Source: a virus
Taxonomy: Duplodnaviria; Caudoviricetes
DNA: 64,000 bases
IMG/VR virus record: IMGVR_UViG_3300025679_000005
Direction: 5' to 3' (one strand)
In this document: piece by piece, positions 1 through 64,000 of the stretch
How the letters are laid out: each line of letters begins with the position of its first letter
Position numbering within the stretch: the stretch's first letter is position 1
Notes under the pieces: model-generated
Databases searched by the model: none
What the model was told of the DNA's origin: nothing
The model's input: only the letters and a program-made list of their open reading frames with translations
Program-made: the position numbers and the translations under genes

Positions 1-17
1 GGACTCTGGCCAAGCTA

Positions 18-695
18 GTGATTGAGGCCGCAGAAAAAGGGGCTGAGCTAATTACTTGCCCCGAGATGGCTCTCTCCGGATATGGCTACATGTCTACCGC
101 TGAGGCAGACCCCTACGCAGAGGTCATCTCCAATTACATGCGTGAGGGAGTCGCGCCACCCAGGTCCATGGAGGTCATGGGAGCAATCGCTAGGAAACAT
201 CAGGTAGCGATTGCTTGGGGTGTGATGGAAAAAGACTACGTGACCGGAGCCCTTCACAACAGTCAAGTCTTGATGCTTCCCAACCAAACGTATGTAACTA
301 CGCGAAAATTAAACGGATTTTCCAACGACCACCTCTGGTTTACACCGGGAACTGCTAGTCCTCCCATCATTGACTTTTTGGGGAAGCGCATAGGGTTGTT
401 GATCTGTCGAGACATCCGCAACAAAGCTGACAAGTTCACCGACCTCTACGAGCCTGGTGATGCCGACATCGTCTGCTTCTCCTCCAACTTTGGGGACGGC
501 GGGTTCCCCAGCAATTCTTGGCTGGACTTCGCCAAGGAAAACAAGGTCTGGTTGGCCGTTTCAAATCGCTACGGCCTCGAAGTTCCGAATAATTTCGGTG
601 AAGGCGGGATCTGTGTGATCTCTCCCAGTGGCAAAGTCTACTGTGAGGGTCTTGTCTGGAGCCAATCCTGCATTGTCTACGCTGACGTACCCTGA
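18..695 (+). CDS. Carbon-nitrogen hydrolase (nitrilase superfamily); may be 5'-truncated by the window edge
   Basis: Glu-Lys-Cys triad motifs: ITCPEMALSGY, TRK, LLICRD. Confidence 0.8.
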   Translation: MIEAAEKGAELITCPEMALSGYGYMSTAEADPYAEVISNYMREGVAPPRSMEVMGAIARKHQVAIAWGVMEKDYVTGALHNSQVLMLPNQTYVTTRKLNGFSNDHLWFTPGTASPPIIDFLGKRIGLLICRDIRNKADKFTDLYEPGDADIVCFSSNFGDGGFPSNSWLDFAKENKVWLAVSNRYGLEVPNNFGEGGICVISPSGKVYCEGLVWSQSCIVYADVP

Positions 696-699
696 GATC

Positions 700-1173
700 T
701 CAGACCCTGGCCAATACAGCTCGGACCAAGCGCATCATCGCCAATCCAGCAACATCGGTATCTGAGGTCGCCCGTTCGCTGACCATGTGCATGAGGTCGA
801 TACCCCCGGTCACTTTCATCGGAGTATAGCCAAAGAAGAGCGCGGCCTTTCCGTTGCGGATGGAAACGCCCATATTGAACGCATCCAGGGGCTGACGTGG
901 GGCAAAGTAGTAGAATATCCTACCCTTGCTTTCGGTAGCCGTCATGTAGTAGCGATCCCCTTGATGCCGAAACAGCTGTTCCAGTATCTTGGGGAGGAAC
1001 AGGTTGACGGATTCCTGGGCTTCTTGGAGTTCGAACCCGTCCTCGGAATCGAGGGCATAGGCCGTACGGCCTTCAAAGAAGAATTGCAGGACTTCTTTGG
1101 GGATTGGGGACCCGCCTTCGGAGGCCTTCTTGAAAGCCCAGGCAGCGGCGACGCGGCGTGTTAGCGGATCCAT
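700..1173 (-). CDS. Hypothetical protein (probable start MDPLTRRVAAAW at 1173)
   Basis: Open frame, divergent from clpX; no recognised family motif. Confidence 0.55.
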   Translation of the reverse strand: MDPLTRRVAAAWAFKKASEGGSPIPKEVLQFFFEGRTAYALDSEDGFELQEAQESVNLFLPKILEQLFRHQGDRYYMTATESKGRIFYYFAPRQPLDAFNMGVSIRNGKAALFFGYTPMKVTGGIDLMHMVSERATSDTDVAGLAMMRLVRAVLARV

Positions 1174-1223
1174 CACCAAGGACGGGGTGAGAAAAGGAAT
1201 TTCGGTGTAGGATCCTGGAACCA

Positions 1224-2474
1224 ATGAGAAGCTGTAGCCTCTGCCAACGTCCTGAGAACGAAGTCAAACAGCTAGTCGAGATGACTGGTGGTGCTTGTAT
1301 TTGCAACAGGTGCGTTGCCACAGCCGCTGGTTTGATAGGTGCATCTCCTAAGCAAAAGAAGGAGGAGGATGCTCCTCTGCTCAAGCCCAAAGAGATCCAC
1401 GCTGCCCTAAGTGACTACGTGATAGGGCAGGAACACGCCAAAAAGGATATCTCCGTCGCCATATACAACCACTACAAGCGCCGCGAGGCCTTGAAGCATG
1501 GGATAAACTTCGAGGTTGAGATTCAAAAGAGCAACATCTTGATCTTGGGCCCTACAGGTAGCGGCAAGACCGAGCTGGCGCGGACCATCGCCAAGAAGCT
1601 GAAAGTGCCTTTGTTCGTGGGAGACGCCACAAAGCTGACTTCGTCGGGCTACGTGGGGGATGATGTTGAGTCATTGCTCCAGGGTCTAATGACCACTTGT
1701 GGCAATGACGTGGAAAAGGCTGAATGGGGCATCGTCTTCCTGGACGAGGTGGACAAGATCGCTCGTAAGTCCGGTAAATCAGACTCTGGGTTCCGAGACG
1801 TGTCTGGGGAGGCTGTCCAGCAGGCGCTCCTGAAGATGCTCGAAGGTAACCAGGTCTCTGTTCCCCGAGCGGGCAAGTCAGGTATGGGTGGGGAATACGA
1901 CATCCTCGACACCAGCAACATCCTCTTCATCTGCGCCGGCTCCTTTGCAGGAATCGAAGAATCTGTCAATCGCCGTAAGAACAGCGGGGCATCCCTGGGA
2001 TTTGGTGGCCAATCCAGGACAAAGTTCACGGGAACGGACATCTACATGGCCGTGGAAGAGGACGACATCCTGGACTTCGGGATCATTCCGGAGATGCTGG
2101 GTCGCATTCCCGTGCGAACGACGACTGTACTCCTGACTGAGGACGAGATGGTGCGGATTCTCACAGAGCCTAAGAATGCCCTAATCAAGCAATTCCAGGC
2201 CCTCTTTGAGATGGACGGGATCGACCTGCAATTCGACGAGGAAGCCCTTAAAGCGATTGGCCGGGAAGCTATCAAACGGCCAACGGGGGCTAGAGCCCTA
2301 CGAAGCATTGTCGAACGAATCCTCAAACCTTATGCCTACGACTCTCCCAGCGACCCCTCAATCAAGGGTATCAGGGTCACCAAGGAAGTGGTGGAGGGGA
2401 CGGGAACGGCCGCTATTTTGACGGAATCCTCGGAGCAATCTGAAGTTCTTACGGTATTGACCGCGTCGATTTGA
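1224..2474 (+). CDS. clpX: ATP-dependent Clp protease ATP-binding subunit ClpX
   Basis: N-terminal C4 zinc finger (CSLC...CNRC), Walker A GPTGSGKT, Walker B FLDEVDK, RDVSGEAVQQALLK, LGF loop, TGARALRSI. Confidence 0.95.
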   Translation: MRSCSLCQRPENEVKQLVEMTGGACICNRCVATAAGLIGASPKQKKEEDAPLLKPKEIHAALSDYVIGQEHAKKDISVAIYNHYKRREALKHGINFEVEIQKSNILILGPTGSGKTELARTIAKKLKVPLFVGDATKLTSSGYVGDDVESLLQGLMTTCGNDVEKAEWGIVFLDEVDKIARKSGKSDSGFRDVSGEAVQQALLKMLEGNQVSVPRAGKSGMGGEYDILDTSNILFICAGSFAGIEESVNRRKNSGASLGFGGQSRTKFTGTDIYMAVEEDDILDFGIIPEMLGRIPVRTTTVLLTEDEMVRILTEPKNALIKQFQALFEMDGIDLQFDEEALKAIGREAIKRPTGARALRSIVERILKPYAYDSPSDPSIKGIRVTKEVVEGTGTAAILTESSEQSEVLTVLTASI

Positions 2475-2492
2475 CGGGCTATATGGGTTCTT

Positions 2493-2513
2493 ATTGCTCA
2501 GTACGCTGAGACA
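2493..2513. promoter_or_regulatory. 21-bp repeated element ATTGCTCAGTACGCTGAGACA (copy 1)
   Basis: Identical to 7592-7612; internal hairpin CTCAG-TACG-CTGAG; intergenic. Confidence 0.55.
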
Positions 2514-2544
2514 CTTATTGGGTACACTTAGGCAGGGAGCCCAC

Positions 2545-2682
2545 ATGAGCCTGACCGCCAAGATCGTAGCCCGACACAAGGAAGACCCCAAGCAGCTGTC
2601 CAACGTCACTTGGAGCAACTTCACTGACTGGCTGAACAAGAACAAGATCGGCTACGACATGCAGTTCTCCTCCTGGCATTGA
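2545..2682 (+). CDS. Small hypothetical protein (MSLTAKIVARH...)
   Basis: ATG at 2545 preceded by GGGAG; 45 aa. Confidence 0.5.
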   Translation: MSLTAKIVARHKEDPKQLSNVTWSNFTDWLNKNKIGYDMQFSSWH

Positions 2683-2686
2683 GACA

Positions 2687-4036
2687 ATGACTGCCCCCAC
2701 GCGCCTAGTAGCTCGATATCGTTTTGCGTTCGAGCACGCTACCGAGAAGGAGATGAACCACTATCTTCATCTCCATCCTCACGCGGACCCGAAGAACCAT
2801 GTCGTGAAGAAGAACGATGAATCTGGGTCTGCGGAGGAAGACGAGCACGGGGGCCATGGCGAGCACGAGGAGAAGGAAGAGACAGCCGTCTCCAACAAGC
2901 AGAAGGTGAAGAACGTCTTCAAGGGCTTGTCAGACAAGGCTAAGGCGCTCGTAAAGAATGCCCCAGCTGTGGTCCAGAAGTTCGTAGTCGACGCAGAGCA
3001 CCGTGAGAAGGTGATGATGGACGCGGCTAAGTCCGTCTTGAGGTCACCCAAGGGCTATGCTCGGAACTTGGTGAATGTGGCCAAGGAGGTCCACGAGTTC
3101 AAAGAGGCGGGGCTTGCCATCAAGGACGTGATCTCGGGTAAGAAACTCAACGATCACCAGAAGAAAGCTGTGAAGAAGGTCGCCATCCATATGGCGATCA
3201 CAGCAGCAGCTGCGGCCATCTCGACCACAGGGATCTTTGCTGGGGCCGCCTTCATGGGCAAGGCCATGGCCAAAAAGATCGCGATGAAAGCGGCTCTGAA
3301 GGCCATGGAGAAGGTCCACATCCTAGGTGAACTTCACCATATCAGCCATGAAGCTATCCATGGTATCGTCGAGCTGATGGACAAGTTTGCAGCTGAGGAA
3401 GAAACCGGTGACGAAGAGCTGACTCCTGAAGAAGCCCTGGCCGCGTTGGTGATGAAGTGTATCACAGATGCCTTGGCTGAGTTCAACGAAGAGGACATTG
3501 GAGAAGCCCTGGAAGACGCCTCGGAAGAGAAGCAGAAGCTGTCTTGGAAGCGGACGACGGCCACCTCTAGTGACCTGCCCAAGTTGTTAACCGAAGCAGC
3601 GACGGCCATTCGAGAAGTGCAGGCAGTGCTGACACATTTCGATCGGTTGATGGTACTTTCCAGGCACAATGCAAGTCAGACGGGCCTATCAGAGGATCGT
3701 GTGTGGCAGACATCCTGGGTCAAGTACTTCACTGGGATCGAGCACCCTCTGACCATTCTTGAGCGTGTATCGGACTCTTTGGATGACATCTACTTGGATG
3801 TCCCAGCACAGGCGGACGTGGCCAACGATGCTAGAGGAGCGCTGATTCTCCCTCGTAAGGCTTTGGTTACCTACGCCATTTCGGATATTGATTTCTCCCC
3901 CAACCCGGACACAGGTCGGGAGGGGATCTCCTACAGTGTTCCAGTACTCAGGGAGTGGTCGAAAGCTCTAGAGGTCTGGGCCAAGTCGTCCCTTACCAAG
4001 ATCTCGGGGTTGGCTCGAATCAGTACTCGCTGGTGA
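2687..4036 (+). CDS. Hypothetical protein, charged/helical, possibly virion-associated
   Basis: 449-aa ORF; N-terminal RLVARY motif; no family recognised. Confidence 0.65.
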   Translation: MTAPTRLVARYRFAFEHATEKEMNHYLHLHPHADPKNHVVKKNDESGSAEEDEHGGHGEHEEKEETAVSNKQKVKNVFKGLSDKAKALVKNAPAVVQKFVVDAEHREKVMMDAAKSVLRSPKGYARNLVNVAKEVHEFKEAGLAIKDVISGKKLNDHQKKAVKKVAIHMAITAAAAAISTTGIFAGAAFMGKAMAKKIAMKAALKAMEKVHILGELHHISHEAIHGIVELMDKFAAEEETGDEELTPEEALAALVMKCITDALAEFNEEDIGEALEDASEEKQKLSWKRTTATSSDLPKLLTEAATAIREVQAVLTHFDRLMVLSRHNASQTGLSEDRVWQTSWVKYFTGIEHPLTILERVSDSLDDIYLDVPAQADVANDARGALILPRKALVTYAISDIDFSPNPDTGREGISYSVPVLREWSKALEVWAKSSLTKISGLARISTRW

Positions 4037-4061
4037 GGGGCCCCTGGTGTAGGATCAAGGG

Positions 4062-4904
4062 GTGAACCTGATCCGCAGCGGTAAAGTCGAGAACCTCCCC
4101 TATTCGTTGTCTAGGTGGACGGATGTCCCTGGAAGTGCGAACAAATGGTCTTGGTTTCTCCAACAGATGAAGCAGGGCTGGATGACAGCCTTCGACCAAC
4201 GCACTTCTATACCCCAGAAGTGGAGTCTCAAGCCTGAGGACACCTTGGGGTTGATGTTCTGGACGAAGAACGCTACCAACCTCCTCAACCATCGGGAGCT
4301 GTTCAAGCCCTACAACGTGAAGGTGCACGTCACTGTCACGGGGTGGGAAGAGGTCGAGAAGGGGGCCCCGGGTATTCTAGAGGGGGCGACCCTTCTTCGG
4401 GATACGGCCCGAGCCTTTGGGCGTGAGAACGTGACCTGGAGATTCTCGCCCGTACCCATCCTGGAGAGTGTGGCCCTGAGGTTCAAGGCCATTGCCTCAG
4501 TGGCAGCTGAGGCCGGCGTACAATCGGCCTACCTGTCGTTCCTACAACCCAATGACTTGGTGCCTGAGACCCGGTCTGAAAGCGATCGTAAAGCCCTCCT
4601 GCATAGCCTATCTGACATTGCCAAGGGCTATGGGATAGAGGTCCGGCTCTGCAATGAGGACTCCCTATTGACGGGGGAGCAGGACTATCCGAACCTGTCC
4701 TCTGGAGTCTGCGCAAAACCAGAGGATTTTGCCCTATCCTCACGGGATATGCCCCCGGCTGAGGGCTGTGGCTGCGTGATGGCTGTGGATCCGTTCACAC
4801 TGAATGAGTCGTGCAACTACGGATGTGCCTACTGTTACGCCTCCGACAAGAGCCTAACACCCAAGAAGCGTAATACTACTCGCAGCCTCCCTGTGGTAAG
4901 ATAG
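4062..4904 (+). CDS. DUF1848-like protein (radical-SAM-related, C-terminal Cys cluster)
   Basis: FWTKN, WRFSPV, C-terminal CGC...SCNYGCAYCYA. Confidence 0.7.
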   Translation: MNLIRSGKVENLPYSLSRWTDVPGSANKWSWFLQQMKQGWMTAFDQRTSIPQKWSLKPEDTLGLMFWTKNATNLLNHRELFKPYNVKVHVTVTGWEEVEKGAPGILEGATLLRDTARAFGRENVTWRFSPVPILESVALRFKAIASVAAEAGVQSAYLSFLQPNDLVPETRSESDRKALLHSLSDIAKGYGIEVRLCNEDSLLTGEQDYPNLSSGVCAKPEDFALSSRDMPPAEGCGCVMAVDPFTLNESCNYGCAYCYASDKSLTPKKRNTTRSLPVVR

Positions 4905-4908
4905 GGCC

Positions 4909-5169
4909 ATGAAGCCCCCTCCTTTGGAAGACTCTGAGGATTTCACCGCAGAAGAAGCGGAGTACGCCATCCCCGCGGCTACCTCGCAGTTCGTTCTGGC
5001 ATCGGCAGGCGAGGTAGCAGAGGCCCTACCCGGTAGGTCTATCCGGTACGAACTCCGTCGTCGCCGGCCTCACATGTACTGCCGGACTCTGATAGGGACT
5101 CCGGGAAACCCGGATAAAGTCTTGGTTTTTCGCCTTGATTGGCTAAAGGAGATCCCAGATGGCGTGTGA
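4909..5169 (+). CDS. Hypothetical protein
   Basis: ORF in a tightly packed co-directional run. Confidence 0.5.
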   Translation: MKPPPLEDSEDFTAEEAEYAIPAATSQFVLASAGEVAEALPGRSIRYELRRRRPHMYCRTLIGTPGNPDKVLVFRLDWLKEIPDGV

Positions 5170-5593
5170 AAATCCTAGTTGTTCATGTAGCGGCAGCTGC
5201 ACAGAGAAGTTCCACGATACCTGTGGGTGCACTATTGACGGCGTGCAGGTAGTTAGTCCTGACCAACTGTACGAATTTCAGGGTGGGTCCGCTTGCAATC
5301 TCGACCGCAAGAACAACGTGTGGGTTGAGGGTCCCGTGGACTCGAACGGCGTTGGAGGCATCTGTTTGCTGGACACTCTGTGTGAGCAACAGATCGTCGA
5401 TGTCCTTCAACGAGACGACCGGGCTAGAGCGGATCTAGTGCGGGTCACGACCCACCCTCGTCTATTGGAACTGGCAGCAACTGTGCCACATCTTCCGAAG
5501 ACCAACGACGGGGACACTCTCCAGAAGGAGATGAATGCGGGAACGATCCCGTTTTACACTCAATTCCGCGGACAGCCGCCCTTCTCCCAATGA
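5159..5593 (+). CDS. Cys-rich hypothetical protein
   Basis: ORF overlapping its neighbours by a few nt. Confidence 0.55.
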   Translation: MACENPSCSCSGSCTEKFHDTCGCTIDGVQVVSPDQLYEFQGGSACNLDRKNNVWVEGPVDSNGVGGICLLDTLCEQQIVDVLQRDDRARADLVRVTTHPRLLELAATVPHLPKTNDGDTLQKEMNAGTIPFYTQFRGQPPFSQ

Positions 5594-5931
5594 GCAGCTT
5601 CGGACGTAAGGCCCAGCGAAAGAATCGCCCCAAATCTGCCGGCGCTTCGACGCAGTTAACGAAAGCGATTGAGGCTCTTGGGCAGATCCAAGCTCTGGGA
5701 AACCTAGGAGATCTTGCCCCACTAGTCGAGGAGACACACCGTTTGGTGGTGTTGGCCTCGGAAGACGTTCAGAACGTTTCCCGAGAGCTGGCTCATCATC
5801 GAGCGGTGCTGGAGATTTTGGCCAAGGGGAATGGGGAGGCGATCCAGTTGCTCAGCTTCAACGATGACGACGAACTGCCTCAGGTCCCTCAGCTTGAAAT
5901 TGTAGACGTGAGGCATCGTGACCGAACATGA
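5590..5931 (+). CDS. Hypothetical protein
   Basis: ATGA-coupled to the upstream ORF. Confidence 0.55.
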   Translation: MSSFGRKAQRKNRPKSAGASTQLTKAIEALGQIQALGNLGDLAPLVEETHRLVVLASEDVQNVSRELAHHRAVLEILAKGNGEAIQLLSFNDDDELPQVPQLEIVDVRHRDRT

Positions 5932-6445
5932 AGACCCGCCTTTTGATTCCACAGACAGCTCGACGAGCCCCAACCTCCCCAATCGAATGGGAGAGGCTGA
6001 TGCAGGTGGTGCTCACAAGGGCGTCCGCGATCTCGGATCCTCGTCTGAGCATGTTGAAGGCGGCGATCCCTCAGGGCAAGACCGAGCAGGTGCTTCGTCA
6101 AATGGGGATCATCTGCGAAAACGACGTGCAGAGAGAGTTGCCACTCCCAACGACGTAGGCGTAATCGAAGATGCCTTGCTTGAGGCATTTAAGCAAGGCG
6201 ACCCCGAGGCTGCGTACCAGCTCGTTCGCGACCTGGCTGATCTGGCTCTTAGTTCAGTGGTAGATGCGGCAAAGGCCAGATTTAAGGCTAACTTTGGCTC
6301 TAAACGTTGTCTGAGCTGTGAGGGCTTGGAGGTCAGTCCTGGGGTTGTGGCGACCTGTGTTCAGGTGAATCAATGCTACTACACGAACTTCAAGCAGGGG
6401 GATCTGACACCGAAGCAGGCTCGCATCCTCCGTGTCCTGGGTTGA
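5918..6445 (+). CDS. Hypothetical protein
   Basis: ORF overlapping the upstream gene; C-terminal CxxC. Confidence 0.5.
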   Translation: MTEHEDPPFDSTDSSTSPNLPNRMGEADAGGAHKGVRDLGSSSEHVEGGDPSGQDRAGASSNGDHLRKRRAERVATPNDVGVIEDALLEAFKQGDPEAAYQLVRDLADLALSSVVDAAKARFKANFGSKRCLSCEGLEVSPGVVATCVQVNQCYYTNFKQGDLTPKQARILRVLG

Positions 6446-6532
6446 CCCTTGCATTGGTGTGAGCTAGGTGTTAGGTATATCAAGGGTGCTCTGCGAACCA
6501 CAGCACCCATATGTAAATCATAGGAGATAGAC

Positions 6533-7567
6533 ATGACGTTAGCGAAAGTGTTCCTGCAAATTGGGCAGGGCTTGGACGAAGAGATCGCCAAAGCCGGCCG
6601 TACTCTCAATGCTGCGATTGCTAGCAGCCTCAACAATCTGATGGCTAGCACCAGCCAGGGCCCCGCCAAGCGAGGTCTGAAGCCAAAGACAGCCATTGCT
6701 GCTCCAGTGCCACAACGGGCGAAGCCCAAGACGACGACGGCGGTAGCTGCTCCCAAAGCTCCCAAAGCTGTCAGCGCAGCCACTCGTGCCGCTGTTTCTA
6801 GGGGACGCCAAGCAGTCGTAAACGGGACTAGGCCGAAGGCAGTAGATGCTCTGGCCACGGTCATGGGCAATGCCACGATGAAGGCTGCGAGTATGGTGGC
6901 CGCCCTTGAGTCCCGTGGTTGGCTTCCAAACTCTGGCTCGCCACAGAACTACGTCAGCTATCTGCTCAGCTCAAACCCCGACATCTTTGAGCGGGTCAAT
7001 CGCGGCGAATACAGGGTCATCAAGGGTGCCAACCTGGGAAAAGCGCCAAAGACTGCTCCCAAGGCAGCAGCTCCGAAAGCAGTTGCCAAAACGGCCAAAG
7101 CTCCGAAAACCCAAAAGTTGGGTGCTAAGGCACCCAAAGCAGCCCCGGTGATTAACGCCGGAACAGTCCCGGGCGGAAAACGGCCGAAGGCGGTCGATGC
7201 TCTGGCCACGGTCATGGGCAATGCCACGATGAAGGCGGAGGATGTGGTCGCCGGCCTGGAGTCCCGTGGTTGGCTCCCCAATTCAGGAAAACCGCAGAAC
7301 TACGTCAGCTACCTGCTCAGTTCGAACCCCGACATCTTTGAGCGGGTCAATCGTGGTGAGTACAAGGTCATCAAGGACGCCAACCTGGGAAAAGCGGCAG
7401 GGGTCTCTAGCAGCGAAAACGGAAGCTCGGAGGCGGTAATTCCGGCTCCGAGCGCTTCCGTAGCTAGTGGCCCAGCCCCTCAAGAACTGGACGAAGACCT
7501 TGTTGACCTGCTTGGTGTGGGCCAAACCAGCGAAGTTGCTGGGAACCCCTACCACGCCAGAACCTGA
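6533..7567 (+). CDS. Putative DNA-binding protein with two winged-helix-like (HARE-HTH-like) repeats and Ala/Lys/Pro-rich linkers
   Basis: Two ~70-aa copies of VDALATVMGNATMKA...YVSYLLSSNPDIFERVNRGEY separated by PKAA/AKAPK-rich tracts. Confidence 0.6.
   Translation: MTLAKVFLQIGQGLDEEIAKAGRTLNAAIASSLNNLMASTSQGPAKRGLKPKTAIAAPVPQRAKPKTTTAVAAPKAPKAVSAATRAAVSRGRQAVVNGTRPKAVDALATVMGNATMKAASMVAALESRGWLPNSGSPQNYVSYLLSSNPDIFERVNRGEYRVIKGANLGKAPKTAPKAAAPKAVAKTAKAPKTQKLGAKAPKAAPVINAGTVPGGKRPKAVDALATVMGNATMKAEDVVAGLESRGWLPNSGKPQNYVSYLLSSNPDIFERVNRGEYKVIKDANLGKAAGVSSSENGSSEAVIPAPSASVASGPAPQELDEDLVDLLGVGQTSEVAGNPYHART
6831..7396 (+). repeat. Intragenic direct duplication, 215-nt copies at 6831-7045 and 7182-7396
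   Basis: Near-identical DNA; most differences are synonymous. Confidence 0.9.
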
Positions 7568-7591
7568 TAAATTGGGGATCTTTCAGATTCA

Positions 7592-7612
7592 ATTGCTCAG
7601 TACGCTGAGACA
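7592..7612. promoter_or_regulatory. 21-bp repeated element ATTGCTCAGTACGCTGAGACA (copy 2)
   Basis: Identical to 2493-2513; its last base is the A of the ATG at 7612. Confidence 0.55.
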
Positions 7613-7953
7613 TGGATGATCTCCTCTTTCGGACCACGGTAATGATCGCCAGACGGCTGCTCAAAAGCCGCCTCAGGCTGTTCTTGAGCCGGATCATGGA
7701 AAGTGGGCCGGATGGCGAAAACTGGAAACCCGTCATCACCTTCGAAGAAGGTGTAGAAGAGGAGGCCAAGCAAGCGTGGCGTAACGTCCGCGGGTGTTGG
7801 GCCACCTCTTCTACATCGAAGGCCATGCTGGAATTCGCTGCCAAGCAAGCCTACCGTCAAGCTAAGCTTGATGTTATCGACTTGTTCCAGGCAGAGGTGG
7901 ACGATAAGTGGCTGAAGTCTTCAATCCGCAGTTACCGCCCGACTCTGGAGTAA
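7612..7953 (+). CDS. Hypothetical protein
   Basis: 113-aa ORF. Confidence 0.55.
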   Translation: MDDLLFRTTVMIARRLLKSRLRLFLSRIMESGPDGENWKPVITFEEGVEEEAKQAWRNVRGCWATSSTSKAMLEFAAKQAYRQAKLDVIDLFQAEVDDKWLKSSIRSYRPTLE

Positions 7954-7955
7954 AA

Positions 7956-8462
7956 ATGGAAATAGGTGATGTCACGCTCTACCAGAATCAGTACTGGAAG
8001 CTGGTTACACGGAACACGAACTTCCGCACGTGCGTGATCACGGACTTTGACGGCAACAAAGTCGAGATCCCAGATGACCTAGACAAGTCCGACAAATTGG
8101 CTGTGCTATACAATCCGTCGAAGTCTTGGCCCTTCACTTCAGTCCCCGACAAAATCAAGGCAGGACCTCTTCGAAGAGTGTCTAGGGGTACAACGCTGCT
8201 ACGTCCCATGGTCGACTGGATGCCCAGCGACTTCCTGAGGTCAGGGGGAGCAATTTTCTTCAATCCCGCCCTACGGTTGAGCACGGGCGAGATCCTAGTG
8301 GCCACCCACCAAAGCGGGGCCCTAAGCCGAATCACTATTACCAAAGCCTTCGGTACAGTGAGGCGTAAGATAGCTAGGGCTGAGAATAGGAGCGCCCCTC
8401 CGAAAGAGCCCATGTCCGTCTACGACCGCCTTATGGCCGGCGACATCTTTGAGGACAAGTAA
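7956..8462 (+). CDS. Hypothetical protein (probable start MEIGDV)
   Basis: ATG 2 nt after the upstream stop; C-terminal SVYDRL motif. Confidence 0.6.
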   Translation: MEIGDVTLYQNQYWKLVTRNTNFRTCVITDFDGNKVEIPDDLDKSDKLAVLYNPSKSWPFTSVPDKIKAGPLRRVSRGTTLLRPMVDWMPSDFLRSGGAIFFNPALRLSTGEILVATHQSGALSRITITKAFGTVRRKIARAENRSAPPKEPMSVYDRLMAGDIFEDK

Positions 8463-9650
8463 TCAACCCCATCCCTAAAGGGCGGAGTTTTGCAGATCAA
8501 GTCCATGGCTCACAACCACTTCAACCCTGTCCGCGTTTGGCCTGATTACGGTGGCCCGGCTAGCAATTACGCTAGCCGCGTTGGCGTCGGCATCCGCGCT
8601 GTGCCCACATGCAAGACAAGCAAACAGATCGCGAGTCTTACGGTTGGCCTTCTCGATATGACCGCAAACGCGGCATTCCCGGGAAGTATTGCGAGGATCG
8701 ACAAAACAGACAGCAACCCCAGCACGCTTGGCTTTGTACCCGATCTTGCTTTGCAAGTCAGCGAAGGCCCAAGAGTGCAGAGAGCGTCGTTGCGACCTGG
8801 AAGCTCGGATCCGGGAGCGGATGCCATCGAGGTTTTCGATGGCTATACCGCGTCCGGTGCGTTCGGCAGCATCGACAATCTGTTTAGAAATAACATGATT
8901 CACATGCGAAGAAAATCGGGATTCTTTGCGACGACGCTTCTTGAGCAGCCGTTTAGCGCTTTTGGTGCCTTTCGTTTGGAGCTTTTTGCGCAACCGGAAT
9001 GCCCGTCCGCGGAGTGCATTAAGGTGTGTTCCGCTGAAATTCTGGCCGTCGCTAGTGGTAGCAATATTCACGATGCCAACGTCTACCCCGAGCCAGCCAA
9101 GCGTCTTATGCTCTTCGGTGTCAGGCACATCGACAGTGACAAACAGGTAGAATTTTCGGTCACGAAGGATGAGATCGGTTTCGCCACGCTCGTACTTGAG
9201 CAAGGCTCGCTGGTGGGTGCCACAAACGAACGGGATACGTTGACGGCCGTTGACTGTCCAGATATTGGTGGAATCTCCCCGCCACGACAGGATCCTAGCA
9301 TCGTACGAGATGGCCCCCAGCGGCCGGAACGTTCGACGACAGATTTTGTCGAGTTTGTAGGAGTCAGCGACCTTGGCGATGCATCGCACGACTACCTGCG
9401 AGGACATTCCTGGAAATTCAGAGCGAGCGTCGTGATAAGCGAGCTTATGGAGGGCGAATTGCCGGAAGATCTGTCCTTCCCAGGCGCGGTCGGAAATCCA
9501 GTTGCAAGCAGCATTAGCTCGACGGATCGTAGCCTCAAGCGCAGCAAATTGCTCAGCCGTCGGCTTGAGCTGAACTTGCACCACGAGCTTCATTTCACAA
9601 TGCTAGCAGTTTCTATACTTGAAGCAAGCCAAGCCGTAACAAGTCTGCGC
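8460..9650 (-). mobile_element. TnpB-only IS200/IS605 (IS1341-like) element; boundaries approximate
   Basis: tnpB with no tnpA; right-end-like hairpin CTCCGCCCTTTAGGGATGGGG immediately after the gene on the minus strand; codon style differs from flanking genes. Confidence 0.7.
8475..9593 (-). CDS. tnpB: RNA-guided endonuclease TnpB (IS200/IS605 family)
   Basis: N-terminal LKPTAEQ helix, RuvC-I LGVDVG, RuvC-II IAIENL, zinc finger CRVC...CLAC, RuvC-III ADANAA. Confidence 0.92.
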   Translation of the reverse strand: MKLVVQVQLKPTAEQFAALEATIRRANAACNWISDRAWEGQIFRQFALHKLAYHDARSEFPGMSSQVVVRCIAKVADSYKLDKICRRTFRPLGAISYDARILSWRGDSTNIWTVNGRQRIPFVCGTHQRALLKYERGETDLILRDRKFYLFVTVDVPDTEEHKTLGWLGVDVGIVNIATTSDGQNFSGTHLNALRGRAFRLRKKLQTKGTKSAKRLLKKRRRKESRFSSHVNHVISKQIVDAAERTGRGIAIENLDGIRSRIRASRSQRRSLHSWAFADLQSKIGYKAKRAGVAVCFVDPRNTSRECRVCGHIEKANRKTRDLFACLACGHSADADANAASVIASRATVIRPNADRVEVVVSHGLDLQNSAL

Positions 9651-9688
9651 TCCATCCCGAACGGTCGGGTTTCCGCCTTGGAGACGGT

Positions 9689-10312
9689 ATGAAACGACGC
9701 CTTCCAGTGGTGAGTGAGCTACGCCTGGCCTCCGAGGAACTGGCGAGCAGCTACGAGCTTCAAATACAGTCAAAGCTCAGCGATACAGGGGATTCGATCT
9801 CCTGTCGGAAGGGCTGTAGCAACTGTTGCTCCCACCCTCTGTTGCTGACGATCCTCGAAGGACTTCACATCTACCAATGGCTGGCAGAGCATCGTCTTTG
9901 GAGCGGCGCCCTGAAGAAGTCGTTGACAGAGCACTCTGATAAGACCTTAGGACTTTCCCTAGAAATATGGTTGATGAGCCGGATCCCTTGTCCGCTACTA
10001 ACAGACAAGGGCCTTTGCCAGGCCTACCCTGCCCGTCCGTTTTCCTGCAAGGTCACGTATTCCGTGGGAGATCCTGCCGAATGCGAGCCACATGCAGTGA
10101 GTTCGAGTGTCAGCCTCATCCCTAAACGGGCTATCCTCGACGCCATTGCCTCGACGGAAGCGGCTTTGTTACATCGGCACAATCTGCCTCATGTACGAGT
10201 CCCCTTGTCGACGGCCCTGCTTTATGGGGAACGCATCGTCAAAGAAGAGCTGGATCTAGAGGACTTTCAGCGTTTCCTCAGTAAGGACATCGATGCCATC
10301 AACCAAAGTTAA
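9689..10312 (+). CDS. YkgJ-like CxxCxxCC cysteine-cluster protein
   Basis: CRKGCSNCC and CPLL...LCQAYPARPFSC. Confidence 0.75.
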   Translation: MKRRLPVVSELRLASEELASSYELQIQSKLSDTGDSISCRKGCSNCCSHPLLLTILEGLHIYQWLAEHRLWSGALKKSLTEHSDKTLGLSLEIWLMSRIPCPLLTDKGLCQAYPARPFSCKVTYSVGDPAECEPHAVSSSVSLIPKRAILDAIASTEAALLHRHNLPHVRVPLSTALLYGERIVKEELDLEDFQRFLSKDIDAINQS

Positions 10313-10589
10313 GTGTCTGATCTGCTCTGGAGAGCGCAACCGATCTGCCTGTAAAGTCATTGTTTTGACCTCGGCCGAACGTTCGGTTACGCAAAATCCA
10401 CTCGATGAGTACGTTTACTGCAACCCCTGCTGGAAGATTATGAAGAATCCGTCGACTGCGTCGGATTTGATGAGCGGGATTATGCTCATGCACCTCCAGC
10501 GGCTTGGTGTAAGTAACTCGAAGGAACTGGCTGCCAAGTACAAGGCTGGCCTTTTGCGTGGGATTACCGATGCCTCAAATGAAAGTTGA
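10293..10589 (+). CDS. Hypothetical protein with two CxxC motifs
   Basis: CLIC...CNPC. Confidence 0.5.
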   Translation: MPSTKVKCLICSGERNRSACKVIVLTSAERSVTQNPLDEYVYCNPCWKIMKNPSTASDLMSGIMLMHLQRLGVSNSKELAAKYKAGLLRGITDASNES

Positions 10590-11211
10590 CGAAGTCATAG
10601 AGCAGATGCGTCAAATCCGCGAGAAGAGCGGTGAAGCCGCCTTCATCTCTGCTCGGGACAGCCTCGTGAGGATGCTGGTCAACACACCTAGGGGTGAGGA
10701 CTTTCTGAAGACGGTGTTCCCGGACTTGGATCTGGAACCTTACAAGGGGCAAGCTTCTGCCACCGATGAGAGCATGATGGCAGCTCTTCGGGCCAAGACT
10801 CCGAATCTGAAGACGAAGATGCAAATGCAGCTCCTGGTGACGGGCGCTGACGCCTACATGTTGGCCATGGATTGCCTGTTTGCTGGCAAGAAGGAAGAAG
10901 CCAAGCAGGCTATGAATGCTGTCATTGCTATCTGGGATGCCACTGAAAAGGCCACCGAGATCAGCGAGAAAGTAGCTGAGATCCCGGCAGAAGAACGTAG
11001 CGCCTCCGCCTCGGAGTTCGTGGATGCTCCCGATCAAGAGGAATACACGTACACTCAACTTATGTACGAAATGGCCCTGATCACCAGCAAGGAAGCTTTG
11101 GAGATCTGGTATCGGGACAAGCGCCAGGAGATGGAGAAGCTTCGGTCCCCAAAGTACCGCAATGGATTCTTCGATCGTATCCGTGACTTGAAGGGGTCAT
11201 TTTCTAACTGA
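10570..11211 (+). CDS. Hypothetical helical protein
   Basis: ORF in operon context. Confidence 0.6.
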   Translation: MPQMKVDEVIEQMRQIREKSGEAAFISARDSLVRMLVNTPRGEDFLKTVFPDLDLEPYKGQASATDESMMAALRAKTPNLKTKMQMQLLVTGADAYMLAMDCLFAGKKEEAKQAMNAVIAIWDATEKATEISEKVAEIPAEERSASASEFVDAPDQEEYTYTQLMYEMALITSKEALEIWYRDKRQEMEKLRSPKYRNGFFDRIRDLKGSFSN

Positions 11212-11214
11212 AAG

Positions 11215-11715
11215 ATGGATATGGAAAATCAAATCTGCATCGGCCTATTCGGTACTTGCGACAAGATACGCTGGCGAGACCCCTTCATGGCCGCCTACGA
11301 TGCCAAGGGAGTCTCGTACTTCAACCCTATGGTCGACAACTGGCATCCAGGCATGGTCCCATTGGAAGCCCAGCACCTCGCTGAGGACCCGATCATTCTC
11401 TTCCCAATCCTCAAGGACTCCTACGGCCTGGGCTCGTTATCCGAGGTTGGCTTTGGACCCCTGAGGGCTCTACGTCAGAACAAGTACCGCTCCTTCGTGG
11501 TACTCATCGACGATGACGTGACCGATGCCCTCAAGGCAGATGCACTTCGTGCCAAGGATTCGACTAGGGGTCGGGCTCTCGTCAAAGGACATCTCAAGAA
11601 CATGGGCATGTCCAACCTTTACCTGGTGGAGACTCTAGACCAGATGCTGGAGACCAGCCTGAAGCTCCACAAGATTCACTCGAACTTGGAAGAACTTCAG
11701 GCTCTTCGAGCGTGA
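11215..11715 (+). CDS. Nucleoside 2-deoxyribosyltransferase-like protein
   Basis: IGLFGTC...WRD...YFNPMVDNW...E pattern. Confidence 0.55.
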   Translation: MDMENQICIGLFGTCDKIRWRDPFMAAYDAKGVSYFNPMVDNWHPGMVPLEAQHLAEDPIILFPILKDSYGLGSLSEVGFGPLRALRQNKYRSFVVLIDDDVTDALKADALRAKDSTRGRALVKGHLKNMGMSNLYLVETLDQMLETSLKLHKIHSNLEELQALRA

Positions 11716-11912
11716 TCCATCTTCGAAAAGATGGCCGTCGTGCCAAGATCCCTACGACTTGGTGCGGCGCCGATCCAACCTTAGAGATAGCGGTGCGTCA
11801 GGACGCCAAAGTTACATGCCTGAAGTGTCTTACCACTCTGAGCAGCTTTATTCTTGAGGCTGTTGAGAATGGTGAGCGTTTCCTCGCTACCTTTCCCGAA
11901 AGCAACCCATGA
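11712..11912 (+). CDS. Small hypothetical protein
   Basis: GTGA/ATGA-coupled on both sides. Confidence 0.45.
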   Translation: MIHLRKDGRRAKIPTTWCGADPTLEIAVRQDAKVTCLKCLTTLSSFILEAVENGERFLATFPESNP

Positions 11913-13255
11913 TCGAAATAGATAAAATACGAGCAGTCAACCACATCCTCGTCCATGACAATTGTTCGGACGGGACTGCCAGCGCTATGATCCTCAGGAA
12001 CGTCCTACCCAATGTGAAGGTCACCTTCATGCAGTACGAGACGGAAGCCCACAAGACGCTGGATCCAGAGCCTGGGCAGCTCTTCTGCGATCTCAGCCCC
12101 CACAGGGACCGTTACAAGGCCTTCTTGGAGGCCGGCGCCATCGTGCTTGACCATCACAAGACCGCCAAAGGCGTTGTTATGCCCTTCGTGGAGGCGGGCT
12201 TGGGAGCTTTCGGAGACGAAATAGCTAACCCAGGAGTGTGCGGGGCGGTATTGGCCTTTAGTGAGGTCTGGTCCGTCGTCAATGCTGACGAAATACTTCG
12301 GGAACATGTCGCCGACTTCTTGGAGGGGGCTCAAGACCTCCTAGATGAGGCGGAGACTGAAGCGGACCTGCTGTCTGTTCGGACGCTTCTGCTGGGCAAA
12401 AATGGGCCTATGACTGGGATTCTGAAAAGTTTGGGGACTGTGCTCGCCCCTAAGCGGGCTGAAATAGGCACCACAGTCAATGCTGCTAGGGATCACGTGG
12501 AAGCGCTATACAACCACCATCGAACCCGGATGCTGGGAATGCCCTATGGGGACACCCCTAGTACATACGGCCGAGGGACTTCAGGTGTAGTCCGCGTCAT
12601 GCAAGAACTCGCCACGTTGGCGGGCATCCGCGACACCTGGCAGAAGCAGGACCCACGGTTCCGCGAAGCCTGTGAGCAAGCTGACGCCCTGCATTGGTGG
12701 CCTTGGGAGAAAATAGACGGCACCAACTGGAGGGACTGGTCCAAACACCTGCTGGAAATAGGCCCGGTGCTCTACAATCGTAGCCTCAAGCACGTCGACA
12801 AGGCGATTGCAGGATCCTACAAGTTCACTTCAGAGAAGGGTCGCAAGGTCACGGTGTTCGAAGGCACGAAGCCGACCTCGGACGCAGCTGAGAAGATGGG
12901 AGCCGACAACGATTTGACGATCGGTTTCGCCCTGTTCGTGGAAGACGGTAAGCAGAAGATGATCTTCTCCACCCGTTCCCGAGGGGACTTCGATTGTAGC
13001 GCCTTTGCCGCCGCTTACGGTGGGGGTGGGCACACCAAAGCTGCCGGCTTCAGCCGTGACCTCAAGCCCCTGGACTTGCAGCCCTTCGCCCTGATTCAGC
13101 GCCTGTTCGAGATCTACGAGGGTCTGGAGGCCGATTGGAAGGTCCTGTTCAACTCCGAGGAGTACAAGAACAAGACCTTACCCAAAGACACCTACCAGAA
13201 GATGGTTACGAAGTACCTCGATGACCGGTTTGGGTCTTCAAGGATTACCCTCTGA
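11909..13255 (+). CDS. DHH/DHHA1-family phosphoesterase with an internal PheRS-alpha-N-like insert
   Basis: HDNCSDG, LDHH, STRS...GGGGHTKAAGF; insert RTLLLGKNGPMTGILKSLG...IGTTVNAAR. Confidence 0.8.
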   Translation: MIEIDKIRAVNHILVHDNCSDGTASAMILRNVLPNVKVTFMQYETEAHKTLDPEPGQLFCDLSPHRDRYKAFLEAGAIVLDHHKTAKGVVMPFVEAGLGAFGDEIANPGVCGAVLAFSEVWSVVNADEILREHVADFLEGAQDLLDEAETEADLLSVRTLLLGKNGPMTGILKSLGTVLAPKRAEIGTTVNAARDHVEALYNHHRTRMLGMPYGDTPSTYGRGTSGVVRVMQELATLAGIRDTWQKQDPRFREACEQADALHWWPWEKIDGTNWRDWSKHLLEIGPVLYNRSLKHVDKAIAGSYKFTSEKGRKVTVFEGTKPTSDAAEKMGADNDLTIGFALFVEDGKQKMIFSTRSRGDFDCSAFAAAYGGGGHTKAAGFSRDLKPLDLQPFALIQRLFEIYEGLEADWKVLFNSEEYKNKTLPKDTYQKMVTKYLDDRFGSSRITL

Positions 13256-13584
13256 TTCTTCATCGGCAGTAGCTCCGATGAAGATCTCCACCTCCATTCC
13301 CCGGATCTTGTTGAACAGGACGGGGTCTGGGGGCGGGATGTATTTGACGATCGGGTGCAGTTTACAACCCTCGTCCTGGCAAACTGAGGCCTCATCGTCC
13401 AGGGCATTGGGGTTGAAGATGCGAAGCTCCGCTTCTTATTGCTAGCCGTGAACCCCACCATCTCCCAATCAGCCCCCTCTGGAGGAACTGGATCAGAGGG
13501 TAGCGTATCGTATGAATCACCATCCCGATCCATGTACTCATGGTAGAGACTGCCGTGGGTTGTCTTGTATTCGTACTGTGTCAT
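13192..13584 (-). CDS. Hypothetical protein; 3' part possibly frameshifted
   Basis: ATG preceded by GGA; a protein-like alternative frame begins near 13430. Confidence 0.35.
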   Translation of the reverse strand: MTQYEYKTTHGSLYHEYMDRDGDSYDTLPSDPVPPEGADWEMVGFTASNKKRSFASSTPMPWTMRPQFARTRVVNCTRSSNTSRPQTPSCSTRSGEWRWRSSSELLPMKNQRVILEDPNRSSRYFVTIFW

Positions 13585-13628
13585 TTCCTATCCTAACGGC
13601 TAGATGCCGGCGGGGATAAGGGGTTGCC

Positions 13629-13832
13629 TCACCAAAGAGGCTTCCCCTCGATGTGGGCAACGGCCAGGGTAGGGTGTCCACAATGGGCCTCGTTCTCCCA
13701 AACCAGTGTACCCTCAGTGCCCCTGGAAAATACATATTTTGGGTAGCGATACTCGATGGATTCCAAAGCCGCTGTGACACTGCTGTAGAAAGCAGAGTCC
13801 TGCTTACCTTCCATGTACTTGATCTGATACAT
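13629..13832 (-). CDS. Small hypothetical protein
   Basis: Starts right after the Ku stop codon. Confidence 0.45.
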   Translation of the reverse strand: MYQIKYMEGKQDSAFYSSVTAALESIEYRYPKYVFSRGTEGTLVWENEAHCGHPTLAVAHIEGKPLW

Positions 13833-13833
13833 C

Positions 13834-14622
13834 TTATTTCTTGCTCTTCTTCGGCGAGGTCTTCTTGGCGTCGTTCAAGCTCATCTTCAAGGCGTCGAAG
13901 AGGTCGACGATGGTTGCCTGGGTGGAGGTTGTGACGACGCTGATCTCCTTGCCGGCGACCTTCTCCTCGACAGCGGCCTTGACCGCCTTGGCGTACTCAT
14001 CCTCGTACCGGTGGGACTCGAACGCCTTGGAGGTGAGGTGGGCCACCAGCTTCTCAGCCAGCTCCATCTCAGAGGGCGTCACCAGGCAGGGGATGACCGT
14101 GACTTCCTCGAAGTTCCGGACCTCATTGGCGTAGAACAGGACCTGAACCACCAGGCGATCCCCGTACGGGCGAAGGGCAACCAGGTGCTCCTTACCCTTG
14201 GTGCTCCACTTGGCGATGGCGACGACGCCCTTCTTCTTCATGACCTGGGCCAGGAGGCAATAGCCCTTGTCGCCACCCTTGTCGGGGCCGCAGTAATAGG
14301 ACTTATCGACCTGAATTTGGTCAATATCGGAGGCGGGGACGAATTCCTGAATGGTGATCGTCTTGGTCGAAGGCAGAGCCAGAGTGTCCAGTTCATCGCT
14401 GGTGAAGGTCACGAACTGGCTTTTGGCGAATTCGTAGCCCTTGAGTAAGGAATCGTACTCGACCACATCTCCGGTCACGGAATCGACGTTCTGCTGCTTA
14501 ATGCGATTTTTGGAGGGGGTCAGGAGGTTGAATTTGAGGGCCTCGTCCGAAGCCGAAACGTACAGCTTCACTGGAACGGAAACTAGACCGAAAACGATAG
14601 AGACACTGGCAGTCGAGCGCAT
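13834..14622 (-). CDS. ku: Ku DNA end-binding protein (prokaryotic/phage type)
   Basis: IVFGLVSVPVKLY, LLKGYEF, DKSYY, GKEHLVALRP, TIVDLFDALKMSL plus a basic tail. Confidence 0.92.
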   Translation of the reverse strand: MRSTASVSIVFGLVSVPVKLYVSASDEALKFNLLTPSKNRIKQQNVDSVTGDVVEYDSLLKGYEFAKSQFVTFTSDELDTLALPSTKTITIQEFVPASDIDQIQVDKSYYCGPDKGGDKGYCLLAQVMKKKGVVAIAKWSTKGKEHLVALRPYGDRLVVQVLFYANEVRNFEEVTVIPCLVTPSEMELAEKLVAHLTSKAFESHRYEDEYAKAVKAAVEEKVAGKEISVVTTSTQATIVDLFDALKMSLNDAKKTSPKKSKK

Positions 14623-14713
14623 GGGGCAGATTCCTTTTGAGGGGTTGATGCCCTATCTAACGGATCCTCCCTGGGGAAGTTAAGGGCGCTAGGGTATTTA
14701 TCGCCAAGCTCCT

Positions 14714-15721
14714 GTGATGTCGTGCATTTGCCCAAGCTGCGGCTCTGATCTGACCTACGATGACGGTAGGGATGCCTGGACGTGCCTTAGCTGCGGCTTC
14801 TTGGGGCCGAATGACTCTGTGTGCCCCAAGCCTGGGGACGACCAGTCCTATAAATGGACCGGCCCGGATGCTGACGGGTTCTACAGAGTCAACACTGCCG
14901 CCGTTCGTAGGGTCGTGGCCAAGTACAAAGAGAAGAAGAAGAACCCGAATGGCGGCGACCCAATTTACCTCTACTCGGAGGGGGACGTAACCAAGCGAAA
15001 TAAAGCCAAGGCTGAGCGGCTTGAAAAGCTCTCGGGCAACATCGAAAAGCTTCGTACTCAGTACAGGAAAGACCTGAAGTCTGATGACCTAAAGACAGCT
15101 TTGGTTAGCCTGGCCGTCGCCCTCATCGACGAAACGGCGGAACGTGTCGGCGGCGTTGAGAGCACCAAGGGGGACAACGAAGATGGCAAGCCTCATTATG
15201 GTGTGACTACATGGAAGAAGAGTCATGTCCGCTTCAAGGGATCCGGAGCTACCATAGCCTATGTGGGTAAGAGTGGCGTTCCACAGAAAAAGCAAGTGAC
15301 AGACAAGGCTATCGTAACAGCGCTTCGTAAGGCTCATAAAGAATGCTCTGGAGAGGATCTATTCTGTCATGACGAGGTGACCATAGACGCTTCAAAGGTG
15401 AACGCCTACCTCAAGGACCTGGACCTAGGAATCACGGCGAAGGATCTTCGCGGATTTCATGCAAATTTTGCGATGAAGGAAGAACTCAAGAAGGCCCGAG
15501 CCAAGGGCGGCAAGCTTCCCACTGACAAGAAGGAAAGGGAAGACAAACTCAAAAAAGAGTTCAAGTCTTGCTTAGAGATCGTCGCAAAAGAGGTCGGAGG
15601 TCATACCGTTTCGACGCTCCAAAATCAGTACTTAGTCGACTCCATCGAAGAGGATTACCTGAAGGATGGGTCTGTCGGTGCTAAGATGACTGCTTCAGTC
15701 ATGTCTAGGTTCAGGGGTTGA
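14714..15721 (+). CDS. DNA topoisomerase IB (bacterial/poxvirus type); start uncertain
   Basis: Catalytic R-K-R-H-Y residues: ERVG, YVGKSG, TAKDLRG, GGHT...NQYL. Confidence 0.85.
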   Translation: MMSCICPSCGSDLTYDDGRDAWTCLSCGFLGPNDSVCPKPGDDQSYKWTGPDADGFYRVNTAAVRRVVAKYKEKKKNPNGGDPIYLYSEGDVTKRNKAKAERLEKLSGNIEKLRTQYRKDLKSDDLKTALVSLAVALIDETAERVGGVESTKGDNEDGKPHYGVTTWKKSHVRFKGSGATIAYVGKSGVPQKKQVTDKAIVTALRKAHKECSGEDLFCHDEVTIDASKVNAYLKDLDLGITAKDLRGFHANFAMKEELKKARAKGGKLPTDKKEREDKLKKEFKSCLEIVAKEVGGHTVSTLQNQYLVDSIEEDYLKDGSVGAKMTASVMSRFRG

Positions 15722-15727
15722 GACGCC

Positions 15728-16786
15728 GTGCCCAGCAAACTGACCATTGAAGAGATGAGATCCTTGGCCTCAGCTAAGGGTGGTAAGTGTCTGTCTTCGG
15801 AATACTCTAGTAATCGTGTCAAGCTATTGTGGACGTGCCATAAAGGGCATGAGTGGCTAGCTAAGCCCCAACACATAAAGGCCGGGAGTTGGTGCCCTAA
15901 CTGCGCGTCTAATGCACCCGTATCTATTGAGGATGCTCGTAAGGCAGCGACATACAACAATGGTGAGTGCCTATCTGATAGTATTCTAACTTCCAACCCT
16001 ATTCTTAAATGGAGGTGCGCTAAAGGACATGAGTGGGAAGGCTACTTAGGTAAAGTTCGTCGCGGTGAATGGTGCCCCCGCTGTGCTGGGAAACGGAATA
16101 CCTTGGATGATATGCAAGAATTGGCCGCATTATATGGCGGAAAATGCGTATCTCAAAAGTATGCCCCTAATACTAAGCTTAATTGGAAATGTCAATATGA
16201 GCACACATGGACGGCTTATCCCTATGTGCTAAAGCAGGGTTCATGGTGCCCCATTTGTGCTGGGCGTGGTAGTACCATCGAGGACATGCAGAGGCTTGCC
16301 CATGCAAATGGGGGGTGGTGCCTCTCGACTAAGTACATTACATGTCAGAAACATTTAACATGGCAGTGTGCTAATAAGCATATTTGGTCCACAGCACCTC
16401 TGACTATACGTCACGGGGCGTGGTGTCCGGAGTGTAAGCAGAACAAGCGAGAACGTGCTTGCAGGGCAGTATTTGAGACCTTGTTTCAGACTACTTTTGC
16501 GAAAGCCCGCCCACCTTGGCTTCGCAACTCTCGTGGAAACATGATGGAATTAGACGGATACTCTAATTCTCTCGCTATTGCCTTCGAGTACCAGGGATTT
16601 CAGCATTACGAACAATGCTATTGGCATTCAGGGCCTGAGGATTTCGCTTGGCAGCAGCAAAAAGATCAGGAGAAACGTCTTTTATGTAAAGCCAATGGGG
16701 TCACTTTAATCGAGGTGCCTTGGCATACAAAGGATATCACGGCTTTCATTCGGGGGCAGACTCTGGGCCTAGCAAAGGCTTCTTGA
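15728..16786 (+). CDS. Putative homing endonuclease: tandem zinc-ribbon repeats plus a PD-(D/E)XK/Vsr-like domain
   Basis: Four GG.CLS..Y...L.W.C..GH.W...WCP.C repeats; C-terminal MELDGY...IAFEYQGFQHY; AT-richer than flanks. Confidence 0.75.
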   Translation: MPSKLTIEEMRSLASAKGGKCLSSEYSSNRVKLLWTCHKGHEWLAKPQHIKAGSWCPNCASNAPVSIEDARKAATYNNGECLSDSILTSNPILKWRCAKGHEWEGYLGKVRRGEWCPRCAGKRNTLDDMQELAALYGGKCVSQKYAPNTKLNWKCQYEHTWTAYPYVLKQGSWCPICAGRGSTIEDMQRLAHANGGWCLSTKYITCQKHLTWQCANKHIWSTAPLTIRHGAWCPECKQNKRERACRAVFETLFQTTFAKARPPWLRNSRGNMMELDGYSNSLAIAFEYQGFQHYEQCYWHSGPEDFAWQQQKDQEKRLLCKANGVTLIEVPWHTKDITAFIRGQTLGLAKAS

Positions 16787-18435
16787 TGCCCAGCAAACGA
16801 ATAGTAAATCGCTACCTTACGGCTCTTGCCTCTGTGAGAACGGCCTCAGTCTTAACTAAGGGGTGGATCTTAGGCTTGAGGAGGGGTTGGCTAAAGGTCT
16901 GGGAGCGTCATCCCCGGGACTGGCACGGCATCCACGAAGGGTTCCGGACCCTCAAGCAGTTCTTGCTCAATCTCAAGGAGCAGCTCTTCTATGCCCGTCG
17001 TGGACCCTACACGGGTACTCAGACGATGACTGAGGGGAAGAAGGTCTCGGACCTGATTGACCAGCTTCTACGGGAAGTCTCAGACGAGAGCAGCAAAGCA
17101 GATCATTGGGACAGCACTGCCAATGGCAGGAACATCCTTCCAGGCTTCCGTCAAGAAGACGGCGAGCACATGTATAGCCTCTACAAGAACAGCTTCTTCG
17201 AGACGGCTGGCGGTAAGGATATGCTTGTCACGTTCGATAAGCTTCTGAAGCTTCTACGGGAAGACGCTCAAAGGGTTGTCGACCACGATACGAAGACTCC
17301 AGAGGATCCGTTCCAAGACACCTCCGTCTACAAGGAATTCGACCTCTACGGGATGAAGGTCGTGGTGGACGACCGCACTGTGACTCCTACCGAGATCAAG
17401 CAATACATCAAGTTCCTGGACGAGGCCCATGCCCGTATGAAGATCAAGGGCTTTGCCAAAGCCTGGTATGGAACGGTCTTCATATCTTGTGAATCATGTG
17501 GGGGAGAGAATTCGAACGGGGCCGACTTGGGGGTTGCTGGCGACTACCGCATAGGTCAGGACACCGTCCAGGTCTACAATCGTCCCGGCCGATTCGTCGT
17601 CGAGTTGATGGCTCACGAGCTGGGACACCGGTACTGGTACAAGCAGATGTCCTCTGGCCAGCGGGAGAAGTTCCGGGCCTTGATCAGGGTCCGCAAGGGT
17701 CCTAAGCCAGAATGGCGAGAGAAGAAGAAGTACCCTGACGAGGGCAAGTGGGCGGTTGACAAGGCTGTAACCCCTCTACGGGAGGCCCTGAAGGACTTCG
17801 CTGGGGAACGACCCAAGTGGTGGAAGGATGCCTACACCAAATTCGAGACGTTGATTCCAAACCTCGCTTGGGATATGAACAACACCGTCCTCGATGCAAT
17901 GCACAAGCCAGGTGCGAATGCAACCATCAACGCTGAGGTCAAGGGTCTGTTTGATGACGCTCTGAAAGCTAGGGGAGAACTCCTCAGGGCTTGCCAGAAC
18001 ATGTCAGAGGGTATCCTCGACCCTCTGCACAAAGAGCCAGAGCCGGCGAAGCGTCCCAAGAGCCTGGACAAGTATTGGTGGGGCGTGTTCGATAAGGCTC
18101 GTGACAACTGGATCAAAGAGATCGAGCAGAAGATCGAAGCGGTTGTCACCACAGCCTACATCTACATTGACGCCTCGGTGGAGGCCTTCAACAAGGCTGA
18201 AGCCGACCGAGTTGAGCAGGCCACGAAGAAGTGGGAGACGGAGCTGGATGGCGATCCACGTTCGGTTCTTCCTGTCTCGGATTACGGCGGAAGTAACATT
18301 TCGGAGGCATTCGCTGAAGTCTTTGCCTATTATGTGATGGACAAGGACATGAGTCGTGATCAAATTGAATCCTTCAAGTCCATCCTCCCATCTTTGAAAG
18401 CTGCCTCAATTGTGGCTAGGTTCTTGGCTGGTTGA
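16786..18435 (+). CDS. Putative zincin metallopeptidase-domain protein
   Basis: AHELGH (HExxH) and distal SDYG...EAFAEVF; start overlaps the upstream TGA. Confidence 0.6.
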   Translation: MPSKRIVNRYLTALASVRTASVLTKGWILGLRRGWLKVWERHPRDWHGIHEGFRTLKQFLLNLKEQLFYARRGPYTGTQTMTEGKKVSDLIDQLLREVSDESSKADHWDSTANGRNILPGFRQEDGEHMYSLYKNSFFETAGGKDMLVTFDKLLKLLREDAQRVVDHDTKTPEDPFQDTSVYKEFDLYGMKVVVDDRTVTPTEIKQYIKFLDEAHARMKIKGFAKAWYGTVFISCESCGGENSNGADLGVAGDYRIGQDTVQVYNRPGRFVVELMAHELGHRYWYKQMSSGQREKFRALIRVRKGPKPEWREKKKYPDEGKWAVDKAVTPLREALKDFAGERPKWWKDAYTKFETLIPNLAWDMNNTVLDAMHKPGANATINAEVKGLFDDALKARGELLRACQNMSEGILDPLHKEPEPAKRPKSLDKYWWGVFDKARDNWIKEIEQKIEAVVTTAYIYIDASVEAFNKAEADRVEQATKKWETELDGDPRSVLPVSDYGGSNISEAFAEVFAYYVMDKDMSRDQIESFKSILPSLKAASIVARFLAG

Positions 18436-18438
18436 GCT

Positions 18439-18645
18439 ATGCCGAAAAGATACACAATCGAGGATATGCAAGCGCTGGCGATTAGCCGGGGTGGGTCCTG
18501 TCTTAGCCCCACTTATCTAGCAAAGAAGCATTTACATTGGAAGTGCTCAGAAGGACATGAGTTGGAAGACCAAAGCTCTCGACAATTCCGACTACATCTA
18601 GGTCTGTCATTTCAAATACTCACGTCACCACCAGCAGCTCTTTGA
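18439..18645 (+). pseudogene. Truncated remnant of a zinc-ribbon homing endonuclease, paralogous to 15728-16786
   Basis: MPKRYTIEDMQALAISRGGSCLS...WKCSEGH matches the first repeat of 15728; similarity is lost after ~42 aa. Confidence 0.7.
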
Positions 18646-19471
18646 TGGCGCCTCGGCCATCGCCCTTGGAGTTGATGTTTCTACGGGCCATGATCTCCCG
18701 GATCTCGTAGGCTTGATACAGCTCACGGACCAGAGGCGTGTCCGAGTTCGAGAGGACGACTTTGACCTCCCGGTCGGCAAGCTCGTGGACGACATTGGCA
18801 AGGCGCTTCTGAGCTTCGAGCCCGAAGCCCACCTCTGTGTACGAGGCGAAGTTCGAGGTGATGTTCAGCGGCACGTAGGGCGGATCGAAGTAGACGAGGT
18901 CGCCCTTCTTCGCTACCTCTAGCTTATCTTCGAAGTCTCCGTTGTTGATCCAGGTGTCTTGCAGTGCCCGATGACAGGCGAGGATGTTCTCCTCGATGAA
19001 GAGAGTGGGTGGAGTCTTGTAGGACCCAAAAGGGACATTGAAGGATCCACTCTTGTTGACTCGGTAAAGCCCGTTGAAACCATTCCGGTTGAGGTAGATC
19101 ATCCTTGCGGCTCGGGCCACGTCAGATAGTTCCTTGGGGACCAAGGCCCGTTGGGCAAGGAACACGTCCTTGGATCCGCTCTTCATCTTCCCCAAGGCAT
19201 CCATCAGCGCCTTGGGGTCGTCCCGAACCACTCGATAGCAGGTGATGAGTTCGGTGTTCCAGTCGTTGATCCAGCCTTCCTTGAAGGCCTTCTTGCCTGC
19301 TAGGTGCCAGAACATGGCCCCACCCCCAACGAACGGCTCGAAATAGGTGTCGATGCTCTCTGGGAACGACTTGACTATTTCAGGGATGAGCTTGGACTTC
19401 CCCCCTACCCATTTCAGGAAAGGGCGTGGAATTGAGCTTATTTCAGGGAGGAATTCGGTCAAACTTGACAT
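18620..19471 (-). CDS. dam: DNA adenine methyltransferase (Dam/D12 class)
   Basis: PFLKWVGGK, YFEPFVGGGA, NRNGFNGLYRVN, DPPY. Confidence 0.93.
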   Translation of the reverse strand: MSSLTEFLPEISSIPRPFLKWVGGKSKLIPEIVKSFPESIDTYFEPFVGGGAMFWHLAGKKAFKEGWINDWNTELITCYRVVRDDPKALMDALGKMKSGSKDVFLAQRALVPKELSDVARAARMIYLNRNGFNGLYRVNKSGSFNVPFGSYKTPPTLFIEENILACHRALQDTWINNGDFEDKLEVAKKGDLVYFDPPYVPLNITSNFASYTEVGFGLEAQKRLANVVHELADREVKVVLSNSDTPLVRELYQAYEIREIMARRNINSKGDGRGAIKELLVVT

Positions 19472-19767
19472 ATCGCCATCGCCTTGTTCATGTGCTGAGT
19501 AAATTCGTCAATCGAAAGGCCCGAGCCAGCTTCTCTGGGGCTCCCCATGATCATGTTGCCGCCGCCCCAGCAATCAGCTGGTTTGCAGCTCTCGACCTCG
19601 TTTAAGGTCTTGGTCAGTCGCAACAAATCGAGGGGGTTGAAGTGGTCCCTGCTGTGCGCAGTGCTTTTCATCTCGTTCAAAGTATTTGAGTCAGAGGGGG
19701 TCATGTACGTGGGTACTCCCGTGGAAGGATGTCTATTTCTTGTGGTGGGTTCTGCTAGACTTGACAT
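19459..19767 (-). CDS. Hypothetical protein
   Basis: ORF between the UPF0489-like gene and dam. Confidence 0.4.
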   Translation of the reverse strand: MSSLAEPTTRNRHPSTGVPTYMTPSDSNTLNEMKSTAHSRDHFNPLDLLRLTKTLNEVESCKPADCWGGGNMIMGSPREAGSGLSIDEFTQHMNKAMAICQV

Positions 19768-19783
19768 ATTGACATTGCTCGAT

Positions 19784-20632
19784 TCATGCCCTGGGTAAAA
19801 GCGACCACGTTTGAGGATTTTCGAGCTGGTGTGAGATCTGAGCGATGTCGGAAAGGCCCGCTAGGTAATCCACCTTCTCGTAGTCGATAGTGCGCTGAAC
19901 CAGAGGACTCAGGGATTCTTGGAAAGGGGTCATGATCGGTACTTTGAGACCGTGGACGAAGTCGTTGAAGGCGGCGTCATGCCAGGGTGGGGACCAGGCA
20001 CTTGACCGACAGATATACACCATCTCGACATTGCCCGCGTATTCCGACACCTTGGGATCAGGCCATACACACGGCTCTGTGTACCGCCTCAGGGAAGCAT
20101 CCAGTTCAGGGAAGCCCCCGTCTCCAAAGCTCCTAGTCCAATCGGCCATCCCCTTCCACGGGGGAAACACGATCAAAGACTTGAGCTGAAGCTGCGTCAG
20201 ATGGGTCATGAGCAGCCAGTTCTCACAGGTGACGTTGCCTCGAAGGGCGTCCCGCTCGAACTGGGCCATGTTGTAGGTCAGGTCGTGGTGAGCGTCAAAG
20301 TTCACCAGCCGGGTGTCAGCTAAGGACGGGCCCTCACAATTCGAACGGGAAAACACCTTGTTCCCGTGCTGATGACTGTCCCCTACAATTACCTCACAGA
20401 GATCATCGAACCGATAGCCCAGACCTCGAAGGGTTTTCCAGAAGTCTCGTGGGTGGGGGTCGTCTAACTTGGCTGACTCTTTGAGGTCGAGCCCCTGTGC
20501 TTTAGCTAAGGCCAGACGAACTTCCCATACAGAGCCGTAGTAGGTTTCAGTTTCTGCGTGAGCCCATTTCCACTCTTCTCGTTCAATAGCGAAGTAGTCC
20601 CAATCTATTGTTAGCCAGATATTTTTTCGCAC
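19784..20632 (-). CDS. UPF0489-like/arginase-fold metal-binding protein (probable start GTG 20632)
   Basis: LTIDWDYF, DSH, NFDAHHD, CENW, ICRSSAWSPPWHD; AAGGAAG upstream of the GTG; the longer ORF call runs through CRISPR repeats. Confidence 0.55.
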   Translation of the reverse strand: MRKNIWLTIDWDYFAIEREEWKWAHAETETYYGSVWEVRLALAKAQGLDLKESAKLDDPHPRDFWKTLRGLGYRFDDLCEVIVGDSHQHGNKVFSRSNCEGPSLADTRLVNFDAHHDLTYNMAQFERDALRGNVTCENWLLMTHLTQLQLKSLIVFPPWKGMADWTRSFGDGGFPELDASLRRYTEPCVWPDPKVSEYAGNVEMVYICRSSAWSPPWHDAAFNDFVHGLKVPIMTPFQESLSPLVQRTIDYEKVDYLAGLSDIAQISHQLENPQTWSLLPRA

Positions 20633-20652
20633 GATACTTCCTTGACGTTGTC

Positions 20653-20843
20653 GTGACCACTTGAAAGGGTTTCGTCTCCCTCTCTGACCCTTTTTGGGTC
20701 CGATTTTGATGGTCATTGGTTCTTACCTGGTGACCACTTGAAAGGGTTTCGTCTCCCTCTCTGACCTGTAAAAACGGGCGGCGTCACCAACACCCAGGTA
20801 TCGGTGGTGACCACTTGAAAGGGTTTCGTCTCCCTCTCTGACC
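20653..20843 (-). CRISPR. Mini CRISPR array: 3 identical 37-nt repeats and 2 unrelated 40-nt spacers
   Basis: Plus-strand repeat GTGACCACTTGAAAGGGTTTCGTCTCCCTCTCTGACC at 20653-20689, 20730-20766 and 20807-20843; spacers at 20690-20729 and 20767-20806; orientation inferred from the effector gene and leader. Confidence 0.9.
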
Positions 20844-21030
20844 TTACCCCTAGGCACCTCAAGCATTTCGCGACCTTGCACAATGCTTTGCGAGAGGTCG
20901 CGAAATCGACCCTTTTTGAGGGAGGGCGATTTGGCAATAAACGCCTGGCTCCATCAACGATGGAGCCTAATTTGGCTGTTGCGAGAGCCTGCTGGCTTTT
21001 TGGCGCCACCGAACCTCTCGCAACGAGGAA
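20844..21030 (-). promoter_or_regulatory. CRISPR leader-like region with several inverted repeats
   Basis: TTTCGCGACCT/AGGTCGCGAAA (11 bp), GGCTCCATC/GATGGAGCC (9 bp), GTTGCGAGAG/CTCTCGCAAC (10 bp). Confidence 0.5.
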
Positions 21031-21034
21031 GACG

Positions 21035-21150
21035 AATTGTCAGAGAACAGAGTGAGAGAAGAAACCCTCTTAAGTGTGGTGGACTCAACCACCAAAGTTG
21101 GGAATACGTAGGTACTCTCACGAGCCCCACTCAGCTAACTTTCGTTAGCT
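21035..21150 (-). ncRNA. Putative tracrRNA/omegaRNA-derived scaffold with anti-repeat; ends uncertain
   Basis: 21039-21076 is complementary (minus strand) to the repeat in blocks of 8/8, 4/5, 8/8 and 6/8 nt; GAAA-tetraloop hairpin at 21133-21150 over the effector stop codon. Confidence 0.65.
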
Positions 21151-23084
21151 GTCGTCCCTAGAGGAGCCACCGACACTGCGCCGCTATCGACACAGCCTTC
21201 CGGTTTGCCTTGCTTACGCTTGGCGCTCTTCCTATTGTGCTCAGGAGCTTTCGCTACTGAGTTTTGGGTCTGCTCTGCCCGAGCAGACCTTTCGGCCCAC
21301 GCTGTTTGGCGTATGGCCAGAAATTCTGGATTGTCAAAGTCCCGGAGATTCATAGCTGCGTTCGCATCTCGATGATTCTCTGGGAGGTGCCCCCTACGAG
21401 GCTCTCGAACGGATCCTACACCGAAGCCGCAGCTCTGGCATCGGAAATATTCGTTAGAACCCAACTTCCTGTTGAGGACCCCGCAGGCATGGCATTGCTG
21501 AGATGTGTATTGAGGCTCCTTGGCGTGGACTACCGCTCCTGCCCAGGTCGCCTTGTAGGTCAATTGCTGGCGAATTGCATAAGGTCCGATCTTGGCCCAC
21601 ATTTTGGCAAAGACCCGTCGCATGCGCTTGGATGCGTTCGAGCCAAGGTCTTGCTTCGCCATCATACCCTTGATGTCCAAGTCCTCGACATGGTAGGTGC
21701 TTGCGCCCTGATCAATCAGGCGTCGAGTGACCTGATGGCGTAGATCCCCCAACAGGTCCGTGATCTTGGAGTCAATGCGTCGGACTTGGCTCTCAACATC
21801 AAGGTAGCCGTTGGAGGGCTTTTGACGGATCGCTTTGCCTTTGGGGTCTAGGCGCACGCTGCCTTGATTGACGAGGACGATACCGTTCTTGTTCGCGGCT
21901 TCGACTGCGACTCGACCTTGTCTTCTGGAGAGTCTCCTCTGGAGGACAGCTTTTTTGCGTTCGAGCTTCTCGACCGTCTTCATAGCCTTCAGGTAGAATT
22001 CCTGAGCATAAATCTTGGCATTGGAGTCAACGACAAATGTCCGTTTGCCCAGGTCGATGCCTAAGGTCTCGCCAGTGCGAGGTTTTGGGTCCGGGGCATC
22101 GATCTCGACTGTCAGAGACAGGTACCAATGAGTCCCTCGTTTTTGGACGGCGACCTGAGTGTGGTTGACGTGATGAACCCCAATAGGGAAATACTTTGGA
22201 CGAGCCAATAGGATCCACTCGTGACCTTTTCCAAAGAACTTGCCAGCTCCTTGGATTTTGATCCGATCTCCCTGTATGGTAACTGTCGTAGACACTCGGA
22301 CAGCACCAGCCTCCGTCGTATAGGCTTCCTCTGGAATTATTGGGAAAGCCGTCACCTTCCCCAATTCCTTGAATGTTGGCTGATTCATCCGGAATTTAGG
22401 AGGGCTCTTCCCAGCCGCCTTGAACTTAGGGTACCCACTAGCTGGAACTCCTGGGGGCGGCTTTACCATGCGATCAAAAGCAAAGTCCACATCCGCGAGT
22501 GCCTCACGACTTACATAGGCAGTAGCTTGGTCCTTCAGGGGCGTTTTGCCGTACAGTGCTTGGGCATTCCTAGGGAATTTGACTATGGGGTCTTCGGCCC
22601 CAGGCTCCCATGCGTCTAGACCTAGGACTCGTGATGCCTGAGGTTGTAACTCCGAAAGATGCGATTCGAGCCATCGAATCGCATTGTTTGGGTTCACACC
22701 CTTGTACTTGTCACCGATCTTTAGGGAACCTTCGATACTGGGGGTTAGAAGGACATCCCCTAGCGGGCCGGAGAACTTCCAACCGCTAGCTTTCTGGCCC
22801 TCTTCTCGGAATTTCTCGTGCGTGTACCCAAGAGCTGTGAACAGAGCTTCGACATCGTAAATGGTTTGAGGGCGCTTGGCCTTTAGCTCTTTTGCGGACA
22901 GGTCCACCCACCCTCGGCGTAGTCCCAGTAGGTAGAGCTGCACCTTGTATGCCTTGTACTCCGCTGTCCTTACTGCGACACCGTGGTTATACGTTCGTCG
23001 AGTGACCCTGCACCAACGAGACAGTTCTTGTTCTTGCCTTGCTGTAGGGTAGATTCGACTTACGTAAGCTTTGTGGATCCTCAT
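21135..23084 (-). CDS. CRISPR-associated enlarged TnpB/Cas12-like (type V) RuvC nuclease, 649 aa
   Basis: TnpB-type N-terminus (YVSRIYPTARQE...RRTYN), RuvC-I LGIDLG, RuvC-II HVEDL, zinc finger CHAC...CQSC, RuvC-III RDANAAMNL; long insertion in the N-terminal lobe; adjacent to anti-repeat and array. Confidence 0.85.
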   Translation of the reverse strand: MRIHKAYVSRIYPTARQEQELSRWCRVTRRTYNHGVAVRTAEYKAYKVQLYLLGLRRGWVDLSAKELKAKRPQTIYDVEALFTALGYTHEKFREEGQKASGWKFSGPLGDVLLTPSIEGSLKIGDKYKGVNPNNAIRWLESHLSELQPQASRVLGLDAWEPGAEDPIVKFPRNAQALYGKTPLKDQATAYVSREALADVDFAFDRMVKPPPGVPASGYPKFKAAGKSPPKFRMNQPTFKELGKVTAFPIIPEEAYTTEAGAVRVSTTVTIQGDRIKIQGAGKFFGKGHEWILLARPKYFPIGVHHVNHTQVAVQKRGTHWYLSLTVEIDAPDPKPRTGETLGIDLGKRTFVVDSNAKIYAQEFYLKAMKTVEKLERKKAVLQRRLSRRQGRVAVEAANKNGIVLVNQGSVRLDPKGKAIRQKPSNGYLDVESQVRRIDSKITDLLGDLRHQVTRRLIDQGASTYHVEDLDIKGMMAKQDLGSNASKRMRRVFAKMWAKIGPYAIRQQLTYKATWAGAVVHAKEPQYTSQQCHACGVLNRKLGSNEYFRCQSCGFGVGSVREPRRGHLPENHRDANAAMNLRDFDNPEFLAIRQTAWAERSARAEQTQNSVAKAPEHNRKSAKRKQGKPEGCVDSGAVSVAPLGTTANES

Positions 23085-23449
23085 GATTTGATTGCTCGCT
23101 CCACTGCATCCAACAAGTCCGATTTGTGGGCTGGTTTGAACAAGACCTTGGCTTCTCCGATGTCTTGCAAAGCCGACATGACGGCTATAGGGGACCCTGT
23201 GTTGAATACGAAGCGCTTAGCCATCTTGGGCTTTGCTTTGATAGCAGCCTGCATGAGGGCGGGGCCGGACAGAACCGGCATCTCGCCGTCAGAGACCACA
23301 CAATCGTAGTCCTTCGCCAGGAGCCCCTTCAGGGCCTTCTCGCTGTCGATGTAGGTGTCCACATCGTAACCCGAAAGACGCAGAGTCCTGGACAGGGCCT
23401 CAGCCACTTCCGGACTGTCGTCTACGACTAGTACCTTTTTCATCGCCAT
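23081..23449 (-). CDS. Stand-alone response-regulator receiver (CheY-like)
   Basis: VLVVDD, VVSDGEMP, NTG, FKP. Confidence 0.88.
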   Translation of the reverse strand: MAMKKVLVVDDSPEVAEALSRTLRLSGYDVDTYIDSEKALKGLLAKDYDCVVSDGEMPVLSGPALMQAAIKAKPKMAKRFVFNTGSPIAVMSALQDIGEAKVLFKPAHKSDLLDAVERAIKS

Positions 23450-23479
23450 GTTCTACAGTACGGCCCAAGAGGGGGCGGC

Positions 23480-24115
23480 TTAAGGGAGAGCTTCCAGAAT
23501 CTTACGGATGGGGGCGTAGCTGCGACGGTGTATGTCACACACCCCTAGTTTTTCTAGTCCAGCGATGTGTGCCGGAACTCCGTAGCCAGAATTTTTCGCA
23601 AAATCGTACCCGGGGTACTTCTTGTCCATCTCGACCATGTACCGGTCCCGGGAGACCTTGGCGATGATGCTGCCCAGGGAGACGGCGGGGATGAGGTCAT
23701 CAGCTTTGGGGAGACCTATGAGCCCGGGTATGTCGAATCTCTTCTCCTGCCCTTTGAAGCCGTCGACAATGACCAAGGTGTCAGCGGCCGTAGTCCCCTT
23801 CAAAAGCTCCGTGAGGACCCTCCTGTGCGCTGCAATGAGGGCTTCCCAGATACCTACCTTGTCGATGGTCTGGGAGCTGACAGCAACTCGGCAGTAGAGG
23901 ACCGGAGTCGTCTCCGTCCACTTCTTGTAAGCGGCCTCTCGTTTGGCCTCGGAGAGCTTCTTGGAATCGCCCACCCCCGGGTCTTCCCAGCTCCTAGGGA
24001 GGCGAGTGCCTGCGACTACTAAATTTCCGGCCCAACAGCCGAACCCAACTTCGTCCGAGCCCACCACCCAAGAGGCGGTCGAATTGTCTATTTCAGGAAC
24101 GCCCGTGGGTTTCAT
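23480..24115 (-). CDS. rnhB: Ribonuclease HII
   Basis: GSDEVG, DSKKL, IVDG, KADD...SIIAKVSRD, GYG, HRRSY. Confidence 0.92.
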   Translation of the reverse strand: MKPTGVPEIDNSTASWVVGSDEVGFGCWAGNLVVAGTRLPRSWEDPGVGDSKKLSEAKREAAYKKWTETTPVLYCRVAVSSQTIDKVGIWEALIAAHRRVLTELLKGTTAADTLVIVDGFKGQEKRFDIPGLIGLPKADDLIPAVSLGSIIAKVSRDRYMVEMDKKYPGYDFAKNSGYGVPAHIAGLEKLGVCDIHRRSYAPIRKILEALP

Positions 24116-24136
24116 CCACAGTTATTACACCGAATA

Positions 24137-24378
24137 CTACAGGTCGAAGTCTGACAGGCGTTCCCAAAATGACTTTGAGCCATAGGGATCTCTATCTTGT
24201 TTTTTACGGCAGGCCTGACAGATAGCGCCCGCTACCCTACCGGCTCTGCCAATCTCACTGCACCTAATCGCACAAGGGATCTTCTTCGAGATCGTAATCA
24301 ATTCCGATACAGTCAATGAATTGGGGTCTAGGGTCCTCTCAGTCAGATACCTAGTAACCCATTCCTCTGCTGTCATCG
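24137..24378 (-). CDS. Small hypothetical protein (probable start MTAEEW; start approximate)
   Basis: ATG just after the repeat tract; C-terminal SFWERL motif. Confidence 0.45.
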
Positions 24379-24642
24379 CCGGCTCCGGCTCCCGCTCACG
24401 CTCCGGCTCCCGCTCACGCTCCAGCTCACGCTCCGGCTCACGCTCCGGCTCCGGCTCCCGCTCACGCTCCAGCTCCGGCTCCGGCTCCGGCTCCGGCTCC
24501 CGCTCCGGCTCCAGTTCCAGCTCCAGTTCCCGCTCCGGCTCCCGCTCCGGCTCCCGCTCACGCTCACGCTCCAGCTCCGGCTCCGGCTCCGGCTCCCGCT
24601 CCCGCTCACCAGGTATGCCTCGAACATTAAACAAGGGTTCAT
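24373..24642 (-). CDS. Ser/Gly/Arg low-complexity protein
   Basis: Start overlaps the stop of 24639-24977; stop sits near the next ATG. Confidence 0.45.
   Translation of the reverse strand: MNPCLMFEAYLVSGSGSRSRSRSWSVSVSGSRSGSRSGNWSWNWSRSGSRSRSRSRSWSVSGSRSRSVSRSVSWSVSGSRSVSGSRSRR
24380..24607. repeat. Degenerate hexanucleotide tandem repeat (GGCTCC/CGCTCA/AGCTCC units)
   Basis: About 230 nt of 6-mer units; encodes an SGSRS- or EPERE-type tract depending on frame. Confidence 0.9.
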
Positions 24643-24977
24643 ATCTGCTCCCTAGGCAATTCATGAGGCCATTTCACATGATCCAAAAATGTGCTCCGAT
24701 TGAGGGTTACTTTCACCCCATCTGGGAATGGCTCGACTTCATCGAAGACCCCTGTTTTAAGCAGGTCTGCGAAGCGGCCGTCAGAAGCAATCCAAGCGGC
24801 CTCGTCCAACTCTAACTCTTCTTCGGACACTGCTGTCACTCTACCTGTATAGTGTGCTGTGATAGTTCTAACGAAGATTTTCGTCCCAATTTCAATTGGT
24901 AGTCGACGTGAGGTGTTCATCCCAAATAGTAGGGCTATCTCGCGCAATTGTTCTAAAGTCAGATTTTGAATTTCCAT
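24639..24977 (-). CDS. Phage-type hypothetical protein
   Basis: VRTITAHYTGRV...AAWIASDGRF...EVEPFP; GGTGTA 9 nt upstream. Confidence 0.65.
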   Translation of the reverse strand: MEIQNLTLEQLREIALLFGMNTSRRLPIEIGTKIFVRTITAHYTGRVTAVSEEELELDEAAWIASDGRFADLLKTGVFDEVEPFPDGVKVTLNRSTFLDHVKWPHELPREQI

Positions 24978-25001
24978 AGAACCCTTTACACCGATCCTAA
25001 G

Positions 25002-25214
25002 CTAAGTACAAGAGCAGGTGGTTTCTGGCCCCGGACCTTTGCCGCGATCACTGCAGGCTTCGCGTTTCAGCTCGTAGCACATGTTCCGGCACCCTCCCGG
25101 GTCGATTTGGGAGTGGCAGCGGACCAAGCATTTCGAGCAGGAACTCCTGATGTCAGCCGCCGTTCCTGCTGGCCAGGCGAACCCAACCAGCAGGAATAGG
25201 ATAGCGGCTTTCAT
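25002..25214 (-). CDS. Small secreted Cys-rich protein
   Basis: Signal-peptide-like MKAAILFLLVGFAWPAGTAA followed by 8 Cys. Confidence 0.5.
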   Translation of the reverse strand: MKAAILFLLVGFAWPAGTAADIRSSCSKCLVRCHSQIDPGGCRNMCYELKREACSDRGKGPGPETTCSCT

Positions 25215-26347
25215 AGGACACACTCTTGAGTGAGGGCCTCTTGGAGGGTTTCCGCAGTGATTGCAGGATCCTTGAGGACCATCAGCCGGGCTTTAGCCAC
25301 CGTCTGGGAGATGGCAGGACCGCTCAGCCCTGTATCCTTGATGAATTTCAAGGCGTCGAAGGGCGGTTTCAGGAACTTCAGGTAGTGTGCATCGAGTTCG
25401 GCATCGGAGTGGTGCCAGGAGAATTCCTGGAGCAAGCGGTATTCCTCTTGGCTGAGGGAGTGCCCCACCATCAACGGGCTGGTGAAGTTCATCAGCTTGA
25501 GGAGGGTACTGGTGTCTTTGACCGTGTTGTTGATGCCACGCCTCATTCGACCTTGGGGCACCATCATGAACACGATCTCCAACAAGCCTAGGTGGTGCAT
25601 GGCATCCAGCGCCAGCTCCAATTGGGGCTTGGGTAGGGTCAAGATCTTCTCGATGAAGATCATGGCCACTACCTCGTAGGGCAGACGACGAAGCTCTTCC
25701 GCCTTGCTCTTGAAGGCAAGCCAGGTGTCTGCACTAGGGGTGAGACCGTACTTGGCCCAGAACCGAATGCCACGAAGAATCCTTGAGGGGTCTTCGTCGA
25801 AGGTTTCCTCGGGATGCAAAGGCGTACGCAAGATCTTCTCCTGCAAGTCGTAGAGGCCTTTGCCCAGCAGATCAATGATCGGAGCCGATTCCGGCCCTTC
25901 CACGAGATCACCTAGACGCCACATGAGCGTACCGATTGTAAAATCGCGGCGGCTTAGGTCTTCTAAAAGTGTGCCGACGGCCACTTCCGACGGCTTATGC
26001 CCATCCTTCTTGGACTTGTTGTACTTTTCTTTGCGAGAAGTGACGATCTCGACCTTTTGACCTCGGAGGCTGACCCCTTGGAAGACGATGTCCTCAGCCA
26101 CGGGACCCAGGTGGACGACCCCGTACTGGTCAGGGTGACAGCCAACGTGAAGGCGCTTGGCAACTTCTTCGGCGAGAACCACTGTGGTTCGGCCTTCGGC
26201 GGGTTCCACGACCACATCGAGGTCTTTGACCCCGAAGCCTAGGACGAAGTCTCGAACGGCCCCACCCACGATGTAGCTGTCCCGACCCATGCCTACGGCT
26301 AGGGCTGATTCAGCGAGGAGGCGTAGCATTGCTTCTTCAGGGGTCAT
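25211..26347 (-). CDS. Class II tRNA nucleotidyltransferase (CCA-adding/poly(A) polymerase family)
   Basis: VGGAVRD...KDLDVV, RRDFTI, EDPSRILRGIRF. Confidence 0.9.
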   Translation of the reverse strand: MTPEEAMLRLLAESALAVGMGRDSYIVGGAVRDFVLGFGVKDLDVVVEPAEGRTTVVLAEEVAKRLHVGCHPDQYGVVHLGPVAEDIVFQGVSLRGQKVEIVTSRKEKYNKSKKDGHKPSEVAVGTLLEDLSRRDFTIGTLMWRLGDLVEGPESAPIIDLLGKGLYDLQEKILRTPLHPEETFDEDPSRILRGIRFWAKYGLTPSADTWLAFKSKAEELRRLPYEVVAMIFIEKILTLPKPQLELALDAMHHLGLLEIVFMMVPQGRMRRGINNTVKDTSTLLKLMNFTSPLMVGHSLSQEEYRLLQEFSWHHSDAELDAHYLKFLKPPFDALKFIKDTGLSGPAISQTVAKARLMVLKDPAITAETLQEALTQECVL

Positions 26348-26616
26348 TTGATCTCGTAGGGGTGGTTGACACTATGCTCTTTGGCACGTTCTTCCATCTT
26401 GGGGACGATTGTGGCCAGGATTTCATCGGACAGTTTGCGAAGCAGCATCGCCTCGGAGTCACGCTTTTCAGAGAAAGCCTTCGTGGCTTTCTCCAACAAG
26501 AATCCTGCGACTGTCTGAGCACCAGCCTTATGCCCTTCCAACCACTTTTGGGTGGCCAGATTGTCGAAGGAGTAGCAGTTGCCTTCGTTGTCTTTGAGGA
26601 GGGTGTCTTGGCTCAT
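26344..26616 (-). CDS. Hypothetical protein
   Basis: ATGA-coupled to the nucleotidyltransferase gene. Confidence 0.55.
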   Translation of the reverse strand: MSQDTLLKDNEGNCYSFDNLATQKWLEGHKAGAQTVAGFLLEKATKAFSEKRDSEAMLLRKLSDEILATIVPKMEERAKEHSVNHPYEIK

Positions 26617-26697
26617 ACTGTTCTAGACACCATAACGGTTCGTGGCCGCCAAGATTAAGCCTCCCCAACCGAATAATTTGGTGTAAGCTCCAGGGGC

Positions 26698-27261
26698 ATG
26701 GCCGAAATCGACGATCCCCTAGAGGCAGCTTGGGCAGAGGTCCGCGTCCCCAGGACGGAAGCCGATGGTCCAGATGCAGTCCCGGACTTCTCGTCCTTTG
26801 CGAGACCACAAGACCTTGTCATTGGTTCCAAGAACAACCCTCTAGCCATCATCAGGCCAGACGGCGGTGTTGCAATCCGTCCAGGGTACACTCCCGATCA
26901 AGTCGCTGCGGAATTCTGGGAGGTCATGGGCCAACGGCGGTTGGAGATGGAGGAGCGGCTTCTCCTGTTCGCCCACATGGAGGCTGTATTCGTTCGTCTG
27001 GGTCAGGCTGACCTACGGGCCGAAGACCTCCGTCGTCGAGCTGCCGAAGAAACTGACGAAACTCGTGCCAGAGAGCTTACCCAATTGGCCGAGCTGGCCG
27101 TACGTCGTTTGGAAATGGTAGCTCACGAAGCAATCGAACTTGGCCGAGGTATGGCCCGCAGGGACATCCCGGCGCCTCCCGTACCTCCAGTGATCCCGCG
27201 AGTCATTCAGGAGAACGAGAACTCCACCTACAGTGGAGCAGAAGGGTTGGGAGAAACATGA
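26698..27261 (+). CDS. Hypothetical protein
   Basis: 187-aa ORF; GGTGTA 12 nt upstream. Confidence 0.6.
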   Translation: MAEIDDPLEAAWAEVRVPRTEADGPDAVPDFSSFARPQDLVIGSKNNPLAIIRPDGGVAIRPGYTPDQVAAEFWEVMGQRRLEMEERLLLFAHMEAVFVRLGQADLRAEDLRRRAAEETDETRARELTQLAELAVRRLEMVAHEAIELGRGMARRDIPAPPVPPVIPRVIQENENSTYSGAEGLGET

Positions 27262-27407
27262 CCTACATTCCCCCATTCTGGCCCTGTTTCCTGGGTTTGG
27301 CCGTTCCCTGGGCCGTGGCGATGTGGTTCATCATCGGGCGTAAACCAGCTTCGTACTATTTGAGGAAACGCCCTTAACTTCTTCGGGCGGTCTCCGTTCT
27401 ATTGAGC

Positions 27408-27638
27408 ATGAAACTCACCAAATCGTATCTCGGAAACGACCTGACCATCGATTTCACTGCGCTCGCCGTGGCAAACATCGAGGAGACCGGAATCGATTGG
27501 ACCGACGATTACCACGATGTGCGCACTGGGCAGATCACCGAGGAGGCTCTCCGCGAGAAATGCCTCGACGGCTGCGACCAGGACCGACACACCGGCTGGA
27601 TTGACTATTGCGAGGAAATCGTACGCGCTGCTCATTGA
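27408..27638 (+). CDS. Small acidic hypothetical protein
   Basis: ATG at 27408; protein-like composition. Confidence 0.5.
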   Translation: MKLTKSYLGNDLTIDFTALAVANIEETGIDWTDDYHDVRTGQITEEALREKCLDGCDQDRHTGWIDYCEEIVRAAH

Positions 27639-27651
27639 AACGAGAGAGTGG

Positions 27652-28428
27652 CTATTTGCCATCCGTCTTTTCCTTTTTCCCCCCAGAGGCAGGCCTCCCG
27701 TGGAAGGTCCTGCAATCGCACACAGGTTGCCAAGGTGTTCCAACCGTAGCACCGGCACCCCAGCATTTACGATTGCGGCCCCGCCCAATGTGCTCCTCCC
27801 GAATATGCCCGCACGTACACGTGTCTTGTGACGTTTGTAGCGTTGGATGTACGCGAGGGGGGAAATGCCGTTTGGGAGGGGGACCTGTGGTAGGTACCAC
27901 TCTCTGTAGTGAGGGTGAGGTAGGACGCTCGCCCCATGCTTGGATGTAGCGTATAGCCCCCTGTAGAATTGTTATGTCTTCTCGGGACTGAGCGAGGACA
28001 CGATTACAATGCCCATGCACGAATCCACGTACGCATTTCCCGCAAGCAAAGGCCCCTGGACAACAAGAACGGTCATGATCGACCTGTGCACCTAGGGAAC
28101 CCTTACCCCCTAGCAACATGGGTTGTTGGCAAACACCACACAAACCCTTCTGTGCCGCCCACAATGCTGCACAATCTACACCGAAGGCCGCTGTCTTCTG
28201 CTTTAGAAGAAACTGATCACGATCGGTCTCGCGGCGTGTCTTGTTGTAAGCAGCATGTTGCTCACGATTGATGTTGTATCGTTCGTGCAATCCAGCCAGG
28301 CGGACTAGATACTTGGGGTCGTCGGAGGCACACATACCACGTTGTGTACGACATTTATCGCAGAACCTGCCTCCACCACGGCGGTTATCCTCGGTTAGTC
28401 CAACGCGACAATCCTTGCAATGCTTCAC
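27652..28428 (-). CDS. Endonuclease VII-like (His-Me finger) putative homing endonuclease
   Basis: QKGLCGVC, VDHD, VRGFVHGHCN. Confidence 0.75.
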   Translation of the reverse strand: MKHCKDCRVGLTEDNRRGGGRFCDKCRTQRGMCASDDPKYLVRLAGLHERYNINREQHAAYNKTRRETDRDQFLLKQKTAAFGVDCAALWAAQKGLCGVCQQPMLLGGKGSLGAQVDHDRSCCPGAFACGKCVRGFVHGHCNRVLAQSREDITILQGAIRYIQAWGERPTSPSLQRVVPTTGPPPKRHFPPRVHPTLQTSQDTCTCGHIREEHIGRGRNRKCWGAGATVGTPWQPVCDCRTFHGRPASGGKKEKTDGK

Positions 28429-28694
28429 GGCTGTCTTCGCATCTTTCGAACGACTCGGAGCAAGATCAAGTAACCCAGCAAATCTTGCTCGACATCTTCC
28501 CCTGCCGCGCTGCCCCGCGACAACCGGGATAGCTTGTCATCCAGCCGAACACGAATCTGCTCTTCGGGGTCAGCTTTGCTGAAGATCCTGAGCGGGTCCG
28601 TAGCGCTGTCCCCGTATGCAGCATTCTTCGTGAGGAGCAATTTGCACAACGAATCACACTCAGCTTCGATGAGATCACGAACGTTATCAGCCAT
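28425..28694 (-). CDS. DUF1599/Nmad1-like nucleotide-modification-associated protein
   Basis: KNAAYGDS...VRLDDKLSRL. Confidence 0.65.
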   Translation of the reverse strand: MADNVRDLIEAECDSLCKLLLTKNAAYGDSATDPLRIFSKADPEEQIRVRLDDKLSRLSRGSAAGEDVEQDLLGYLILLRVVRKMRRQP

Positions 28695-28750
28695 AACTTA
28701 TGGTAATATCCGCTGTCTAGGTTGTCAAGTGCACGTGCCGGCACGTACTT

Positions 28751-29626
28751 TCATTTGGGTCGACTTTCTGTGGTTCTGAGGAGCATTTTGCCAAGCTGTC
28801 TGTGTGCCCGCCCTATGCGAGCGATTGTGTCTGGGTGGGTGTAGGTGATTACGAATCCGACGGGGCTTCCTAGACGCGCCCAACGGTCAGCGGCTAGTAC
28901 AAACTCATAGAGTTCTTGAAGGCCCGCCTTCCTCTGTACCAGACCCAAGTCTAAGACCTTGTCCAGGCCCTCCAGGGGAAGCACCAGGCGGTCAAGGAGG
29001 TTGTTCTGACTGGCTAGGGTCAGGAGCATGAACAGCACGTCTAAACGGGCGCTGGGCGTCGTCAGCTCGTTCGTGATCTTCAGCTGCATCAGCTGCTCAC
29101 GTTCTCTGATGAACAACATCCTGTGAGACACCCACTTGGACAACAGCTCCACCACCGGGGCGACGATATGACCTTCAGTCAGGAGGAAGCGTGCTTCCCA
29201 GACAGCTCGGAAGGCTTCCGTAAACAATGAGCCTTGGTCAATCAAAACCCGTAAGGCGTCGTTGGTCTCGATGTTGAAGTCGGTGAGGGTGAGTAGACTC
29301 CAGATGAGGTCCCACGGGTGGGAGATCAGAGAGCCCTTCATCTTCAGGCTGCTGAAACGCTGAGTAAGGTTCTCGACCAGTCCCGAGGCGAGCCACGTTT
29401 CAGCTCCGACAGAGGAGTATGCCGGGTCCTCAACGCGCTCATAGAGTTCGAGGCTCTTCCGGTCGGATTCCTCTAGGAGTAAAATCGGGGAAGTCCCTGC
29501 CTGGCCGACTTTGGACGCCCAGGCAGCTACCCACGGGGCTACCTCACGCTCGGAGGATTCCGGCGATTTGAGACTGGGACGCAATTCCGCCCAAAAAGCC
29601 TCCAAATCTGTCTCAGACATCTCCAT
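28751..29626 (-). CDS. Hypothetical protein
   Basis: 291-aa ORF. Confidence 0.6.
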   Translation of the reverse strand: MEMSETDLEAFWAELRPSLKSPESSEREVAPWVAAWASKVGQAGTSPILLLEESDRKSLELYERVEDPAYSSVGAETWLASGLVENLTQRFSSLKMKGSLISHPWDLIWSLLTLTDFNIETNDALRVLIDQGSLFTEAFRAVWEARFLLTEGHIVAPVVELLSKWVSHRMLFIREREQLMQLKITNELTTPSARLDVLFMLLTLASQNNLLDRLVLPLEGLDKVLDLGLVQRKAGLQELYEFVLAADRWARLGSPVGFVITYTHPDTIARIGRAHRQLGKMLLRTTESRPK

Positions 29627-29633
29627 CGGAATC

Positions 29634-30167
29634 CTACCGGATCTCTCCGATGGGGTCGCCTAAAAAGATGTCGAACTCAACATCTTTTTCCAAGTCAACA
29701 CACTTGAGACAAAAACGTCCAGCGATTTCAATAATCTCGTAGGTCACCTTACGGAGCCTTCGGGCCTTCTCAATGGCAATGACCGCGTGGATCCCAGAGG
29801 CGGGCCCACCTATGGCAGAATCACAGACACGTTCGATGAAGGTGTCTGGAAGAGCGACCAGGTACGCCCTCAAGTCCTTGGGGGATAGGTGTTGCCCTTC
29901 GAGGACTATCTCTATCAAGCCGGCCAGGTTCTGGTTCTCTAGGGCCTCCTTCCAGTGGCCTGTAAAACGTCGCACCATTTCCGTCACGATCTCTTGGAGA
30001 ACTTCGGGAGGCAGGGAGTGCTTGCGGAAGACCTGTTTTAGATCGAAGATGGTTTTCTCACAGGCAGCGTCCAGCATCGACTCCAGATCCGAGGAACGAG
30101 TGGAGGCAATACGAATCGCTGACTTCTTACGGACAGCGTCCCAGTCGATGAGGAGTTCGTCGGTCAT
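29634..30167 (-). CDS. Hypothetical protein (probable start MTDELL)
   Basis: ATGA-coupled to the upstream gene. Confidence 0.55.
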   Translation of the reverse strand: MTDELLIDWDAVRKKSAIRIASTRSSDLESMLDAACEKTIFDLKQVFRKHSLPPEVLQEIVTEMVRRFTGHWKEALENQNLAGLIEIVLEGQHLSPKDLRAYLVALPDTFIERVCDSAIGGPASGIHAVIAIEKARRLRKVTYEIIEIAGRFCLKCVDLEKDVEFDIFLGDPIGEIR

Positions 30168-30622
30168 AGCACCAGCAGACCACTTCGTAGCCAAGCAGGC
30201 GCCGGGCTGTTAACTACGAAGCCAAAGGCCACCCAACGAGGGGGCTCTTCCGCTAAGGTGTGTGCTCTGTGACCTACGTGCAGATTCTTAAAAGCCTCAG
30301 CGATGAGCTTGCCACCCTTTTTTCGAGTCTTAGGATCCAATCCTGCCCTTCGTTTGGAGATCACTTGGATCACTCGGTTCATGATTTCCACGGTGAAGCC
30401 TTCCAATGTCTTTGGAATTGCAAAAACGACCTCGTGGAAAATTCCAGGATCCGGCTCAAAAGCCGTGTGCAACCCCAGTACTAGAGTGCCTGTAAATAGC
30501 ATGGCATCTCGACTATCATTGGAATATCCGTGGTGGATCTCCGTGGATTCATAGAGTTTTGATTGCTCAGGGGTGGGGTCCGACCCTAAGAGGTCCTTGT
30601 GGAATTTAGCGATGGTCGACAT
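30164..30622 (-). CDS. Hypothetical protein
   Basis: 152-aa ORF; GGTGTA 12 nt upstream. Confidence 0.55.
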   Translation of the reverse strand: MSTIAKFHKDLLGSDPTPEQSKLYESTEIHHGYSNDSRDAMLFTGTLVLGLHTAFEPDPGIFHEVVFAIPKTLEGFTVEIMNRVIQVISKRRAGLDPKTRKKGGKLIAEAFKNLHVGHRAHTLAEEPPRWVAFGFVVNSPAPAWLRSGLLVL

Positions 30623-30628
30623 CCACTT

Positions 30629-30640
30629 GGTGTATACACC
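30629..30640. promoter_or_regulatory. Palindromic back-to-back GGTGTA elements (GGTGTATACACC) at a divergent junction
   Basis: Perfect 12-bp palindrome between divergent genes. Confidence 0.55.
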
Positions 30641-30718
30641 GAAGACAGAAGGCTTTTATGGCCCGCCTAGGATCCCAATCCCTAATTTTGGGGACGACCC
30701 TTAAAAAGGAAGTGACTG

Positions 30719-31441
30719 ATGGACGTGTTTGCCTGGATTCTCTCTTTCATCATGTTGGTGGCCCCTCCCGGACGGAAGGTCCACTACCAGGATGCTGTCG
30801 AAACCCAAGAAGAAAGCGTCGCTCGATACCAGTCGATTGCCCATGACGTTGTGGCCGTCGTATACGACCCAGCAACCAAGCCCCTCTTCAAAGGCCCCGA
30901 CGGGAGAGCCCGTACTGTGTCGGTGATCCTGAGCATCATGTTTCACGAGTCTAGCTTCATGAAGAATGTGGACTACGGCCTGGGCAAATACGCTAAGGGT
31001 GACGGTGGGCGCTCGGTGTGCATGATGCAGATCAAGGTCGGGGCTGGAAGGACTATGCCCTGGAACACAGTGTGGGATCGCCCCATCAAGTGGAACGACC
31101 GCGAGGAAGAGATCTTCCGAGGATACACCGGAGATGAGCTGATTCAAGACCGAAAGCTGTGCATTAGCGAAGGCCTGAAGATCCTTCGTCTATCGTTCGG
31201 CCAATGCGGCAAGCTCCCCATCGAGGATCGCCTACGGTCCTATGCCTCGGGTAACTGCGAGGAAGGGGCCGCTGCCAGTCACAACCGCATGAACACGGCC
31301 ATCAACTGGTTCTTCAAAAACTACAAGAAGGACTTGGCTGATGACAAGGTCATGTCAATGTTGAACCACTCCGGCTTCTTTGCACCGAAGGTTCTGGACT
31401 CGGACGAGAAGAAAGGGACCGACCTTCTGTCTCAGGAGTGA
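30719..31441 (+). CDS. Lysozyme-fold/lytic-transglycosylase-like protein with N-terminal signal
   Basis: Hydrophobic N-terminus; IMFHESSF...GRSVCMMQI resembles the SLT ES...GLMQ motifs. Confidence 0.55.
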   Translation: MDVFAWILSFIMLVAPPGRKVHYQDAVETQEESVARYQSIAHDVVAVVYDPATKPLFKGPDGRARTVSVILSIMFHESSFMKNVDYGLGKYAKGDGGRSVCMMQIKVGAGRTMPWNTVWDRPIKWNDREEEIFRGYTGDELIQDRKLCISEGLKILRLSFGQCGKLPIEDRLRSYASGNCEEGAAASHNRMNTAINWFFKNYKKDLADDKVMSMLNHSGFFAPKVLDSDEKKGTDLLSQE

Positions 31442-32544
31442 AGTTTTCTCCAAGCAGCGCTGAGGGCAGCTCTGGTCAAAGGACCAGGGTTGCCATCGGA
31501 TCCTAGCTTGTTGAGCCCTTGGAAGGTCATGAGGGCAGCCTTGGACTTGGGGCCAAAGTTTCCGTCGGCACCGGCTGGGCCCAGGTCGTAACCAAGAGCG
31601 ATAAGAAGCGCTTGGATGTCCTTCGGGTCTTCGAAGGTGGGCTCGCCAGCGAATACCGGGGCAATGACCGCGTGAGCGTCTTGCCAGTCCTGTAGTTCTT
31701 GGGCGAAGTCGGGGAGGTCTACCCCGTATAGCTTTTCCATCATCGGCCGGATCTTGTTGTAGCGACCCGGGTAAATGGTGATGTTAGGCCCGAAAGTCAG
31801 GGCCTTCAGGATGTGGACACACCAGTCTTCGCTCCACTTGGGGGCGTTGGTCGTAGTCACCGCCTGTTCGAGGTACTTGCTGGCAACGGCTGGGAGGTTG
31901 GCGGCGAAGCTCAAGAACCCTGCTCGGAGAGCGCCCACCCAGCCATCGGCAGCGGCCCCGTCGAATAGGATAGCCTTGGCTTTGGCTGTAGCGAACGTTT
32001 TGATTCGGTCTGCTGTGAAGTCTGTCTGGACGTTCATTGCCGCCGGCTGGGACAACGTGTTGGCAAAAGACGCCACCCAGAGCTTGATGTGATCCTTCGA
32101 GGCGTCATCCCAGGAGCCTTTGAGGCCGGTCGAGTTCAAGAGGAACAGCTTCTTCTGTTCGTCCGCAGAATCGACCTCATTGTCTCCGATGAAGAAACGG
32201 TAGTTACCTCGGCCGGTCGCCTTGAATGACGCCCCAGAGGCTTCCAGGGCCGGCTGAAGGGGTGCCAGCAGTGTCGGCTCTCTGGAGACGATTCCTGCCA
32301 ATAGGTTCGAGGTGAGGAACAGACCCCCTTCGCACCATTGAATGAGTCCGCAAGAAACAATGCAACGGTCGTAGGCGTTAACGGCGTCCATATGGGCCGA
32401 TTCTGTTTGCGTCGTCACCGCCAAAATCTTCTGGTTCTCTGTGGGATTGGCAGGGAGTTGGAATGGTGCGGTGCCCCAACAATACGGGCCTTCAAACGAT
32501 TGGTACGAACCCCAGCCTATGGTACTACTTGTTGCGGTCAGCAT
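31432..32544 (-). CDS. Putative endolysin with a C-terminal peptidoglycan-binding domain
   Basis: IQALLIALGYDLGPAGADGNFGPKSKAALMTFQ...DGNPGPLT; N-terminal TES...DAVNAYD...GLIQW. Confidence 0.8.
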   Translation of the reverse strand: MLTATSSTIGWGSYQSFEGPYCWGTAPFQLPANPTENQKILAVTTQTESAHMDAVNAYDRCIVSCGLIQWCEGGLFLTSNLLAGIVSREPTLLAPLQPALEASGASFKATGRGNYRFFIGDNEVDSADEQKKLFLLNSTGLKGSWDDASKDHIKLWVASFANTLSQPAAMNVQTDFTADRIKTFATAKAKAILFDGAAADGWVGALRAGFLSFAANLPAVASKYLEQAVTTTNAPKWSEDWCVHILKALTFGPNITIYPGRYNKIRPMMEKLYGVDLPDFAQELQDWQDAHAVIAPVFAGEPTFEDPKDIQALLIALGYDLGPAGADGNFGPKSKAALMTFQGLNKLGSDGNPGPLTRAALSAAWRKLHS

Positions 32545-32567
32545 ACCCTGCCGCGTTTATGGGTAGA

Positions 32568-32873
32568 TTAGGCTTTCCGCTTACGCTGCTGGTGTTCGAC
32601 CATGAGGCAGCCGCAGGATTTCACCTGCCCCGTCAGCAAGGCGTTGCTGGTCACGGGTTTTGTGTTTCCGCAGATACACTTACATTGCCACAGAGCCCGG
32701 CGGTTCTTGTCAGTGCCTAAGTACTCGCCTACGGTGAGTCGGGTAAATACTCGACCTTCCATGGGTATGCGTTTACCCTTAGGGCTACGTATGCGGCGTA
32801 GTGAGTCCCAGTCGGCGTCAAAATTGAGTAGGCTGTTCACTAGCGGCACCATTACTATATAGGTTTTGTACAA
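32568..32873 (-). pseudogene. N-terminal fragment of an AP2/HNH-type homing endonuclease
   Basis: GRVFTRLTV...WQCKCICGN...KSCGC with no nuclease domain following. Confidence 0.55.
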
Positions 32874-33199
32874 CTACAGCTGAATCTAGCCATGCAAGCC
32901 GCAAGAGGTGGGTTATTGCAGACCCACTCAGGCTGTTCACATAGTAACTTTCATACTTGAGTAGGATAGCACGTTTGATGGCGTTTCTGCGCAGGAAAGT
33001 GATGTTCAGGCTAGGGTGTTCACATGAGCGACCAGTATATAATTTATACGTAATATCCTATGAGCCAGTTTCCGGCGTAAATCATGCTGGATAGTAGTTT
33101 ATAGGTTGGTATAACTCATAGGTTCCAGGCCGTGATCTGGCGTCGAAAACGGGCTGTTCACACGCACTTAACCGTTATTCAGTCTGTGAACTGATAACG

Positions 33200-34867
33200 T
33201 TACTCTGCTTCCCAGCCCGTCGAATCGACTTGACTGTCCTGAATCGGAATGATTTGGTCGGAGATGTACCCGCGTTCGGCAAGAACGGTCATGAGCTTCC
33301 TCACGCCAGCCATAACGCCAGGAGTAGGGGGGAGTGCGGTCCGGGGGTGGGGCATAAGGCTAGCGAGGTAGAAGGCTTCGTCAGGCTCAAGGGCCGCCGC
33401 TGGCTTATGGAAGTAGTGTTGGGCGGCGGGACCTATGCCATAGAGGTTTGGTCCGAACTCGACTGCATTGAGATACAGCTCCAAGATCTCCGCCTTGGTG
33501 AGGCAGGACTCAAGAGCGATCGTCAGTAGGGCCTCTTCAGCTTTGCGTCCTAGGGTCTTGGAACGTTGAAGCCAGATGTTCTTGGCGAGCTGCATGGAGA
33601 TGGTGCTTCCGCCTCGGAAGAATCGTCCTAGCTTGAGGTCTGCCTTGAGGGAATTTTCCAGCGCCTGGGGAATGATCCCGTTGTGGCTCTCGAAGCCCGG
33701 GTCCTCCAAGGTGACGAACGCCTTGGGGATGGTCGGGGGCAAAGACGAGATGGGGATCCAATCTTTGTTGAACTGGCCCAGGATTCGAGGGAATAGCGTA
33801 TTGTCCATTCGATAGGCCATGTATTCGAAATGGCCTCCATTCAAGGAAGCGATCAGCTCTGACCCGCACTCGAATTTACAGCTGTTTTTGATGCTAAGGG
33901 AGGGGACGGGTACTGTTCGGACTTCGAACGACAACCGTCCGTGGAAGTATCCAGCGGCGGACTTTAGGGCATCGGGAATTGGCTTGGGCAGGGCTTGGAC
34001 CCACGTGTTGCACTCTTCGTCTCCTTCAATGTGGTAGGTCGACGGATCGATTCGGACAGTGGCCGGTCCGATGGTAGCTAGAATGGTCCCTGCCTTAGTC
34101 TTGAACACGGACCTGGGGATTACCAAACCTACAGTCGGGAAGGTCACTAGATCCAAAGATATCCAAGGATGGTCGACTGAAGTGGCTGCCAAGTCCACCA
34201 GCACGTCTTCATCTGTGAGCTTGACGGTTGATCGGCCTTTGACACTGACGAACGTGCCCAGCTTAGCCTCTTCGAATGTTAGGATCTTGGCCTCAGGATC
34301 TGCTCCCAGACCTCTGAGGGCGATCTCTTGCGTGGCATCCAGCTTGGGGATGTTGAAGGGTAGGGGGACAACGACGGAGACACTATCAACTGTGACCCTC
34401 TTCGTGAGGCGATCGAGGCGGAAGCCGTCGAGGTCGACCGGCGTCCCGTGAACATAGACCGTACCCATGAGGAAGGAGACCTCTTTGGAGTCGAAGCTCA
34501 GGCTAGGCGTTTCGACTACGATGTCCCCTTTGCGAACCACGGCCCTGAGGTGTTCTCCGGAGATGTCAGAGGCCTCGGATCCCTTCTCATGAACGGTGTT
34601 CTCGTTGAGGATGACCGCGAGGCTGCCCCCATCCACGTGGACCCTCTTCGAGAGGTCGACGGTGACAGTGTTCAGCGTGCCACTGATGCCGGGGCGGTCC
34701 ACGGACACATCCGTGAGCGTGATCGCGTGCAGACCTACGCGGACAGAGCCTCGTACGATAACGCCAGGATAGTGACTAGCAATGTAAGCTCGAACTAGGG
34801 GTGCTTTGATAGTGACCAGGCCTACAATCATCAGCAGGGCGATGAGCGCCCATCCTAACTTCTTCAT
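33200..34867 (-). CDS. Peptidoglycan glycosyltransferase (GT51, monofunctional type) with N-terminal membrane anchor
   Basis: EDPGFESHNG, GGSTISMQLAKN, RKAEE, ILELYLNAVEFG, AAQHYF; no transpeptidase domain. Confidence 0.88.
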   Translation of the reverse strand: MKKLGWALIALLMIVGLVTIKAPLVRAYIASHYPGVIVRGSVRVGLHAITLTDVSVDRPGISGTLNTVTVDLSKRVHVDGGSLAVILNENTVHEKGSEASDISGEHLRAVVRKGDIVVETPSLSFDSKEVSFLMGTVYVHGTPVDLDGFRLDRLTKRVTVDSVSVVVPLPFNIPKLDATQEIALRGLGADPEAKILTFEEAKLGTFVSVKGRSTVKLTDEDVLVDLAATSVDHPWISLDLVTFPTVGLVIPRSVFKTKAGTILATIGPATVRIDPSTYHIEGDEECNTWVQALPKPIPDALKSAAGYFHGRLSFEVRTVPVPSLSIKNSCKFECGSELIASLNGGHFEYMAYRMDNTLFPRILGQFNKDWIPISSLPPTIPKAFVTLEDPGFESHNGIIPQALENSLKADLKLGRFFRGGSTISMQLAKNIWLQRSKTLGRKAEEALLTIALESCLTKAEILELYLNAVEFGPNLYGIGPAAQHYFHKPAAALEPDEAFYLASLMPHPRTALPPTPGVMAGVRKLMTVLAERGYISDQIIPIQDSQVDSTGWEAE

Positions 34868-34876
34868 GACGACACC

Positions 34877-35230
34877 TTACACCACGAGGTCGTCATCCCT
34901 CAAGCGCTCAAGACGACCCTTTATAATCGGTCTAGGGGCCGGAGCCTCTTCTTCATACAGACGGAACATAGGGTCTGGTGGTAAGTCGTCCTTCAAAAAC
35001 ACTGCAAAGTTCAGAAGGAACGTAATCACCGAGATCATGCCCGCCCAAAAATCGGGGGCTATATGAAGAAGAGTCCTGTCCAAAAATATAGTTAGGATCA
35101 CAGCGAAGGCCAGCCAGGCCAAGCAAGCGATCTGTTGCTTCAGCTTGTTCGTGACCCACAGGGAAACCCCAATTGAGACTGCGAGCCCTACAGAGATCAC
35201 TATCCAGACAGTGTGAGTAATCCCAGGCAC
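34877..35230 (-). CDS. Membrane protein (probable GTG start near 35230)
   Basis: Three hydrophobic segments; GGTGTA 9 nt upstream of the GTG. Confidence 0.55.
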   Translation of the reverse strand: MPGITHTVWIVISVGLAVSIGVSLWVTNKLKQQIACLAWLAFAVILTIFLDRTLLHIAPDFWAGMISVITFLLNFAVFLKDDLPPDPMFRLYEEEAPAPRPIIKGRLERLRDDDLVV

Positions 35231-35239
35231 GCAAAGTAC

Positions 35240-35255
35240 TACACCATTCGGTGTA
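35240..35255. promoter_or_regulatory. Divergent pair of GGTGTA elements (TACACC-ATTC-GGTGTA)
   Basis: Each copy lies 9-10 nt from a start codon on its own strand. Confidence 0.6.
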
Positions 35256-35265
35256 AAAGGAAACG

Positions 35266-35577
35266 ATGCCGCCTCGAAACCCATTGCGTATACCAACGAA
35301 GATACAGACATTTGGAGAAGCTTTGCGCTGGGCCAGGCATGAGCGGGGCCTGACTCAGAAGGAGGTCGCTGAAAAGGCGGGGATGATCGCTACCTTCTAC
35401 TGCGCCGTCGAGTGTGGTAAACGCCAGACCGACCAATTGAAGACCCTTGCCAGAGTTCTGGGCGTTCGTATAGCCGATCTCGAAGAGCGAGCTGGGGTCA
35501 CCAAAGATCTCATCAAGTGGCTCAAGACGAAACCGGCCGTGGTCAAAGCATTGTGGCGCACTAGGAGGCAAGGCTGA
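35266..35577 (+). CDS. XRE-family helix-turn-helix regulator
   Basis: FGEALRWARHERGLTQKEVAEKAG...VECGKR. Confidence 0.85.
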   Translation: MPPRNPLRIPTKIQTFGEALRWARHERGLTQKEVAEKAGMIATFYCAVECGKRQTDQLKTLARVLGVRIADLEERAGVTKDLIKWLKTKPAVVKALWRTRRQG

Positions 35578-35978
35578 TGTCGGCATTATCCGGAAAGGCG
35601 ATGCTGGAAAAGCTCCTGAAGGTCGGAACGCTGACGGCCAAGGACAGAGAGACCTTCGAGGGCATGTGGGACGCTGTTCATCGTTACGGGGGGCTATCTA
35701 AAAAGCAAGTGGCTTGGGTCGAGGACGCATTTTACAAGCAGAAGTTTGAAGAGCCTGGACACACTCCGCAAAAGCGCTCGAAGAAGATCGGGTTCGTCAT
35801 TGACCCTAAGGTCACAACCGTCAAGCGGGCCATCAACATCGACCACTTTCAGCTTACCTTCAAGGAATATCCCAAGGGAACTCCCGTTTACAAGGTAGCG
35901 GAGAAATTCTTCAGGGCTGGGGGAGAGATCTTTGAGATACGCCCATCCAATGCTCCCCCAGCATCCTCCAAAGCCTAG
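35577..35978 (+). CDS. Hypothetical protein
   Basis: TGATG overlap with the HTH gene. Confidence 0.55.
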   Translation: MSALSGKAMLEKLLKVGTLTAKDRETFEGMWDAVHRYGGLSKKQVAWVEDAFYKQKFEEPGHTPQKRSKKIGFVIDPKVTTVKRAINIDHFQLTFKEYPKGTPVYKVAEKFFRAGGEIFEIRPSNAPPASSKA

Positions 35979-36687
35979 GAGCGGTGTGGTGGGCGATGTA
36001 CACGTGGTCTGGCCGGTCATCGCCTGAGTACTCTAGGCGGTAGAGGTTGCCAACGTTCTCCCAGTGCGCGAGGCTGTCCTTCGTCCAGATCTTGGTCTGA
36101 GCAGGCATGATGATAGTTCCGTTGGCGTCCCTTATGGCCTGCACGGTGACCTTAACTCCATCCGCTGGGATTACGGGGTTAAGGAGGTACTCTGGAAGCT
36201 GCTTGTACAGCATGCCTTCACCCGACGCCTCCCTGAAGATGTAACTGTTGGTCTCCTTTGCGGATATGTAGGGCGGCTTGATCTGGGTGTGAGCCATCAC
36301 CATCCAGGCGTCTCCTGAGGCCGCCCGCTTGGCGAACTGAACCCAAGGATCTAGTTCTTTAGTGTGGAGCCCGTCCTCCAGGATGTAGGCATCAACCCTT
36401 GATTCCTCCTGAAGTAGAATCTGGTTGGCTAGCTGCCAACCACCACTGAGAGTCACTAGGCCCCTCCGGCGGATTTCGACATCTTTGAATTTAGGGGCCA
36501 GCTCCTGAAGAGCTGCTCGGAAGGCATCTCCTGAGGAGGCCCATTGGCGTCCTTTGCGGAAAAAGTTGCCATCAGACCCCGGGACTACCAGGACAATCGG
36601 CTCTTCCATGAAAAATTGCTTCGCCCAGGTCGCACAAGGCGCCTGAGAGGAGCTGGCGTAAGCCGTGATGATGACATCTCTTTTCAT
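35911..36687 (-). CDS. Hypothetical protein, possibly hydrolase-like
   Basis: 258-aa ORF; no firm motif. Confidence 0.55.
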   Translation of the reverse strand: MKRDVIITAYASSSQAPCATWAKQFFMEEPIVLVVPGSDGNFFRKGRQWASSGDAFRAALQELAPKFKDVEIRRRGLVTLSGGWQLANQILLQEESRVDAYILEDGLHTKELDPWVQFAKRAASGDAWMVMAHTQIKPPYISAKETNSYIFREASGEGMLYKQLPEYLLNPVIPADGVKVTVQAIRDANGTIIMPAQTKIWTKDSLAHWENVGNLYRLEYSGDDRPDHVYIAHHTAPRLWRMLGEHWMGVSQRSLPQP

Positions 36688-36746
36688 GGAACTACCCAAG
36701 GTGTCCCTATGCCTAATCTACTAAATGAAACCCTATTTCGAACCAG

Positions 36747-38084
36747 ATGACCGAACATTGGGCTGAAGATCTCCAGGCAACGCAGAACGCTCCCGACAAG
36801 CCGGCTCTAACCGATGAGTACAAGGCTGTCGACAAGAACCTGTGGGACATAGTGATGCAGGTTGCCAAGGGGGAACGCCACGACTTTACAAGAGGCGGGC
36901 CAAACGGGGATCGAACCATCAACGCTCCAAATGAAGGTCAGGGGTTCCGTAAGTGGCCCAGTCAGAAGGCAGTGGCATGGGCCATAAAGCAGTACAAGGG
37001 GTTCGGTGGGCAGTGGAAGGGTGACGACGAGAAGAATGCTTCGGAAGACAATGAGTCCTTCGTACAAGCTGTAGCTCTGAGGTATGCGAGCGCAGATGTG
37101 TCACACACTGAGGCAATGCGCCACTACCAACGCAGCGTCCTCGACTTCATGCGGACGGGGTCGTTGATCACAACTGCAACAGGCACAGACGATCACTACT
37201 GGATGCTAGACCTCAGAGACCAAGCCCTGGTCAATCAGGTCCACGCAGCTGAAGGCAGTCACGTCTGGGACATCACTGCCAAGGGTGTTCGTGTGTTCGT
37301 CGCCGGTCTTGAACAGGACCTCGTGCACAAGATGGAACACCTGATCAACACCGAGCCCTACGATGGCAATGAAGCCAAGAAGATCGGTGAGTGGTTTGAA
37401 GCCAACTTCCGTTTCAAGTCTCCGAAGACTCCCAAAGGCCAGAAGGAACTCAAGACAAATTGTGAGCATCTCCATTGGGCTCTAGCGTACGGCAGCACGA
37501 TGTACGCGGGCAGACCGGACGCTTACAAGAGCAATGTCGAGAACCATTGGACATATGTCAAGCTCCACATTGGAGACCTAGTCAAGTACTTCTCTGATGA
37601 GGGCGGGAGGGTAGTCCCCAACGAGCTGAAGATTGGTGCCAATACCTATCTCAACAAGGCAGGACTCGACGAGAAGACGTTGGAGAAATACGCCCATCGA
37701 CTCAACACCGTGATTGAATCCCTTCGAGGATGGCGAGCCAAAGCCCTCAAGGGTGGTGTAAAAGTTATGCTTGTCAGCCCCAGAGACTTGGCGACTGGTG
37801 GCAAGTACAAGACTTCAGAGGACACCTTGATGGTTCGAGCTACGCCGGTCATTTTGAAGCGGGACGCGGGAACGTACGCCAGCTTTGATTATATCGTAGT
37901 CCACGAGCTAGGCCATCGATACGAACATAAGAATTCAGTGCCACAAGACTTCGATAAACCAGAATGGTGGACCTCGAAATACAGCTCCAAGGAGGGCGAA
38001 TCCTTTGCTGAGCTTTTCGCTATTGGTGCCTATAATTTGTCCGGACCTTGGGATCAGCTATTTTGGACCGTTTCGAAAAGATAA
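36747..38084 (+). CDS. Putative zincin metallopeptidase-domain protein
   Basis: VHELGH and SKYS...ESFAELF, the same motif pair as 16786-18435. Confidence 0.6.
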   Translation: MTEHWAEDLQATQNAPDKPALTDEYKAVDKNLWDIVMQVAKGERHDFTRGGPNGDRTINAPNEGQGFRKWPSQKAVAWAIKQYKGFGGQWKGDDEKNASEDNESFVQAVALRYASADVSHTEAMRHYQRSVLDFMRTGSLITTATGTDDHYWMLDLRDQALVNQVHAAEGSHVWDITAKGVRVFVAGLEQDLVHKMEHLINTEPYDGNEAKKIGEWFEANFRFKSPKTPKGQKELKTNCEHLHWALAYGSTMYAGRPDAYKSNVENHWTYVKLHIGDLVKYFSDEGGRVVPNELKIGANTYLNKAGLDEKTLEKYAHRLNTVIESLRGWRAKALKGGVKVMLVSPRDLATGGKYKTSEDTLMVRATPVILKRDAGTYASFDYIVVHELGHRYEHKNSVPQDFDKPEWWTSKYSSKEGESFAELFAIGAYNLSGPWDQLFWTVSKR

Positions 38085-38088
38085 TGGC

Positions 38089-39144
38089 ATGATCCGCTCT
38101 TACCGCTATCCACTGCACCCGCTGAAGGACCAGGAAGTGATCCTGGTCTCCTGGATTGAGAGCTGCCGCCAGCTTTTCAATGGGGCATTGGAAGAGCGGA
38201 AGAGCCACTACTGGAAGTTCAATCGTGGGCTAACTCATTATGAGCAACAGAAGTCGCTGACTATTCTTAGATCTCAGGATTTGGAGTGGAAAGCGATTCC
38301 GGTCATGATTCTTAGATCTGCCCTTAAGCGCTTGGATCATGCCTACAATATGTTTTTCAGGCGAGTGAAGTCTGGAGAAGCCCCAGGCTTTCCACGCTTC
38401 CGGGGTCGTCATCGGTACGACTCTTTCTCGCTGGCGGCATACTTCAAAGTGAGTGAGAAAACCAAAGGGCATTCAGCTACAGTCTCAATCCCGAAGCTTG
38501 GTCCGGTCAAATTCAATCAGTACCGTCCTCACAAGGGTGTGATCAAAGACATCATCGTCAAGCGAGAGGCTGACAGATGGTTTGTGATCTTCCAGTGCGA
38601 TTTGGGAGTAGCCCCTGAGGTCGTGATCGACCCCACGAAGTCCGTCGGCATTGACCTAGGACTCACCCACTTCGGTACCCTTGATGACGGAACAACGATC
38701 GAGAACCCTCGATACTTCCGAGCTGGCCAAGACCTCCTTGCCAAGCGCCAACGCGCCCTGCAACGCAAGCGCCGTGGCAGCCGCTCTCGTCAACGAGCCA
38801 AGATCTTGGTTCAGCGGGCTCACACCCACATCAAGAATCAACGCCTAGATCATGCCAGAAAGCTGGCTAAGTCACTCTTTGAATCGAATGACATTGTCTG
38901 CTACGAGGACCTCTCGATTGCGACAATGATCGAGGGCTCCTACCTAGCGAAATCAATCTCGGACGCTTCCTGGTCAATCACCATTCACTGCCTAAAATGC
39001 AAAGCGGAAGAAGCTGGCAAACTCGCAGTGGCTGTAGACCCAAGAGGGACCACACAGAGGTGTAGTGGGTGCGGAACCGTCGTCCCAAAGGGACTCCGGG
39101 ACCGCGTTCATGACTGCCCAGAGTGTGGCCTCGTCATGGGCTAA
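38089..39144 (+). pseudogene. tnpB: C-terminally truncated TnpB (IS200/IS605 family)
   Basis: YRYPLHP helix, RuvC-I VGIDLG, RuvC-II YEDL, zinc finger CSGC...CPEC; stops at GLVMG before the RuvC-III DxNAA motif. Confidence 0.8.
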
Positions 39145-39184
39145 ACCCTATTGGGCACTACGTAGCAAAGGTAATGGCGTAAAT

Positions 39185-39781
39185 ATGTCAATGATCGGGC
39201 TCAAAATACCTCAAGAGACTGCTGGGATCTTGAGTGAGATCAAGCTGCCAGGTGAGCCTGCGACCGATCTGCACATTACGATCCTTCACCTGGGAGACGC
39301 ACTCCCTATTGGTACTGTCTCCAAGGCTGTCGAAGTTGCCTATGACGTGGTTCAGAAAATACGCCCGTTCACAGTGCTGACCACCAAGGTTATCTGTTTC
39401 CCAGAGGGTAGTAACGGCGTTCCCGTGGTTTGTGAAATAGAGTCGGAGGCCCTTCACGAGCTGTGGGCCAAACTATGCGAGGCCTTTGATGATGCCGGCC
39501 TGGAATACAGCAAAAAGTTCCCGGTATTTCGCCCGCATGTGACCCTAAGTTGGGCTGAAGCCCCGATCAAGCCTATCAAGTTCTCGCCTATCGAATGGGG
39601 CGCTCACGAGCTAACTATCTGGGGTGGGGACTCCGGAGAACGCAAGGTGATGGTGTCGATCCCCATTGCCCCTTTTGGGCGGGCGGCCTCCTCCAAGAGG
39701 GTGGCTTTCGGCTTGAAACTGACCTCGCCCGAGCGAGTGGCCTTGAAGTTCCAGTTGACCCAGGCAGGGATCTGGGAATGA
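39185..39781 (+). CDS. 2H phosphoesterase (LigT/ThpR, 2'-5' RNA ligase family)
   Basis: Two HxT motifs: DLHITI and RPHVTL. Confidence 0.85.
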   Translation: MSMIGLKIPQETAGILSEIKLPGEPATDLHITILHLGDALPIGTVSKAVEVAYDVVQKIRPFTVLTTKVICFPEGSNGVPVVCEIESEALHELWAKLCEAFDDAGLEYSKKFPVFRPHVTLSWAEAPIKPIKFSPIEWGAHELTIWGGDSGERKVMVSIPIAPFGRAASSKRVAFGLKLTSPERVALKFQLTQAGIWE

Positions 39782-39867
39782 CCCAGTATCTACGCACATA
39801 CTGGCTGGAGTTCACTTTTCTAGGCTTGTTTTTGGCCATGGGGACGCTCCTGAACTACCTGTTCTAG
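39778..39867 (+). CDS. Small membrane peptide
   Basis: ATGA-coupled; 29 aa, hydrophobic. Confidence 0.4.
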   Translation: MTQYLRTYWLEFTFLGLFLAMGTLLNYLF

Positions 39868-39894
39868 CTAATCCTTCGATAAATTCGGCCTTAT

Positions 39895-40524
39895 ATGCCA
39901 ACCCAGCTAGAACAAGAGCTGCTGGTGATGCTCGATCAGCACCGCCGAGCGACTGTCACTGAGGTGTCCACGCTCCCAGACCTGATTCCAGAGGCCTTGC
40001 TGTCCCCTAGTGCTCAGGCTGACATGCGGGCAATGGCCTCTATCCAGACTCAGCGAGCTGGCGAAGCTTCGAGATTCACGGCCCGCCCTTACGAGGCGAC
40101 CGTTTCTGCTGAGGCCCTGGCTCCAGCTCCAACAATGGCCCTCGATGAGATCCTGGCGTCCTTGTTCATGGAACAGGCTCAGCGTGAAATCGAGGCGACT
40201 GGCCTACAAACTCCTGCTGAGGGTGTTTTCGACATCGAATTCGAAAACGGGGATTCAGTATGGGCTTCGGTTCAGATCGAATCTCCCCGGGTCGCACGCG
40301 GTTTCGAGTATTCCTCGGCAGGAGAGGATACTAGGGTAGTAGCTCGTAGGTACGGGGGCCGATTTGTACAGGCCCCGCCCCCAATCGTGTCCGTATCTGA
40401 GCGCCGTGAGCAGAGGGTCCAGCAGGCTGCGACAGCGGCCCCACAAAGCAGTAAGGCCCAAGACACCCTCGTACGAAAAAGCTCGTATGAGAGGCTCCTG
40501 GGCCCCAGCGTTCTGGACGAATGA
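39895..40524 (+). CDS. Hypothetical protein
   Basis: 209-aa ORF; C-terminal SSYERL motif. Confidence 0.55.
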   Translation: MPTQLEQELLVMLDQHRRATVTEVSTLPDLIPEALLSPSAQADMRAMASIQTQRAGEASRFTARPYEATVSAEALAPAPTMALDEILASLFMEQAQREIEATGLQTPAEGVFDIEFENGDSVWASVQIESPRVARGFEYSSAGEDTRVVARRYGGRFVQAPPPIVSVSERREQRVQQAATAAPQSSKAQDTLVRKSSYERLLGPSVLDE

Positions 40525-40525
40525 C

Positions 40526-40978
40526 CTAGTTGGCGTTCTTGTTGGGAGCCTCACCGATGGCGGCTTCAACTGTCATCTCGTGGACTTCGAGATAGCCCTC
40601 GATGACGTTGAGAGCTAGACGGGCTAGCTTCAGGCTGGCTTCGTCGTACTTGTTTCTGGCTTGCTGAAAGTCCTCGTAGTACTTGTGGTACCCCTCATTC
40701 AGCGCGAAGTCTGTGAAGTCGTGCTCGTGAAGAGCGACCTCGGCGATTTCATTGGCAATGCCAGCCTTGTCGAACGGGTCGTCAGTCTCCTTGTACTGTT
40801 GGAAGAGTTTCAGCATACGGTTCGAGACACTTTGGGAGTGCTTTCCACCACAATCAGGGCACGACTCATCTTGATTGGCCATCAACATGGGGATCTTACC
40901 AAAAGAAGCGGGCTGTAGTGTGGTGGGTTGTAGTTCACAGTAGGCTTTCTGCTCAGGGAGCACATTAACGTCACACAC
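40526..40978 (-). CDS. Hypothetical protein; start uncertain
   Basis: CPDC motif followed by a helical region. Confidence 0.45.
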   Translation of the reverse strand: MCDVNVLPEQKAYCELQPTTLQPASFGKIPMLMANQDESCPDCGGKHSQSVSNRMLKLFQQYKETDDPFDKAGIANEIAEVALHEHDFTDFALNEGYHKYYEDFQQARNKYDEASLKLARLALNVIEGYLEVHEMTVEAAIGEAPNKNAN

Positions 40979-41062
40979 CCTAACACCAGTATTTTCAACG
41001 TTTTCGCCACAATGAGAGACTTTTCTTTTTGAGCTTTCGCTTTTAGTAGGAGATTTCCCACC

Positions 41063-41734
41063 ATGAGTAAGTTCATCTCGCTACACGACGCCCAGGGACA
41101 GTTCGATTCGGCCCTGCTGCATCGTGTCATCATCGAAAACGCCAAATTCGCCGTCAATGGGGACTTGGGAAGAGTCGAGACGGATCCGGTTTTCAAGCAA
41201 ATAACTGAGAACCGACAGACTTTCAACGGTTACTCCAGCTGCGGAGACCTCATTCACTGGTCGCTCCGACGGGCGGGCCTCCGAGATGAAAAAATAGAGA
41301 ACCGCAGCGACGATGACGGCAAAATACCTTGGCAGGTGTCCGTGAACGTCTCGCGGCTTGTCTACAGCACGGGTTCGAATTTCACACATTGGAAGACTGG
41401 CACCCCATTTGATGGGCAGCCTGGGGACATGGGGATGATCGGCGATGGTGGAGAAGCCCACGTTTTCATCATCGTAGGTGTTTCTGGGAACCAGGTCACC
41501 TCTTACGATTACGGTCAGTTTTTCCAGGGAAAGCATGGCGGCAAGAAGGTCGTACGAACGATCTTTCCACAGGGGGGTCGCCTCGAATTGATTGCCGGCG
41601 GCATTAGCCGTCCCTGGATCGGACGCCTAGACATAGGGTCCTTGCTGAAGCCCTACTTCGACGCCAACACTATCGTCCCCGCTGAGGTAGAGGACGATTT
41701 CGAGATTGATCCCAGCCTGGTCAATCCTTACTGA
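41063..41734 (+). CDS. Possible papain-fold (CHAP/NlpC-like) cell-wall peptidase
   Basis: SSCGDL (Cys) and EAHVFII (His) spacing; next to holin-like genes. Confidence 0.4.
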   Translation: MSKFISLHDAQGQFDSALLHRVIIENAKFAVNGDLGRVETDPVFKQITENRQTFNGYSSCGDLIHWSLRRAGLRDEKIENRSDDDGKIPWQVSVNVSRLVYSTGSNFTHWKTGTPFDGQPGDMGMIGDGGEAHVFIIVGVSGNQVTSYDYGQFFQGKHGGKKVVRTIFPQGGRLELIAGGISRPWIGRLDIGSLLKPYFDANTIVPAEVEDDFEIDPSLVNPY

Positions 41735-42024
41735 TCGTCATCGAAGATACTGTGAACCAGCCGCTCAACCCAGGTAGGGGGCTCTATGGGTGGCTTTGGC
41801 GGATTCGGGTTGGCGTAGACCTGGTCCAAGTGGTGGAGATCAGGGTTCTCTGGTTGAGTATGCTCTAGACGGAATCGTATCTCCATGGAGACGATATCCG
41901 TTCCGTCTAGATCGTAGAGCACAGTTTCCACGTGGGGGTCCTCAGACAGGGATTGGGCTAGATGGCGTAGCTTCAGCTCGCCCTCGTCGTCCGAAACCCT
42001 CAAAATGAGGTACCAGGTGTGCAT
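41728..42024 (-). CDS. Hypothetical protein (probable start MHTWY)
   Basis: GGTGTA 14 nt upstream; C-terminal TWVERL motif. Confidence 0.5.
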   Translation of the reverse strand: MHTWYLILRVSDDEGELKLRHLAQSLSEDPHVETVLYDLDGTDIVSMEIRFRLEHTQPENPDLHHLDQVYANPNPPKPPIEPPTWVERLVHSIFDDDQ

Positions 42025-42075
42025 TTCCACTAAGACCATACACCGTACGAATCCACTTAACAACCGGCATAGGCG

Positions 42076-42489
42076 ATGCTTCTAGCAGTCGTCGGTCAGA
42101 GCCAAGCCACCCAGGCGTTGGATACAATCGCAGGTCAAGGCATCCTGGGGTCGTTGTGTGTCCTCTTGATCATTGCCCTCTTCCTTACCTTGAAGGCACT
42201 GCTGAAGGCCAAGGACGATCGCCACAGTGACCAGAAGGCCATGGCGGATACCCTCCAGAAGCTCAACGAGGCCTTCAACGTGCTAGTGGTGGAGGCCGCC
42301 AAGAGTTCAGCCAATCTCGTCCTGGAGGCCTCTCGAAGCCAGGATGCTATGAAGTCAGCCTTGCAAACTCAAGAGAAGGCGATGGACAACTTCGCGGACA
42401 CTCTCAATGAGCTGAAGAGCGAAGTCACCGATCTCAGGGTAAATGTGGGCTTCATATCACTGACTGTGTCCAAGGGAGACCCCAAATGA
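42076..42489 (+). CDS. Membrane protein with coiled coil, BhlA-holin-like
   Basis: QGILGSLCVLLIIALF transmembrane segment followed by a heptad-rich tail. Confidence 0.45.
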   Translation: MLLAVVGQSQATQALDTIAGQGILGSLCVLLIIALFLTLKALLKAKDDRHSDQKAMADTLQKLNEAFNVLVVEAAKSSANLVLEASRSQDAMKSALQTQEKAMDNFADTLNELKSEVTDLRVNVGFISLTVSKGDPK

Positions 42490-42698
42490 GCTGGCTGAAG
42501 TTCTTGTGGCCGTGGGCTCATCGTGAGCGGGTAGAGGCCGAAGCTAGGACTGACCTGGAGTTCCGCAATCAACTCCGAGAGGCGATGCTTGTTCAGGACG
42601 ACCTCCTTGAAGCAGCTGCCAATATGAAAAAGGCCAGGGAAGAACGCTCGGCCGAAACAACCCCTACTTTCCGAAAAGCATTGAGCAGCAGCTCATGA
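42486..42698 (+). CDS. Small hypothetical protein
   Basis: ATGA-coupled on both sides. Confidence 0.5.
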   Translation: MSWLKFLWPWAHRERVEAEARTDLEFRNQLREAMLVQDDLLEAAANMKKAREERSAETTPTFRKALSSSS

Positions 42699-43267
42699 GG
42701 AACCAAATGTCCGACGAACTAACCAAAATCCTTGAATCCCTACCCCCTGCTCAACTGGATGTGATGCGTAAGCGCTTCCAAGATGAAATCGAGTTGAGCG
42801 GAGCTGCGCATGTTGCAGCTGCCACGAAGTTCCAGGCGGGATTGGATAAAGTCGTGGACGTTCTTCTGATCCTCGTTCTGAAGTTCGCCCGAGCCACGTC
42901 TGCCCTCATTGCAATCGGCTTCGTGCTCATCGTCTGCTTGGTAGTTCTGATTGTCGCCACCGTGAAGGTGCTAGAAGTCTCCAATCAGGTCGCTGAGATC
43001 CAGCAGCATCAGGACGAATTCTCGATGTCTCAGAAGCGCATCGAGGAGTCGACAACAGCTACTCAGAAGCAGGTGGATTCGACTAGCCAGAAGATTGATG
43101 CCACCCAAGCCAAGGTTGACACAGTCGTGGATTCGGCCCCCAAGGTCGAAGTCGATGCCCGAACAGGCAGGGCCAAGATCGTCATCCCAGCGAAGGCAAA
43201 GAAGCCGGCCACAGCTACGGCCCCGGCAGTCGCTAGCTCAAAACCTCTGGAAATCGACCTAAGGTAA
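42695..43267 (+). CDS. Membrane-anchored coiled-coil protein
   Basis: Hydrophobic IGFVLIVCLVVLIVA segment followed by a coiled coil. Confidence 0.55.
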   Translation: MRNQMSDELTKILESLPPAQLDVMRKRFQDEIELSGAAHVAAATKFQAGLDKVVDVLLILVLKFARATSALIAIGFVLIVCLVVLIVATVKVLEVSNQVAEIQQHQDEFSMSQKRIEESTTATQKQVDSTSQKIDATQAKVDTVVDSAPKVEVDARTGRAKIVIPAKAKKPATATAPAVASSKPLEIDLR

Positions 43268-43804
43268 GTTCTTCATCAACGCTTCAAGTTCGGCTTCTGG
43301 GTCCGGGGGCTGTTCCAAAAAGTCTTCGTCCAACCGATCCCATACGGTTCTCACCTGAGTCCCGTGCTCATGGATCGTTCGTATAGGTACTAGGATCATG
43401 AGCTTCGAGTCTTCAATTGAACAGGACGTATAGTCCCTTTGGATAGTCCTAATCTTCAGGGTAGAGCCGAAGATGTTAGTGAGGACGATGTTCTCGGTAA
43501 CTGGCCGTTTGCTGACATCGGCGGCATCCTTTGTGAGGATAGCTTGCCTGATGTTGCCTCTGAATTTGTCCCCGATATAGAAGCGTACGCCTGGGACGAT
43601 CCAAGCTCGGGGTGGGATCAGGAAGTCCAGCTCCCACCATTTCACAGCCTGCTTTTTGAAAACGTCGATGGGGATACGTGTGGGATTGGCATCGCCCCCG
43701 TACCAAACCACCACGTTGTTGTCGGAAACGCCTACGACCTCGAAGCGTGGCTGCTTCGAGGATTCGTTGGAAAGTCTTCCCAGGTCTCCGGCTTTCCAGG
43801 TCAT
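43259..43804 (-). CDS. Hypothetical protein (probable start MTWKAG)
   Basis: TVWDRL motif near the C-terminus. Confidence 0.55.
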   Translation of the reverse strand: MTWKAGDLGRLSNESSKQPRFEVVGVSDNNVVVWYGGDANPTRIPIDVFKKQAVKWWELDFLIPPRAWIVPGVRFYIGDKFRGNIRQAILTKDAADVSKRPVTENIVLTNIFGSTLKIRTIQRDYTSCSIEDSKLMILVPIRTIHEHGTQVRTVWDRLDEDFLEQPPDPEAELEALMKNLP

Positions 43805-43823
43805 GGCTTGAAGTTGATATCCC

Positions 43824-44042
43824 TCAGAGTCTTGCGAACGGCCATGTAGACACGGCCCCGAAGTCCGTATAGGGGCTACCAGGCGCTTTGAGGTTGGGTA
43901 TGCCAGAACAGCCGTCAGAGAGGATGGCGTATTGGAATGCACCCATCTCAGCATCTATCTTGTATTCCCTGGACCCGGCAATGGCATAGTCTTGGCAAAT
44001 GGTGTGGGTTTTGCCCATGCGGAAGAAGTAATCAGCGCTCAT
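43824..44042 (-). pseudogene. Truncated PP2C-like phosphatase
   Basis: GKTHTICQDY...ILSDGCS...DFGA N-terminal motifs, only 72 aa. Confidence 0.6.
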
Positions 44043-44094
44043 ATTTCAACTCAGAAAGGGTCCTAAAGAAGATCCTCAGGACCCTTTCAATTTT

Positions 44095-44841
44095 TCAGAA
44101 CGTGATGGGTGCGCTGGGGCCGCCCGAGCCAACAGACTGGGAGACGCTCGACACAGACTTCGAGATGAAGCCTGCGATGCGGGCGAACGTCTTCGGGGTC
44201 GCGTCCTTGGCTTCTACGTATTGATCGAAGCCGGCCTCGTCCTTGAAAGCAGTCAGGTAACGGCTCACCTCGGAGTCCGTAACGTTGATGCCTACAAGGA
44301 TCGTCATGATCGATTCCAGGGATTCTCCCTTACGAGCACGAGCGACGGCTTCCTTCACGTGGTGGGCTTTCAGCGTCGAGCCTACGTCCATGCCGTCGGT
44401 CAGGATCACAACGACCGCGTTGGTCGTGTACTCTTGATCCTGCAAGGCTTTGCCGTAGGTTGCTGCGGAGTCGACAGCGTTGACACTGGCGTCGTACAGA
44501 CTCGTTGAGCCACTAGGGTGAATGGACCCAGTGTACTTGTCGAGATGGCAATCCGACAGCGGACGGAAGCCGTGTTGCTCTACGACCTTGTGATTGAAGG
44601 TCAGAAAGCGTGTGAGGAGGTTGTCCACTCGTGGAGACTTCTGGCAGGCCTCCAGGCTGGACTTGAGGCAGCCTTCGATCTCTTGAGCGAAGGACGTAAC
44701 GCTGCTGCTCACGTCGGCGGCGATCACCACCAATGTGTACTCGGAAGCGTTTTGAAGGGTGTTTACGTTGGTGCCAGAGAACTGGAACCCGGACCCAGTG
44801 GTCTTGAAACCACTGGCATCGTCATCATCGAAAATCGGCAT
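44095..44841 (-). CDS. von Willebrand factor A (TerY-like) domain protein
   Basis: MIDAS-type DVSSS, TSLYDA, ILTDG. Confidence 0.8.
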   Translation of the reverse strand: MPIFDDDDASGFKTTGSGFQFSGTNVNTLQNASEYTLVVIAADVSSSVTSFAQEIEGCLKSSLEACQKSPRVDNLLTRFLTFNHKVVEQHGFRPLSDCHLDKYTGSIHPSGSTSLYDASVNAVDSAATYGKALQDQEYTTNAVVVILTDGMDVGSTLKAHHVKEAVARARKGESLESIMTILVGINVTDSEVSRYLTAFKDEAGFDQYVEAKDATPKTFARIAGFISKSVSSVSQSVGSGGPSAPITF

Positions 44842-44869
44842 TTTTGGTATTTTCTTTCGTCGTTTGGAA

Positions 44870-45679
44870 TCAGGCGAGGATGTCGGTGGTCGTGCTGGTC
44901 TTCACGCCCTTGGCCTTCATGTCTTTGAGGAAGGTGTCGGCGTATTGGTGGAAGATCGGGAAGTCCACGGGCGAGGTCGCGTCCGTGAGGATGACCATTT
45001 TGCCGTAAAAGGACGGGTCCGGGAAGTTGTCCACAGTGTCGCGGAAGGTATTGGCGAGGCAGTGGCTGAGAGCTTCGCCACCCCACAACATGATGTCGCA
45101 ATCCATTGCCGCTTGGATGAAGTTTTGGTTGATCTGAGTGCTAGGATCATTCGGATCGGGCACTTCCGCTTTGACCGCCGAGAAATGCTCCGTCCAGGGG
45201 TTGGAACCCTTGGTGAGGACCTCGGACATGGCGTAGCGCTTTTCTTCCCAACCATGAACCGCTGCGGAGATGACGGGGGCGATGTTGTGGCCTTCGTCAC
45301 CGATGATACAATGCTCCGGCCAAATCGTGTGCGGATAGCGACCGGTAGCACGAAGGGCTTTGAGGTACTTTAGGGTACGCTCTTTGGCGCCGAGCTTGCG
45401 AGTCGTCCACTTGCCAGTCTCCAGGTCTTCCGGAGAGATGACGGTGTACGGCGGTGGCGGATTGCCATTGGAGTCCATGAACCACATGGGGTGACTGATG
45501 TCGACCTTGTGGTGGGAGTCCATCGTCAGCGTGATGTCGGACAGCTTGTCCTGAAGACGCTCGACCATGCGGGCAATCCGCTTGATGTTCTCGTCTGCGC
45601 CCTTGACGAAGAGGGCGCCGTTGGGGTTGGTGAAGTCGTTCTGATCGTCGATGCAAACTAGATGTACTTTGAGAGCCAT
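44870..45679 (-). CDS. Nicotinamidase/isochorismatase-family cysteine hydrolase
   Basis: IDDQNDF, DSH, WPEHC, KGSNP, EALSHC. Confidence 0.85.
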   Translation of the reverse strand: MALKVHLVCIDDQNDFTNPNGALFVKGADENIKRIARMVERLQDKLSDITLTMDSHHKVDISHPMWFMDSNGNPPPPYTVISPEDLETGKWTTRKLGAKERTLKYLKALRATGRYPHTIWPEHCIIGDEGHNIAPVISAAVHGWEEKRYAMSEVLTKGSNPWTEHFSAVKAEVPDPNDPSTQINQNFIQAAMDCDIMLWGGEALSHCLANTFRDTVDNFPDPSFYGKMVILTDATSPVDFPIFHQYADTFLKDMKAKGVKTSTTTDILA

Positions 45680-45759
45680 GCGTCATTTCCTTAGGGTTGT
45701 CGATTCCCCAAGGCTTTACACCGGATCCCTCAGATTCAGGTCAGCGAGACTTAAAATTG

Positions 45760-46032
45760 TTATACTCGTCCGGATAACACCATACTGGAAATGAAAGACT
45801 TGGCTATATCCGGGCACTTAGCGATGATCGCCGGCACTGTAAAAAGATGCTTGCCGTCATCCTCGACGCCCTTATACCGCGGGGCTATCACAAAGGCATC
45901 AGGTAGCCCTTGACTCATGGCCGATCGGACAATACTAGCTGAGGCATGCGCCTCCTCTTCGGACGGGCCTACCACCTCTACGTATGCGGTCAACATATTG
46001 TGGCGGTACGAGACTGCTCGGATTACTTTCAT
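45760..46032 (-). CDS. Hypothetical protein
   Basis: 90-aa ORF. Confidence 0.4.
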   Translation of the reverse strand: MKVIRAVSYRHNMLTAYVEVVGPSEEEAHASASIVRSAMSQGLPDAFVIAPRYKGVEDDGKHLFTVPAIIAKCPDIAKSFISSMVLSGRV

Positions 46033-46304
46033 GCCAGGTAGAACGGATCCCGACAGTGAAAGTTAACCCGTCCTAGGCTTACGATGAAGACGCTTCCACA
46101 GACGGTGTCGTTGCTCGTTCAAGTCGTTCACAGCGTTGCGGGCCGCCTCTTGCTCGTCTTTTCGAATATTTGAACTGAGGAGCCTAGCCAACTTCGATCA
46201 TTTCTTTATTCAATTCTGCTTTAGTTTCGCGTACTTTGGACATCCGCAGAACCTAAGTTTTGGTGGGGTATAATGTCAAGGCCGTCTTGGCCGTTTGGAG
46301 GCAC

Positions 46305-46604
46305 ATGAGCGAAAAAACCGACACTATTACGCTGGGCCCGCAGATTGCAGCAGATGGCACGAGACTGGGCCTTCGCCAGCGGGAAAATAGCCTCGAAGAG
46401 GTGCACGTGGTGCCTCTAGTGAATGGGCGCCCTCTGGAAGCAGATAGCACGATCCTGGCCCTCTCGCATCGTCAAGGAGAGGTCTACGACGTGATCGACT
46501 CCTACAAGCCTGCCCGATCGGGGCCTGCTCAAGTGGCGACGAAGGCGTACCGCACTGGCTATGATCGCATCTTCGGAGGAAGTGCCGCAGTCGGTCAAGC
46601 CTAA
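46305..46604 (+). CDS. Hypothetical protein
   Basis: GGAGG RBS upstream of ATG 46305. Confidence 0.6.
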   Translation: MSEKTDTITLGPQIAADGTRLGLRQRENSLEEVHVVPLVNGRPLEADSTILALSHRQGEVYDVIDSYKPARSGPAQVATKAYRTGYDRIFGGSAAVGQA

Positions 46605-46622
46605 TCGGTGTAGTACGGGTGC

Positions 46623-47855
46623 ATGTCCATAGACTGGAAGAAGCTCCGGAAGAAAATTCTCACCTTTTCTACCGAAATACTCCCCAAAATACCTCAGCGG
46701 GGAGACAGCGCTCTAACTGTCTTCATCAAGTTCATGTCGATTGCGGATTCGCTAGACAAGAATTTGGCCAAAGATTCGGCGCTCTCCTCCTTCTTTTCGC
46801 AGGTGACTGCGGAAAACAAGGAGAATGCTCAGTTCGTCGACCTCTTCTATTCGACGGCCCTGAGGAACACCTTCAAAATCAAAAAGCTGTCGATTTCCGA
46901 GTACTGCGACATCGTGATCGCAGAAGACAGCGAAATAGGCACCCTCTACTTCATCGAGTATCGCTGGAGTGGAAAACCGGAGCCCAGCTCGGACTTCTGG
47001 TACAGCCCCGACTTCAAGTTTGAGAAGGCCCTGGAGCGTATGTGGGCCATCTACCAGGGTGGCATCGACATCACCTTGAGGATTGAACGGGAGCGCATAA
47101 AGACCGCCTATGAGGGTTTGGAGTTCACCACCGACCCTTTGCTGGGGGATGCCCAAAAACGCTTTGACAAGGCGCTGGCGCTTCATAAGAGCTACGTAGA
47201 CCGGGGGTTCCCACGGACCTATCTGTACATTGGCAAACAGGGAGGCGGCAAGTCCACTTTTGCTACCCGGCTGTCCCAAGCCTGTGGCAACCGAACGTTG
47301 CGTATTGACACCAAAGGGATGACGGTGGCGGGGGCTACAGACATCGGTTTCATCATCAGTGGAATGCGACCGACTTTCCTGATCCTGGATGACATCGACC
47401 GCGTCTCCGATACCTCGACGATTCCGATGCTGCTAGCGGTCATGGCTAAGCTCAAGGACAAGCACCGCTCGGTGACCTGCGTGCTCACTGCCAACAGCCT
47501 GGAGCCTTTTGATCCGGCGTTCCTTCGCCCGGGGCGTGTCGACAAGATCATCGAGTTTGAGGACCCAGGTCCTGACGAGCGCGAAAAGATACTCCGAGGC
47601 TATCTCAACGAATTCGGGGCCCAGCCAGGAGTGGATCTCAAGAAGCTCGCTAAGGCCACGAAGGGACTTACCCCAGCCTACCTCAGGGAGCTAGCCGTCC
47701 AGCTTCAATGCGAATCCGTGGCTGAGGTCTTGGCCACCATCAAACAGATGCACAGGCTATCCAAGAAAAACGAGGTTCCGCCGCCTCCAGGAGGCCCAGA
47801 ACCGGCCGCCCCTCCAGGGACACCTCCCGGGAATCTCACAAAAGCTGCGTCATGA
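46623..47855 (+). CDS. AAA+ ATPase
   Basis: Walker A GKQGGGKST, Walker B LILDDID, second region of homology TAN...DPAFLRPGRVD. Confidence 0.88.
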   Translation: MSIDWKKLRKKILTFSTEILPKIPQRGDSALTVFIKFMSIADSLDKNLAKDSALSSFFSQVTAENKENAQFVDLFYSTALRNTFKIKKLSISEYCDIVIAEDSEIGTLYFIEYRWSGKPEPSSDFWYSPDFKFEKALERMWAIYQGGIDITLRIERERIKTAYEGLEFTTDPLLGDAQKRFDKALALHKSYVDRGFPRTYLYIGKQGGGKSTFATRLSQACGNRTLRIDTKGMTVAGATDIGFIISGMRPTFLILDDIDRVSDTSTIPMLLAVMAKLKDKHRSVTCVLTANSLEPFDPAFLRPGRVDKIIEFEDPGPDEREKILRGYLNEFGAQPGVDLKKLAKATKGLTPAYLRELAVQLQCESVAEVLATIKQMHRLSKKNEVPPPPGGPEPAAPPGTPPGNLTKAAS

Positions 47856-48279
47856 GGCGCTCCCAGACCGTGGGCCGGTAGGGTTCTGGCTCCGGTACTG
47901 GGGATGCTAGAGAGGGAAGTCCTACGATCGGAGGGGCTGGCATTGGGCCGAACCAAGAAGCTGGTGGCATCCAATTGGCCAAAGGCCGTGGGAGGGCCAA
48001 TTGAAGGTATCTACGCACATTCGGCCAAGTGGCGTAGGGTGCCAAGTTATCGTCTTGTCTGACAAGGGCTTCGACAACGTGGAACAGCATCTCCTGCTGT
48101 TCTCTAGTGGTTGCGTAGTGGTCCACAAGGGGAACTGATCTGCCGGGAGTTCGGCAAGCGGCCCGGATGATGCCTATTGCAAAAGCTGTTGTTCGACCCC
48201 CTCTACGGTTTTCGTCCCCCGTATCCAGAAGCCAGTCAAGTACGGGAATTGCTTCTATTTGACGCAGGTTCAACGGCAT
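47836..48279 (-). CDS. Hypothetical protein
   Basis: GGTGTA 9 nt upstream; C-terminal TVWERL motif. Confidence 0.55.
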   Translation of the reverse strand: MPLNLRQIEAIPVLDWLLDTGDENRRGGRTTAFAIGIIRAACRTPGRSVPLVDHYATTREQQEMLFHVVEALVRQDDNLAPYATWPNVRRYLQLALPRPLANWMPPASWFGPMPAPPIVGLPSLASPVPEPEPYRPTVWERLMTQLL

Positions 48280-48288
48280 CCTCGTTCA

Positions 48289-48305
48289 TACACCTCTCTG
48301 GTGTA
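48289..48305. promoter_or_regulatory. Divergent pair of GGTGTA elements
   Basis: TACACC at 48289-48294 and GGTGTA at 48300-48305, each 9-10 nt from an ATG. Confidence 0.6.
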
Positions 48306-48315
48306 GATCCAAGGC

Positions 48316-48636
48316 ATGAGCACACTCTGGGAACGCCTTCACGAGATTCAAGCGCAAGGTCCGGACGCCGAGGATACAGATGAGGCCGAAGATCTTCGAT
48401 TTCTCCGCGAACAGGAACGTCGTGGAGAAATCCCGTACCCCATGTGTTGCATAGACGCTGCTGGTTCCCCAGTAGTCTACCCTTCTCTAAAGGGTAACCT
48501 CAATGGCCCACCCATTTGGATGGCTACGCACCATGACCACGGATATCCTCGATCGGTGCAAGTCTTGCGTCGAGTCGCCAAGCCGTTGGGCCTGGAAGTC
48601 TTTCAGTCGGGCCCGCTAGAAAGAGAGTCTTGGTGA
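48316..48636 (+). CDS. Hypothetical protein
   Basis: GGTGTA 10 nt upstream. Confidence 0.5.
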   Translation: MSTLWERLHEIQAQGPDAEDTDEAEDLRFLREQERRGEIPYPMCCIDAAGSPVVYPSLKGNLNGPPIWMATHHDHGYPRSVQVLRRVAKPLGLEVFQSGPLERESW

Positions 48637-48723
48637 CGCTAGTAGGAAAAGGACTTTGAGCGTAGATGACTTTCATACCTGGGAATTACACCGCGGCACG
48701 CCAGATGGTGTACTATCTGGCGG

Positions 48724-49212
48724 ATGATCCATCTCAAAATAACCGGCCGCGGAGCTTTGATGGGTGAGTTCCAGGATCGCCACGGAAGAGAGTGTAGTAT
48801 TCAAGAAGCGTCATCGCCCTCAGAGCCGGCGATTTGGCTTGGGGTTGACTCGGACGAACCAGGCAAGAGCTATCGCATGTTGCTCACTCAGGAATTAGCT
48901 CAAGACCTGCTCCCAGTTCTACGTTATTTCGCTAGGACCGGCTTCCTTGGCCAGGACACTTTGGAAGAAACCTTTGCGGTAGGGACCTGGGTCATTGGTG
49001 TTGGCGAAGGTAACCGCGGTATCGAGGGCAGAGTCATCGAGATCGTGACCGGTGTGTCGATGGCAGTGCAGGACAATGCCAAGCAAGGCCCCGAAGGTGT
49101 GGTGTCCTGCGCTTGGAGTAGAGCCGAGCTGATTTGGGAAGTGATTCCTCCCCTACCCTACGCAGAGATCCCCAATCGCTATGATCGTCTTATGATCGAG
49201 GATAACCTGTGA
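48724..49212 (+). CDS. Hypothetical protein
   Basis: GGTGTA 11 nt upstream; C-terminal RYDRL motif. Confidence 0.6.
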   Translation: MIHLKITGRGALMGEFQDRHGRECSIQEASSPSEPAIWLGVDSDEPGKSYRMLLTQELAQDLLPVLRYFARTGFLGQDTLEETFAVGTWVIGVGEGNRGIEGRVIEIVTGVSMAVQDNAKQGPEGVVSCAWSRAELIWEVIPPLPYAEIPNRYDRLMIEDNL

Positions 49213-49553
49213 ACGAACCTACCCCCATCCCCATGCTCATTTGGTGCCCACTGTGCCACCACCGTCATATCGACGAAGGCGAATTCAAGACCAAAATTCA
49301 TCATACCCACAGTTGTCAAAAGTGTGGGTTGACCTTCAGGCTAGCGATCGTCCCCACCGTGGGCGTTTTGTTTCTGCCAGGTTTCAAGACTGAGACCAAG
49401 GCCGAACGCAAGGAAGCATTCCTGAAGATGGCCAGAGAAGCGGGGGAACTCCTTAATGACCCAGACTGCCCTTCGCTGCTGGCAGGGCATCCAGACGAAG
49501 GGCGTGCGGGCCTCGAAGAGCTGAGTGATGACGACATCCACGGGGTAAATTAG
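49209..49553 (+). CDS. Hypothetical zinc-ribbon protein
   Basis: CPLC...HTHSCQKC. Confidence 0.55.
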   Translation: MNEPTPIPMLIWCPLCHHRHIDEGEFKTKIHHTHSCQKCGLTFRLAIVPTVGVLFLPGFKTETKAERKEAFLKMAREAGELLNDPDCPSLLAGHPDEGRAGLEELSDDDIHGVN

Positions 49554-49558
49554 CGAAC

Positions 49559-50023
49559 ATGCCATCTTCCCTGGTCTTAGTACAGCTGAAGAACCGTCTC
49601 ACGCCAGACCTGGTTGACGAGCTATTGGAACAGATTGTCCGTCAATTCTGGGGCACAGCCGTCAAAGTAACCTGGCACAATCTTTCTAGTTGGCTGGTGT
49701 CCGTCCCTGATTCGAAGCGATTGGGGGTCGAAGCAACAAATCGTCGTCTAGACTCCGGCGAAGACTACGGTTTCGAGATCTCTTATCAGGGTCGTGTGAT
49801 CCGCTTCTCAGAGCCTGAAAACGCTTGGGGAAGCTGGGCCATGCGGAAGGTCCGCCAAGAGGTTGTAAAGACCTTGAACGCGATCATGACCGAAGTCAGC
49901 CCTGAAGAGTACGTCCTCGATTTCAAGAGCACCTTCAAAGAGTTCGTTGTCGCCACTGTGGGCAAAGAGAACGACTGGACTGAGCACATGCTCTGGACGG
50001 CACCCGAAGCTTTCAAGGACTGA
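49559..50023 (+). CDS. Hypothetical protein
   Basis: 154-aa ORF. Confidence 0.55.
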   Translation: MPSSLVLVQLKNRLTPDLVDELLEQIVRQFWGTAVKVTWHNLSSWLVSVPDSKRLGVEATNRRLDSGEDYGFEISYQGRVIRFSEPENAWGSWAMRKVRQEVVKTLNAIMTEVSPEEYVLDFKSTFKEFVVATVGKENDWTEHMLWTAPEAFKD

Positions 50024-50927
50024 GCACAGCTTCACAGAGCATGCGGAATATATCTTCGCCAAATTCATTCAAAGCGAAATTTACGGCAGCACAGACCAGG
50101 CGTACGTTGGCAGGCTCGTAGCCAAGATTAGAGTCAATTCTGTCCAATGAGGGCCTGAGGGGGTTCACTTGTCCGAACCCTGTTTGAAAATCGAAGCTGT
50201 TGCCAGACAGGGTGCAGGTGGTGCGCTTGAGCAACAACTCGTGGATGAATTCCTTCGTCAGTAGAAATGGGACGGCTCGGGCTTTAGCATGAATTCTAGC
50301 GCTTCGGTGCAGACAGTTGACAGTCCCTGTGAAAGTGCTGTGATAGTTCACATTCTGCTGTTGTTTCGGAGTCAAGTCGCCTCTTAGGGTACCGTGCCAT
50401 TTTGGTCTAGCAGACGTACGCCCTAAGACATTCTCGGCCAGTCCTCGAAAGAAAACTTCTCCAAAGTCATGCAAGCAACAGTTCATTCCAAAGCAAATTA
50501 TGCGTACGTTGCCTAAGTCGTAGCCTTGCTTACAATCGATGCGATCAATGGAGGGTGCTGCATAGTGTGTTTTAGCTTTCTCCTGTGGTAATCTTAAAGG
50601 TATACCCGTAAGGGCACAGAGTCCTTTTTGGGACTCCCACATCCCCCAGACATCTGCTGTAGACAAGGTGTGCGAGATGCCCCCATTTGCTGCTCTATTC
50701 TTTGCAGCGGCGCACATTTTTACGCATCTACCAAAAGGTGTCCGGTCATAGGCATCGTTACTAGCCCGCACATGTTCCTTGTTCTCTCGCTTCCACTCCC
50801 GATGCATTTCCAATATGTACGACTTATTCAGGGCTCTGTAATTCTTGTCATAAGCTGTACGACAGGGAAGACACATCCTCCCTCCAGGTGCCGGGGCGGC
50901 CAATTTACAAGTGCTGCATGGCGTCAT
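50013..50927 (-). CDS. Putative HNH-type homing endonuclease with two tandem nuclease-like domains
   Basis: SIDRID...GY..GNVRIIC...N and SLDRID...GY..ANVRLVC...N; AT-richer than flanks. Confidence 0.7.
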   Translation of the reverse strand: MTPCSTCKLAAPAPGGRMCLPCRTAYDKNYRALNKSYILEMHREWKRENKEHVRASNDAYDRTPFGRCVKMCAAAKNRAANGGISHTLSTADVWGMWESQKGLCALTGIPLRLPQEKAKTHYAAPSIDRIDCKQGYDLGNVRIICFGMNCCLHDFGEVFFRGLAENVLGRTSARPKWHGTLRGDLTPKQQQNVNYHSTFTGTVNCLHRSARIHAKARAVPFLLTKEFIHELLLKRTTCTLSGNSFDFQTGFGQVNPLRPSLDRIDSNLGYEPANVRLVCAAVNFALNEFGEDIFRMLCEAVLSP

Positions 50928-50990
50928 ATCTGGTGTGTTTGATTAACATTCTAGCGATCCGTGTTTGGTGTATAGGAGAGTAGTGGATCG

Positions 50991-51569
50991 ATGCATCTTC
51001 GTTGGAATCGACGACAACTCCTGTCTAACCGCCAAACGGGGGAATCTCTGTGCACCCACCACGAAGTGGCGAGACCTTGGACATTAGCGCCTGCACTGAT
51101 TCATCAAAATCGCTCGATTTGGTACTTGGGCCCATCCATTCGTGAGTGCTGCCTCGAAGACGAGTCCGAGCTGGCCATAGCCGCTTGGTGGTGGGAGGTT
51201 CGCAACCGATTCGAAGACTTGAGCAAGATCGGTCTAGCCGACCATGAGGTCACCCGGGCTCTGCTTCAACAGTTAGACCTCATTGAGGAGCTGTTGGAAG
51301 AACGGGTGCCTAAGCCTACGAAGGGGGCTTGGAAGCGCTATGAGGCACACCGCCAGATGTCAGGCACTAAAGGTCGTCGTCAGAAGCTCCGTGTTGCCCC
51401 TGAGATAGCCCTCCTTGGTCTGACCTGGCCTTGTACCCCCCAGGACATCAAGAGCCGCTGGAGGGCAATTGCGTTGGAGCACCACCCCGATCGAGGGGGG
51501 AACGTCCAGACCTTCATTGAACTGAAGGCAGCTTACGACAAAGTCGCTGCTATGGTAATACAGCCATGA
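50991..51569 (+). CDS. Protein with a C-terminal J-domain (DnaJ-like)
   Basis: DIKSRWRAIALEHHPDRGG...F.ELKAAYD. Confidence 0.8.
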   Translation: MHLRWNRRQLLSNRQTGESLCTHHEVARPWTLAPALIHQNRSIWYLGPSIRECCLEDESELAIAAWWWEVRNRFEDLSKIGLADHEVTRALLQQLDLIEELLEERVPKPTKGAWKRYEAHRQMSGTKGRRQKLRVAPEIALLGLTWPCTPQDIKSRWRAIALEHHPDRGGNVQTFIELKAAYDKVAAMVIQP

Positions 51570-51793
51570 TCGTCCTCAAAGACCTCGACCAAAAGCTCCA
51601 GGATGTTCTGAAAGAGCTGACTACTCACCCAAAAGTGATCACAATCGGTGTAGGGGCTAAGACAGTCATTGTGTACGTTTCGGGGAAACAGACCCAAAAG
51701 ACTGTTGAAGGTCGAATCCCCGAAGAGTATCGTCCGCAAGTCCAGGTGGTTTTGACCGGCCGCCCTAAACCGTTGAATAAGCGAGCAAAATGA
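51566..51793 (+). CDS. Small hypothetical protein
   Basis: ATGA-coupled. Confidence 0.5.
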   Translation: MIVLKDLDQKLQDVLKELTTHPKVITIGVGAKTVIVYVSGKQTQKTVEGRIPEEYRPQVQVVLTGRPKPLNKRAK

Positions 51794-52377
51794 GCCAACT
51801 ACGGAAAATACAGCGTAACGCCGAAAAAGAAGAGGACTCTCTGATCCCCGACAACCATCACAAGCTACCTGTCGGCAAGATCCTGACAGAGCCGGTCAAG
51901 GGTGAGTTCATGGCTTTGCCATTGATCGCTTGGGTCAGCCTCCGCCAAAAGACTAAGGTGCCGCTGGTGATGATACGGGCGCTGCTCTTCAAGTCGGTAG
52001 AAGAGCCCGCACCTGTCGGTATGATTCAGATCGAGTTACCTGTCTTGGAGGACACCGAGCTGGGGGTCCTCAACGCCCTGGAAAGATTCGGCTGGGACGG
52101 CCGCATTTGGCCTCTAGAGCCCGGATGGCCAGACGGAGATGACAACGAAGTCACCAACCTGTCGCAAATCCTCAAGCAGGCAGCCCTCAAGAACACTCTG
52201 ATCTTCCCGCCAGGAGACTCAGGTGTAGCGGCTCAGCCCGTTACTGTTGAGCGAGCAAAGGGACCCTTCCTCATGGCTCCTTTGCCTACGCCTGAGAAAG
52301 AACCTGATGCCTTCAGGCTGGCAGCTCTCAGGGAACTGTGCAGAAATCCCCAGAAGATTCTGTCGGAGCGAGAGTAA
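51790..52377 (+). CDS. Hypothetical protein
   Basis: ATGA-coupled. Confidence 0.55.
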   Translation: MSQLRKIQRNAEKEEDSLIPDNHHKLPVGKILTEPVKGEFMALPLIAWVSLRQKTKVPLVMIRALLFKSVEEPAPVGMIQIELPVLEDTELGVLNALERFGWDGRIWPLEPGWPDGDDNEVTNLSQILKQAALKNTLIFPPGDSGVAAQPVTVERAKGPFLMAPLPTPEKEPDAFRLAALRELCRNPQKILSERE

Positions 52378-52378
52378 A

Positions 52379-53221
52379 ATGCAACTCCTCGAAGCCTTAA
52401 CGTCTTCTGTGGAGGATGTGAAAAAGCTTGTCTTCAAGGACACGTCAGTGCATGAAGTCACCTACCTTCGGAAGGGTGATGGGAAGGACATCTTGGTAGT
52501 CCCCACTCAGACGAGCTGCAACATGGGGTGCACTTTCTGTCATTTGACTGGCCTGGGCATTTCAGCTACCAATCTGGCTAGCACCAAGATCCTAGAACTC
52601 ATTCAGGAATCCTTGAAATTCCAGCCCCCATCAAACAAGACGCTACTAGTTTCATTTATGGGAGCAGGGGAACCGCTCTTGAACGTGGACCAAGTAATTG
52701 GGACGGCTCTGGCCTTGAAAACCTGGCCGGGATACGAGACGGTACGGTTCGCCGTAGCCACAATCCTCCCCAGTCGGAAACGATTCGACCAGTTCAAGCA
52801 GGCCGTGACGTTCCATAGCCTGCCCTTCAAGTTACATCTTTCACTACACTCCCTCGACGCCCAATCTCGCCGTAGTTTGATGCCCTCGGCCTCTCCTATT
52901 GCTGAATCCTGGGGGATGCTGGCAGAGTATGCGGAGGAGACGGGTCAGCCAACGGAAGTCCACTACACCCTGATTCATGGTGTGAACGACCGTGAAGAAG
53001 ACCTCATCAAGTTCGGAGCACTCCCAGGAAGAGCCGCCACGATCAAATTGCTGCGATTCGCTGAGAAAAAGCAAGAACCGACAATGCAAGGGTCCCAACG
53101 AACCCCCTGGTTCAAAACCGGCCTTGAATCCCTAGGGTTCAAAGTAGAGGTCTACTCCCCACCGGGCCGAGACATCGGCTCTAGCTGTGGACAATTCATC
53201 GTTGATCAATACGTCAGTTGA
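52379..53221 (+). CDS. RlmN/Cfr-like radical SAM protein
   Basis: TQTSCNMGCTFC, FMGAGEP, SLHS, DIGSSCGQ. Confidence 0.8.
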   Translation: MQLLEALTSSVEDVKKLVFKDTSVHEVTYLRKGDGKDILVVPTQTSCNMGCTFCHLTGLGISATNLASTKILELIQESLKFQPPSNKTLLVSFMGAGEPLLNVDQVIGTALALKTWPGYETVRFAVATILPSRKRFDQFKQAVTFHSLPFKLHLSLHSLDAQSRRSLMPSASPIAESWGMLAEYAEETGQPTEVHYTLIHGVNDREEDLIKFGALPGRAATIKLLRFAEKKQEPTMQGSQRTPWFKTGLESLGFKVEVYSPPGRDIGSSCGQFIVDQYVS

Positions 53222-53227
53222 GTGTAG

Positions 53228-53647
53228 ATGTCAGATCCGGCTAAAAGGTTACGTGTAGTCGCCCGCAAATGCTTCGAGCGCATGGGCATCTTAGAGCAAA
53301 AGCTCTATGTAGGTAACCCCAAAGTTATCGAGGAAAAACGGTACCTTATCCAGGATACTGTTGAACGTGGGCACTACACGGCAGGATACCTACAGGCCCT
53401 CAAAGACATTCGTAGCCTCGTATCCGAGGGGACGTTTCCGGACAATGGGATTGAGGGGGTTGGCCGCTTGCTTAATCCTTTATCGAACAGCACCGAAGTG
53501 GGCCCTGTATTGATGTGTCTCTCATGTAGTGTCAAAGCTGCTGCTGCAACTAGCAGCAATACAGTACCTCTCTGCCCCGACTGCCTCAATCTTCTCGATA
53601 ACCCCCGTGGCGTGACGTATTCGCAGCCTGATACCGATATGGCATGA
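53228..53647 (+). CDS. Hypothetical protein
   Basis: C-terminal CxxC...CxxC. Confidence 0.5.
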   Translation: MSDPAKRLRVVARKCFERMGILEQKLYVGNPKVIEEKRYLIQDTVERGHYTAGYLQALKDIRSLVSEGTFPDNGIEGVGRLLNPLSNSTEVGPVLMCLSCSVKAAAATSSNTVPLCPDCLNLLDNPRGVTYSQPDTDMA

Positions 53648-54240
53648 ACATGAAGCCTCATACCCTGGAGACTCAGATTCTGGATTACCTCAATGCGAGA
53701 CAGCTTGAGGAGGTACCAGAAGATGACCAGGTGCGTAAGGCTAAGAGTATCGAACGAGTTTTCACATTAGGGGTCGACTTTCTTCGGTCTGAGTTTCCGA
53801 ACCCTGCTATCAACCGCCTCATGGGGATTGTTTCGGATGTAGTGCAACAGCGGGTAGCTCCTGTTTGCTCAGGTCTGAAAGTACCTACGTTGTCCTTCAT
53901 CATAGCCGGTGTGAAAACCGCCCCTCAAGCGATGATCGCGACCCCCGCCGATTGGGTGGAGATGGTCAGGCAAGACCCGTTGACGCAACTGGGGTCCTTG
54001 GTATCTGTCGGAAGCCAAGCAGTGGACTACGCCAATGATCGGTTCCTGGGAGAGCGCTCAAGTGTTTTGCCCCGGGCCAGGGCCTATGAGGCGGAGTACT
54101 TGAATACGGTACGAGGCCTGACGCCTGCATGGGAGCCGATCATCGGCCAAGCCAACACCCTCACTGAGTTCCCCGATGGGATACTGTCCCCAAAGGCTCA
54201 CAAGGTTCTGTACTCGCTTCGTCCGCTCATTTCTGCATGA
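53644..54240 (+). CDS. Hypothetical protein
   Basis: ATGA-coupled. Confidence 0.55.
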   Translation: MNMKPHTLETQILDYLNARQLEEVPEDDQVRKAKSIERVFTLGVDFLRSEFPNPAINRLMGIVSDVVQQRVAPVCSGLKVPTLSFIIAGVKTAPQAMIATPADWVEMVRQDPLTQLGSLVSVGSQAVDYANDRFLGERSSVLPRARAYEAEYLNTVRGLTPAWEPIIGQANTLTEFPDGILSPKAHKVLYSLRPLISA

Positions 54241-54536
54241 TCTTCGACGACGACAAACTCTGGCCGTGGTGGGTCCTATACCGCCTCAATTCAACTGTAG
54301 CCCCTCAATCCCGATATGGGATCCTTAGGGAGATCCTACAGGCCAAAGAACCTGAGCCAGAGCCTTGTTCAGGTTCTGGACGATGCCACGGCTGTCTTTC
54401 ATGGTGTGCTTGGTGTGGATCCGTGAATGAAACATGCGACGTGGAGTGGCCTGACCGTTGCGATACGCACAAACGCTACCCTGCGAAGCCGGAACCTTTG
54501 AAGCCTGATCCGAATCAGCTTTCGTTCCCTTGGTAG
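54237..54536 (+). CDS. Cys-rich hypothetical protein
   Basis: ATGA-coupled; ends in NQLSFPW. Confidence 0.5.
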   Translation: MIFDDDKLWPWWVLYRLNSTVAPQSRYGILREILQAKEPEPEPCSGSGRCHGCLSWCAWCGSVNETCDVEWPDRCDTHKRYPAKPEPLKPDPNQLSFPW

Positions 54537-54576
54537 CCCGTCCCGAAAAAGGGTCCCGAAAAAGTTAGCCGTCGGG

Positions 54577-56007
54577 CTAAGCCTGACCCATTGCTGGGTC
54601 TTCGGCGTTTAAGGCTGTGCCAGCATTCCCTGGGGAATTAACTCTGGTAGTAAGCCTACGGCTAGAAGCTGCTAGCACGGTAGCCGACCTTCCTGAGGAA
54701 CTGACCCCGGCCCGAAGGTCTAGGTATCGCTCTCTCAGGATGGTTTTCACTTCGGACGGGGAGTCATCGAGAAGAATGAGGTTGTCCTCAGAACGTCTGA
54801 GCAAATTCTTCCCTCCTACCACATCCGCATGAGAAATCTTACCGCATCCGCGGCATTTGAATTTAGTGCCTGATCGATTACCTCTGTGAACGTAACCACA
54901 AGAAGGACATTCTTGAGAAGAGTAGGCCGGGTTGACAACAATGATCGGTGCCTTGGTCTTCAAGGAGTTGTGAAGAGCCCTGTAAGCGAACCGCTTTTGT
55001 CCACGGCATCCACTGAGATCTAGGTCCTCAATGACGAATGCGTGCCCTGGGTAATCCCGGACAAGTGAGTTGGCAACGAATCCAGTACTGGATTTGATCA
55101 ATCCGCTGAGGCGCTCTTCCAACCGATCCAGACGAGGGGAGTTGAGGCGAAGTCCTTGGCGCTGCCTATTTCCTCGAAGGGTTTTGACCTTGGCATAAAG
55201 GGTATCGAACTTGGGCTTCAGATCAGCTCCGTAAAGCTTGCCGGTCGACGTGGCAGCTATCACGTTGAGACCCACATCCACACCTACCCTTGGGGATGTC
55301 AGGTCAAGCTTAGGGTCCTCGATCAGCTTCCGCTCAAGGACTTCGACACGCCATCGCCCACGTCGATCCTTCCGGATCATACATCCATTGACGATTTCGG
55401 ACGGATCCTTGATGTGAGGGTTGGCTACGATTGGAACCCATAGGCGATGACTCTTCCGTAGATGGGAGATGCCTAGCCACCAAGTAGTCAAGTCCACTTC
55501 AGGAACCACGCGGATGTCACTTGTGTGGATTGACATCCGCATCCCCACTCGATTGGAGATCGTTGGGGTCCTGCCCACTAGGCTCTCGTCAAGAAGGAAC
55601 GACCAGTACTGATCAATGGCTTCTTGGGGAATGGTTTCGCTTGGGCGGTCGACTCCGTACTTGCCGACGGTGAAGAGGGCGATCTGGGTAGCTTCAGTGA
55701 TCTCGCCTTCTTTAGCCAAGTTCTTGATGTGACGTTTGAGCTTCCTGGTGTAAAGGCTAGTAGTCCAACCTGAAACGATTTCAGCGGCGTGCTGCTGACA
55801 AGCCATTACAATGTTGGTGGAAAGTACCTTTTCCTTGGGGAAGAACCGGAGAAGTTCTTTCCTCGAAACGCTCATCCTCATGGATGAGATCATGACCTCG
55901 ACGCAGGCCTGTAGGTACCGAAGGTACTCTACATGAAGGGCTTCGAGAGCACGGATCTTCCCCTCATTGACTTTAGGGTGGAAGTAGAGGGCCCGTGAGC
56001 GTTTCAC
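54577..56007 (-). CDS. tnpB: TnpB-family RNA-guided endonuclease, divergent N-terminus (probable GTG start 56007, ~476 aa)
   Basis: RuvC-I VGVDVG, RuvC-II VIEDL, zinc finger CPSC...CRGC, RuvC-III HADVVG. Confidence 0.82.
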   Translation of the reverse strand: MKRSRALYFHPKVNEGKIRALEALHVEYLRYLQACVEVMISSMRMSVSRKELLRFFPKEKVLSTNIVMACQQHAAEIVSGWTTSLYTRKLKRHIKNLAKEGEITEATQIALFTVGKYGVDRPSETIPQEAIDQYWSFLLDESLVGRTPTISNRVGMRMSIHTSDIRVVPEVDLTTWWLGISHLRKSHRLWVPIVANPHIKDPSEIVNGCMIRKDRRGRWRVEVLERKLIEDPKLDLTSPRVGVDVGLNVIAATSTGKLYGADLKPKFDTLYAKVKTLRGNRQRQGLRLNSPRLDRLEERLSGLIKSSTGFVANSLVRDYPGHAFVIEDLDLSGCRGQKRFAYRALHNSLKTKAPIIVVNPAYSSQECPSCGYVHRGNRSGTKFKCRGCGKISHADVVGGKNLLRRSEDNLILLDDSPSEVKTILRERYLDLRAGVSSSGRSATVLAASSRRLTTRVNSPGNAGTALNAEDPAMGQA

Positions 56008-56091
56008 ACTTAGTGTGGTCGATAAAGGGATTATCGGTGTATAAGCCCACCATGACAGCGCTGCCTTCTTTTTCGGCAGCAAAAGGAACCA

Positions 56092-56817
56092 ATGTTCGAT
56101 AATCTCAAAGAGACTTTGGGACGGGCTGCAACCAAGATCGGTCTAGCAGACGAAGTCCCGTCCGACAATACAACCAAATCCGCAGCGACTCCGCAATATG
56201 CGAGCCCTGCTCCTGTCCCACAATCCTCGTTGCCTGCCCCATACGGCGGAGCAAATTTCCCCTCGGCCCCGGCTCCTTCGGCGGATGCTGAACGGGTCGC
56301 CAAGTATGACGCCTCTGTGAAGACCACTCTCTTGGAGGCTGTTCAGAAGGTCGATGTGAGACTGATCCCTGAGTTGCAGACGCTTCTGTCAACGCTGGAA
56401 TCAGCTATCCCCGTAGAGCCGCTACGTTTCCAAACTGCCTTGAAGATCTTCACGGCAAAAGGTACGCCGATTTCGGCAATCGTCAGCGAGTACGACCTGT
56501 ACGAGGGCGCCTTGCAGGAGAAGAGCCAGGTCTTTGGCAAGGAAGCCAGGGATCAGTACGATGCTCGTGTTGGGACCAAGATCAAGGCAGTCGCTGATTA
56601 CGACTCCCTGATCGCGGCCAAGCAAGCACAGATCGCAGCTCTTCAACAAGAGCTGGTGGACTTAGCCACCAAACGGGCCGCAGAGCAAGGCGGCATCTCC
56701 GAGGCCGACAGCAAGCTCAAGCTTCTCCAGGCACGGTTCACTCTCGCCTACAACGATACGCTAGCTAGCGTTCAAGCACAAAAAACCAAAGTCGTCGAAT
56801 ACGGAAAAGGACTCTGA
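56092..56817 (+). CDS. Coiled-coil hypothetical protein, first gene of the ABC/OmpA operon
   Basis: AAAGGA RBS; C-terminal heptad repeats. Confidence 0.65.
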   Translation: MFDNLKETLGRAATKIGLADEVPSDNTTKSAATPQYASPAPVPQSSLPAPYGGANFPSAPAPSADAERVAKYDASVKTTLLEAVQKVDVRLIPELQTLLSTLESAIPVEPLRFQTALKIFTAKGTPISAIVSEYDLYEGALQEKSQVFGKEARDQYDARVGTKIKAVADYDSLIAAKQAQIAALQQELVDLATKRAAEQGGISEADSKLKLLQARFTLAYNDTLASVQAQKTKVVEYGKGL

Positions 56818-56820
56818 GTC

Positions 56821-57849
56821 ATGGAAGAATCTCAAAAGAAAGCTTGGCAGCGTCCGGAGAACCTGGTCGCTTGGGGTGGACTCGCCGTCATTGGTTACAT
56901 CATCTTCAGGAGCCTGGATGTCATTCTTCCGTTGATCGAACGGGTCCTGGAGAACATGATCTACACGGCAGCTCTTGCCGGGGTGGTCGCAGTCCTCGGC
57001 TGGTTCATTGTCAGCAAGGACTTCCACCGCCTCGCCTGGTACGGCTACAAGACGGTCATGCGGTACATCACTCAGATGGTCATCGACATCGATCCCATTT
57101 CGATTCTCCAAAGCTACGTCACCAAGCTCCACCAGAAGTACGACGAAATCACCAAAGCCCTGTCGACTTTGCGGGCACAGTCTCGTGAGCTGACTCAGCT
57201 CATTCAGACGAAGGGAGCTGCCTACGATCAAAGTATGAAGATGGCGGCTCAGGCTCGTTCGAAGAGCGGGCAACAAGGCATGAAGACCGAAGTCTTGATT
57301 CAAACTCGGAAGGCGGGTCGTCTCGAAAAGACTGCTCTGACCTATCAGGGTCTACTCAACAAGATCAAGGCTCACATTGCGCTGATGGAGAAAATCCAAG
57401 AGGCCAGCAAGTACATGATCGCGGACATCGAGGACACCGTCGAGGAAGAGACTCAGAAGCGGAAGACCATCCGTGCCAGCTACAGGGCCATGGCTGCTTC
57501 CAAGGCCATCCTCCAGGCGGACAAGGATCGCGAGATGTACGACCAGGCACTGGGCAGTGTCCAGGCGGACTACTTCGCCAAACTCGGTGAGATCGACCAG
57601 TTCATGGAAGACAGCAAGGACTTCGTCAATTCGATGGATCTTGCGAACGGCGTGGCCGATGTCGATGCCATGGCCAAGCTGGACGAATGGGACAAGCGTG
57701 CCGATGGTCTCCTCGAAGGCGGCAGCGGCAAGACTAAATTCCGCATCGGGGGCGATTCCGCCCTTAACCAGGATGAGGACGCGGCCGTAGAAGAGCCAGG
57801 CGAGAAGAAACAGCAGTCCTTTGCGGATGTATTCTCCAAGCTCGATTGA
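56821..57849 (+). CDS. Membrane-anchored coiled-coil protein, PspA-like
   Basis: Two N-terminal transmembrane segments followed by a long coiled coil. Confidence 0.6.
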   Translation: MEESQKKAWQRPENLVAWGGLAVIGYIIFRSLDVILPLIERVLENMIYTAALAGVVAVLGWFIVSKDFHRLAWYGYKTVMRYITQMVIDIDPISILQSYVTKLHQKYDEITKALSTLRAQSRELTQLIQTKGAAYDQSMKMAAQARSKSGQQGMKTEVLIQTRKAGRLEKTALTYQGLLNKIKAHIALMEKIQEASKYMIADIEDTVEEETQKRKTIRASYRAMAASKAILQADKDREMYDQALGSVQADYFAKLGEIDQFMEDSKDFVNSMDLANGVADVDAMAKLDEWDKRADGLLEGGSGKTKFRIGGDSALNQDEDAAVEEPGEKKQQSFADVFSKLD

Positions 57850-57888
57850 AAAAGACAGAACCCCTACCTTTACCAAAAAAAGAGAAAA

Positions 57889-59736
57889 ATGGCTGAATTC
57901 AAAGTGAAAAAGGGAGCACTCTCCGTAGTGCTTCTCGCCGTCGTCGGAATCTTCGGCGGTCGTTACGCATACACACATGGCTACTTGGGCCCAGCTACGG
58001 CGGCATCGGCCTCCATCCCCCAGGTGGCAACACTCCCGGAACTGCCCACAGCGCCGGAAACCGTCAACACCGCAGCCCTGAACGTGGCGCCTCTCCCGCA
58101 ACCCGGCGAGGCCATCGCGGTCGTCAATGCTCCGCTGCTTCGGGTGGCTTTCATGGCCTGGAACGCCCAGTTCGCCGGCCCCTACGCCAATGGTGGCCCC
58201 CTCACCACTCAGGGGAGCCTCATGGAGAAGCACGGGGTCAACCTGAAGCTCTTCCGTGAAGACGATGACGGGAAGATGCAGACGGCCCTGGTGGACTTTG
58301 CTGCTGCTCTCGCAAAGGGAGATCCACAGCCGACTGCCGGCTACCCGTTCATGTCCGACATGGGCGATGGCGGGGCAGTGATCGTGGCCAACATCAACAG
58401 CTTGGTCGACAAGCTGGGCCTAGGTCCACAATATCACGCGGAAATCATCGACGCACTTGGTTTCTCCCGTGGTGAGGACAAGCTCATGGGGCCGGCTGAG
58501 TGGTTGACGAATCCGAAAGCAGCTCGTGGCTCGCTCATCTCGGTAGCGCTTCGTAGCGGCGACTGGAACATTGTCATGAAGTGGGCCAGCGACAACCAGA
58601 TCAAGGTCAATCCGAACGAGAAGGTGTACGATCCGTCGGCCATCAACTTCTTCGCGGCTGACGACTTCATAAAGGCTGGCGAAGCCTGGATCAATGGCGG
58701 CGCGTTTCCACTACCAGGCGTCTGCGTAGATCTCCCAGTGGTTATCGACGGGAAACGAAACGGCGAGACCAAGCATGCTTGCGTGAACGCCGTATCGTCT
58801 TGGACCCCGGTCGATGTGAACGTGGCCAAGCAGAAGGGTGGTCTAGTCAAGATCGTCTCGACCAAGGAGTACCGCAGTCAAATGCCGGCCGTAATCATCG
58901 GCATCAAGAAGTACGACTTGGACAATCGCAAAGAGATCGACGGATTCGTAGCGGCCTGCTTCGAGGGGGCCGACCAGATCAAGGCATTCCCCGAGGCTCA
59001 GCAACGTGCTGCCATTGCTTCCTGGGAGGTCTACAACAAGGAAGAAAGCCCGGCATACTGGCTGAAGTACTACAAGGGTGCGACTGAGCCGGACAAGACT
59101 GGTGTCATGGTGGAATTGGGTGGTTCAGCCATCAACAACCTCCAGGATACAATGCAGCTCTTCGGCATGGTCCCTGGGTCGGCCAACGTGATGGCGGCAG
59201 TGTACACGACTTTCGGCGACATCGTGCACATCCAGTATCCGAAGCTCGTTCCTAGCTACCCCCCAATCAGCGATGTCCTCAATACGTCCTTCATTCAAGA
59301 TGTGGCGAAGACTTCGGAGTCGAAGACGGTTGCTGACCTGCCGGTATACCAAGCAACGGCAACAACCGGTATCAAGAACGTGGTTTCGGCCCGCTCTTGG
59401 CACATCAACTTCGCCACGGGCAAAGCGGACTTCTCACCCGATTCGATGAAGCAGCTTCGCGAGTTGCGTGACGGCCTCCTCATCGCTGATGAGTTGTCCA
59501 TCAATATCGGCGGACACACCGACAATACTGGGGATCCCGCGAACAATCTCGTGCTGTCCAAGGCCCGCGCTGAAGCCGTCAAGGCCTGGCTCATGGGGCA
59601 ATCGACGGCACACTTCCCAGCCCGCCGCTTCGTCAACATCGACGGATTCGGCGACACCAAGCCCCTGCCCGGTTCCGACAACGACGAGGCGAGCCGTGCG
59701 CTCAACCGTCGTGTCGAGATCACGCTGGGTACCTGA
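57889..59736 (+). CDS. ABC-type substrate-binding protein fused to a C-terminal OmpA-like peptidoglycan-binding domain
   Basis: N-terminal membrane anchor; C-terminal IGGHTDNTG...NLVLSKARAEAVK...GFGDTKP...NRRVEI. Confidence 0.8.
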   Translation: MAEFKVKKGALSVVLLAVVGIFGGRYAYTHGYLGPATAASASIPQVATLPELPTAPETVNTAALNVAPLPQPGEAIAVVNAPLLRVAFMAWNAQFAGPYANGGPLTTQGSLMEKHGVNLKLFREDDDGKMQTALVDFAAALAKGDPQPTAGYPFMSDMGDGGAVIVANINSLVDKLGLGPQYHAEIIDALGFSRGEDKLMGPAEWLTNPKAARGSLISVALRSGDWNIVMKWASDNQIKVNPNEKVYDPSAINFFAADDFIKAGEAWINGGAFPLPGVCVDLPVVIDGKRNGETKHACVNAVSSWTPVDVNVAKQKGGLVKIVSTKEYRSQMPAVIIGIKKYDLDNRKEIDGFVAACFEGADQIKAFPEAQQRAAIASWEVYNKEESPAYWLKYYKGATEPDKTGVMVELGGSAINNLQDTMQLFGMVPGSANVMAAVYTTFGDIVHIQYPKLVPSYPPISDVLNTSFIQDVAKTSESKTVADLPVYQATATTGIKNVVSARSWHINFATGKADFSPDSMKQLRELRDGLLIADELSINIGGHTDNTGDPANNLVLSKARAEAVKAWLMGQSTAHFPARRFVNIDGFGDTKPLPGSDNDEASRALNRRVEITLGT

Positions 59737-59742
59737 GGACCT

Positions 59743-59780
59743 AGCCCGGAGTTGGACAGCCGACTCCGGGCTCCTCTTTT
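59743..59780 (+). terminator. Stem-loop after the binding-protein gene (terminator or mRNA stabiliser)
   Basis: AGCCCGGAGTTGG-ACAG-CCGACTCCGGGCT (13 bp with one G-U) followed by CCTCTTTT. Confidence 0.7.
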
Positions 59781-59865
59781 CCGTGGGGATCATTTGGCGT
59801 CCCCTCGACTACACGCCAACAACACCCGCTCAGGGGTTCCAATACTGTGACCTCCTAGGGACTAA

Positions 59866-60645
59866 ATGATTGACGCCTTACGACCCAACCGCTCGATAAC
59901 CGGGAAAGCCTGGCTGATCGTGGCTTTGACCTGGACTGCTTTGCTGCTGATTGCCTGGTCTCTAGGCGCCGCTTATCTTATCCCATCCCCGCTACAGATT
60001 CTGTACGCTTTGGGGCGTCTCATCCAAGAGGACGGGCTGCTCTTTGAGCTGTGGGCCAGCTTCAAGGTGAATGCTGCTGCCCTCTGTATAGCGACAGCTA
60101 TTTCCTTCTCTCTTTCGTACTTGATGGTCGTTCCAGCTTTACGACCCGCCGCCCTTATCTTGGGAAAGGCACGGTTCTTCGGGTTGGCCGGCTTCGTCGT
60201 AGTCTTTACCCTCGCATTCGGCGAAGGCACGGGCTTGAAGATCGCCCTGCTCACCTTCGGAAGCGCCGTTTTCCAGGTAACATCAATGTGCGCAGTCGTT
60301 GCTTCGATCCCTGGCTCGGAGTTCGATCACGCCCGGTCTCTCCGCATGGGCGAATGGCGTATTGTCTGGGAGATTGACATCTTGAGTAGAGCCCATGAGG
60401 GTTTCGAGGTGATCCGTCAGAATGCCGCCATGGGATGGGTCATGTTGACGGTCGTCGAGGGACTAGTCCGCTCTGGAGGTGGGGCCGGCGTCTTGATGAT
60501 CGACTACGGCAAGCATTTCATGCTGGACAAGGTCTTCGCCATCCAGCTCTCTATCTTTGCCATTGGCACAGCCCAGGACGCATTCATCTCCTGGCTAAAG
60601 AACGTCTTCTGCCCCTACTCTCTTCTGACCACGGAGCGTCGGTGA
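59866..60645 (+). CDS. ABC transporter permease (NitT/TauT/SsuC type)
   Basis: Multiple transmembrane segments; IPSP; EAA-like loop DHARSLRMGEW. Confidence 0.85.
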   Translation: MIDALRPNRSITGKAWLIVALTWTALLLIAWSLGAAYLIPSPLQILYALGRLIQEDGLLFELWASFKVNAAALCIATAISFSLSYLMVVPALRPAALILGKARFFGLAGFVVVFTLAFGEGTGLKIALLTFGSAVFQVTSMCAVVASIPGSEFDHARSLRMGEWRIVWEIDILSRAHEGFEVIRQNAAMGWVMLTVVEGLVRSGGGAGVLMIDYGKHFMLDKVFAIQLSIFAIGTAQDAFISWLKNVFCPYSLLTTERR

Positions 60646-60950
60646 TGAACCCTTACATGGCAATTGCTCTATTGATCTTCGTTGTGTTGGTAGCCTGGCC
60701 GACCAACATGACTCGAGGCGACTCGGTGGTTGGCTCCCTCTTTCTGGCCGTAATCTGGCCCACCCTCTTGATCGTATCAGGCTACCTTTTCATCAAGAAG
60801 TACGTGTTCAAGCGATCCGGACTCAGCGGATCTGAAGTCGGCTCTGAGCTTGAGATTCTAGGGGCTCTGGTAATGACCGGCGGATTACTGTCTCTGAGCT
60901 TAGTCTACCCGCACAACCCCGTCGTAGCTTTCCTAACGAGGCCCTTCTGA
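60645..60950 (+). CDS. Small membrane protein
   Basis: TGATG overlaps on both sides; three hydrophobic segments. Confidence 0.55.
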   Translation: MNPYMAIALLIFVVLVAWPTNMTRGDSVVGSLFLAVIWPTLLIVSGYLFIKKYVFKRSGLSGSEVGSELEILGALVMTGGLLSLSLVYPHNPVVAFLTRPF

Positions 60951-62806
60951 TGGCCCCTTTTGCTTACGATCTCAAGAACGTCCTAGTCTCGATCGACAAC
61001 ATCTCGCTCAAATTCGACGACAAGGTCATCCTCAAGCCGATCACGATGCAGGTCAGGGACATCGTCAGAACAGGGGTCTGCCAGGGACAGGTCATCGGAA
61101 TCCTGGGCCCAAGCGGGATTGGCAAGTGCTTAGCCAAGGGCACCTCGGTACTCATGTTCGACGGCACTCTAAAAAAAGTCGAAGATGTTCGCATTGGGGA
61201 CGCTCTAATGGGACCTGACTCAAAGCCTAGGAACGTGCTAGACTTAGGCCATGGTTACGACCACAACATGTATAGGATTCAACCCACAAAGGGGGAATCC
61301 TTCACTGTCAACTCTCCACACATTCTCGCGCTACACTTGGGTAAAAGCAAGAGAAGCAAAGCCAAGTATGTAGAAGTGTCGGTGGCCGACTACCTGGGAA
61401 AGAGCCGTACCTTCAAGGCCAGGACCCGCCTGTATCGCGTGGGTATAGACTTCCCAGAACAAGAAGTCCCTGTTGATCCTTATTTTTTTGGCCTGTGGCT
61501 AGGAGATGGAAGTTCTGACAGCACTGCCATTACTAATCAGGACCCAGAAGTCTTTGAAGCCGTTGAAGCGTTCGCGCTAGCCGTAGGGGCTGAGTCTCAC
61601 AGGGTTGACCCGAAAAACAGGTGCTCACGGATCTCGGTTCACAACAATTACAGTAAGAAGCCTGGGACTGTACTCAAAGCATTAAGACTGACAGGTGCCT
61701 TGAACAACAAGCATGTCCCTTTGAAGTACAAGGCTAACAGTCGTGATGTGCGCCTTCAACTGTTAGCTGGAATCATCGATAGCGATGGGGGTATCGCTGG
61801 TGCCAATTGTTACGAGGTGTCTTCCAAGCACAAGCATCTGGCAGACGACTACTGCTATATAGCTAGGTCCTTAGGCCTTGCCGCTTACTGCAAGTCAGCC
61901 TTCAAGAAATGCCAAACTGGCAAGGGTGGTATCTACCATCGCGTTACTATTTCCGGACATGTGGACGAGATCCCTGTAAGGATTGCCCGTAAAATCGCGA
62001 AGCCTCGTAAGCAGATCAAGGATGTATTGCGAACAGGCTTTACTGTCCACAACGAGTGGTATGGGGAGTATTTTGGATTTGAACTGGACGGTGATGGATT
62101 GTTTCTATTGAGCGACTTCACTGTAACTCACAATACACAATTCAGCAGGATCCTCGCAGGTCTTCAAAAACCGACCACAGGCGCGGTCACTGTCGAAGTG
62201 GACCTTCCAGGTGGCGGGGTCGCCCAAAAGACCGTAGGAGCCGGCCTCGTGGGCATGGTGGCCCAAGACTACCCTCTGTTCAAACACAGGACAATCGAGG
62301 GCAACCTCCTAGTAGCCCTCGAGCATACCAAAGCCTCGAAGAAGGACCGCCTGCTCAAAGTCTACGAGTACCTGAACAGGTTTGGCCTAGCCGACAAGGC
62401 TCGTCTCTACCCTGCTCAGCTCTCAGGTGGCCAAAAGCAGCGGGTGAGCATCATCCAAGAGCTTCTTTCCTCCGAGCACTTCCTGATCATGGACGAGCCT
62501 TTCACTGGGCTTGACCCGATCAACAAGGACTTGGCTTGTGAACTCATCCTTCAGGTCTCGCACCTGGACGAAAAGAACACCCTGTTCATCGTCGCCCACG
62601 ACATTGCATCCCTCGTGACCGTATCCGACCAGCTCTGGCTCTTTGGCCGAGACAGGGACGCAGCGGGTAACCCCGTCCCAGGCGCTTACATCAAAAAGCA
62701 GTACAACCTGGTGGACCTGGGGTTTGCCTGGCATGAGGGGATCAGCGCTACCCGCGAGTTCTCCGAGTTCTGCAACGCCGTCAAAGAAGAATTCCGATTC
62801 CTGTGA
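60950..62806 (+). CDS. ABC transporter ATP-binding protein interrupted by an intein
   Basis: Walker A GPSGIGK|T split by the intein; signature LSGGQKQR; Walker B IMDEPF; switch VAHD. Confidence 0.9.
   Translation: MAPFAYDLKNVLVSIDNISLKFDDKVILKPITMQVRDIVRTGVCQGQVIGILGPSGIGKCLAKGTSVLMFDGTLKKVEDVRIGDALMGPDSKPRNVLDLGHGYDHNMYRIQPTKGESFTVNSPHILALHLGKSKRSKAKYVEVSVADYLGKSRTFKARTRLYRVGIDFPEQEVPVDPYFFGLWLGDGSSDSTAITNQDPEVFEAVEAFALAVGAESHRVDPKNRCSRISVHNNYSKKPGTVLKALRLTGALNNKHVPLKYKANSRDVRLQLLAGIIDSDGGIAGANCYEVSSKHKHLADDYCYIARSLGLAAYCKSAFKKCQTGKGGIYHRVTISGHVDEIPVRIARKIAKPRKQIKDVLRTGFTVHNEWYGEYFGFELDGDGLFLLSDFTVTHNTQFSRILAGLQKPTTGAVTVEVDLPGGGVAQKTVGAGLVGMVAQDYPLFKHRTIEGNLLVALEHTKASKKDRLLKVYEYLNRFGLADKARLYPAQLSGGQKQRVSIIQELLSSEHFLIMDEPFTGLDPINKDLACELILQVSHLDEKNTLFIVAHDIASLVTVSDQLWLFGRDRDAAGNPVPGAYIKKQYNLVDLGFAWHEGISATREFSEFCNAVKEEFRFL
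61127..62134 (+). mobile_element. Intein with LAGLIDADG homing endonuclease (336 aa)
   Basis: Begins CLAKGT and ends VTHN followed by Thr; internal GLWLGDG and LAGIIDSDG. Confidence 0.92.
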
Positions 62807-62816
62807 AAGTACGACC

Positions 62817-63047
62817 ATGACTCAATTCAAAATCCCACTGAGCCCCGAAGCCTGGTGTATGTGCTGTAGTGGCACAGGTGAACTCGAAGAGGTCCAGTAT
62901 GTCGGGTACTTTACCCTACCGCATCTGACCACCGTCAAAACAGGAGCGGTGAGGCCCTGTGGTGGCTGCAACGGAACCAAAGTCAGTGTCCGAGCCCAGA
63001 AGTGGCGTGTCGAAAGCAATTACGATGCACAACAACCCAACACCTGA
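62817..63047 (+). CDS. Small zinc-finger-like protein
   Basis: CMCCSGTG...CGGCNGT. Confidence 0.45.
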   Translation: MTQFKIPLSPEAWCMCCSGTGELEEVQYVGYFTLPHLTTVKTGAVRPCGGCNGTKVSVRAQKWRVESNYDAQQPNT

Positions 63048-63408
63048 GCTTGACTACTCTGTAGAAGAGCGGGCGGAGATGATCACGCGGATGAAGCTCG
63101 CGTCCAACATCTTCTATTCGAACGCCGTCAAGATCGGGAATCATCCATGGATCGAGTTCACCGGCCTTCTAAACGAGTACATCAAGATGTGCGAGCAGGC
63201 TCAGGCCCAAGGCATCGACTTCCCGAACGCCAACGCCCACAGCGGCATTGCCCTTCCCATGCGCACCTTCGAAGCCGCTTACATCGGTGAGAAGCTAGGC
63301 TGCATCTTCGGCCCGTCTCTCCAGAAGCCGGAGAATGGACGAGCCTTCCTCGAAAAGGTCGGACTGCCGATCCCAGAACTTTTCCGTATACCCTCTCCTG
63401 AAAGATGA
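63025..63408 (+). CDS. Hypothetical protein
   Basis: 127-aa ORF. Confidence 0.55.
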   Translation: MHNNPTPELDYSVEERAEMITRMKLASNIFYSNAVKIGNHPWIEFTGLLNEYIKMCEQAQAQGIDFPNANAHSGIALPMRTFEAAYIGEKLGCIFGPSLQKPENGRAFLEKVGLPIPELFRIPSPER

Positions 63409-63441
63409 GGGTAATCCAAAAGGAAAGGGACCCCGTCCTCA

Positions 63442-63864
63442 TTGGGGCAGTTCAAAATGAGGCGCCAACTACCCTTGGTGGTCATTGCAAGCGGTACCTT
63501 GGCACGTGAGAGACCGATGAAGCAACTCCCCCTTCCTGGTGTAAACCTTGGTCCAAAGGTCGTGCGTTTACCCGCTGAGATATATTGGGGTGGGCTATCC
63601 CCGGGTGATTGGAGCCTAAATAATGGCAAGGGCTCCACTTTCTGCACTAACCACCCTGAGACCTCCGAGCAGCTCCTTCAGCGTAGCCCCTACCAGGTAT
63701 GGGACTTCTACGGGAGGGACATCATCGCCAAAGTTCAAGTGGTATACACCCCAGAGGGGCACGTCTGGCAGCTGACTCTACGAGAGCCACACAATGACGA
63801 CATCTACGATTACTGGCGCTTTATACGATCCCCCTCCCATCCCGACCAAGTGCGAGCGCTGTGA
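63442..63864 (+). CDS. Hypothetical protein; start uncertain
   Basis: Open frame near the end of the window. Confidence 0.45.
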   Translation: MGQFKMRRQLPLVVIASGTLARERPMKQLPLPGVNLGPKVVRLPAEIYWGGLSPGDWSLNNGKGSTFCTNHPETSEQLLQRSPYQVWDFYGRDIIAKVQVVYTPEGHVWQLTLREPHNDDIYDYWRFIRSPSHPDQVRAL

Positions 63865-64000
63865 CTCGACCGAAGATGTACAGTGTGAGGACTCTCGAAC
63901 TATGTATGCGGTCACACCCCTGAGTCAATGGGAACGCTTGGCATTGGACAATCCACTGGATCCCCCCGACCCAAACGCTCCCAGCTACTTGTGTAGGGAG

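Follow-up and report, generated by a model that had tools for sequence, protein, structure and literature searches.

A phage DHH/DHHA1 phosphoesterase with a PheS-type N-terminal arm inserted in its catalytic domain

Background

A common fold, made of a DHH domain followed by a DHHA1 domain, is found in NrnA of B. subtilis (5j21), S. aureus (8iu7), and M. tuberculosis (Rv2837c, 5jju), in TM1595 of T. maritima (5o25), in DhhP of B. burgdorferi (9r7o), in NrnB/COG2404, and in the phage family PHROG 4771. DHH/DHHA1 modules also occur as N-terminal extensions of A-adding tRNA nucleotidyltransferases, e.g., ntr4 of Acanthamoeba, where the function of the extension is unexplained (PMC7947759).

In PheRS, tRNA is contacted by the N-terminal arm of PheS. 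The elbow contacts in M. tuberculosis PheS include Thr32, Arg56, Ala57, and Asn64, and in the solved PheRS-tRNA complex the Arg-Ala...Asn residues hydrogen-bond to G19/U20 and C56/G57 of the elbow (PMC8136816). The arm is just one among several tRNA-binding elements of PheRS and its contacts are described as variable (PMC8136816). A synthetase-type helical arm is also found in S. aureus FemA (1LRZ), an aminoacyl-tRNA-dependent transferase whose globular catalytic domain has a SerRS-like two-helix coiled coil inserted in it; FemX is without it (PMC5370406).

The gene and its family

The gene described here is found in a window of 64,000 nucleotides, the whole stretch of DNA of a giant soil or peat phage that was analysed (IMG/VR record IMGVR_UViG_3300025679_000005). 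Its features and the two ORFs preceding it are as follows:

11215-11912, plus strand: two upstream ORFs (166 aa, 66 aa), each with a stop that overlaps the following start
11909-13255, plus strand: whole gene, a 448-aa DHH/DHHA1 phosphoesterase carrying the inserted arm (ORF, Pfam, PHROG)
11909-12280, plus strand: N-terminal part of the DHH domain, residues 1-124 (invariant columns of the family alignment, AlphaFold model)
12281-12598, plus strand: insert, residues ~125-230, about 105 residues (family alignment, models)
12356-12526, plus strand: match to Pfam PF02912 (Phe_tRNA-synt_N), residues 150-206 (Pfam, PDB search, BLASTP)
12599-13255, plus strand: remainder of the enzyme, with the putative motif IV helix, a helical linker region, DHHA1, and C-terminal helices
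12884-13054, plus strand: match to Pfam DHHA1 (PF02272), residues 326-382 (26.3 bits, cut-off 25.9)

The profile of PHROG 4771, a phage DHH phosphoesterase family with more than 1,600 cluster representatives, matches the 448-aa protein in two stretches flanking the insert (E value 4.2e-27, 96 bits). By sequence, the protein is a member of this large phage DHH/DHHA1 phosphoesterase family and a predicted enzyme. An identical protein is encoded on a 464,302-bp ENA contig and on a 13,482-bp Logan contig, and a third sample contains a second carrier, an 86%-identical protein with the same insert. The gene is therefore not an assembly chimera. A survey of sequencing runs listed one DNA run with the sequence, probably that of the source sample, and no RNA run. 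A tblastn search with the whole protein against 50,697 GenBank phage records gave no match, and no relative was confirmed when IMG/VR was searched with it. Fused relatives of at least 785 aa were sought and none was found, which is weak evidence.

The catalytic body

All of the family-invariant residues are kept in the 448-aa protein: H16, C19, D21, D61, DHH81-83, D103, RDTW241-244, R356, and GGGGH371-375. Motif III is D81-H82-H83 (nt 12149-12157), invariant in the 23 aligned family members (alignment A1), as is D61 of motif II. The PGVCGA loop at 108-113 is conserved in the same alignment. Motif I has the variant form H16-x-N18-C19-x-D21-G, in which H16, C19, and D21 are invariant. Note that the first Asp of the usual D-x-D of motif I is replaced family-wide; this is not a defect peculiar to the 448-aa protein. 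A putative motif IV, assigned by pattern, is G239-I-R-D242-T-W, which resembles GIxTDTG and includes the invariant D242. In the DHHA1 half, the motifs are S354-T-R-S-R358 and G371-G-G-G-H375 (nt 13019-13033). The latter is invariant in the family alignment and aligns with the same motif in DhhP (9r7o) and in a RecJ-like protein (8ioo).

The AlphaFold model of the whole protein (pLDDT 84.8; 85-97 in residues 1-124) has the two-domain DHH fold. When it is compared with known structures by Foldseek, RecJ2, TM1595, DhhP, Rv2837c, and NrnA are found at probability 1.00, among 67 matches with E <= 1e-3. As modelled, the body is structurally of the NrnA / TM1595 / DhhP / RecJ type. A homodimer is also predicted, with an ipSAE of 0.71 against 0.00 for the best of three controls; at least 93% of contacts recur between runs, with a partner pLDDT of at least 81. 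Among benchmark proteins, 20 of 30 with structures solved as pairs of the same chain pass the ipSAE mark, compared with 1 of 23 single-chain structures, counts that apply only roughly to the homodimer prediction, for which its own alignment was supplied. The pass may also partly reflect memory, as DHH dimers have already been solved. The confident part of the predicted interface is formed by residues 263-395, in the DHHA1 half, and the arm lies outside it.

Identity of the insert

In the preliminary description of this DNA, an insert resembling the PheS N-terminus was placed at about 12310-12520, between the DHH motif and DHHA1. The peptide quoted for it (DFLEG...EALY) corresponds to residues 136-201 (nt 12314-12511), and these do lie after D81-H82-H83 and before the Pfam match at 326-382. 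The likeness to PheS holds as well. With a cut-off of 22.3 bits, PF02912 scores 43.6 bits in the whole protein (E 2.9e-11) and 48.9 bits in the excised insert (E 6.3e-13). All eight phmmer matches of the excised insert among all PDB sequences are PheS alpha subunits (best 4p71, E 8e-6), and BLASTP aligns insert residues 133-208 with residues 3-78 of E. coli PheS, ungapped, at E 2e-7.

Structural models agree with this assignment. The excised insert is modelled at pLDDT 78, its top 16 Foldseek matches are all PheS alpha chains, and it superposes on 7ka0_A with an rmsd of 1.9 Å over 79 columns. The model has an arm helix (126-146), two tip helices (151-162 and 167-174, LLGKNG...LKSLG), and a return helix (180-208, KRAEIG..VNAAR), after which a tether (209-226) is modelled with low confidence. 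As the insert occupies the gap between motif III and the putative motif IV (GIRD242TW), it belongs to a variable loop within the DHH catalytic domain and not to the DHH-DHHA1 linker. The insert is thus a complete PheS-alpha N-terminal helical-hairpin arm, set into the DHH catalytic domain at a variable loop on its surface.

The class II aminoacylation core (tRNA-synt_2d) has no Pfam match in the protein even at E <= 10, and outside the arm BLASTP gives no significant alignment with E. coli PheS. The protein is therefore not a PheRS. The fusion had not been recognised as a described one, and our literature search agrees: no account of this architecture was found, nor was any paper treating PF02912 outside PheRS. 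Both parts are well known; their combination was not found described.

Distribution, selection, and origin of the arm

Arm carriers number two among the proteins found, the 448-aa protein and its 86%-identical relative. In all other relatives in the family alignment the insert is missing. The syntenic orthologue P0003, found on 359-kb and 309-kb contigs of related phages, is without the arm (65% identity in the best local alignment, which spans 47% of the query). In the carriers, the arm is an extra piece in a conserved phage gene.

A comparison of the two carriers gives a dN/dS of 0.19 over the insert and of 0.24 over its PF02912 part, with dS of about 0.8-1.0. Judged from these sequences, purifying selection acts on the insert. 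The rate of evolution of the arm is 4-5 times that of the catalytic halves. Helix 1 and the return-helix motifs are nearly invariant in the two carriers, and no change is seen between them in the residues of the PheS signature or in the tether motif (MPYGDTP..YGRGT). The GC3 of the insert is 0.56 and 0.50 in the two carriers and that of the flanking halves is 0.66-0.77, a hint in the sequence of a separate origin. A PheS family is known in phages (phrog_19793), and the junctions of the insert have no short direct repeats of 6 nt or more.

When proteins of 190-2000 aa were searched with the insert only, using a word index, just the two carriers were found; PheS is too distant for this search. 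No credible match was obtained by tblastn of the insert against the same 50,697 GenBank phage records, where a 38-residue match (E 0.08) to two small unannotated Listeria phage records was taken as chance. A feature search of the ESM Atlas with the insert gave no usable match. In other relatives the same loop holds unrelated insertions of up to ~60 residues, e.g., in P0225. This insertion and the shorter loops of P0003 and P0133 were considered as decayed PheS arms and rejected, with no BLASTP alignment and no Pfam match at E <= 10.

tRNA-contact residues and charge

Four of the six elbow contacts of M. tuberculosis PheS are identical in the insert (Thr32 is T159, Arg56 is R183, Ala57 is A184, and Asn64 is N191) and two are changed (K164 and L172). 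R183, A184, and N191 are conserved in the second carrier, too. Because the arm is one of several tRNA-binding elements in PheRS, with variable contacts, it may by itself bind weakly. Its helix 1 is strongly acidic, with a net charge of -6 compared with 0 in E. coli PheS, and the whole arm has a net charge of -3.

Gene neighbourhood

The start codon of the DHH gene shares an ATGA overlap with the stop of the 66-aa ORF. The stops of both upstream ORFs overlap the next starts, which makes their co-translation with the DHH gene probable. For the 166-aa product, the one match, to a nucleoside 2-deoxyribosyltransferase-like family, is below threshold. The gene of the 166-aa product was considered as a conserved partner related to DUF7768 and rejected (BLASTP E 1.4, hhalign probability 0.1). 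Related phages carry different genes upstream, and the upstream genes of the four loci compared are not all homologous.

Other neighbours of the DHH gene encode Ku, topoisomerase IB, Dam methylase, RNase HII, and endonuclease VII, i.e., DNA metabolism. A related phage without the arm has the same gene neighbourhood, and the neighbourhood is therefore uninformative on the arm. The window also includes a gene for a CCA/PcnB-type nucleotidyltransferase (25211-26347), in which Pfam shows the head domain only. Being 12 kb away on the opposite strand, it is not an operon partner of the DHH gene. Scans of the whole window for tRNA genes and Rfam families found nothing.

Possible function of the arm

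The best explanation of this architecture is a tRNA-directed enzyme. The arm would dock tRNA or a tRNA-like RNA, and the DHH site would work on its single-stranded end; we give this reading a probability of roughly 0.45. The arm would supply affinity for the elbow, and a single-stranded end of the bound RNA (in the simplest case the acceptor end) would be offered to the DHH/DHHA1 cleft. In the model, arm helix 1 nearly continues core helix 112-124, whose N-terminus bears the PGVCGA loop, so the tip of the arm would be separated from the active site by a few tens of angstroms. This spacing may be of the order of the distance from the elbow to CCA, a rough estimate taken from helix lengths and not from coordinates. 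The enzyme might then trim end nucleotides or take off a terminal phosphate or cyclic phosphate, and this might serve either to remove damage from tRNA ends so that they can be rebuilt or to put host tRNAs out of action. The choice of RNA end and of chemistry is speculation. Since the predicted homodimer, formed via the DHHA1 half, leaves the arms free, the enzyme could also work in trans, as PheRS does. More doubtful is the specific proposal of an elbow-guided DHH enzyme, which would gauge the distance between the corner of the tRNA and its acceptor end, and trim or dephosphorylate that end. Such an enzyme could disarm host tRNAs, or reset 3' ends damaged by defence for the CCA-type enzyme of the phage.

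For the tRNA reading count the likeness of the arm to PheS in sequence and model, the four identical contact residues, the purifying selection, the intact catalytic body, the arms left free by the predicted dimer, and the precedents of the A-adding enzymes and FemA. The CCA/PcnB-type nucleotidyltransferase within the window counts for it as context. Against it count the DNA-metabolism surroundings of the gene and the window's lack of a tRNA gene. The sequences add that the more than 1,600 relatives apparently function without the arm, that fusions of some relatives point to small substrates, that two of the six contact positions are changed, that helix 1 of the arm is acidic, and that the arm evolves faster than the rest.

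It is conceivable, if on balance doubtful, that the ancestral small-substrate job has been kept, the substrates being nanoRNA or dinucleotides, pAp, or the cyclic oligonucleotide signals of CBASS or type III CRISPR, and that the arm is an accessory. The arm might in that case be a regulatory sensor (with activity switched by tRNA binding, for instance), a localisation handle, or a protein-docking element and not a substrate selector. The DHHA1 half has S-x-R-S-R and GGGGH, common to NrnA, DhhP, and RecJ-like small-substrate enzymes, and the JGI label for relatives is 'oligoribonuclease NrnB/cAMP/cGMP phosphodiesterase'. Nearly all family members are arm-less. As these relatives resemble NrnA/NrnB and include fusions to nucleotide-binding-type domains (DUF7768, SLOG/YAcAr), a small-nucleotide role is a live rival, and for DHH enzymes of jumbo phages a role as counter-signal, cyclic-nucleotide phosphodiesterases has been proposed (PMC7824862). 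However, a complete elbow-binding module with its contact residues kept under purifying selection is left unexplained. The PheS arm also has no known protein partner, and the arm is outside the confident dimer interface.

A RecJ-like role in phage replication or repair, with the arm as a general nucleic-acid-binding hairpin for ssDNA or RNA-DNA ends, would suit the DNA-metabolism genes nearby, and archaeal RecJ2, RecJ-Cdc45, and bacterial RecJ are among the best Foldseek matches of the whole model. We consider it unlikely. TM-scores to RecJ are no higher than those to the NrnA/TM1595 class, the body is without the OB and other extra domains that processive RecJ has, binding of the tRNA elbow is the only role known for the PheS arm (PMC8136816), and the related phage with the same neighbourhood has no arm. 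Less probable still, indeed improbable, is that the insert is a functionless passenger, a pheS fragment, possibly phage-borne, that recombined into a permissive loop and is tolerated there. The loop does accept unrelated insertions, phages do carry pheS, the insert has a lower GC3 than its flanks in both carriers, and only two carriers are known. However, with dS near saturation, a dN/dS of 0.19-0.24 departs from neutrality, the reading frame and the complete domain boundaries are kept across two lineages 14% apart, and the PheS signatures and the tether motif do not vary between them.

The arm-bearing protein offers a testable case of the transfer of a tRNA-recognition module out of a synthetase and into a catalytic scaffold unrelated to it, for which arm-less orthologues in related phages are natural controls. 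Should the arm indeed bring the enzyme to tRNA, DHH would join the enzyme classes in the struggle of phage and host over tRNA integrity, and the unexplained DHH/DHHA1 extensions of A-adding tRNA nucleotidyltransferases would gain a lead to their role. If the elbow-guided proposal is true, the 448-aa protein would be the first DHH enzyme whose substrate is a macromolecule, tRNA, set by a borrowed synthetase module. If the arm is not tRNA-directing, a synthetase fragment has found a use apart from tRNA binding. In both cases the scope is narrow: just two carriers are known, both from uncultivated phages.

Comparison with known systems

The 448-aa protein has in common with the stand-alone DHH/DHHA1 enzymes the DHH motif, the Asp of motif II, S-x-R-S-R, and GGGGH. 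Its arm-less relatives, at 310-370 aa, have the size of these enzymes, and a homodimer is predicted for it. Sequence similarity to the stand-alone enzymes is limited to the DHHA1 motifs (E 1.5e-8 at best, with the family profile). Motif I is H-x-N-C-x-D-G with an invariant Cys instead of the usual D-x-D, the predicted dimer forms via the DHHA1 half, and a PheS arm of ~105 residues is found within DHH.

With the PheS arm (PF02912; 7ka0, 7k98, 4p71, 3pco) the insert is homologous over the whole length, i.e., a hairpin of helix, short helices, and helix, including the LGKxG and R-A-E-x-G-x-x-x-N signatures and the flexible tether that follows. It differs in being internal and not N-terminal, with neither a class II aminoacylation core attached nor a beta subunit for the other tRNA contacts, and its helix 1 is far more acidic.

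FemA resembles the phage protein in design: its synthetase-type long helical hairpin sits in a loop of an unrelated enzyme domain, and only part of the family has it. FemA has a GNAT fold and its SerRS-like arm is recognised by structure, whereas the phage arm is homologous to PheS by sequence and its host enzyme is a phosphoesterase.

The HD domain of the multifunctional E. coli-type CCA addition/repair protein (NF008137) reportedly has phosphatase and cyclic-phosphodiesterase activities (work of Yakunin et al. in 2004). The concept of a metal-dependent phosphohydrolase that cleans tRNA 3' ends before CCA is rebuilt is the one suggested for the phage enzyme in the preliminary description. The hydrolase of the E. 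coli-type protein is, however, HD and not DHH and is fused to the CCA enzyme, while the CCA-type enzyme of the window is encoded 12 kb away.

In A-adding enzymes a DHH module is coupled to an enzyme of the tRNA 3' end, and this is a natural precedent for DHH at tRNA ends. In NF041569, the nucleotidyltransferase part is at positions 480-692 of 880. No PolyA_pol head or nucleotidyltransferase domain was found in the 448-aa protein with Pfam or NF041569. The link to tRNA in the A-adding enzymes is through the fused nucleotidyltransferase, whereas in the phage protein it would be through the synthetase arm.

The DHH gene and its domains

One gene in the window encodes a DHH/DHHA1 enzyme that looks intact and carries a folded and conserved PheS arm, i.e., a helical hairpin like that at the N-terminus of the PheRS alpha subunit. 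The gene and the domains detected by Pfam are:

11909-13255, + strand: DHH/DHHA1 gene with PheS arm, a 448-codon ORF
residues 150-206: Phe_tRNA-synt_N (PF02912), 43.6 bits (curated cut-off 22.3)
residues 326-382: DHHA1 (PF02272), 26.3 bits (curated cut-off 25.9)

The ATG of this gene overlaps the stop codon of a 66-codon ORF, and that ORF likewise overlaps the stop codon of a 166-codon ORF. Because of these overlaps, the three ORFs are probably translated together. The 166-aa ORF (11215-11715, + strand) has a sub-threshold similarity to PF15891 (nucleoside 2-deoxyribosyltransferase-like; 18.6 bits, cut-off 30), and in related phages its position is occupied by unrelated genes, some of them HTH-like. 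On the opposite strand, a 130-aa ORF (13192-13584, - strand) overlaps the DHH gene's final 64 nt; both public assemblies call it as a gene, and it matches no family.

The enzyme body and the arm each come from a textbook family, and the protein belongs to the DHH/DHHA1 superfamily and to PHROG 4771. PHROGs places its body in phrog_4771 'DHH phosphoesterase' (E = 4e-27), with the match split in two around the insert. While the protein contains a PF02912 domain, it is not a PheRS since it is without the class II core. NCBIfam has no model for it.

The insert as a PheS arm

The PheS-like peptide named in the preliminary description is encoded at nt 12314-12511, and the profile similarity to the PheS N-terminus that it proposed is found by Pfam, also with the excised insert alone (48.9 bits, E = 6.3e-13). 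In a phmmer search of residues 125-232 against every PDB sequence, all eight matches are PheS alpha subunits (best 4p71, E = 8e-6). BLASTP aligns residues 133-208 with residues 3-78 of E. coli PheS without a gap (E = 2e-7 as a single comparison), and the arm is thus present essentially entire. In PHROGs the insert matches the start of phrog_19793. This family is labelled 'unknown function', but since E. coli PheS covers it over its whole length (605 bits), it is the family of phage-borne PheS alpha subunits.

The AlphaFold model of the excised insert (pLDDT 78; helices 84-93) has helices that correspond to residues 126-147, 151-162, 167-175, and 180-209 of the whole protein. The 16 best Foldseek matches of this model in the PDB are without exception PheRS alpha chains, with the best local fit to 7ka0_A (rmsd 1.9 Å over 79 columns), and unrelated helical bundles match only at E > 0.5. 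Pfam, phmmer, BLASTP, and AlphaFold/Foldseek are thus four independent lines that agree on a real PheS arm. The model of the whole protein (mean pLDDT 84.8, pTM 0.75) gives the arm lower confidence (62-82), and a low-confidence tether comes after it at residues 209-226.

Insertion site and rarity

Among 23 aligned family members, the segment is held only by this protein and a second carrier, P0002. In the others, a helix ending ...EVW(x)PL leads in about 10-40 residues to a helix ...FATLAGIRDTWQ. Invariant residues of the family are H16, C19, D21, D61, D81-H82-H83, D103, R241-D242-T243-W244, R356, and G371-G-G-G-H375. GIRD242TW resembles DHH motif IV (GIxTDTG in the Aravind-Koonin definitions) and, by this pattern, is its putative counterpart. 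The earlier placement of the insert after the DHH motif and before DHHA1 holds, and can be narrowed to the interval between motifs III and putative IV; because of this position, the insert would lie inside the catalytic DHH domain and outside the interdomain linker. In the whole-protein model, core helix 112-124, which has the conserved P108-G-V-C-G-A113 loop at its N-terminus, continues almost unbroken as arm helix 126-146. The insertion loop is a permissive site: another relative (P0225) has an unrelated insert of ~60 residues in the same loop. The length of the other long relatives in the alignment is due to C-terminal modules and not to this loop.

Across the aligned phage DHH family, motif I reads H-x-N-C-P/S-D-G (residues 16-22; window 11954-11974), with the invariant Cys19 replacing the first Asp of the usual DHH D-x-D. 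A different metal preference or chemistry may thus extend across a family of >1,600 members.

A word-indexed search of 5.8 billion clusters gave 1,209 relatives, and among the 120 listed PF02912 is found only in the query itself and in P0002, a 457-aa protein with 86% identity to it that is encoded on a 2.3-kb contig of a different ENA sample. Exhaustive phmmer against 1.84 billion representatives gave 1,678 relatives, of which 382 have E-values below 1e-30; of the 150 listed, nearly all align over about residues 1-125 and again over about 225-405, and skip the insert. A word-index search with the insert alone, covering proteins of 190-2000 aa, returned the two carriers and nothing else. The arm-bearing gene is not a mis-assembly, since the identical protein exists on a 464,302-bp ENA contig and, separately, on a Logan contig of 13.5 kb. 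For PF02912 outside PheRS, neither a paper nor a name in the databases was found, in keeping with the earlier remark that the fusion was not recognised as described.

Contact residues, selection, and composition

In the M. tuberculosis PheRS-tRNA complex, the all-helical alpha1 domain contacts the D-loop region; Thr32, Asp37, Arg45, Arg56, Ala57, and Asn64 of PheS hydrogen-bond G45, G19/U20, and C56/G57, and the alpha1-tRNA contacts differ from state to state (PMC8136816). These positions were mapped by an ungapped HMMER alignment to 7k98_A, in which each of the six residue names agrees with the letter at its position.

Table. PheS residues contacting tRNA in M. tuberculosis and their counterparts in the DHH protein
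Thr32: T159, identical
Asp37: K164, different
Arg45: L172, different
Arg56: R183, identical
Ala57: A184, identical
Asn64: N191, identical

P0002 likewise keeps R183, A184, and N191. As a caveat, the four identical positions (of six) are also those at which the domain is generally most conserved. The net charge of the arm is -3, with a very acidic first helix, while that of the E. coli arm is -1.

Nei-Gojobori dN/dS between the two carriers (P0001, the window's protein, and P0002) is 0.047 for the DHH half, 0.036 for the DHHA1 half, 0.19 for the insert, and 0.24 for its PF02912 part, values that are approximate as dS is near saturation (about 0.8-1.3). The arm is clearly constrained, less than the catalytic core. 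Helix 1, the return helix (KRAEIG...NAARDHVEAL), and the tether motif are near-invariant between the carriers, and the tip is the most variable section. In the two carriers, the insert has a GC3 of 0.56 and 0.50, compared to 0.66-0.77 for the parts on either side of it. The hint of a separate origin is weak, since 16% of windows of this size across the other genes of the window have a GC3 as low.

Catalytic body and dimer

Against solved DHH proteins, the family profile matches in the DHHA1 motifs only (B. burgdorferi DhhP 9r7o, E = 1.5e-8; a Deinococcus RecJ-like protein, TM1595, GdpP, and NrnA). The whole model matches RecJ2, RecJ-Cdc45, TM1595, DhhP, Rv2837c, and NrnA with probability 1.00. 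The TM-scores are modest (0.2-0.5, whichever normalisation is used), which is what a protein of two hinged domains that carries an insert should give. JGI labels several relatives NrnB/cAMP/cGMP phosphodiesterase. Some relatives (P0052 and P0072; P0151) are fused to DUF7768 at the C-terminus or to a SLOG-family YAcAr domain at the N-terminus. Many relatives (P0006, P0016, P0025, P0030, P0034, P0037, P0042, P0043, P0078, and P0087) share a conserved C-terminal module of ~90 residues (YQRDNLVWLL ... NTGDWLGE ... GVG.PN) without a Pfam match. Such recurrent add-ons may be what reveals the real substrate of the family. A search for relatives at least 785 aa long gave none.

The complex predictor supports a homodimer (ipSAE 0.71, compared to 0.00 for the best of three controls; agreement of contacts between runs at least 93%, partner pLDDT at least 81). 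Of proteins solved as one-chain pairs, 20 of 30 reach this mark, and of those solved as single chains, 1 of 23; these counts hold only roughly given the author-made alignment. Since DHH proteins have been solved as dimers, part of this pass may be due to predictor memory. The confident interface is predicted at residues 263-395 and does not include the arm.

Genomic setting

The window looks like a section of a huge phage. It encodes ClpX, CN-hydrolase, DUF1848, Dam, RNase HII, endonuclease VII, and transglycosylase proteins as well as the following:

8475-9593, - strand: TnpB/Cas12f-like gene
13834-14622, - strand: Ku homologue, divergent from topoisomerase IB
14714-15721, + strand: type IB topoisomerase, adjoining Ku
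15728-16786, + strand: repeated DUF4379 treble-clef zinc-finger protein, 352 aa
21135-23084, - strand: second TnpB/Cas12f-like gene, 649 aa (an unusual length), N-terminal HTH_OrfB_IS605
23081-23449, - strand: receiver-domain (Response_reg) ORF, 122 aa, after the 649-aa TnpB-like gene
25211-26347, - strand: CCA-adding/PcnB-family PolyA_pol-head nucleotidyltransferase, 378 aa

The nucleotidyltransferase has NCBIfam scores of at most 94 bits, far under every equivalog cut-off, and no HD domain by Pfam. tRNA and Rfam scans of the window gave no match. The DUF4379 gene has the lowest GC3 (0.47) of the 24 window genes measured (mean 0.66, from 106-codon windows across them) and may for this reason be a recent acquisition.

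The order ClpX ... DUF1848 ... CxxCxxCC ... DHH ... topoisomerase IB is kept on 359-kb and 309-kb contigs and, more loosely, on a 441-kb contig. Since these related contigs keep the gene order and their DHH gene is without the arm, the arm is an addition, specific to this lineage, to a phage gene that is conserved. The neighbourhood is uninformative on the arm specifically. The 359-kb contig (L004) is without Ku at the matching position, and the topoisomerase IB of the 441-kb relative (L006) is fused to NUDIX domains.

Possible function

The reading we prefer, with a probability of roughly 45%, is that the enzyme is directed at tRNA. The arm would grip the tRNA elbow as in PheRS, and the single-stranded end of a docked tRNA-shaped RNA would reach the DHH cleft. 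In the model, the core helix and arm helix 1 span ~35 residues, roughly 50 Å if straight, and as the contact residues are on the distal half, the binding surface and the active site would be some tens of angstroms apart. By this rough estimate from helix lengths, the separation would be similar in magnitude to that between the elbow and CCA. DHH enzymes in this class have as substrates terminal phosphates or the free ends of short single strands; the most natural target would thus be the four-nucleotide acceptor tail, intact or damaged. Possible roles are 3'-end healing, as suggested in the preliminary description, or CCA trimming of host tRNA.

It counts against a tRNA-directed enzyme that the PheS arm is just one among several tRNA-binding elements of PheRS (PMC8136816). 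It also counts against it that the family as a whole resembles small-substrate enzymes, and that DHH enzymes of jumbo phages have been proposed to destroy cyclic-nucleotide signals (PMC7824862). A small-substrate enzyme with the arm as an accessory is the main rival reading, less probable than the tRNA-directed one. A role at DNA ends is improbable, and it is very improbable that the arm, constrained as it is, is a functionless passenger.

Though rare and uncultivated, the arm-bearing enzyme is a neat, directly testable natural experiment. The tRNA-directed reading is made less exotic by two precedents. A-adding tRNA nucleotidyltransferases and an Acanthamoeba enzyme have DHH/DHHA1 extensions (PMC7947759), and FemA has a SerRS-like coiled coil inserted in its catalytic domain, while its relative FemX is without it (PMC5370406).

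Follow-up and report, generated by a model that had tools for sequence, protein, structure and literature searches.

The question raised by this locus is whether a TnpB-like nuclease gene, followed on phage DNA by three short repeats, belongs to a CRISPR-Cas system of its own or to some other kind of element. The window, i.e. the whole stretch of 64,000 nucleotides that was analysed, derives from a phage-like contig of roughly 465 kb. The mini-CRISPR locus within it is a genuine minimal tracrRNA-type type V locus, and it likely represents a stand-alone, adaptation-less type V CRISPR-Cas system aboard a huge phage. The first-pass annotation had proposed such a compact phage-borne type V locus, combining a TnpB-like effector, an anti-repeat RNA and a mini-array without adaptation genes, and this proposal is supported by the analyses below. 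The minus strand carries all the components, and the 649-aa gene, the anti-repeat, the leader and the three-repeat array follow one another in the order given by that annotation:

21135-23084, minus strand: effector gene P0001 (649 aa), TnpB-derived RuvC nuclease
22053-22055, minus strand: codon of RuvC-I D344 (motif GIDLG)
21684-21686, minus strand: codon of RuvC-II E467 (motif VEDL)
21429-21494, minus strand: zinc finger (CxxC..CxxC; C531/C534/C549/C552)
21366-21368, minus strand: codon of RuvC-III D573 (motif RDANAA)
21078-21134, minus strand: structured RNA segment 5' of the anti-repeat, with local folding
21078-21093, minus strand: hairpin GGTGGTTGAGTCCACC, part of this segment
21038-21077, minus strand: anti-repeat, complementary to nearly the whole 37-nt repeat
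20844-21037, minus strand: leader (194 nt) between the anti-repeat and R1, holding a conserved module
21012-21023, minus strand: helix 5' strand TTGCGAGAGGTT, in the leader
20979-20987, minus strand: third copy CTCTCGCAA, in the leader
20888-20899, minus strand: helix 3' strand AACCTCTCGCAA, about 51 nt upstream of R1
20653-20843, minus strand: mini-array (3 repeats, 2 spacers, 77-nt period)
20807-20843, minus strand: R1, 37-nt repeat
20767-20806, minus strand: S1, 40-nt spacer
20730-20766, minus strand: R2, 37-nt repeat
20690-20729, minus strand: S2, 40-nt spacer
20653-20689, minus strand: R3, 37-nt repeat
19784-20632, minus strand: next gene (282 aa), GTG start, AAGGAAG ribosome-binding site

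P0001 possessed the Pfam domains HTH_OrfB_IS605, OrfB_IS605 and Cas12f1-like_TNB, and scored 175 bits with the NCBIfam model guided_TnpB. As in type V effectors, its RuvC domain is C-terminal and split (D..E..D), with a zinc-finger/TNB insert between the parts. The three RuvC acidic motifs and the C4 zinc finger noted at first sight are present and conserved in the family: D344, E467 and D573 were invariant across a 10-sequence alignment, and the finger cysteines were invariant or nearly so. The AF2 model (pLDDT 83.6, pTM 0.79) confidently predicts a TnpB/Cas12-type fold, with residues 621-649 disordered.

Only seven relatives of P0001 were retrieved at E<1e-30 by an exhaustive HMMER search, and together with P0001 they form one clade (support 97). 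The array adjoins the gene in five of these seven (L003, L005, L006, L008/L009 and L004), while no array was found within 6 kb of the two other family members (L007 and L011-14). Arrays also lay beside the gene in the four sister lineages sampled (L036/37, L038, L039, L040), all likewise on phage-like contigs. Counting the window, array adjacency was thus conserved in 6 of 8 family lineages and 4 of 4 sister lineages. The first-pass annotation had named as its refutation an ordinary TnpB clade lacking array-linked homologues; instead, arrays accompanied the gene in 10 of 12 lineages. A 'solo repeat' CAAGTGGCCAC about 198 nt past the L011 stop was discarded, having no significant anti-repeat. 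The L008 array comprises 10 repeats and is degenerate at its gene-distal end, which fits transcription in the direction of the gene, and L036 and L037 encode the same protein with one extra spacer in L036, indicating that arrays turn over.

Beyond this group, a metagenome scan with the family alignment recovered only further relatives at 23-36% identity, none with a family-type array; in L015, L029 and L033, a relaxed 16-mer scan flagged short repeats present twice. A word-indexed homology search returned distant TnpBs only, no similar DNA was found in the phage GenBank collection, and neither the P0001 protein nor the repeat had a match in IMG/VR. In a search of sequencing runs, the locus occurred in one DNA run and in no RNA run. 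Judging from the sequences searched, this CRISPR-linked branch of TnpB relatives is rare and so far restricted to phage-like DNA.

The array itself agrees with its initial description, with the 37-nt repeat core GGTCAGAGAGGGAGACGAAACCCTTTCAAGTGGTCAC identical in 3/3 copies on the minus strand and two 40-nt spacers that are mutually unrelated and each unique within the window. R3 ends about 20 nt upstream of the start of the next gene, a position that would suit a chance or non-CRISPR tandem feature, for example regulatory sites of the downstream gene, unconnected to the nuclease. However, homologues in unrelated gene neighbourhoods also have arrays and matching anti-repeats next to them, and the repeats of the relatives share with that of the window the 3' end GTCAC. 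Such comparative data contradict this explanation, whose probability is regarded as negligible. The 282-aa downstream gene had no family match and was absent beside the relatives; as it is not conserved there, it is placed outside the system and marks the end of the array.

Pairing between the repeat and the predicted anti-repeat was near-perfect, with a duplex energy of -41.2 kcal/mol compared to a mean of -18.5 and a best of -28.8 for 200 shuffled repeats (0/200 as low). A structured non-coding region after the gene was also confirmed: the interval 20768-21200, which begins 66 nt inside the gene 3' end and runs through spacer 1, had a folding z of -9.7. The segment at 21078-21134 is the probable tracrRNA body, and additional hairpins extend upstream into the last part of the ORF. 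A local hairpin directly 5' of the anti-repeat was present in 6/6 family loci, its sequence not being conserved. Scanning against Rfam gave no family at the gathering score or at E up to 5, and no tRNA was found by a tRNA scan. Repeats vary between loci, yet in 6/6 family loci a cognate anti-repeat specific to that locus was encoded on the gene strand, at an equivalent position and with 0/200 shuffles as low; the array-strand anti-repeat therefore co-varies with the repeat among relatives, as in tracrRNA-type systems. The sister lineages L039 and L036 have a cognate anti-repeat too. In L006 the anti-repeat falls within the ORF tail, and the L004 anti-repeat precedes a hairpin and a T run, the pattern anticipated for a tracrRNA transcribed on its own.

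Three more TnpB-like ORFs (372, 379 and 501 aa) were confirmed in the window, sharing at most 34% identity with P0001 over short stretches. Their presence, the closeness of P0001 to true TnpBs among solved structures, and a scaffold lying at or after the gene 3' end, like an omegaRNA, are what would be seen if the locus were a still-mobile OMEGA element, in which an ordinary TnpB uses a tandem-duplicated omegaRNA 3' segment (an 'omegaRNA array') to guide transposon homing. Several observations make this improbable. There is no tnpA within 10 kb: the precomputed Pfam matches for that distance on either side included no Y1/serine transposase, nor any Cas1, Cas2 or Cas4, and none of the further window ORFs sampled was a cas1/2/4 or transposase gene; the first-pass statement that the window holds no cas1, cas2, cas4 or tnpA stands for these flanks and sampled ORFs. 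The P0001 ATG overlaps the stop of an upstream response-regulator gene by 4 nt (the L003 start overlaps likewise), leaving no space for a transposon left end. The effector gene is present in a single copy in the window, and its neighbours are not conserved among relatives. The start overlap, the lack of tnpA within 10 kb, the single window copy and the non-conserved neighbours together support domestication. Moreover, the guide comes from an array of 37-nt repeats and unrelated 40-nt spacers, extended to 10 units in relatives, and the window spacers had no match in either flank of the locus.

No protospacer for S1 or S2 was detected in the window, IMG/VR or GTDB genomes, and the spacers of three relatives likewise had no match outside arrays in the same three sets. 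The protospacer searches matched only the array itself, present in two viral genomes. With two spacers and no adaptation genes nearby, the window array may be static. RNA-guided binding or repression without cutting is known for Cas12m, Cas12c and TldR. The locus could accordingly be real but non-cutting, or a decaying relic with a frozen two-spacer array, in line with its tiny array, the missing adaptation genes and targets, the loss of the array in two relatives, and the earlier proposal of phage 'dCas14' repression (PMC7162821). This is considered unlikely, as the invariance of D344, E467 and D573 and the near-complete conservation of the finger cysteines, together with three identical repeats and a near-perfect anti-repeat, indicate that a nuclease-competent RNP is currently under selection.

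Between anti-repeat and array, the leader holds a previously unnoticed GCGAG/CTCGC module. The helix occurred in all array-linked loci with the leader on the contig (10/11), its 3' strand lying 50-53 nt upstream of the first repeat, and the stretch that starts at the helix and finishes with repeat 1 measured 175-177 nt. A strand complementary to the element CTCGCAAA lies upstream of it at a constant spacing, and some of the changes are compensatory. A promoter search at the locus gave no sigma-70-like site, and given this result and the upstream complementary strand, a sigma-70-like promoter was rejected as the main explanation of CTCGCAAA; a role at the DNA level may still exist. If the same phage carries CasPhi arrays preceded by a CTCGCAAAG-like motif, the module might instead be a leader signal common to two unrelated Cas12 types.

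For a working type V system, the gene 3' end and the following ~100 nt would be transcribed into a tracrRNA ending in the anti-repeat, and the array into a pre-crRNA. Duplexes formed by each 37-nt repeat with the anti-repeat would be cleaved, probably by an RNase III-type enzyme of the host, after which the effector would load a repeat-derived 5' handle with ~20-40 nt of spacer on its 3' side and cleave matching double-stranded DNA beside a PAM. Likely targets would be competing phages, other mobile elements or host genes, and any acquisition of spacers would depend on Cas1-Cas2 provided in trans. Within the first unit, a single omegaRNA-like guide could also form in cis from the anti-repeat, the leader module, R1 and S1.

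There is a further, tentative reading: the lineage may be a phage-restricted type V caught at the split of omegaRNA into tracrRNA and crRNA, its members keeping one omegaRNA-like scaffold. The scaffold would run from the anti-repeat through the GCGAG helix and 51 nt to the repeat, and its last 36-37 nt would have become the CRISPR repeat. It would still lie within the ORF 3' end in the sister lineages and outside the ORF in the lineage of the window, with L004 now transcribing its tracrRNA separately. Under this scheme the first spacer would act in cis, giving a natural single guide, and those after it in trans. Across the 12 sampled lineages, three guide-scaffold layouts are represented (inside the ORF, outside the ORF, separate transcript), so that the published 'RNA splitting' model of type V origin becomes testable on natural intermediates. 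The window locus also adds one more well-anatomised TnpB relative turned CRISPR effector on phage genomes. Its effector is compact (649 aa, core about 590) and probably tracrRNA-dependent, and as repeat and anti-repeat are defined, a single-guide design is derivable straight from the locus sequence.

The type of locus is already known from huge phages (V-U/V-F variants), from the V-U6-45 groups and from the TranC clades. Huge-phage V-U/V-F variants without cas1/2/4 were published in 2020 (PMC7162821), and the window locus is a variant within this known kind that may belong to one of the published clades, LaTranC being their one member compared in sequence and structure. The suggestion of an undescribed lineage in the first-pass annotation is accordingly the weaker part of its interpretation. 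In textbook Cas12 tracrRNA layouts there is no conserved leader between anti-repeat and repeat, whereas the window has one of 194 nt. This feature counts against the type V reading, as do the two array-less family members, the small array lacking adaptation genes, and the negative outcomes for RNA runs, protospacers and a promoter.

CasPhi (Cas12j) and CasLambda resemble the window locus as huge-phage, single-effector systems with small arrays and no cas1/2/4. They differ in needing no tracrRNA and processing their own crRNA, whereas the window has a strong anti-repeat, and they aligned to P0001 at Z 12-13 with 11-14% identity. A Cas12j/CasPhi identity was rejected on the anti-repeat and on the CasPhi match (Z 12.4 at 12% identity). 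Cas12f (Cas14), of which phage variants have been published (PMC7162821, PMC11748809), is likewise miniature and tracrRNA-dependent (probably so for P0001), with downstream arrays and adaptation genes often absent. P0001 was not assigned to it, given Z values of about 16, 16-17% identity, profile scores of at most 48 bits, and 39 bits with the NCBIfam Cas12f2 model (cut-off 450). The best PADLOC match of P0001 was the Cas12u4 model, and its PADLOC Cas12u4/Cas12f matches were rejected as a sign of subtype, as the Cas12u4 model scores the ordinary TnpB ORFs of the window above P0001.

Cas12n (V-U4) is similarly TnpB-proximal, sized 400-700 aa and tracrRNA-dependent (P0001 probably so), its tracrRNA being encoded within or beside the sequence for a disordered C-terminal tail (bioRxiv 10.64898/2026.03.27.714800); the disordered residues 621-649 of P0001 and the L006 anti-repeat inside the ORF tail recall this arrangement. 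A 5'-AAN PAM and monomeric action also typify Cas12n. RdCas12n (9j09, the sole Cas12n reference), however, scored 83 bits with the family profile and aligned only over the N-terminal half (Z 15.1, 17% identity). Falling below TnpBs in both sequence and structure, it gave no ground for a Cas12n identity. The V-U6 to V-U45 groups comprise TnpB-like proteins with downstream arrays (PMC10691335), and TranC designates transposon-CRISPR intermediates (Jin et al. 2025, cited in PMC13565253). Such systems are TnpB-like, independently gained downstream arrays through an omegaRNA split (tracrRNA + crRNA), and, like the window locus, mostly have no cas1/2/4, short arrays and 32-38-nt repeats; LaTranC matched the P0001 family at just 58 bits and Z 12.7.

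Among TnpB, Cas12f, Cas12n and CasPhi, all part of the comparison set proposed at first, the nearest solved structures were true TnpBs: ISDra2 TnpB (8exa/8h1j) and ISFba1 IS607 TnpB (8iaz) were the best matches in structure and in sequence (Z 19.6), with 23-26% identity over 326-367 residues (VIA-align) and family-profile scores of 115-119 bits. TnpB and P0001 share the N-terminal HTH_OrfB, the RuvC and the zinc-finger TNB, and in both the guide scaffold lies at and past the gene 3' end. P0001 is nevertheless about 240 residues longer, with recognition-lobe inserts at about 47-185 and 235-290, a RuvC insert at about 390-425, and an added C-terminal helix and tail. Unlike TnpB elements, the window locus has no tnpA (within 10 kb), no visible ends and one copy, and its guide derives from a repeat-spacer array and a separate anti-repeat rather than from one omegaRNA.

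On the minus strand of the window, the elements of the candidate CRISPR locus follow one another as ORF, hairpins, anti-repeat, leader and array.

Features of the locus, all on the minus strand
21135-23084, minus strand: effector ORF of 649 codons (protein P0001), from the ORF call
Between ORF and anti-repeat, minus strand: hairpin segment of ~57 nt, structured RNA
21038-21077, minus strand: anti-repeat of 40 nt, from repeat complementarity
Between anti-repeat and first repeat, minus strand: leader of 194 nt
20807-20843, minus strand: repeat R1, 37 nt
20730-20766, minus strand: repeat R2, 37 nt, identical to R1
20653-20689, minus strand: repeat R3, 37 nt, identical to R1

The repeats are separated by two 40-nt spacers unrelated to each other. 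The nuclease gene, structured anti-repeat region, leader and mini-array described in the first-pass annotation were all located. For the next gene, the GTG at 20632, preceded by an AAGGAAG site, is the most likely start; a longer version of this ORF, running into spacer 2, was rejected as an artefact. The repeat:anti-repeat duplex had an energy of -41.2 kcal/mol, against -28.8 for the best of 200 shuffled repeats. The stretch from 66 nt inside the 3' end of the gene through the end of spacer 1 (20768-21200) folded far better than shuffles (z = -9.7), with repeat 1 paired with the anti-repeat in the minimum-energy fold. No protospacer was found outside arrays for the two spacers, or for those of three relatives, in the window, IMG/VR or GTDB genomes.

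Only seven proteins at E<1e-30 came out of an exhaustive HMMER scan across 1.84 billion representatives; the best eight matches measured 567-683 aa, and ordinary TnpBs of ~400 aa lay below the seven. P0001 and these seven relatives (hereafter the family) formed a single clade (SH-aLRT support 97), nested in a 20-row clade of 430-650 aa proteins with the same support. Several relatives have an array immediately next to the gene and are listed here by locus.

Arrays directly beside the gene in relatives of P0001
L003: 2 repeats
L005: 2 repeats
L006: at least 4 repeats, contig end reached
L008/L009: 10 repeats
L004: 3 repeats, on the upstream side

No array was present within 6 kb of the gene in L007 and L011-L014. 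All four sister lineages sampled (L036/L037, L038, L039 and L040) also carried arrays, starting 4-10 nt past the stop codon. The search and the tree thus place the protein in an array-linked clade, and not in the ordinary TnpB clade devoid of array-linked homologues that the first-pass annotation had named as the refuting outcome. The repeats of these loci (31-37 nt) differ in sequence and have in common a gene-strand 3' end of GTCAC or TCCAC. At the side of the L008 array furthest from the gene, repeats have degenerated and spacers are shorter, as is usual for a trailer end. One 573-aa sister-lineage protein was recovered from two samples, L036 and L037; comparison of L036:4395-4721 with L037:3205-3456 shows an additional spacer in the L036 array, placed between the first and second spacers of L037. 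A unit was therefore gained or lost, with no cas1/cas2 in view. Past the gene of the array-less relative P0018, CAAGTGGCCAC lies ~198 nt from the stop (L011:8105-8118; also L012-L014) and matches the 3' end of the window repeat at 10 of 11 positions; neither a significant anti-repeat nor the leader module described below was detected near it in L011, and it could be a chance match or a vestige of a former array.

Each of six family loci, the window included, possessed its own cognate anti-repeat on the gene strand, the best 50-nt scan window beginning +11 to +115 from the stop, except in L006 (-117, inside the ORF tail). Because these anti-repeats covary with differing repeats across the six loci, they constitute strong comparative evidence for a putative tracrRNA. 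In L004, a strong hairpin and then a T run follow the anti-repeat, which suggests that its tracrRNA may be a separate transcript.

A second shared element was found in the leader. CTCGCA(AA) lies 50-53 nt before the first repeat in 10 of 10 array-linked loci with their leader on the contig, a count leaving out L004, whose contig begins inside its array. In seven loci, the complementary (T)GCGAG lies 81-83 nt further upstream, and repeat 1 ends 175-177 nt from this 5' strand of the helix. In the window and in L003, both with an insert, the spacing to the complementary strand is 127 and 138 nt instead. RNAalifold predicted exactly this GCGAG/CTCGC helix and no other; 84% of the cells pair, compared to 27-56% with the partner slid. 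AU, CG and UA pairs occur at the position adjoining the invariant core, and 12 of 500 shuffles equalled or bettered the observed covariation. The alignment has nine sequences and its core is mostly invariant, which makes this support for the helix modest. Significant anti-repeats all stop 2-26 nt short of the helix 5' strand. In the sister lineages the module lies wholly within the 3' part of the coding sequence, and in the window's lineage it is non-coding; its conservation is therefore at the nucleic-acid level. It was absent from the array-less L007 and L011. The module may belong to the scaffold, serve as a processing or leader signal, or act as a site in the DNA.

Three copies of CTCTCGCAA or its complement fall in a 135-nt stretch of the locus, against only one elsewhere in the 64 kb. 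The CTCGCAAAG motif lies 51 nt before repeat 1, and the reverse complement of ctttgcgagcg, CGCTCGCAAAG, is similar to it. Another conserved element, ATCAAC-NNN-TTAC, occupies the helix loop in most fixed-length loci (A8/A9 alignment columns ~45-60; e.g. L005:2530-2545, L038:5710-5725) and is degenerate in L006, L036, L003 and the window.

In support of domestication, the effector ATG overlaps the stop of an upstream response-regulator gene, and L003 shows the same kind of overlap with a NUDIX gene. In line with the first reading, no Cas1, Cas2, Cas4 or transposase match was obtained within 10 kb of the locus or among the further window ORFs sampled. No neighbouring gene was conserved among family loci. 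The relatives' contexts were phage-like throughout, with many small unannotated ORFs, HNH genes and RNA-ligase genes; L037, filed as a viral OTU, has terminase and portal genes next to it, and the same array is carried by two IMG/VR viral genomes (L041 and L042). The window itself belongs to a 464-466 kb contig from peat and other metagenomes and encodes terminase-like, D12 methylase, Ku, topoisomerase I and ClpX-like proteins and many homing endonucleases; no tRNA or rRNA was found in it. Its three other TnpB-like ORFs, with OrfB_IS605 and TNB domains (8475-9593, minus; 38005-39144, plus; 54577-56082, minus; 372, 379 and 501 aa), are only remotely related to P0001 and to each other, and sampling of their neighbouring ORFs revealed no tnpA.

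Among other window genes, a 238-aa ORF (39065-39778, plus) matches 2'-5' RNA ligase/LigT, scores 24.9 bits against Acb1 (below the cut-off of 27), and is possibly a phosphodiesterase acting against cyclic-nucleotide defence signalling. A 175-aa ORF (24137-24664, minus) contains internal acidic and proline-rich units repeated in tandem, with a weak PARP-repeat match; the repeat is also seen in the DNA, as a direct repeat at L001:8483-8706. A 618-aa ORF (60950-62806, plus) unusually pairs an N-terminal half resembling terminase large-subunit PHROGs with a C-terminal part resembling ABC-ATPase-like PHROGs.

P0001 matched the Pfam families HTH_OrfB_IS605 (residues 1-46), OrfB_IS605 and Cas12f1-like_TNB, and the NCBIfam model guided_TnpB (175 bits); no NCBIfam Cas12 model came near its cut-off. 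The three RuvC acidic motifs and C4 zinc finger initially noted correspond to D344, E467, D573 and four cysteines, all kept across the family. The AlphaFold2 model, built from 150 homologues, was confident (pLDDT 83.6, pTM 0.79), with disorder only at 99-127, 242-250, 403-407 and the tail 621-649. Its top solved neighbours were true TnpBs (ISDra2 and ISFba1 TnpB; Z 19.6; 23-26% identity across 326-367 residues), ahead of Fanzor2 (16.2), Cas12f (~16), Cas12p (15.3), RdCas12n (15.1, N-terminal half only), and LaTranC, CasLambda and CasPhi (12-13). The family profile ranked PDB sequences in the same order (TnpB 115-119 bits, RdCas12n 83, LaTranC 58, Cas12f at most 48). The best PADLOC match, Cas12u4, is not diagnostic, the window's three ordinary TnpB ORFs outscoring P0001 on the same models.

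To this anatomy, with its catalytic residues, conserved array linkage and co-varying anti-repeats, a mechanism may be proposed. The tracrRNA body would comprise the hairpins at and after the ORF 3' end and its 3' end the anti-repeat, which would pair with each pre-crRNA repeat; the duplex would then be processed, and RuvC would cut spacer-matching DNA beside a PAM. A single guide resembling an omegaRNA can also form in cis, by folding of the stretch that holds the anti-repeat, the module, repeat 1 and spacer 1. Such a layout fits the published idea that type V systems began when an omegaRNA split to give a tracrRNA and a crRNA (Jin et al. 2025, as summarised in PMC13565253), and also the report of a Cas12n tracrRNA lying within the sequence that codes for a disordered tail (bioRxiv 10.64898/2026.03.27.714800).

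TnpBs are the nearest characterised relatives of P0001, which falls outside Cas12f, Cas12n and Cas12j by every test run. Many TranC clades have reportedly been catalogued; of these and the further V-U groups, the comparison took in LaTranC, which proved distant. The kind of system is already known: type V-U and V-F variants without cas1/2/4 were described in huge phages in 2020 (PMC7162821), the same kind was encountered again in glacier-foreland phages (PMC11748809), and forty further V-U groups have been catalogued (PMC10691335). Rather than in the presence of a compact phage Cas12, the main value of the locus and its relatives lies in a comparative series of scaffold layouts and in the fixed-distance leader module.

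Follow-up and report, generated by a model that had tools for sequence, protein, structure and literature searches.

A 64,000-nt stretch of phage DNA from a peat metagenome, referred to here as the window, carries on its minus strand a gene for a compact nuclease and a small CRISPR array, and the locus raises the question of what is encoded in the segment at 21039-21076 that lies between the two. The original prediction had read this segment as a tracrRNA-like anti-repeat that a minus-strand transcript would carry, accompanied by a structured scaffold with a hairpin over the stop codon of the effector gene. Our analysis supports that reading, and we consider it likely that 21039-21076 encodes the anti-repeat of a minus-strand tracrRNA that would guide a phage mini-Cas12 and that shares its strand with the effector gene and the array. 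The case is backed by covariation in five further loci, by a hairpin directly 5' of the anti-repeat, by a terminator in one homologous locus and by the polarity that the leader of the array sets. On these computational grounds we regard the minus-strand tracrRNA as well supported; the transcription, RNA ends, processing and activity of the system are what we infer from them.

A TnpB-derived nuclease gene is followed by a three-repeat CRISPR array

Read along the minus strand, the locus consists of the effector ORF, a series of hairpins, the anti-repeat, 195 nt of further sequence, three repeats with two spacers and the next gene. The effector gene (21135-23084, minus strand) encodes a protein of 649 aa that profile and structure matches identify as a TnpB-derived RuvC nuclease of the compact type V, Cas12n/TranC-like kind. 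It scored 175 bits against the NCBIfam model guided_TnpB (cutoff 100) and contains the Pfam domains HTH_OrfB_IS605, OrfB_IS605 and Cas12f1-like TNB. Its top PADLOC profiles, taken from a library without curated cutoff, were Cas12u4 (2e-38, over the full length) and Cas12f (1e-36), and its matches to the NCBIfam models C2c8 and Cas12f2 lay far under their cutoffs. In the family alignment the RuvC D-E-D residues D344, E467 and D573 are invariant, as are the zinc-finger cysteines. An AF2 model built from a 50-sequence alignment reached a mean pLDDT of 84.6; the C-terminal tail (residues 623-649) fell below 50, is thus predicted to be disordered, and is unconserved in the family alignment. Foldseek ranked the TnpBs of ISFba1 and ISDra2 at the top, followed by Cas12p, Cas12f and Cas12m, with LaTranC at rank 11, and a profile of the family gave 143-155 bits for TnpBs, 100 bits for RdCas12n and 68 bits for LaTranC. 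Since both the nearest folds and the highest profile scores belong to TnpB, the effector is a TnpB core with enlarged REC and WED parts, which has no firm placing in Cas12n or in a named TranC clade.

The array comprises three identical repeats of 37 nt, all on the minus strand: repeat 1 (20807-20843), which ends in GGUCAC, repeat 2 (20730-20766) and repeat 3 (20653-20689). They are separated by two spacers of 40 nt each (20767-20806 and 20690-20729) that are unrelated to each other and for which no targets were found in the phage database, the window or the viral contigs. We predicted no sigma-70-like promoter near the tracrRNA and no convincing terminator after the anti-repeat in the window, including the stretch from anti-repeat to array.

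Repeat 3 is directly followed by a ribosome-binding site, AAGGAAG, and the probable GTG start (20635) of the next gene, so closely that these elements abut the repeat (20620-20689), and an RNA made from repeat 3 and its flank would be crRNA-like and match the 5' end of that gene. A similar terminal-repeat RNA has been seen for Cas12r. The product of the gene starting at 20635 (283 aa) has no match in Pfam, PHROG or PADLOC. The region downstream of the array (18620-20716, minus strand) holds this gene of unknown kind (283/310 aa), a gene of 102 aa and one for a Dam-type N6-adenine methyltransferase, which together may make up a restriction-modification-like module. At their starts (19454-19503 and 19750-19799), the two unknown genes resemble each other over 50 nt, with 72% identity.

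Taken over both sides, the neighbours of the effector gene are a response-regulator receiver and an RNase HII gene upstream, and ORFs without Pfam match and the Dam methylase gene downstream, with no transposases. The stand-alone receiver gene (23081-23449, minus strand) runs into the beginning of the effector gene, with its ORF ending at 23081 and the effector ATG at 23084, an arrangement that suggests co-transcription and perhaps translational coupling. A long microsatellite with a 12/18-nt period lies inside an ORF at 24337-24636. The window also contains a terminase-like ORF, which together with the gene content suggests a very large phage, and the effector protein occurs on a contig of 465 kb.

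The segment at 21039-21076 is an inverted copy of the repeat

The segment at 21039-21076 is a degenerate, inverted copy of the 37-nt CRISPR repeat. A repeat finder returned an inverted match of 29 nt at 83% complementarity together with a perfect 8-mer past a bulge, and cofolding of the minus-strand RNA with the repeat gave a duplex of -39.5 to -41.2 kcal/mol in which 29 base pairs are interrupted by two mismatches and a 7-nt bulge. The original prediction had proposed pairing over about 26 nt around a bulge, which these results confirm. The coordinates and strings on which it built are likewise exact, namely the anti-repeat itself, GTGAGAG at 21052-21058, CTCTCAC at 21115-21121, and the hairpins TGGTGG/CCACCA at 21077-21094 and AGCTAAC-TTTC-GTTAGCT at 21133-21150, the latter overlapping the TAG stop at 21135-21137.

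The complementarity is well beyond chance. When the 64-kb window was scanned on both strands (128 kb of sequence), background duplexes with the repeat had a mean energy of -18.4 with a standard deviation of 4.4, and the anti-repeat formed the strongest duplex outside the array. Its alignment score of 33 makes it the sole such non-array site, scores elsewhere in the window being 20 or less. The predicted pairing takes up positions 2-34 of the repeat, with its tail GUCAC and the spacer remaining free.

A separate, short complementarity (10 nt, 90%) exists between 21167-21176 in the tail of the ORF and 20798-20807, which comprises the last base of repeat 1 and the first 9 nt of spacer 1; it is probably due to chance.

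Anti-repeats match their own repeats in homologous loci

An exhaustive profile search of 1.84 billion protein representatives returned seven proteins besides the query at E < 1e-30, with identities of 33-48% to the window effector. The family is thus rare and amounts, at 50% identity, to about eight clusters in a set of 1.8 billion protein representatives. No close relatives turned up in 185,579 reference genomes or in the collections of viral and metagenome contigs: a word-indexed protein search and scans of viral, genome and metagenome contigs yielded distant TnpBs only, and an 18-mer scan of viral contigs for the family loci gave no match. Arrays are present in six of the eight family clusters examined, that is in the window and five homologues; for the remaining members, L005 and L113, there was no array within the DNA fetched.

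The repeats of the five homologous loci are unrelated apart from a shared 3' tail, G(U/C)CAC, and the GUCAC tail beside the spacer is conserved solely in the sense of the gene strand. Each of these loci has its own anti-repeat on the gene strand, located 30-135 nt past the stop codon or, as in L004, inside the end of the ORF. When we tested all six repeats against all six tracr regions, the best partner of each repeat was the tracr region of its own locus (6/6 columns). At the level of sequence comparison, this covariation of the whole helix is the strongest evidence for a functional pairing. A seventh, distant locus, which encodes a 542-aa relative in a 512-kb phage, likewise has an anti-repeat inside the tail of its ORF. 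G-U wobbles did not discriminate between the strands, the sums over six loci being -224 and -221 kcal/mol, and a strand call from wobble counts was dropped as uninformative.

An internal repeat hairpin was not significant in five of the six family repeats, that of L002 being the significant one (z = -3.4), and the internal hairpin of the type I-D-like repeat at L124 (see below) is much stronger than those of the family repeats. The lack of an internal hairpin in most family repeats is in keeping with a need for a partner RNA. At L003, where the array lies elsewhere than downstream of the gene, a gene-strand intrinsic terminator immediately follows the anti-repeat.

Two further observations concern the arrays of these loci. 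The array at L003:1-215, upstream of the P0013 gene, has 'spacers' with a conserved 3' segment (CGAGAGG...GGTGGA), and only about 20 nt after each repeat are variable, which gives the unit the appearance of an omegaRNA-type array whose repeats are long; its word CGAGAGG also occurs in a leader box of other loci. At the P0014 locus, a tRNA gene (L002:2761-2846) directly follows the two-repeat array.

Hairpins precede the anti-repeat

Between the effector ORF and the anti-repeat, about 95 nt of the minus strand contain three hairpins. Hairpin A (21133-21150, AGCUAAC-GAAA-GUUAGCU) overlaps the stop codon and is part of the minimum-free-energy fold of the window sequence. Hairpin B (21109-21131), also seen in minimum-free-energy folds, has a GUGA tetraloop and includes the minus-strand GTGAGAG to which the original prediction had drawn attention; locus L001 has an analogous hairpin, ...UUC-GUGA-GAA.... 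Hairpin C (21077-21094, UGGUGG-UUGAGU-CCACCA) stands directly 5' of the anti-repeat. The minus strand at 21030-21260 as a whole folds with z = -3.0.

A hairpin directly 5' of the anti-repeat was present in all six loci, in sequences unrelated to one another, and compared with local 24-nt windows each ranked among the lowest 0.5-6% (Fisher combined p = 3e-6). Further upstream, a second hairpin did not reach significance across the loci (p = 0.08), and we obtained no alignment of the scaffold upstream of the last hairpin across loci. Both hairpins that the original prediction had placed around the anti-repeat are in the sequence: the position of TGGTGG/CCACCA is kept in 6/6 loci, and the AGCTAAC hairpin is a feature of the minimum-free-energy fold. 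The codons for the disordered tail (residues 623-649; 21138-21218, minus strand) probably form the 5' part of the tracrRNA scaffold, judging from the pLDDT values below 50, the lack of conservation of the tail in the family and the layout of Cas12n.

The original prediction had further proposed a pseudoknot or alternative pairing between GTGAGAG and CTCTCAC, which our results do not support. A complement at least as long was obtained in 14% of shuffles of the upstream 127 nt. The GTGAGAG arm corresponds to the GUGA loop and 3' stem of hairpin B, the CTCTCAC arm is largely taken up by the repeat duplex, the anti-repeat of L001 has no bulge, and complements between anti-repeat and scaffold were of chance length in four of five homologues. 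L004 has a longer complement of 8 nt between its anti-repeat and the upstream scaffold (p = 0.04).

A pseudoknot of the Cas12n type, in which the repeat tail would pair with the 5' part of the scaffold, may exist. The repeat tail GUCAC has a candidate GUGAC partner in L002 that closes the fold, and a wobble variant of it in L001; no consistent partner was found across the loci. The motif 'TAGTGA' was considered for the role of a conserved pairing partner in such a pseudoknot and was set aside because its complementarity to the repeat tail is inconsistent. No Rfam family, including omegaRNA and RAGATH, matched the window or the homologous loci.

A stretch homologous to Chloroflexota type I-D leaders separates the anti-repeat from the array

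The 195 nt between the anti-repeat and the array (20844-21038, minus strand) are highly structured (z = -6.3) and are conserved in sequence among the family loci. At a protein identity of 48%, the window and L001 share one identical 18-mer in this stretch. In this stretch we recognised three boxes, GTTGCGAGAGG (21014-21024), CTCTCGCAAC (20978-20987) and CCTCTCGCAAA (20887-20897), the last of which ends 43-44 nt before repeat 1. The leader boxes GCGAGAGG, CTCTCGCA and CCTCTCGCAAA are matched in order in the window, with gaps of 26 and 83 nt. A literature search for the three boxes returned nothing; they may act as an operator, as a signal for adaptation or as an RNA switch.

We scanned for the three-box pattern GCGAGAG, 15-45 nt, CTCTCGCA, 70-100 nt, CTCTCGCAAA, and obtained 46 matches in reference genomes, with far fewer than one expected by chance. 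Nearly all of them are from Chloroflexota (Ktedonobacteraceae, Chloroflexia, Dictyobacter). In 35 of 47 loci, a distance of 42-45 nt separates the end of the pattern from the first repeat of an array, the repeats being 37 nt long and ending in ATTGAAAC, and all three boxes were invariant in an alignment of the window, L001, a phage array and 11 host leaders. A type I-D Cas1 above the curated cutoff was encoded upstream in seven of ten sampled host loci, about 350-490 nt from the leader and on the same strand. On this homology, the 195 nt between anti-repeat and array are a CRISPR leader of the host kind and not tracrRNA scaffold. We also entertained the element GCGAGAGG...CCTCTCGC as part of an extended tracrRNA or as a natural single-guide linker, and dropped this reading because a 512-kb phage and 46 Chloroflexota loci have the element in front of arrays that are unrelated.

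The leader form with a GCGAGAGG hairpin, CCTCTCGCA and CCTCTCGCAAA is common to many Chloroflexota arrays and to phage arrays with unrelated repeats, and GCGAGAGG is able to pair with either downstream copy. Host leaders also contain promoter-like elements, TTGACA/TATAAT or TTG../TATACT, between or after the three boxes; the TATACT box is absent from the leader of the window. Because stand-alone type I-D leaders carry promoter-like boxes just upstream of repeat 1, a separate promoter for the array within the leader is plausible by analogy.

The 512-kb phage (IMGVR_UViG_3300028654_000001) is a complete huge phage of 512,571 bp with direct terminal repeats and has two arrays behind this leader. 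The array at ~116.4 kb (L124/L139) consists of at least 16 units with type I-D-like hairpin repeats that end in ATTGAAAC and has no family effector beside it; the array at ~285.3 kb (L131/L138) follows the gene for the distant 542-aa TnpB-like protein, which has a long tail and the anti-repeat in its ORF. A second, weak TnpB-like match lies at ~501 kb of the same genome. Of 41 loci with the leader, 5 have a gene for a tyrosine recombinase within ~40-800 nt on its upstream side (L161:3596-4588, L180:6158-7306, L162, L170 and L142), which may hint at mobile arrays; at this frequency, we rejected the recombinase as a general partner of the host leaders.

Leader homology fixes the polarity of the crRNA, the array being read on the minus strand, and it points to the host: the phage of the window would appear to infect a member of the Chloroflexota. 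It further suggests that at least the leader, and perhaps the whole array, was captured from a type I-D locus of the host. The family repeats resemble host type I-D repeats only weakly and to differing degrees: p was 0.01 for the window and 0.003 for L002 and L004, and the remaining loci showed no significant similarity. Descent of the former from the latter was not retained as an explanation.

Alternative roles of the inverted repeat copy

The same helix could be used in other ways than by a tracrRNA in trans. If the effector mRNA, anti-repeat, leader and array formed one read-through transcript, the anti-repeat might act mainly in cis by folding onto repeat 1 as an omegaRNA-like single guide, with pairing in trans left to the later repeats. 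The minimum-free-energy fold of the contiguous RNA indeed forms the duplex of anti-repeat and repeat 1 in all five loci tested, TranC enzymes are described as intermediates between TnpB and Cas12, the window leader is without the TATACT box of the hosts, and the single terminator predicted after an anti-repeat belongs to L003, where the array is not downstream. Such a fold would have to span a loop of ~195 nt, however, and this loop is homologous to stand-alone type I-D leaders with their promoter-like boxes, which makes it plausible that the array has a promoter of its own; for repeats 2 and 3, an RNA acting in trans would be required anyway. On balance we consider a mainly cis-acting anti-repeat unlikely. 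It is more improbable still that the inverted copy is a non-functional remnant, for instance of an array rearrangement, next to an effector that works with crRNA alone. Compact phage type V systems that are free of tracrRNA exist (Cas12r, Casdelta), but a remnant does not account for the fact that six or seven loci, with only the GUCAC tail common to their repeats, have the copy at the same place and on the same strand, fitted in each case to another repeat, and most of the family repeats are without the internal hairpin typical of tracr-independent crRNAs.

The strand itself is also open to challenge, as duplex energies are approximately equal in either sense and the DNA hairpins are symmetric between the strands. 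A partner transcribed from the plus strand would have the Cas9-like layout, with the anti-repeat 5' and the scaffold 3', or would be an antisense regulator of the array. Against both stand the leader homology, according to which the array begins on the minus strand, the conservation of the GUCAC tail beside the spacer in the gene-strand sense only, and the position of the L003 terminator on the gene strand. To our knowledge, all known type V tracrRNAs carry their scaffold 5' of the anti-repeat; in the window the hairpins lie 5' of the anti-repeat on the crRNA strand, a correspondence with type V tracrRNAs that concerns the layout only. We judge a plus-strand partner to be highly improbable and retain the minus-strand tracrRNA as the reading of 21039-21076.

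Relation to Cas12n, TranC and TnpB systems

The locus resembles Cas12n (type V-U4 / V-N, c2c9) in that a compact TnpB-derived RuvC effector is followed by a small array without cas1/cas2. In Cas12n, the end of the ORF, which codes for a disordered C-terminal tail, also encodes part of the tracrRNA scaffold, with the anti-repeat at the 3' end of the tracrRNA (PMC12216341; bioRxiv 10.64898/2026.03.27.714800), and the single guide has five stems and a pseudoknot (PMC12216341). A similar layout is probable in the window, where the tail (residues 623-649) is predicted to be disordered and hairpin A lies over the stop codon; the best PADLOC profile of the effector is Cas12u4. It differs from Cas12n in the position of the anti-repeat, which is past the stop codon and not inside the ORF, and in the type I-D-like leader of its array; RdCas12n also scored below the TnpBs with the family profile (100 versus 143-155 bits).

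TranC systems (Jin et al., Cell 2025, as cited in PMC13565253 and bioRxiv 10.64898/2026.03.27.714800) share with the window a TnpB-like nuclease and a short array without adaptation module, are often phage-borne, and have a guide viewed as a split omegaRNA/reRNA. The stable link of a TnpB-like effector to an array and a split guide, by which TranC is recognised, is found here as well, with arrays in six of eight clusters and TnpBs as the nearest folds. The effector, at 649 aa, is larger than the ~300-600 aa stated for TranC, and LaTranC is distant from it both in profile score (68 bits) and in Foldseek rank (11).

With the omegaRNA of TnpB (ISDra2, ISFba1), whose nucleases are the nearest solved folds, the locus has in common a scaffold that probably overlaps the 3' end of the gene and a guide that lies 3' of the scaffold; unlike an omegaRNA, the RNA would be split, with a separate anti-repeat and three repeats with unrelated spacers behind a CRISPR leader. 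The presence of repeats with distinct spacers and of a leader, together with the lack of a flanking transposase and of an Rfam match, sets the locus apart from TnpB-omegaRNA elements of the IS200/IS605 or IS607 kind.

Virus-borne mini-CRISPR arrays are reported to imitate host arrays, Medvedeva et al. 2019 being said to give an example. Like these, the window has a short phage array without cas1/cas2 behind a host-like leader, which the adaptation machinery of the host could plausibly extend; it differs in bringing its own type V effector and a matching tracrRNA, and its repeats are not plainly of the host type.

The original prediction had interpreted the locus as an omegaRNA split into tracrRNA and crRNA. 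Such a split by way of TranC is a published origin of type V systems (Jin et al. 2025, in PMC13565253; bioRxiv 10.64898/2026.03.27.714800), so that the interpretation agrees with an existing model for TranC and Cas12n and is not new. It is also incomplete for this locus, where the leader of the array is of the host type I-D-like kind and thereby indicates that an existing array was captured. The route in which a TnpB comes to lie next to a pre-existing array 'cannot be ruled out' as a path to type V systems according to PMC10691335. We tentatively raise the possibility, to which we give somewhat less than even weight, that the effector family took over a Chloroflexota type I-D leader, perhaps with its array, and that the anti-repeat then tracked whichever repeat lay behind it, without duplication of a piece of an omegaRNA. 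The tracrRNA arrangement as such is already known for Cas12n and TranC; what is new here is the leader of the Chloroflexota type I-D kind on the array.

Proposed mechanism and implications

We propose that the tracrRNA, either cut from the effector mRNA or made from a promoter of its own, would most likely begin within the last ~80 nt of the effector ORF, in the codons for the disordered tail, pass through the three hairpins (21150-21077) and end with the anti-repeat. In the pre-crRNA, the anti-repeat would then pair over ~29 bp with roughly the first 34 nt of every 37-nt repeat, such that the conserved repeat tail GUCAC and the spacer would remain single-stranded. This duplex may be cut by RNase III of the host or by the effector itself, after which the tracrRNA:crRNA pair would load the 649-aa RuvC nuclease, and the loaded nuclease would be expected to cleave matching DNA beside a PAM.

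The tracrRNA adds a rare effector family to the Cas12n/TranC pattern, and with its 649 aa, intact catalytic residues and a single-guide design that can be predicted, the effector is a reasonable candidate for a compact editor. The leader provides sequence-level evidence that systems of the type V kind may arise, or be rebuilt, when a TnpB-type nuclease and an anti-repeat are coupled to a captured array. If the leader was indeed captured in this way, the locus would be a concrete case of a TnpB joining a pre-existing array, a route left open in the literature, and Cas1-Cas2 of the type I-D system of the host could load spacers for a type V nuclease of the phage. The leader thereby raises the testable idea that spacers are supplied across CRISPR types.

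Follow-up and report, generated by a model that had tools for sequence, protein, structure and literature searches.

A TnpB-derived nuclease with an enlarged recognition lobe beside a small CRISPR array in a phage-like contig

The 649-amino acid (aa) TnpB/Cas12-family nuclease encoded at positions 21135 to 23084 on the minus strand is probably a type V CRISPR effector that derives from TnpB and has become immobilised; it would be Cas12-like and of the "V-U / TranC / Cas12n-like" grade, in a small lineage of its own. The DNA analysed, hereafter the window, is a 64-kb stretch of a contig recorded as 465,854 bp, and statements on copy number cover this window. The effector gene lies beside identical repeats with unique spacers, the arrangement by which a TnpB-family RuvC effector is recognised as type V CRISPR-Cas, and an anti-repeat complementary to the repeat is encoded near the gene, as in tracrRNA-dependent type V systems. 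The array is small, with three repeats only and no adaptation genes nearby. The phage-typical genes seen in the window were accessory ones only, with no structural gene in its 64 kb, and it is by gene content that the contig is ascribed to a phage.

The catalytic core of the effector is intact. Its RuvC D-E-D triad consists of Asp344 in a GIDLG motif (22053-22055), Glu467 in a VEDLD motif (21684-21686) and Asp573 in an HRDANAA motif (21366-21368), all on the minus strand. Conservation was read from two alignments of the effector's own family (A1 and A2) and from a third of 137 sequences (A3), made up of the effector and the 136 representatives that exhaustive HMMER searching had supplied. All three residues are invariant in A1 and A2, and Asp344 and Glu467 are conserved in at least 90% of A3. 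The CCCC zinc finger of the TNB domain (C531, C534, C549 and C552; 21429-21494, minus strand) was matched by Pfam Cas12f1-like_TNB (6.6e-15). C534 and C552 are invariant among the 137 sequences of A3, where C531 and C549 reach at least 90%; in both family alignments C534, C549 and C552 are invariant and C531 is conserved to at least 90% in A1. Pfam also identified OrfB_IS605 and HTH_OrfB_IS605, the latter placing residues 1-46 on model positions 1-45, and since this alignment begins at residue 1 the start of the gene is the true one. The inferred layout runs from a WED strand (residues 2-12) through REC (15-207), a WED barrel (about 217-330) and RuvC/TNB (340-585) to a C-terminal helix (586-611) and a tail (612-649) predicted to be disordered (pLDDT <50 in the AlphaFold2 (AF2) model).

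An initial annotation, made from the sequence, had regarded the effector as domesticated, and the genomic setting upholds this. The minus strand reads ATGA from 23084 to 23081, ATG being codon 1 of the effector and TGA the stop codon of the gene directly upstream, so that zero bases separate the two genes and no room is left for an IS200/IS605 left end; both points had been made in that annotation. The upstream gene, co-oriented with the effector, encodes a CheY-like single-domain receiver of 122 aa (23081-23449, minus strand; Pfam Response_reg, 6.2e-16, model positions 1-111 of 111). None of tnpA, cas1, cas2 and cas4 was found among the neighbouring ORFs, no further copy of the gene or the repeat occurs elsewhere in the 64-kb window, and the 90%-identity cluster of the effector has a single member, found on two contigs. 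Of the features that mark IS200/IS605 (OMEGA) membership, the left end was thus missing, as were TnpA and multiple near-identical copies. The same strand carries RNase HII and several small ORFs upstream, besides the receiver gene, and a 282-aa ORF without known function and a Dam methylase lie downstream. The initial annotation also spoke of phage operon control, for which the ATGA overlap and the co-orientation are the sole basis, and this is only an adjacency.

The effector differs from canonical TnpBs most clearly in its recognition lobe. A3 includes 127 representatives of canonical TnpBs with a median length of 426 aa, and fewer than 20% of these occupy residues 48-174 (22563-22943, minus strand); the NCBIfam guided_TnpB alignment breaks at residue 46 and picks up at residue 169, which corresponds to model position 47. 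An insertion of some 130-150 aa in the recognition lobe had been proposed; it is real and lies within REC, and its size is slightly smaller, about 120-127 aa. The three other TnpB-like ORFs of the window (8475-9593, 38005-39144 and 54577-56082; 372, 379 and 501 aa) lack the stretch, as had been noted, and all seven close relatives of the effector retain it with common motifs, which removes the objection that it might not be conserved in homologs.

The objection that the insertion might be disordered is answered by structure prediction. An AF2 model computed from an alignment was confident (mean pLDDT 84.6, pTM 0.80); a single-sequence model, with pLDDT 36.6, was set aside. The insertion is predicted to fold as an alpha/beta module with helices at 64-70 and 75-84, strands at 88-93, 100-106 and 109-113, and further helices at 132-154. 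In blocks of ten residues its pLDDT is mostly 80-96, with lower values in 111-120 (72) and 121-130 (57). On one side of the module is the first REC helix, a long one (15-56), and on the other the helix (189-207) leading into the WED barrel, so that the module is placed within the REC lobe. Pfam gave no match for the insertion alone or for the C-terminal tail. A likeness of the insertion to HicA/dsRBD in the Atlas (TM 0.38/0.59) is weak and serves as a lead only.

The comparison of structures that had been proposed at the outset identified solved TnpBs as the closest, and the effector is closer to these than to any solved Cas12, including RdCas12n and LaTranC. Compared with the TnpBs of ISDra2 and ISFba1 (PDB 8exa, 8h1j and 8iaz) it is about 240 residues larger. 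Apart from the REC insertion, the extra parts are shorter family-specific insertions in WED (238-263), RuvC (394-417) and TNB (555-568) and the C-terminal extension. The locus differs from these elements also in having neither left end nor tnpA, and in carrying a three-repeat array with distinct spacers instead of a single flank-encoded guide.

Relatives of the effector are few. Exhaustive HMMER searching of 1.8 billion representatives returned only seven close ones (P0012-P0018), of 591-683 aa and 28-48% identity, which gives a family of eight representatives at 50% identity, the effector included. A word-indexed homolog search found distant TnpBs only, at up to 31% identity, and the family surfaced with exhaustive HMMER alone. 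In a FastTree phylogeny the eight members are monophyletic (SH-like support 96) and nested in a larger clade of enlarged proteins of 490-648 aa. Lacking in canonical TnpBs and common to this monophyletic family, the insertion is a family trait. In IMG/VR the relatives of the effector reached at most 35% identity in their best segment and P0018 had none, nor had P0012 any in GTDB genomes. For RNase HII and for the 282-aa protein encoded downstream of the effector, IMG/VR likewise gave no relatives, and INPHARED gave none for the 282-aa protein. A megablast of 15 kb against phages gave no match, and no related phage contig suited to a comparison of synteny was found in the IMG/VR, INPHARED or GTDB scan.

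The array lies downstream of the effector on the same strand. Repeat 1 (20807-20843), spacer 1 (20767-20806), repeat 2 (20730-20766), spacer 2 (20690-20729) and the terminal repeat 3 (20653-20689) follow one another with a 77-nt period, all on the minus strand. The 37-nt repeat occurs in three exact copies, whereas shuffled sequence would be expected to contain none. Read on the minus strand its end is GTCAC, as first observed in the initial annotation, which suggested a likeness to IS200/IS605 right ends. The position of a third spacer (20613-20652, minus strand) is taken by a flank in which the next gene has its AAGGAAG ribosome-binding site and, probably, its GTG start (20632). The 40-nt spacers are unlike one another, being pairwise identical at 6-12 of 40 positions, which is the random level. 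They had no match elsewhere in the 64-kb window, and neither the repeat core nor a 30-nt core of spacer 1 had an exact match in IMG/VR; protospacers were accordingly found neither in the window nor, for the core of spacer 1, in IMG/VR. Two ORFs called in this region (20713-21009 and 19784-20716) extend across the repeats, and as called they were rejected as artefacts or as too long.

Between the effector stop codon and repeat 1 lie 291 nt of non-coding DNA. This DNA forms most of a structured tracrRNA-like, omega-RNA-derived scaffold (20844-21160, minus strand) that is contiguous with repeat 1 and the first hairpin of which (21132-21151) spans the stop codon. The scaffold folds at a minimum free energy of -135.7 kcal/mol compared with -98.9 ± 5.4 in shuffles (z -6.8), and no Rfam family matches it. 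The anti-repeat (21039-21076, minus strand) is complementary to almost all of the repeat apart from a bulge of 7 nt, as indicated by duplex energy, fold and covariation with the sister locus described below; the duplex reaches -41.2 kcal/mol compared with -26.8 ± 3.0 for shuffled repeats. When the scaffold and repeat 1 were folded together, a long-range helix of 21 + 8 bp closed a multi-hairpin domain.

A scan of metagenomes returned one close relative, on an AT-rich contig of 5.3 kb (WNGH01026830.1; L014). Its ortholog of 599 aa is 41% identical to the effector and has the same insertion and catalytic motifs; neither a receiver gene nor tnpA lies near it. The downstream non-coding region has in common with the window the central GC-rich hairpin (about 20978-21024 in the window) and the position of the anti-repeat. 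There is only one repeat-like segment (4666-4702), and the remaining 650 nt hold no CRISPR array. The anti-repeat pairs with this segment at -41.8 kcal/mol compared with -20.4 ± 3.8 for shuffles, and the RNA ends in ATCAC, in the same register as GTCAC in the window. With the register set by this TCAC end, six of the 16 pairs show compensatory changes between the helices of the two loci and another three show one-sided changes, and an A.C mismatch is kept. The scaffold is thus a conserved functional RNA. The layout of L014 is contiguous and omega-RNA-like, and that of the window is an array; as judged from these sequences, the effector family may hold both single-guide and array states. CRISPR association as a putative family trait is seen at the window locus and is absent at L014, the sole ortholog locus read.

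The assignment of the effector to a named group depends on the profiles used. In NCBIfam it passed the guided_TnpB cutoff of 100 with 175 bits, and remained below those of IS200_TnpB (92.8 of 425 bits), IS607_TnpB (84.7 of 350) and V-U2 (C2c8; 52.2 of 350); nor did it reach the cutoff of 450 for Cas12f2 (V-F). Every named Cas12 model in NCBIfam failed at its curated threshold, and by those thresholds the effector is thus "TnpB family". Among CRISPR-effector profiles, PADLOC Cas12u4 ranked first (2.2e-38), aligning residues 3-624 to model positions 25-471 of 488, near full length.

This last match speaks for the view that the effector truly belongs to subtype V-N (Cas12n, formerly V-U4/C2c9) rather than to a separate lineage, which we regard as unlikely. 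Cas12n cleaves double-stranded DNA as a monomer beside an A-rich 5'-AAN PAM. The literature presents it as an intermediate resembling TnpB, in which REC and WED are expanded, the C-terminus is disordered and the tracrRNA overlaps the ORF (PMC12216341). The effector shares the 400-700 aa size class, the enlargement of REC and WED at corresponding sites, the disordered tail, a guide-RNA structure that reaches into the end of the ORF and the lack of adaptation genes, and among solved Cas12 proteins RdCas12n (PDB 9j09) scores best against the family profile (1.6e-21). However, RdCas12n scores below TnpBs in sequence as well as in structure, and the tree neighbours of the effector are not Cas12n either. 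Further differences from Cas12n are the beta-sheet module predicted in the REC insertion, as opposed to helices only, the position of the anti-repeat 5' of several hairpins, and the huge-phage-like contig in place of a bacterial genome. V-U4/Cas12n is the closest CRISPR profile, and a named subtype was not assignable by the tests run.

It is more doubtful still that the protein remains a transposon-type (OMEGA) TnpB. In that case the "array" would have come about when the right end was duplicated in tandem and captured flanking DNA, and the RNA would be an ordinary omega-RNA by which a transposon is retained or homes from one phage genome to another. The guided_TnpB score and the structural matches agree with such a reading, as do the conserved TCAC junction of scaffold and guide and the layout of L014, where the scaffold and a single repeat-like segment lead directly into the flank. 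Against it stand the absent space before the start codon, the lack of tnpA near the gene, both here and at L014, and the single copy and singleton cluster of the gene. Repeats that are 100% identical around 40-nt spacers of random-level identity, moreover, speak against duplication followed by drift. A third reading, to which we give very little credence, makes the effector an RNA-guided binder or repressor of a phage gene, non-cutting and akin to Cas12m or TldR, acting for example through a terminal guide over the downstream ribosome-binding site and start. The flank after repeat 3 does overlap those elements of the next ORF, and the effector gene and that of the receiver domain are clustered in the manner of an operon. 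Yet a non-spacer flank follows the last repeat of any array, and the overlap needs no special explanation; no family member departs from D344, E467 and D573, unlike nuclease-dead TldRs or Cas12m, and a nuclease-dead repressor was rejected on account of the intact triad.

The preferred reading, a TnpB-derived type V effector of separate lineage, has close parallels among systems already described. About 50 independent origins of Cas12 from TnpB have been reported, with REC accretion as a common trend, and CRISPR arrays are thought to come from duplicated omega-RNA segments (PMC10691335). TranC systems are described as transposon-CRISPR intermediates that arise by RNA splitting, in clades with 32-38-nt repeats in 3-20 copies, some of them in phages (bioRxiv 10.64898/2026.03.27.714800; PMC13565253, citing Jin et al. 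2025). The operational features of TranC are present at the window locus: an effector of TnpB lineage beside a short array, a tracrRNA derived from right-end RNA, and a repeat length and number within the reported ranges. As in TranC, the contiguous RNA of scaffold and repeat 1 could serve as a single guide beside crRNAs. LaTranC (PDB 9jfo/9jfq), the only solved TranC, is distant from the effector. With CasPhi/Cas12j, CasLambda/Cas12l and the Cas12p "hacker" the locus shares a single RuvC effector, a mini-array, the lack of cas1 and cas2 and a location in a phage genome, and, presumably, a role in competition with other elements.

Given these parallels, one may speculate on how the locus operates. 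One transcript would cover the effector gene together with the genes for the receiver and RNase HII upstream of it, and the scaffold RNA would begin near the end of the effector ORF. The anti-repeat could pair with repeat 1 in cis to yield a natural single guide or, alternatively, in trans with processed repeat-spacer units in the fashion of a tracrRNA. The resulting ribonucleoprotein is expected to cut double-stranded DNA that matches a spacer and lies beside a PAM. By analogy with proposals for other huge-phage CRISPR systems, likely targets would be the DNA of the host or of mobile elements that compete with the phage. Enlargement of the REC lobe most likely provides extra contacts to the guide-target duplex or to the displaced strand, and would suit the long 40-nt guides in a manner comparable to the REC expansions described for Cas12n and Cas12m.

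The order of events in this lineage can be addressed in a tentative way. Both L014 and the window carry the enlarged REC lobe, and it is conceivable, at rather less than even chance, that the family holds both states of the transition on one scaffold, the 3' segment of which was multiplied into an array in the window. Domain accretion would then have preceded the birth of the array, and the array would have been born inside a phage genome. The published view, derived from CauTranC9, is the opposite order, with RNA splitting first and domain expansion later. The term "evolutionary intermediate", which the initial annotation applied to the effector, is consistent with the evidence; it is a reading and not a result, and the category is already known.

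[quoted passage not shown] Compact tracrRNA-guided nucleases near TnpB are sought for genome editing, where small size is wanted, and for what they reveal of the origin of CRISPR effectors from transposons. The locus offers a rare lineage in which a complete TnpB core is combined with a REC module that is new and folded, and in which the guide-RNA scaffold is well defined. The window and L014, with the same scaffold in an array and in a single guide, make it testable whether the same protein works with a contiguous as well as a split guide, and the pair also opens a test of the contribution of the REC module.

Immediately upstream of the 649-aa effector (21135-23084, minus strand) lies a gene for a stand-alone CheY-like receiver of 122 aa (23081-23449, minus strand), whose stop codon overlaps the effector start codon (ATGA); the two ORFs are predicted to be translationally coupled. 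PADLOC matches of the receiver ORF were weak only, with E values near 1e-4 to regions of SduA and PD-T4-6, and the receiver gene is absent beside the effector ortholog in the metagenome locus L014 (WNGH01026830.1). This locus encodes a structured non-coding RNA of about 420 nt (4281-4702, plus strand) which shares the central hairpin and anti-repeat helix with the window, but carries a single repeat-like segment, ending 3′ in ATCAC, with a further small ORF starting immediately after it.

Three other TnpB-like ORFs in the 64-kb window, of 372 aa (8475-9593, minus), 379 aa (38005-39144, plus) and 501 aa (54577-56082, minus), are each less than 25% identical to the effector. The topoisomerase IB of eukaryotic type (14714-15721, plus), the CCA-adding/poly(A) polymerase-family enzyme (25211-26347, minus) and the ClpX-like ATPase (1224-2474, plus) represent content typical of very large phages. 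An ABC-type ATPase gene (60950-62806, plus) is split by an intein that combines a Hint domain with a LAGLIDADG homing-endonuclease domain. Immediately upstream of RNase HII, within the same gene cluster, a 175-aa ORF (24137-24664, minus) includes a 6/42-nt tandem DNA repeat (24379-24609), which gives its product a long Glu-Pro-Glu-Arg repeat.

Two mechanical minus-strand ORFs, of 98 aa (20713-21009) and 310 aa (19784-20716), run through the CRISPR repeats, and the repeated peptide GQRGRRNPFKWS is the translation of these repeats. The GTG at 20632, preceded by an AAGGAAG ribosome-binding site within the flank after repeat 3, is probably the start of a real gene downstream of the array. Through ORFs such as these two, the array could be masked by a gene caller.
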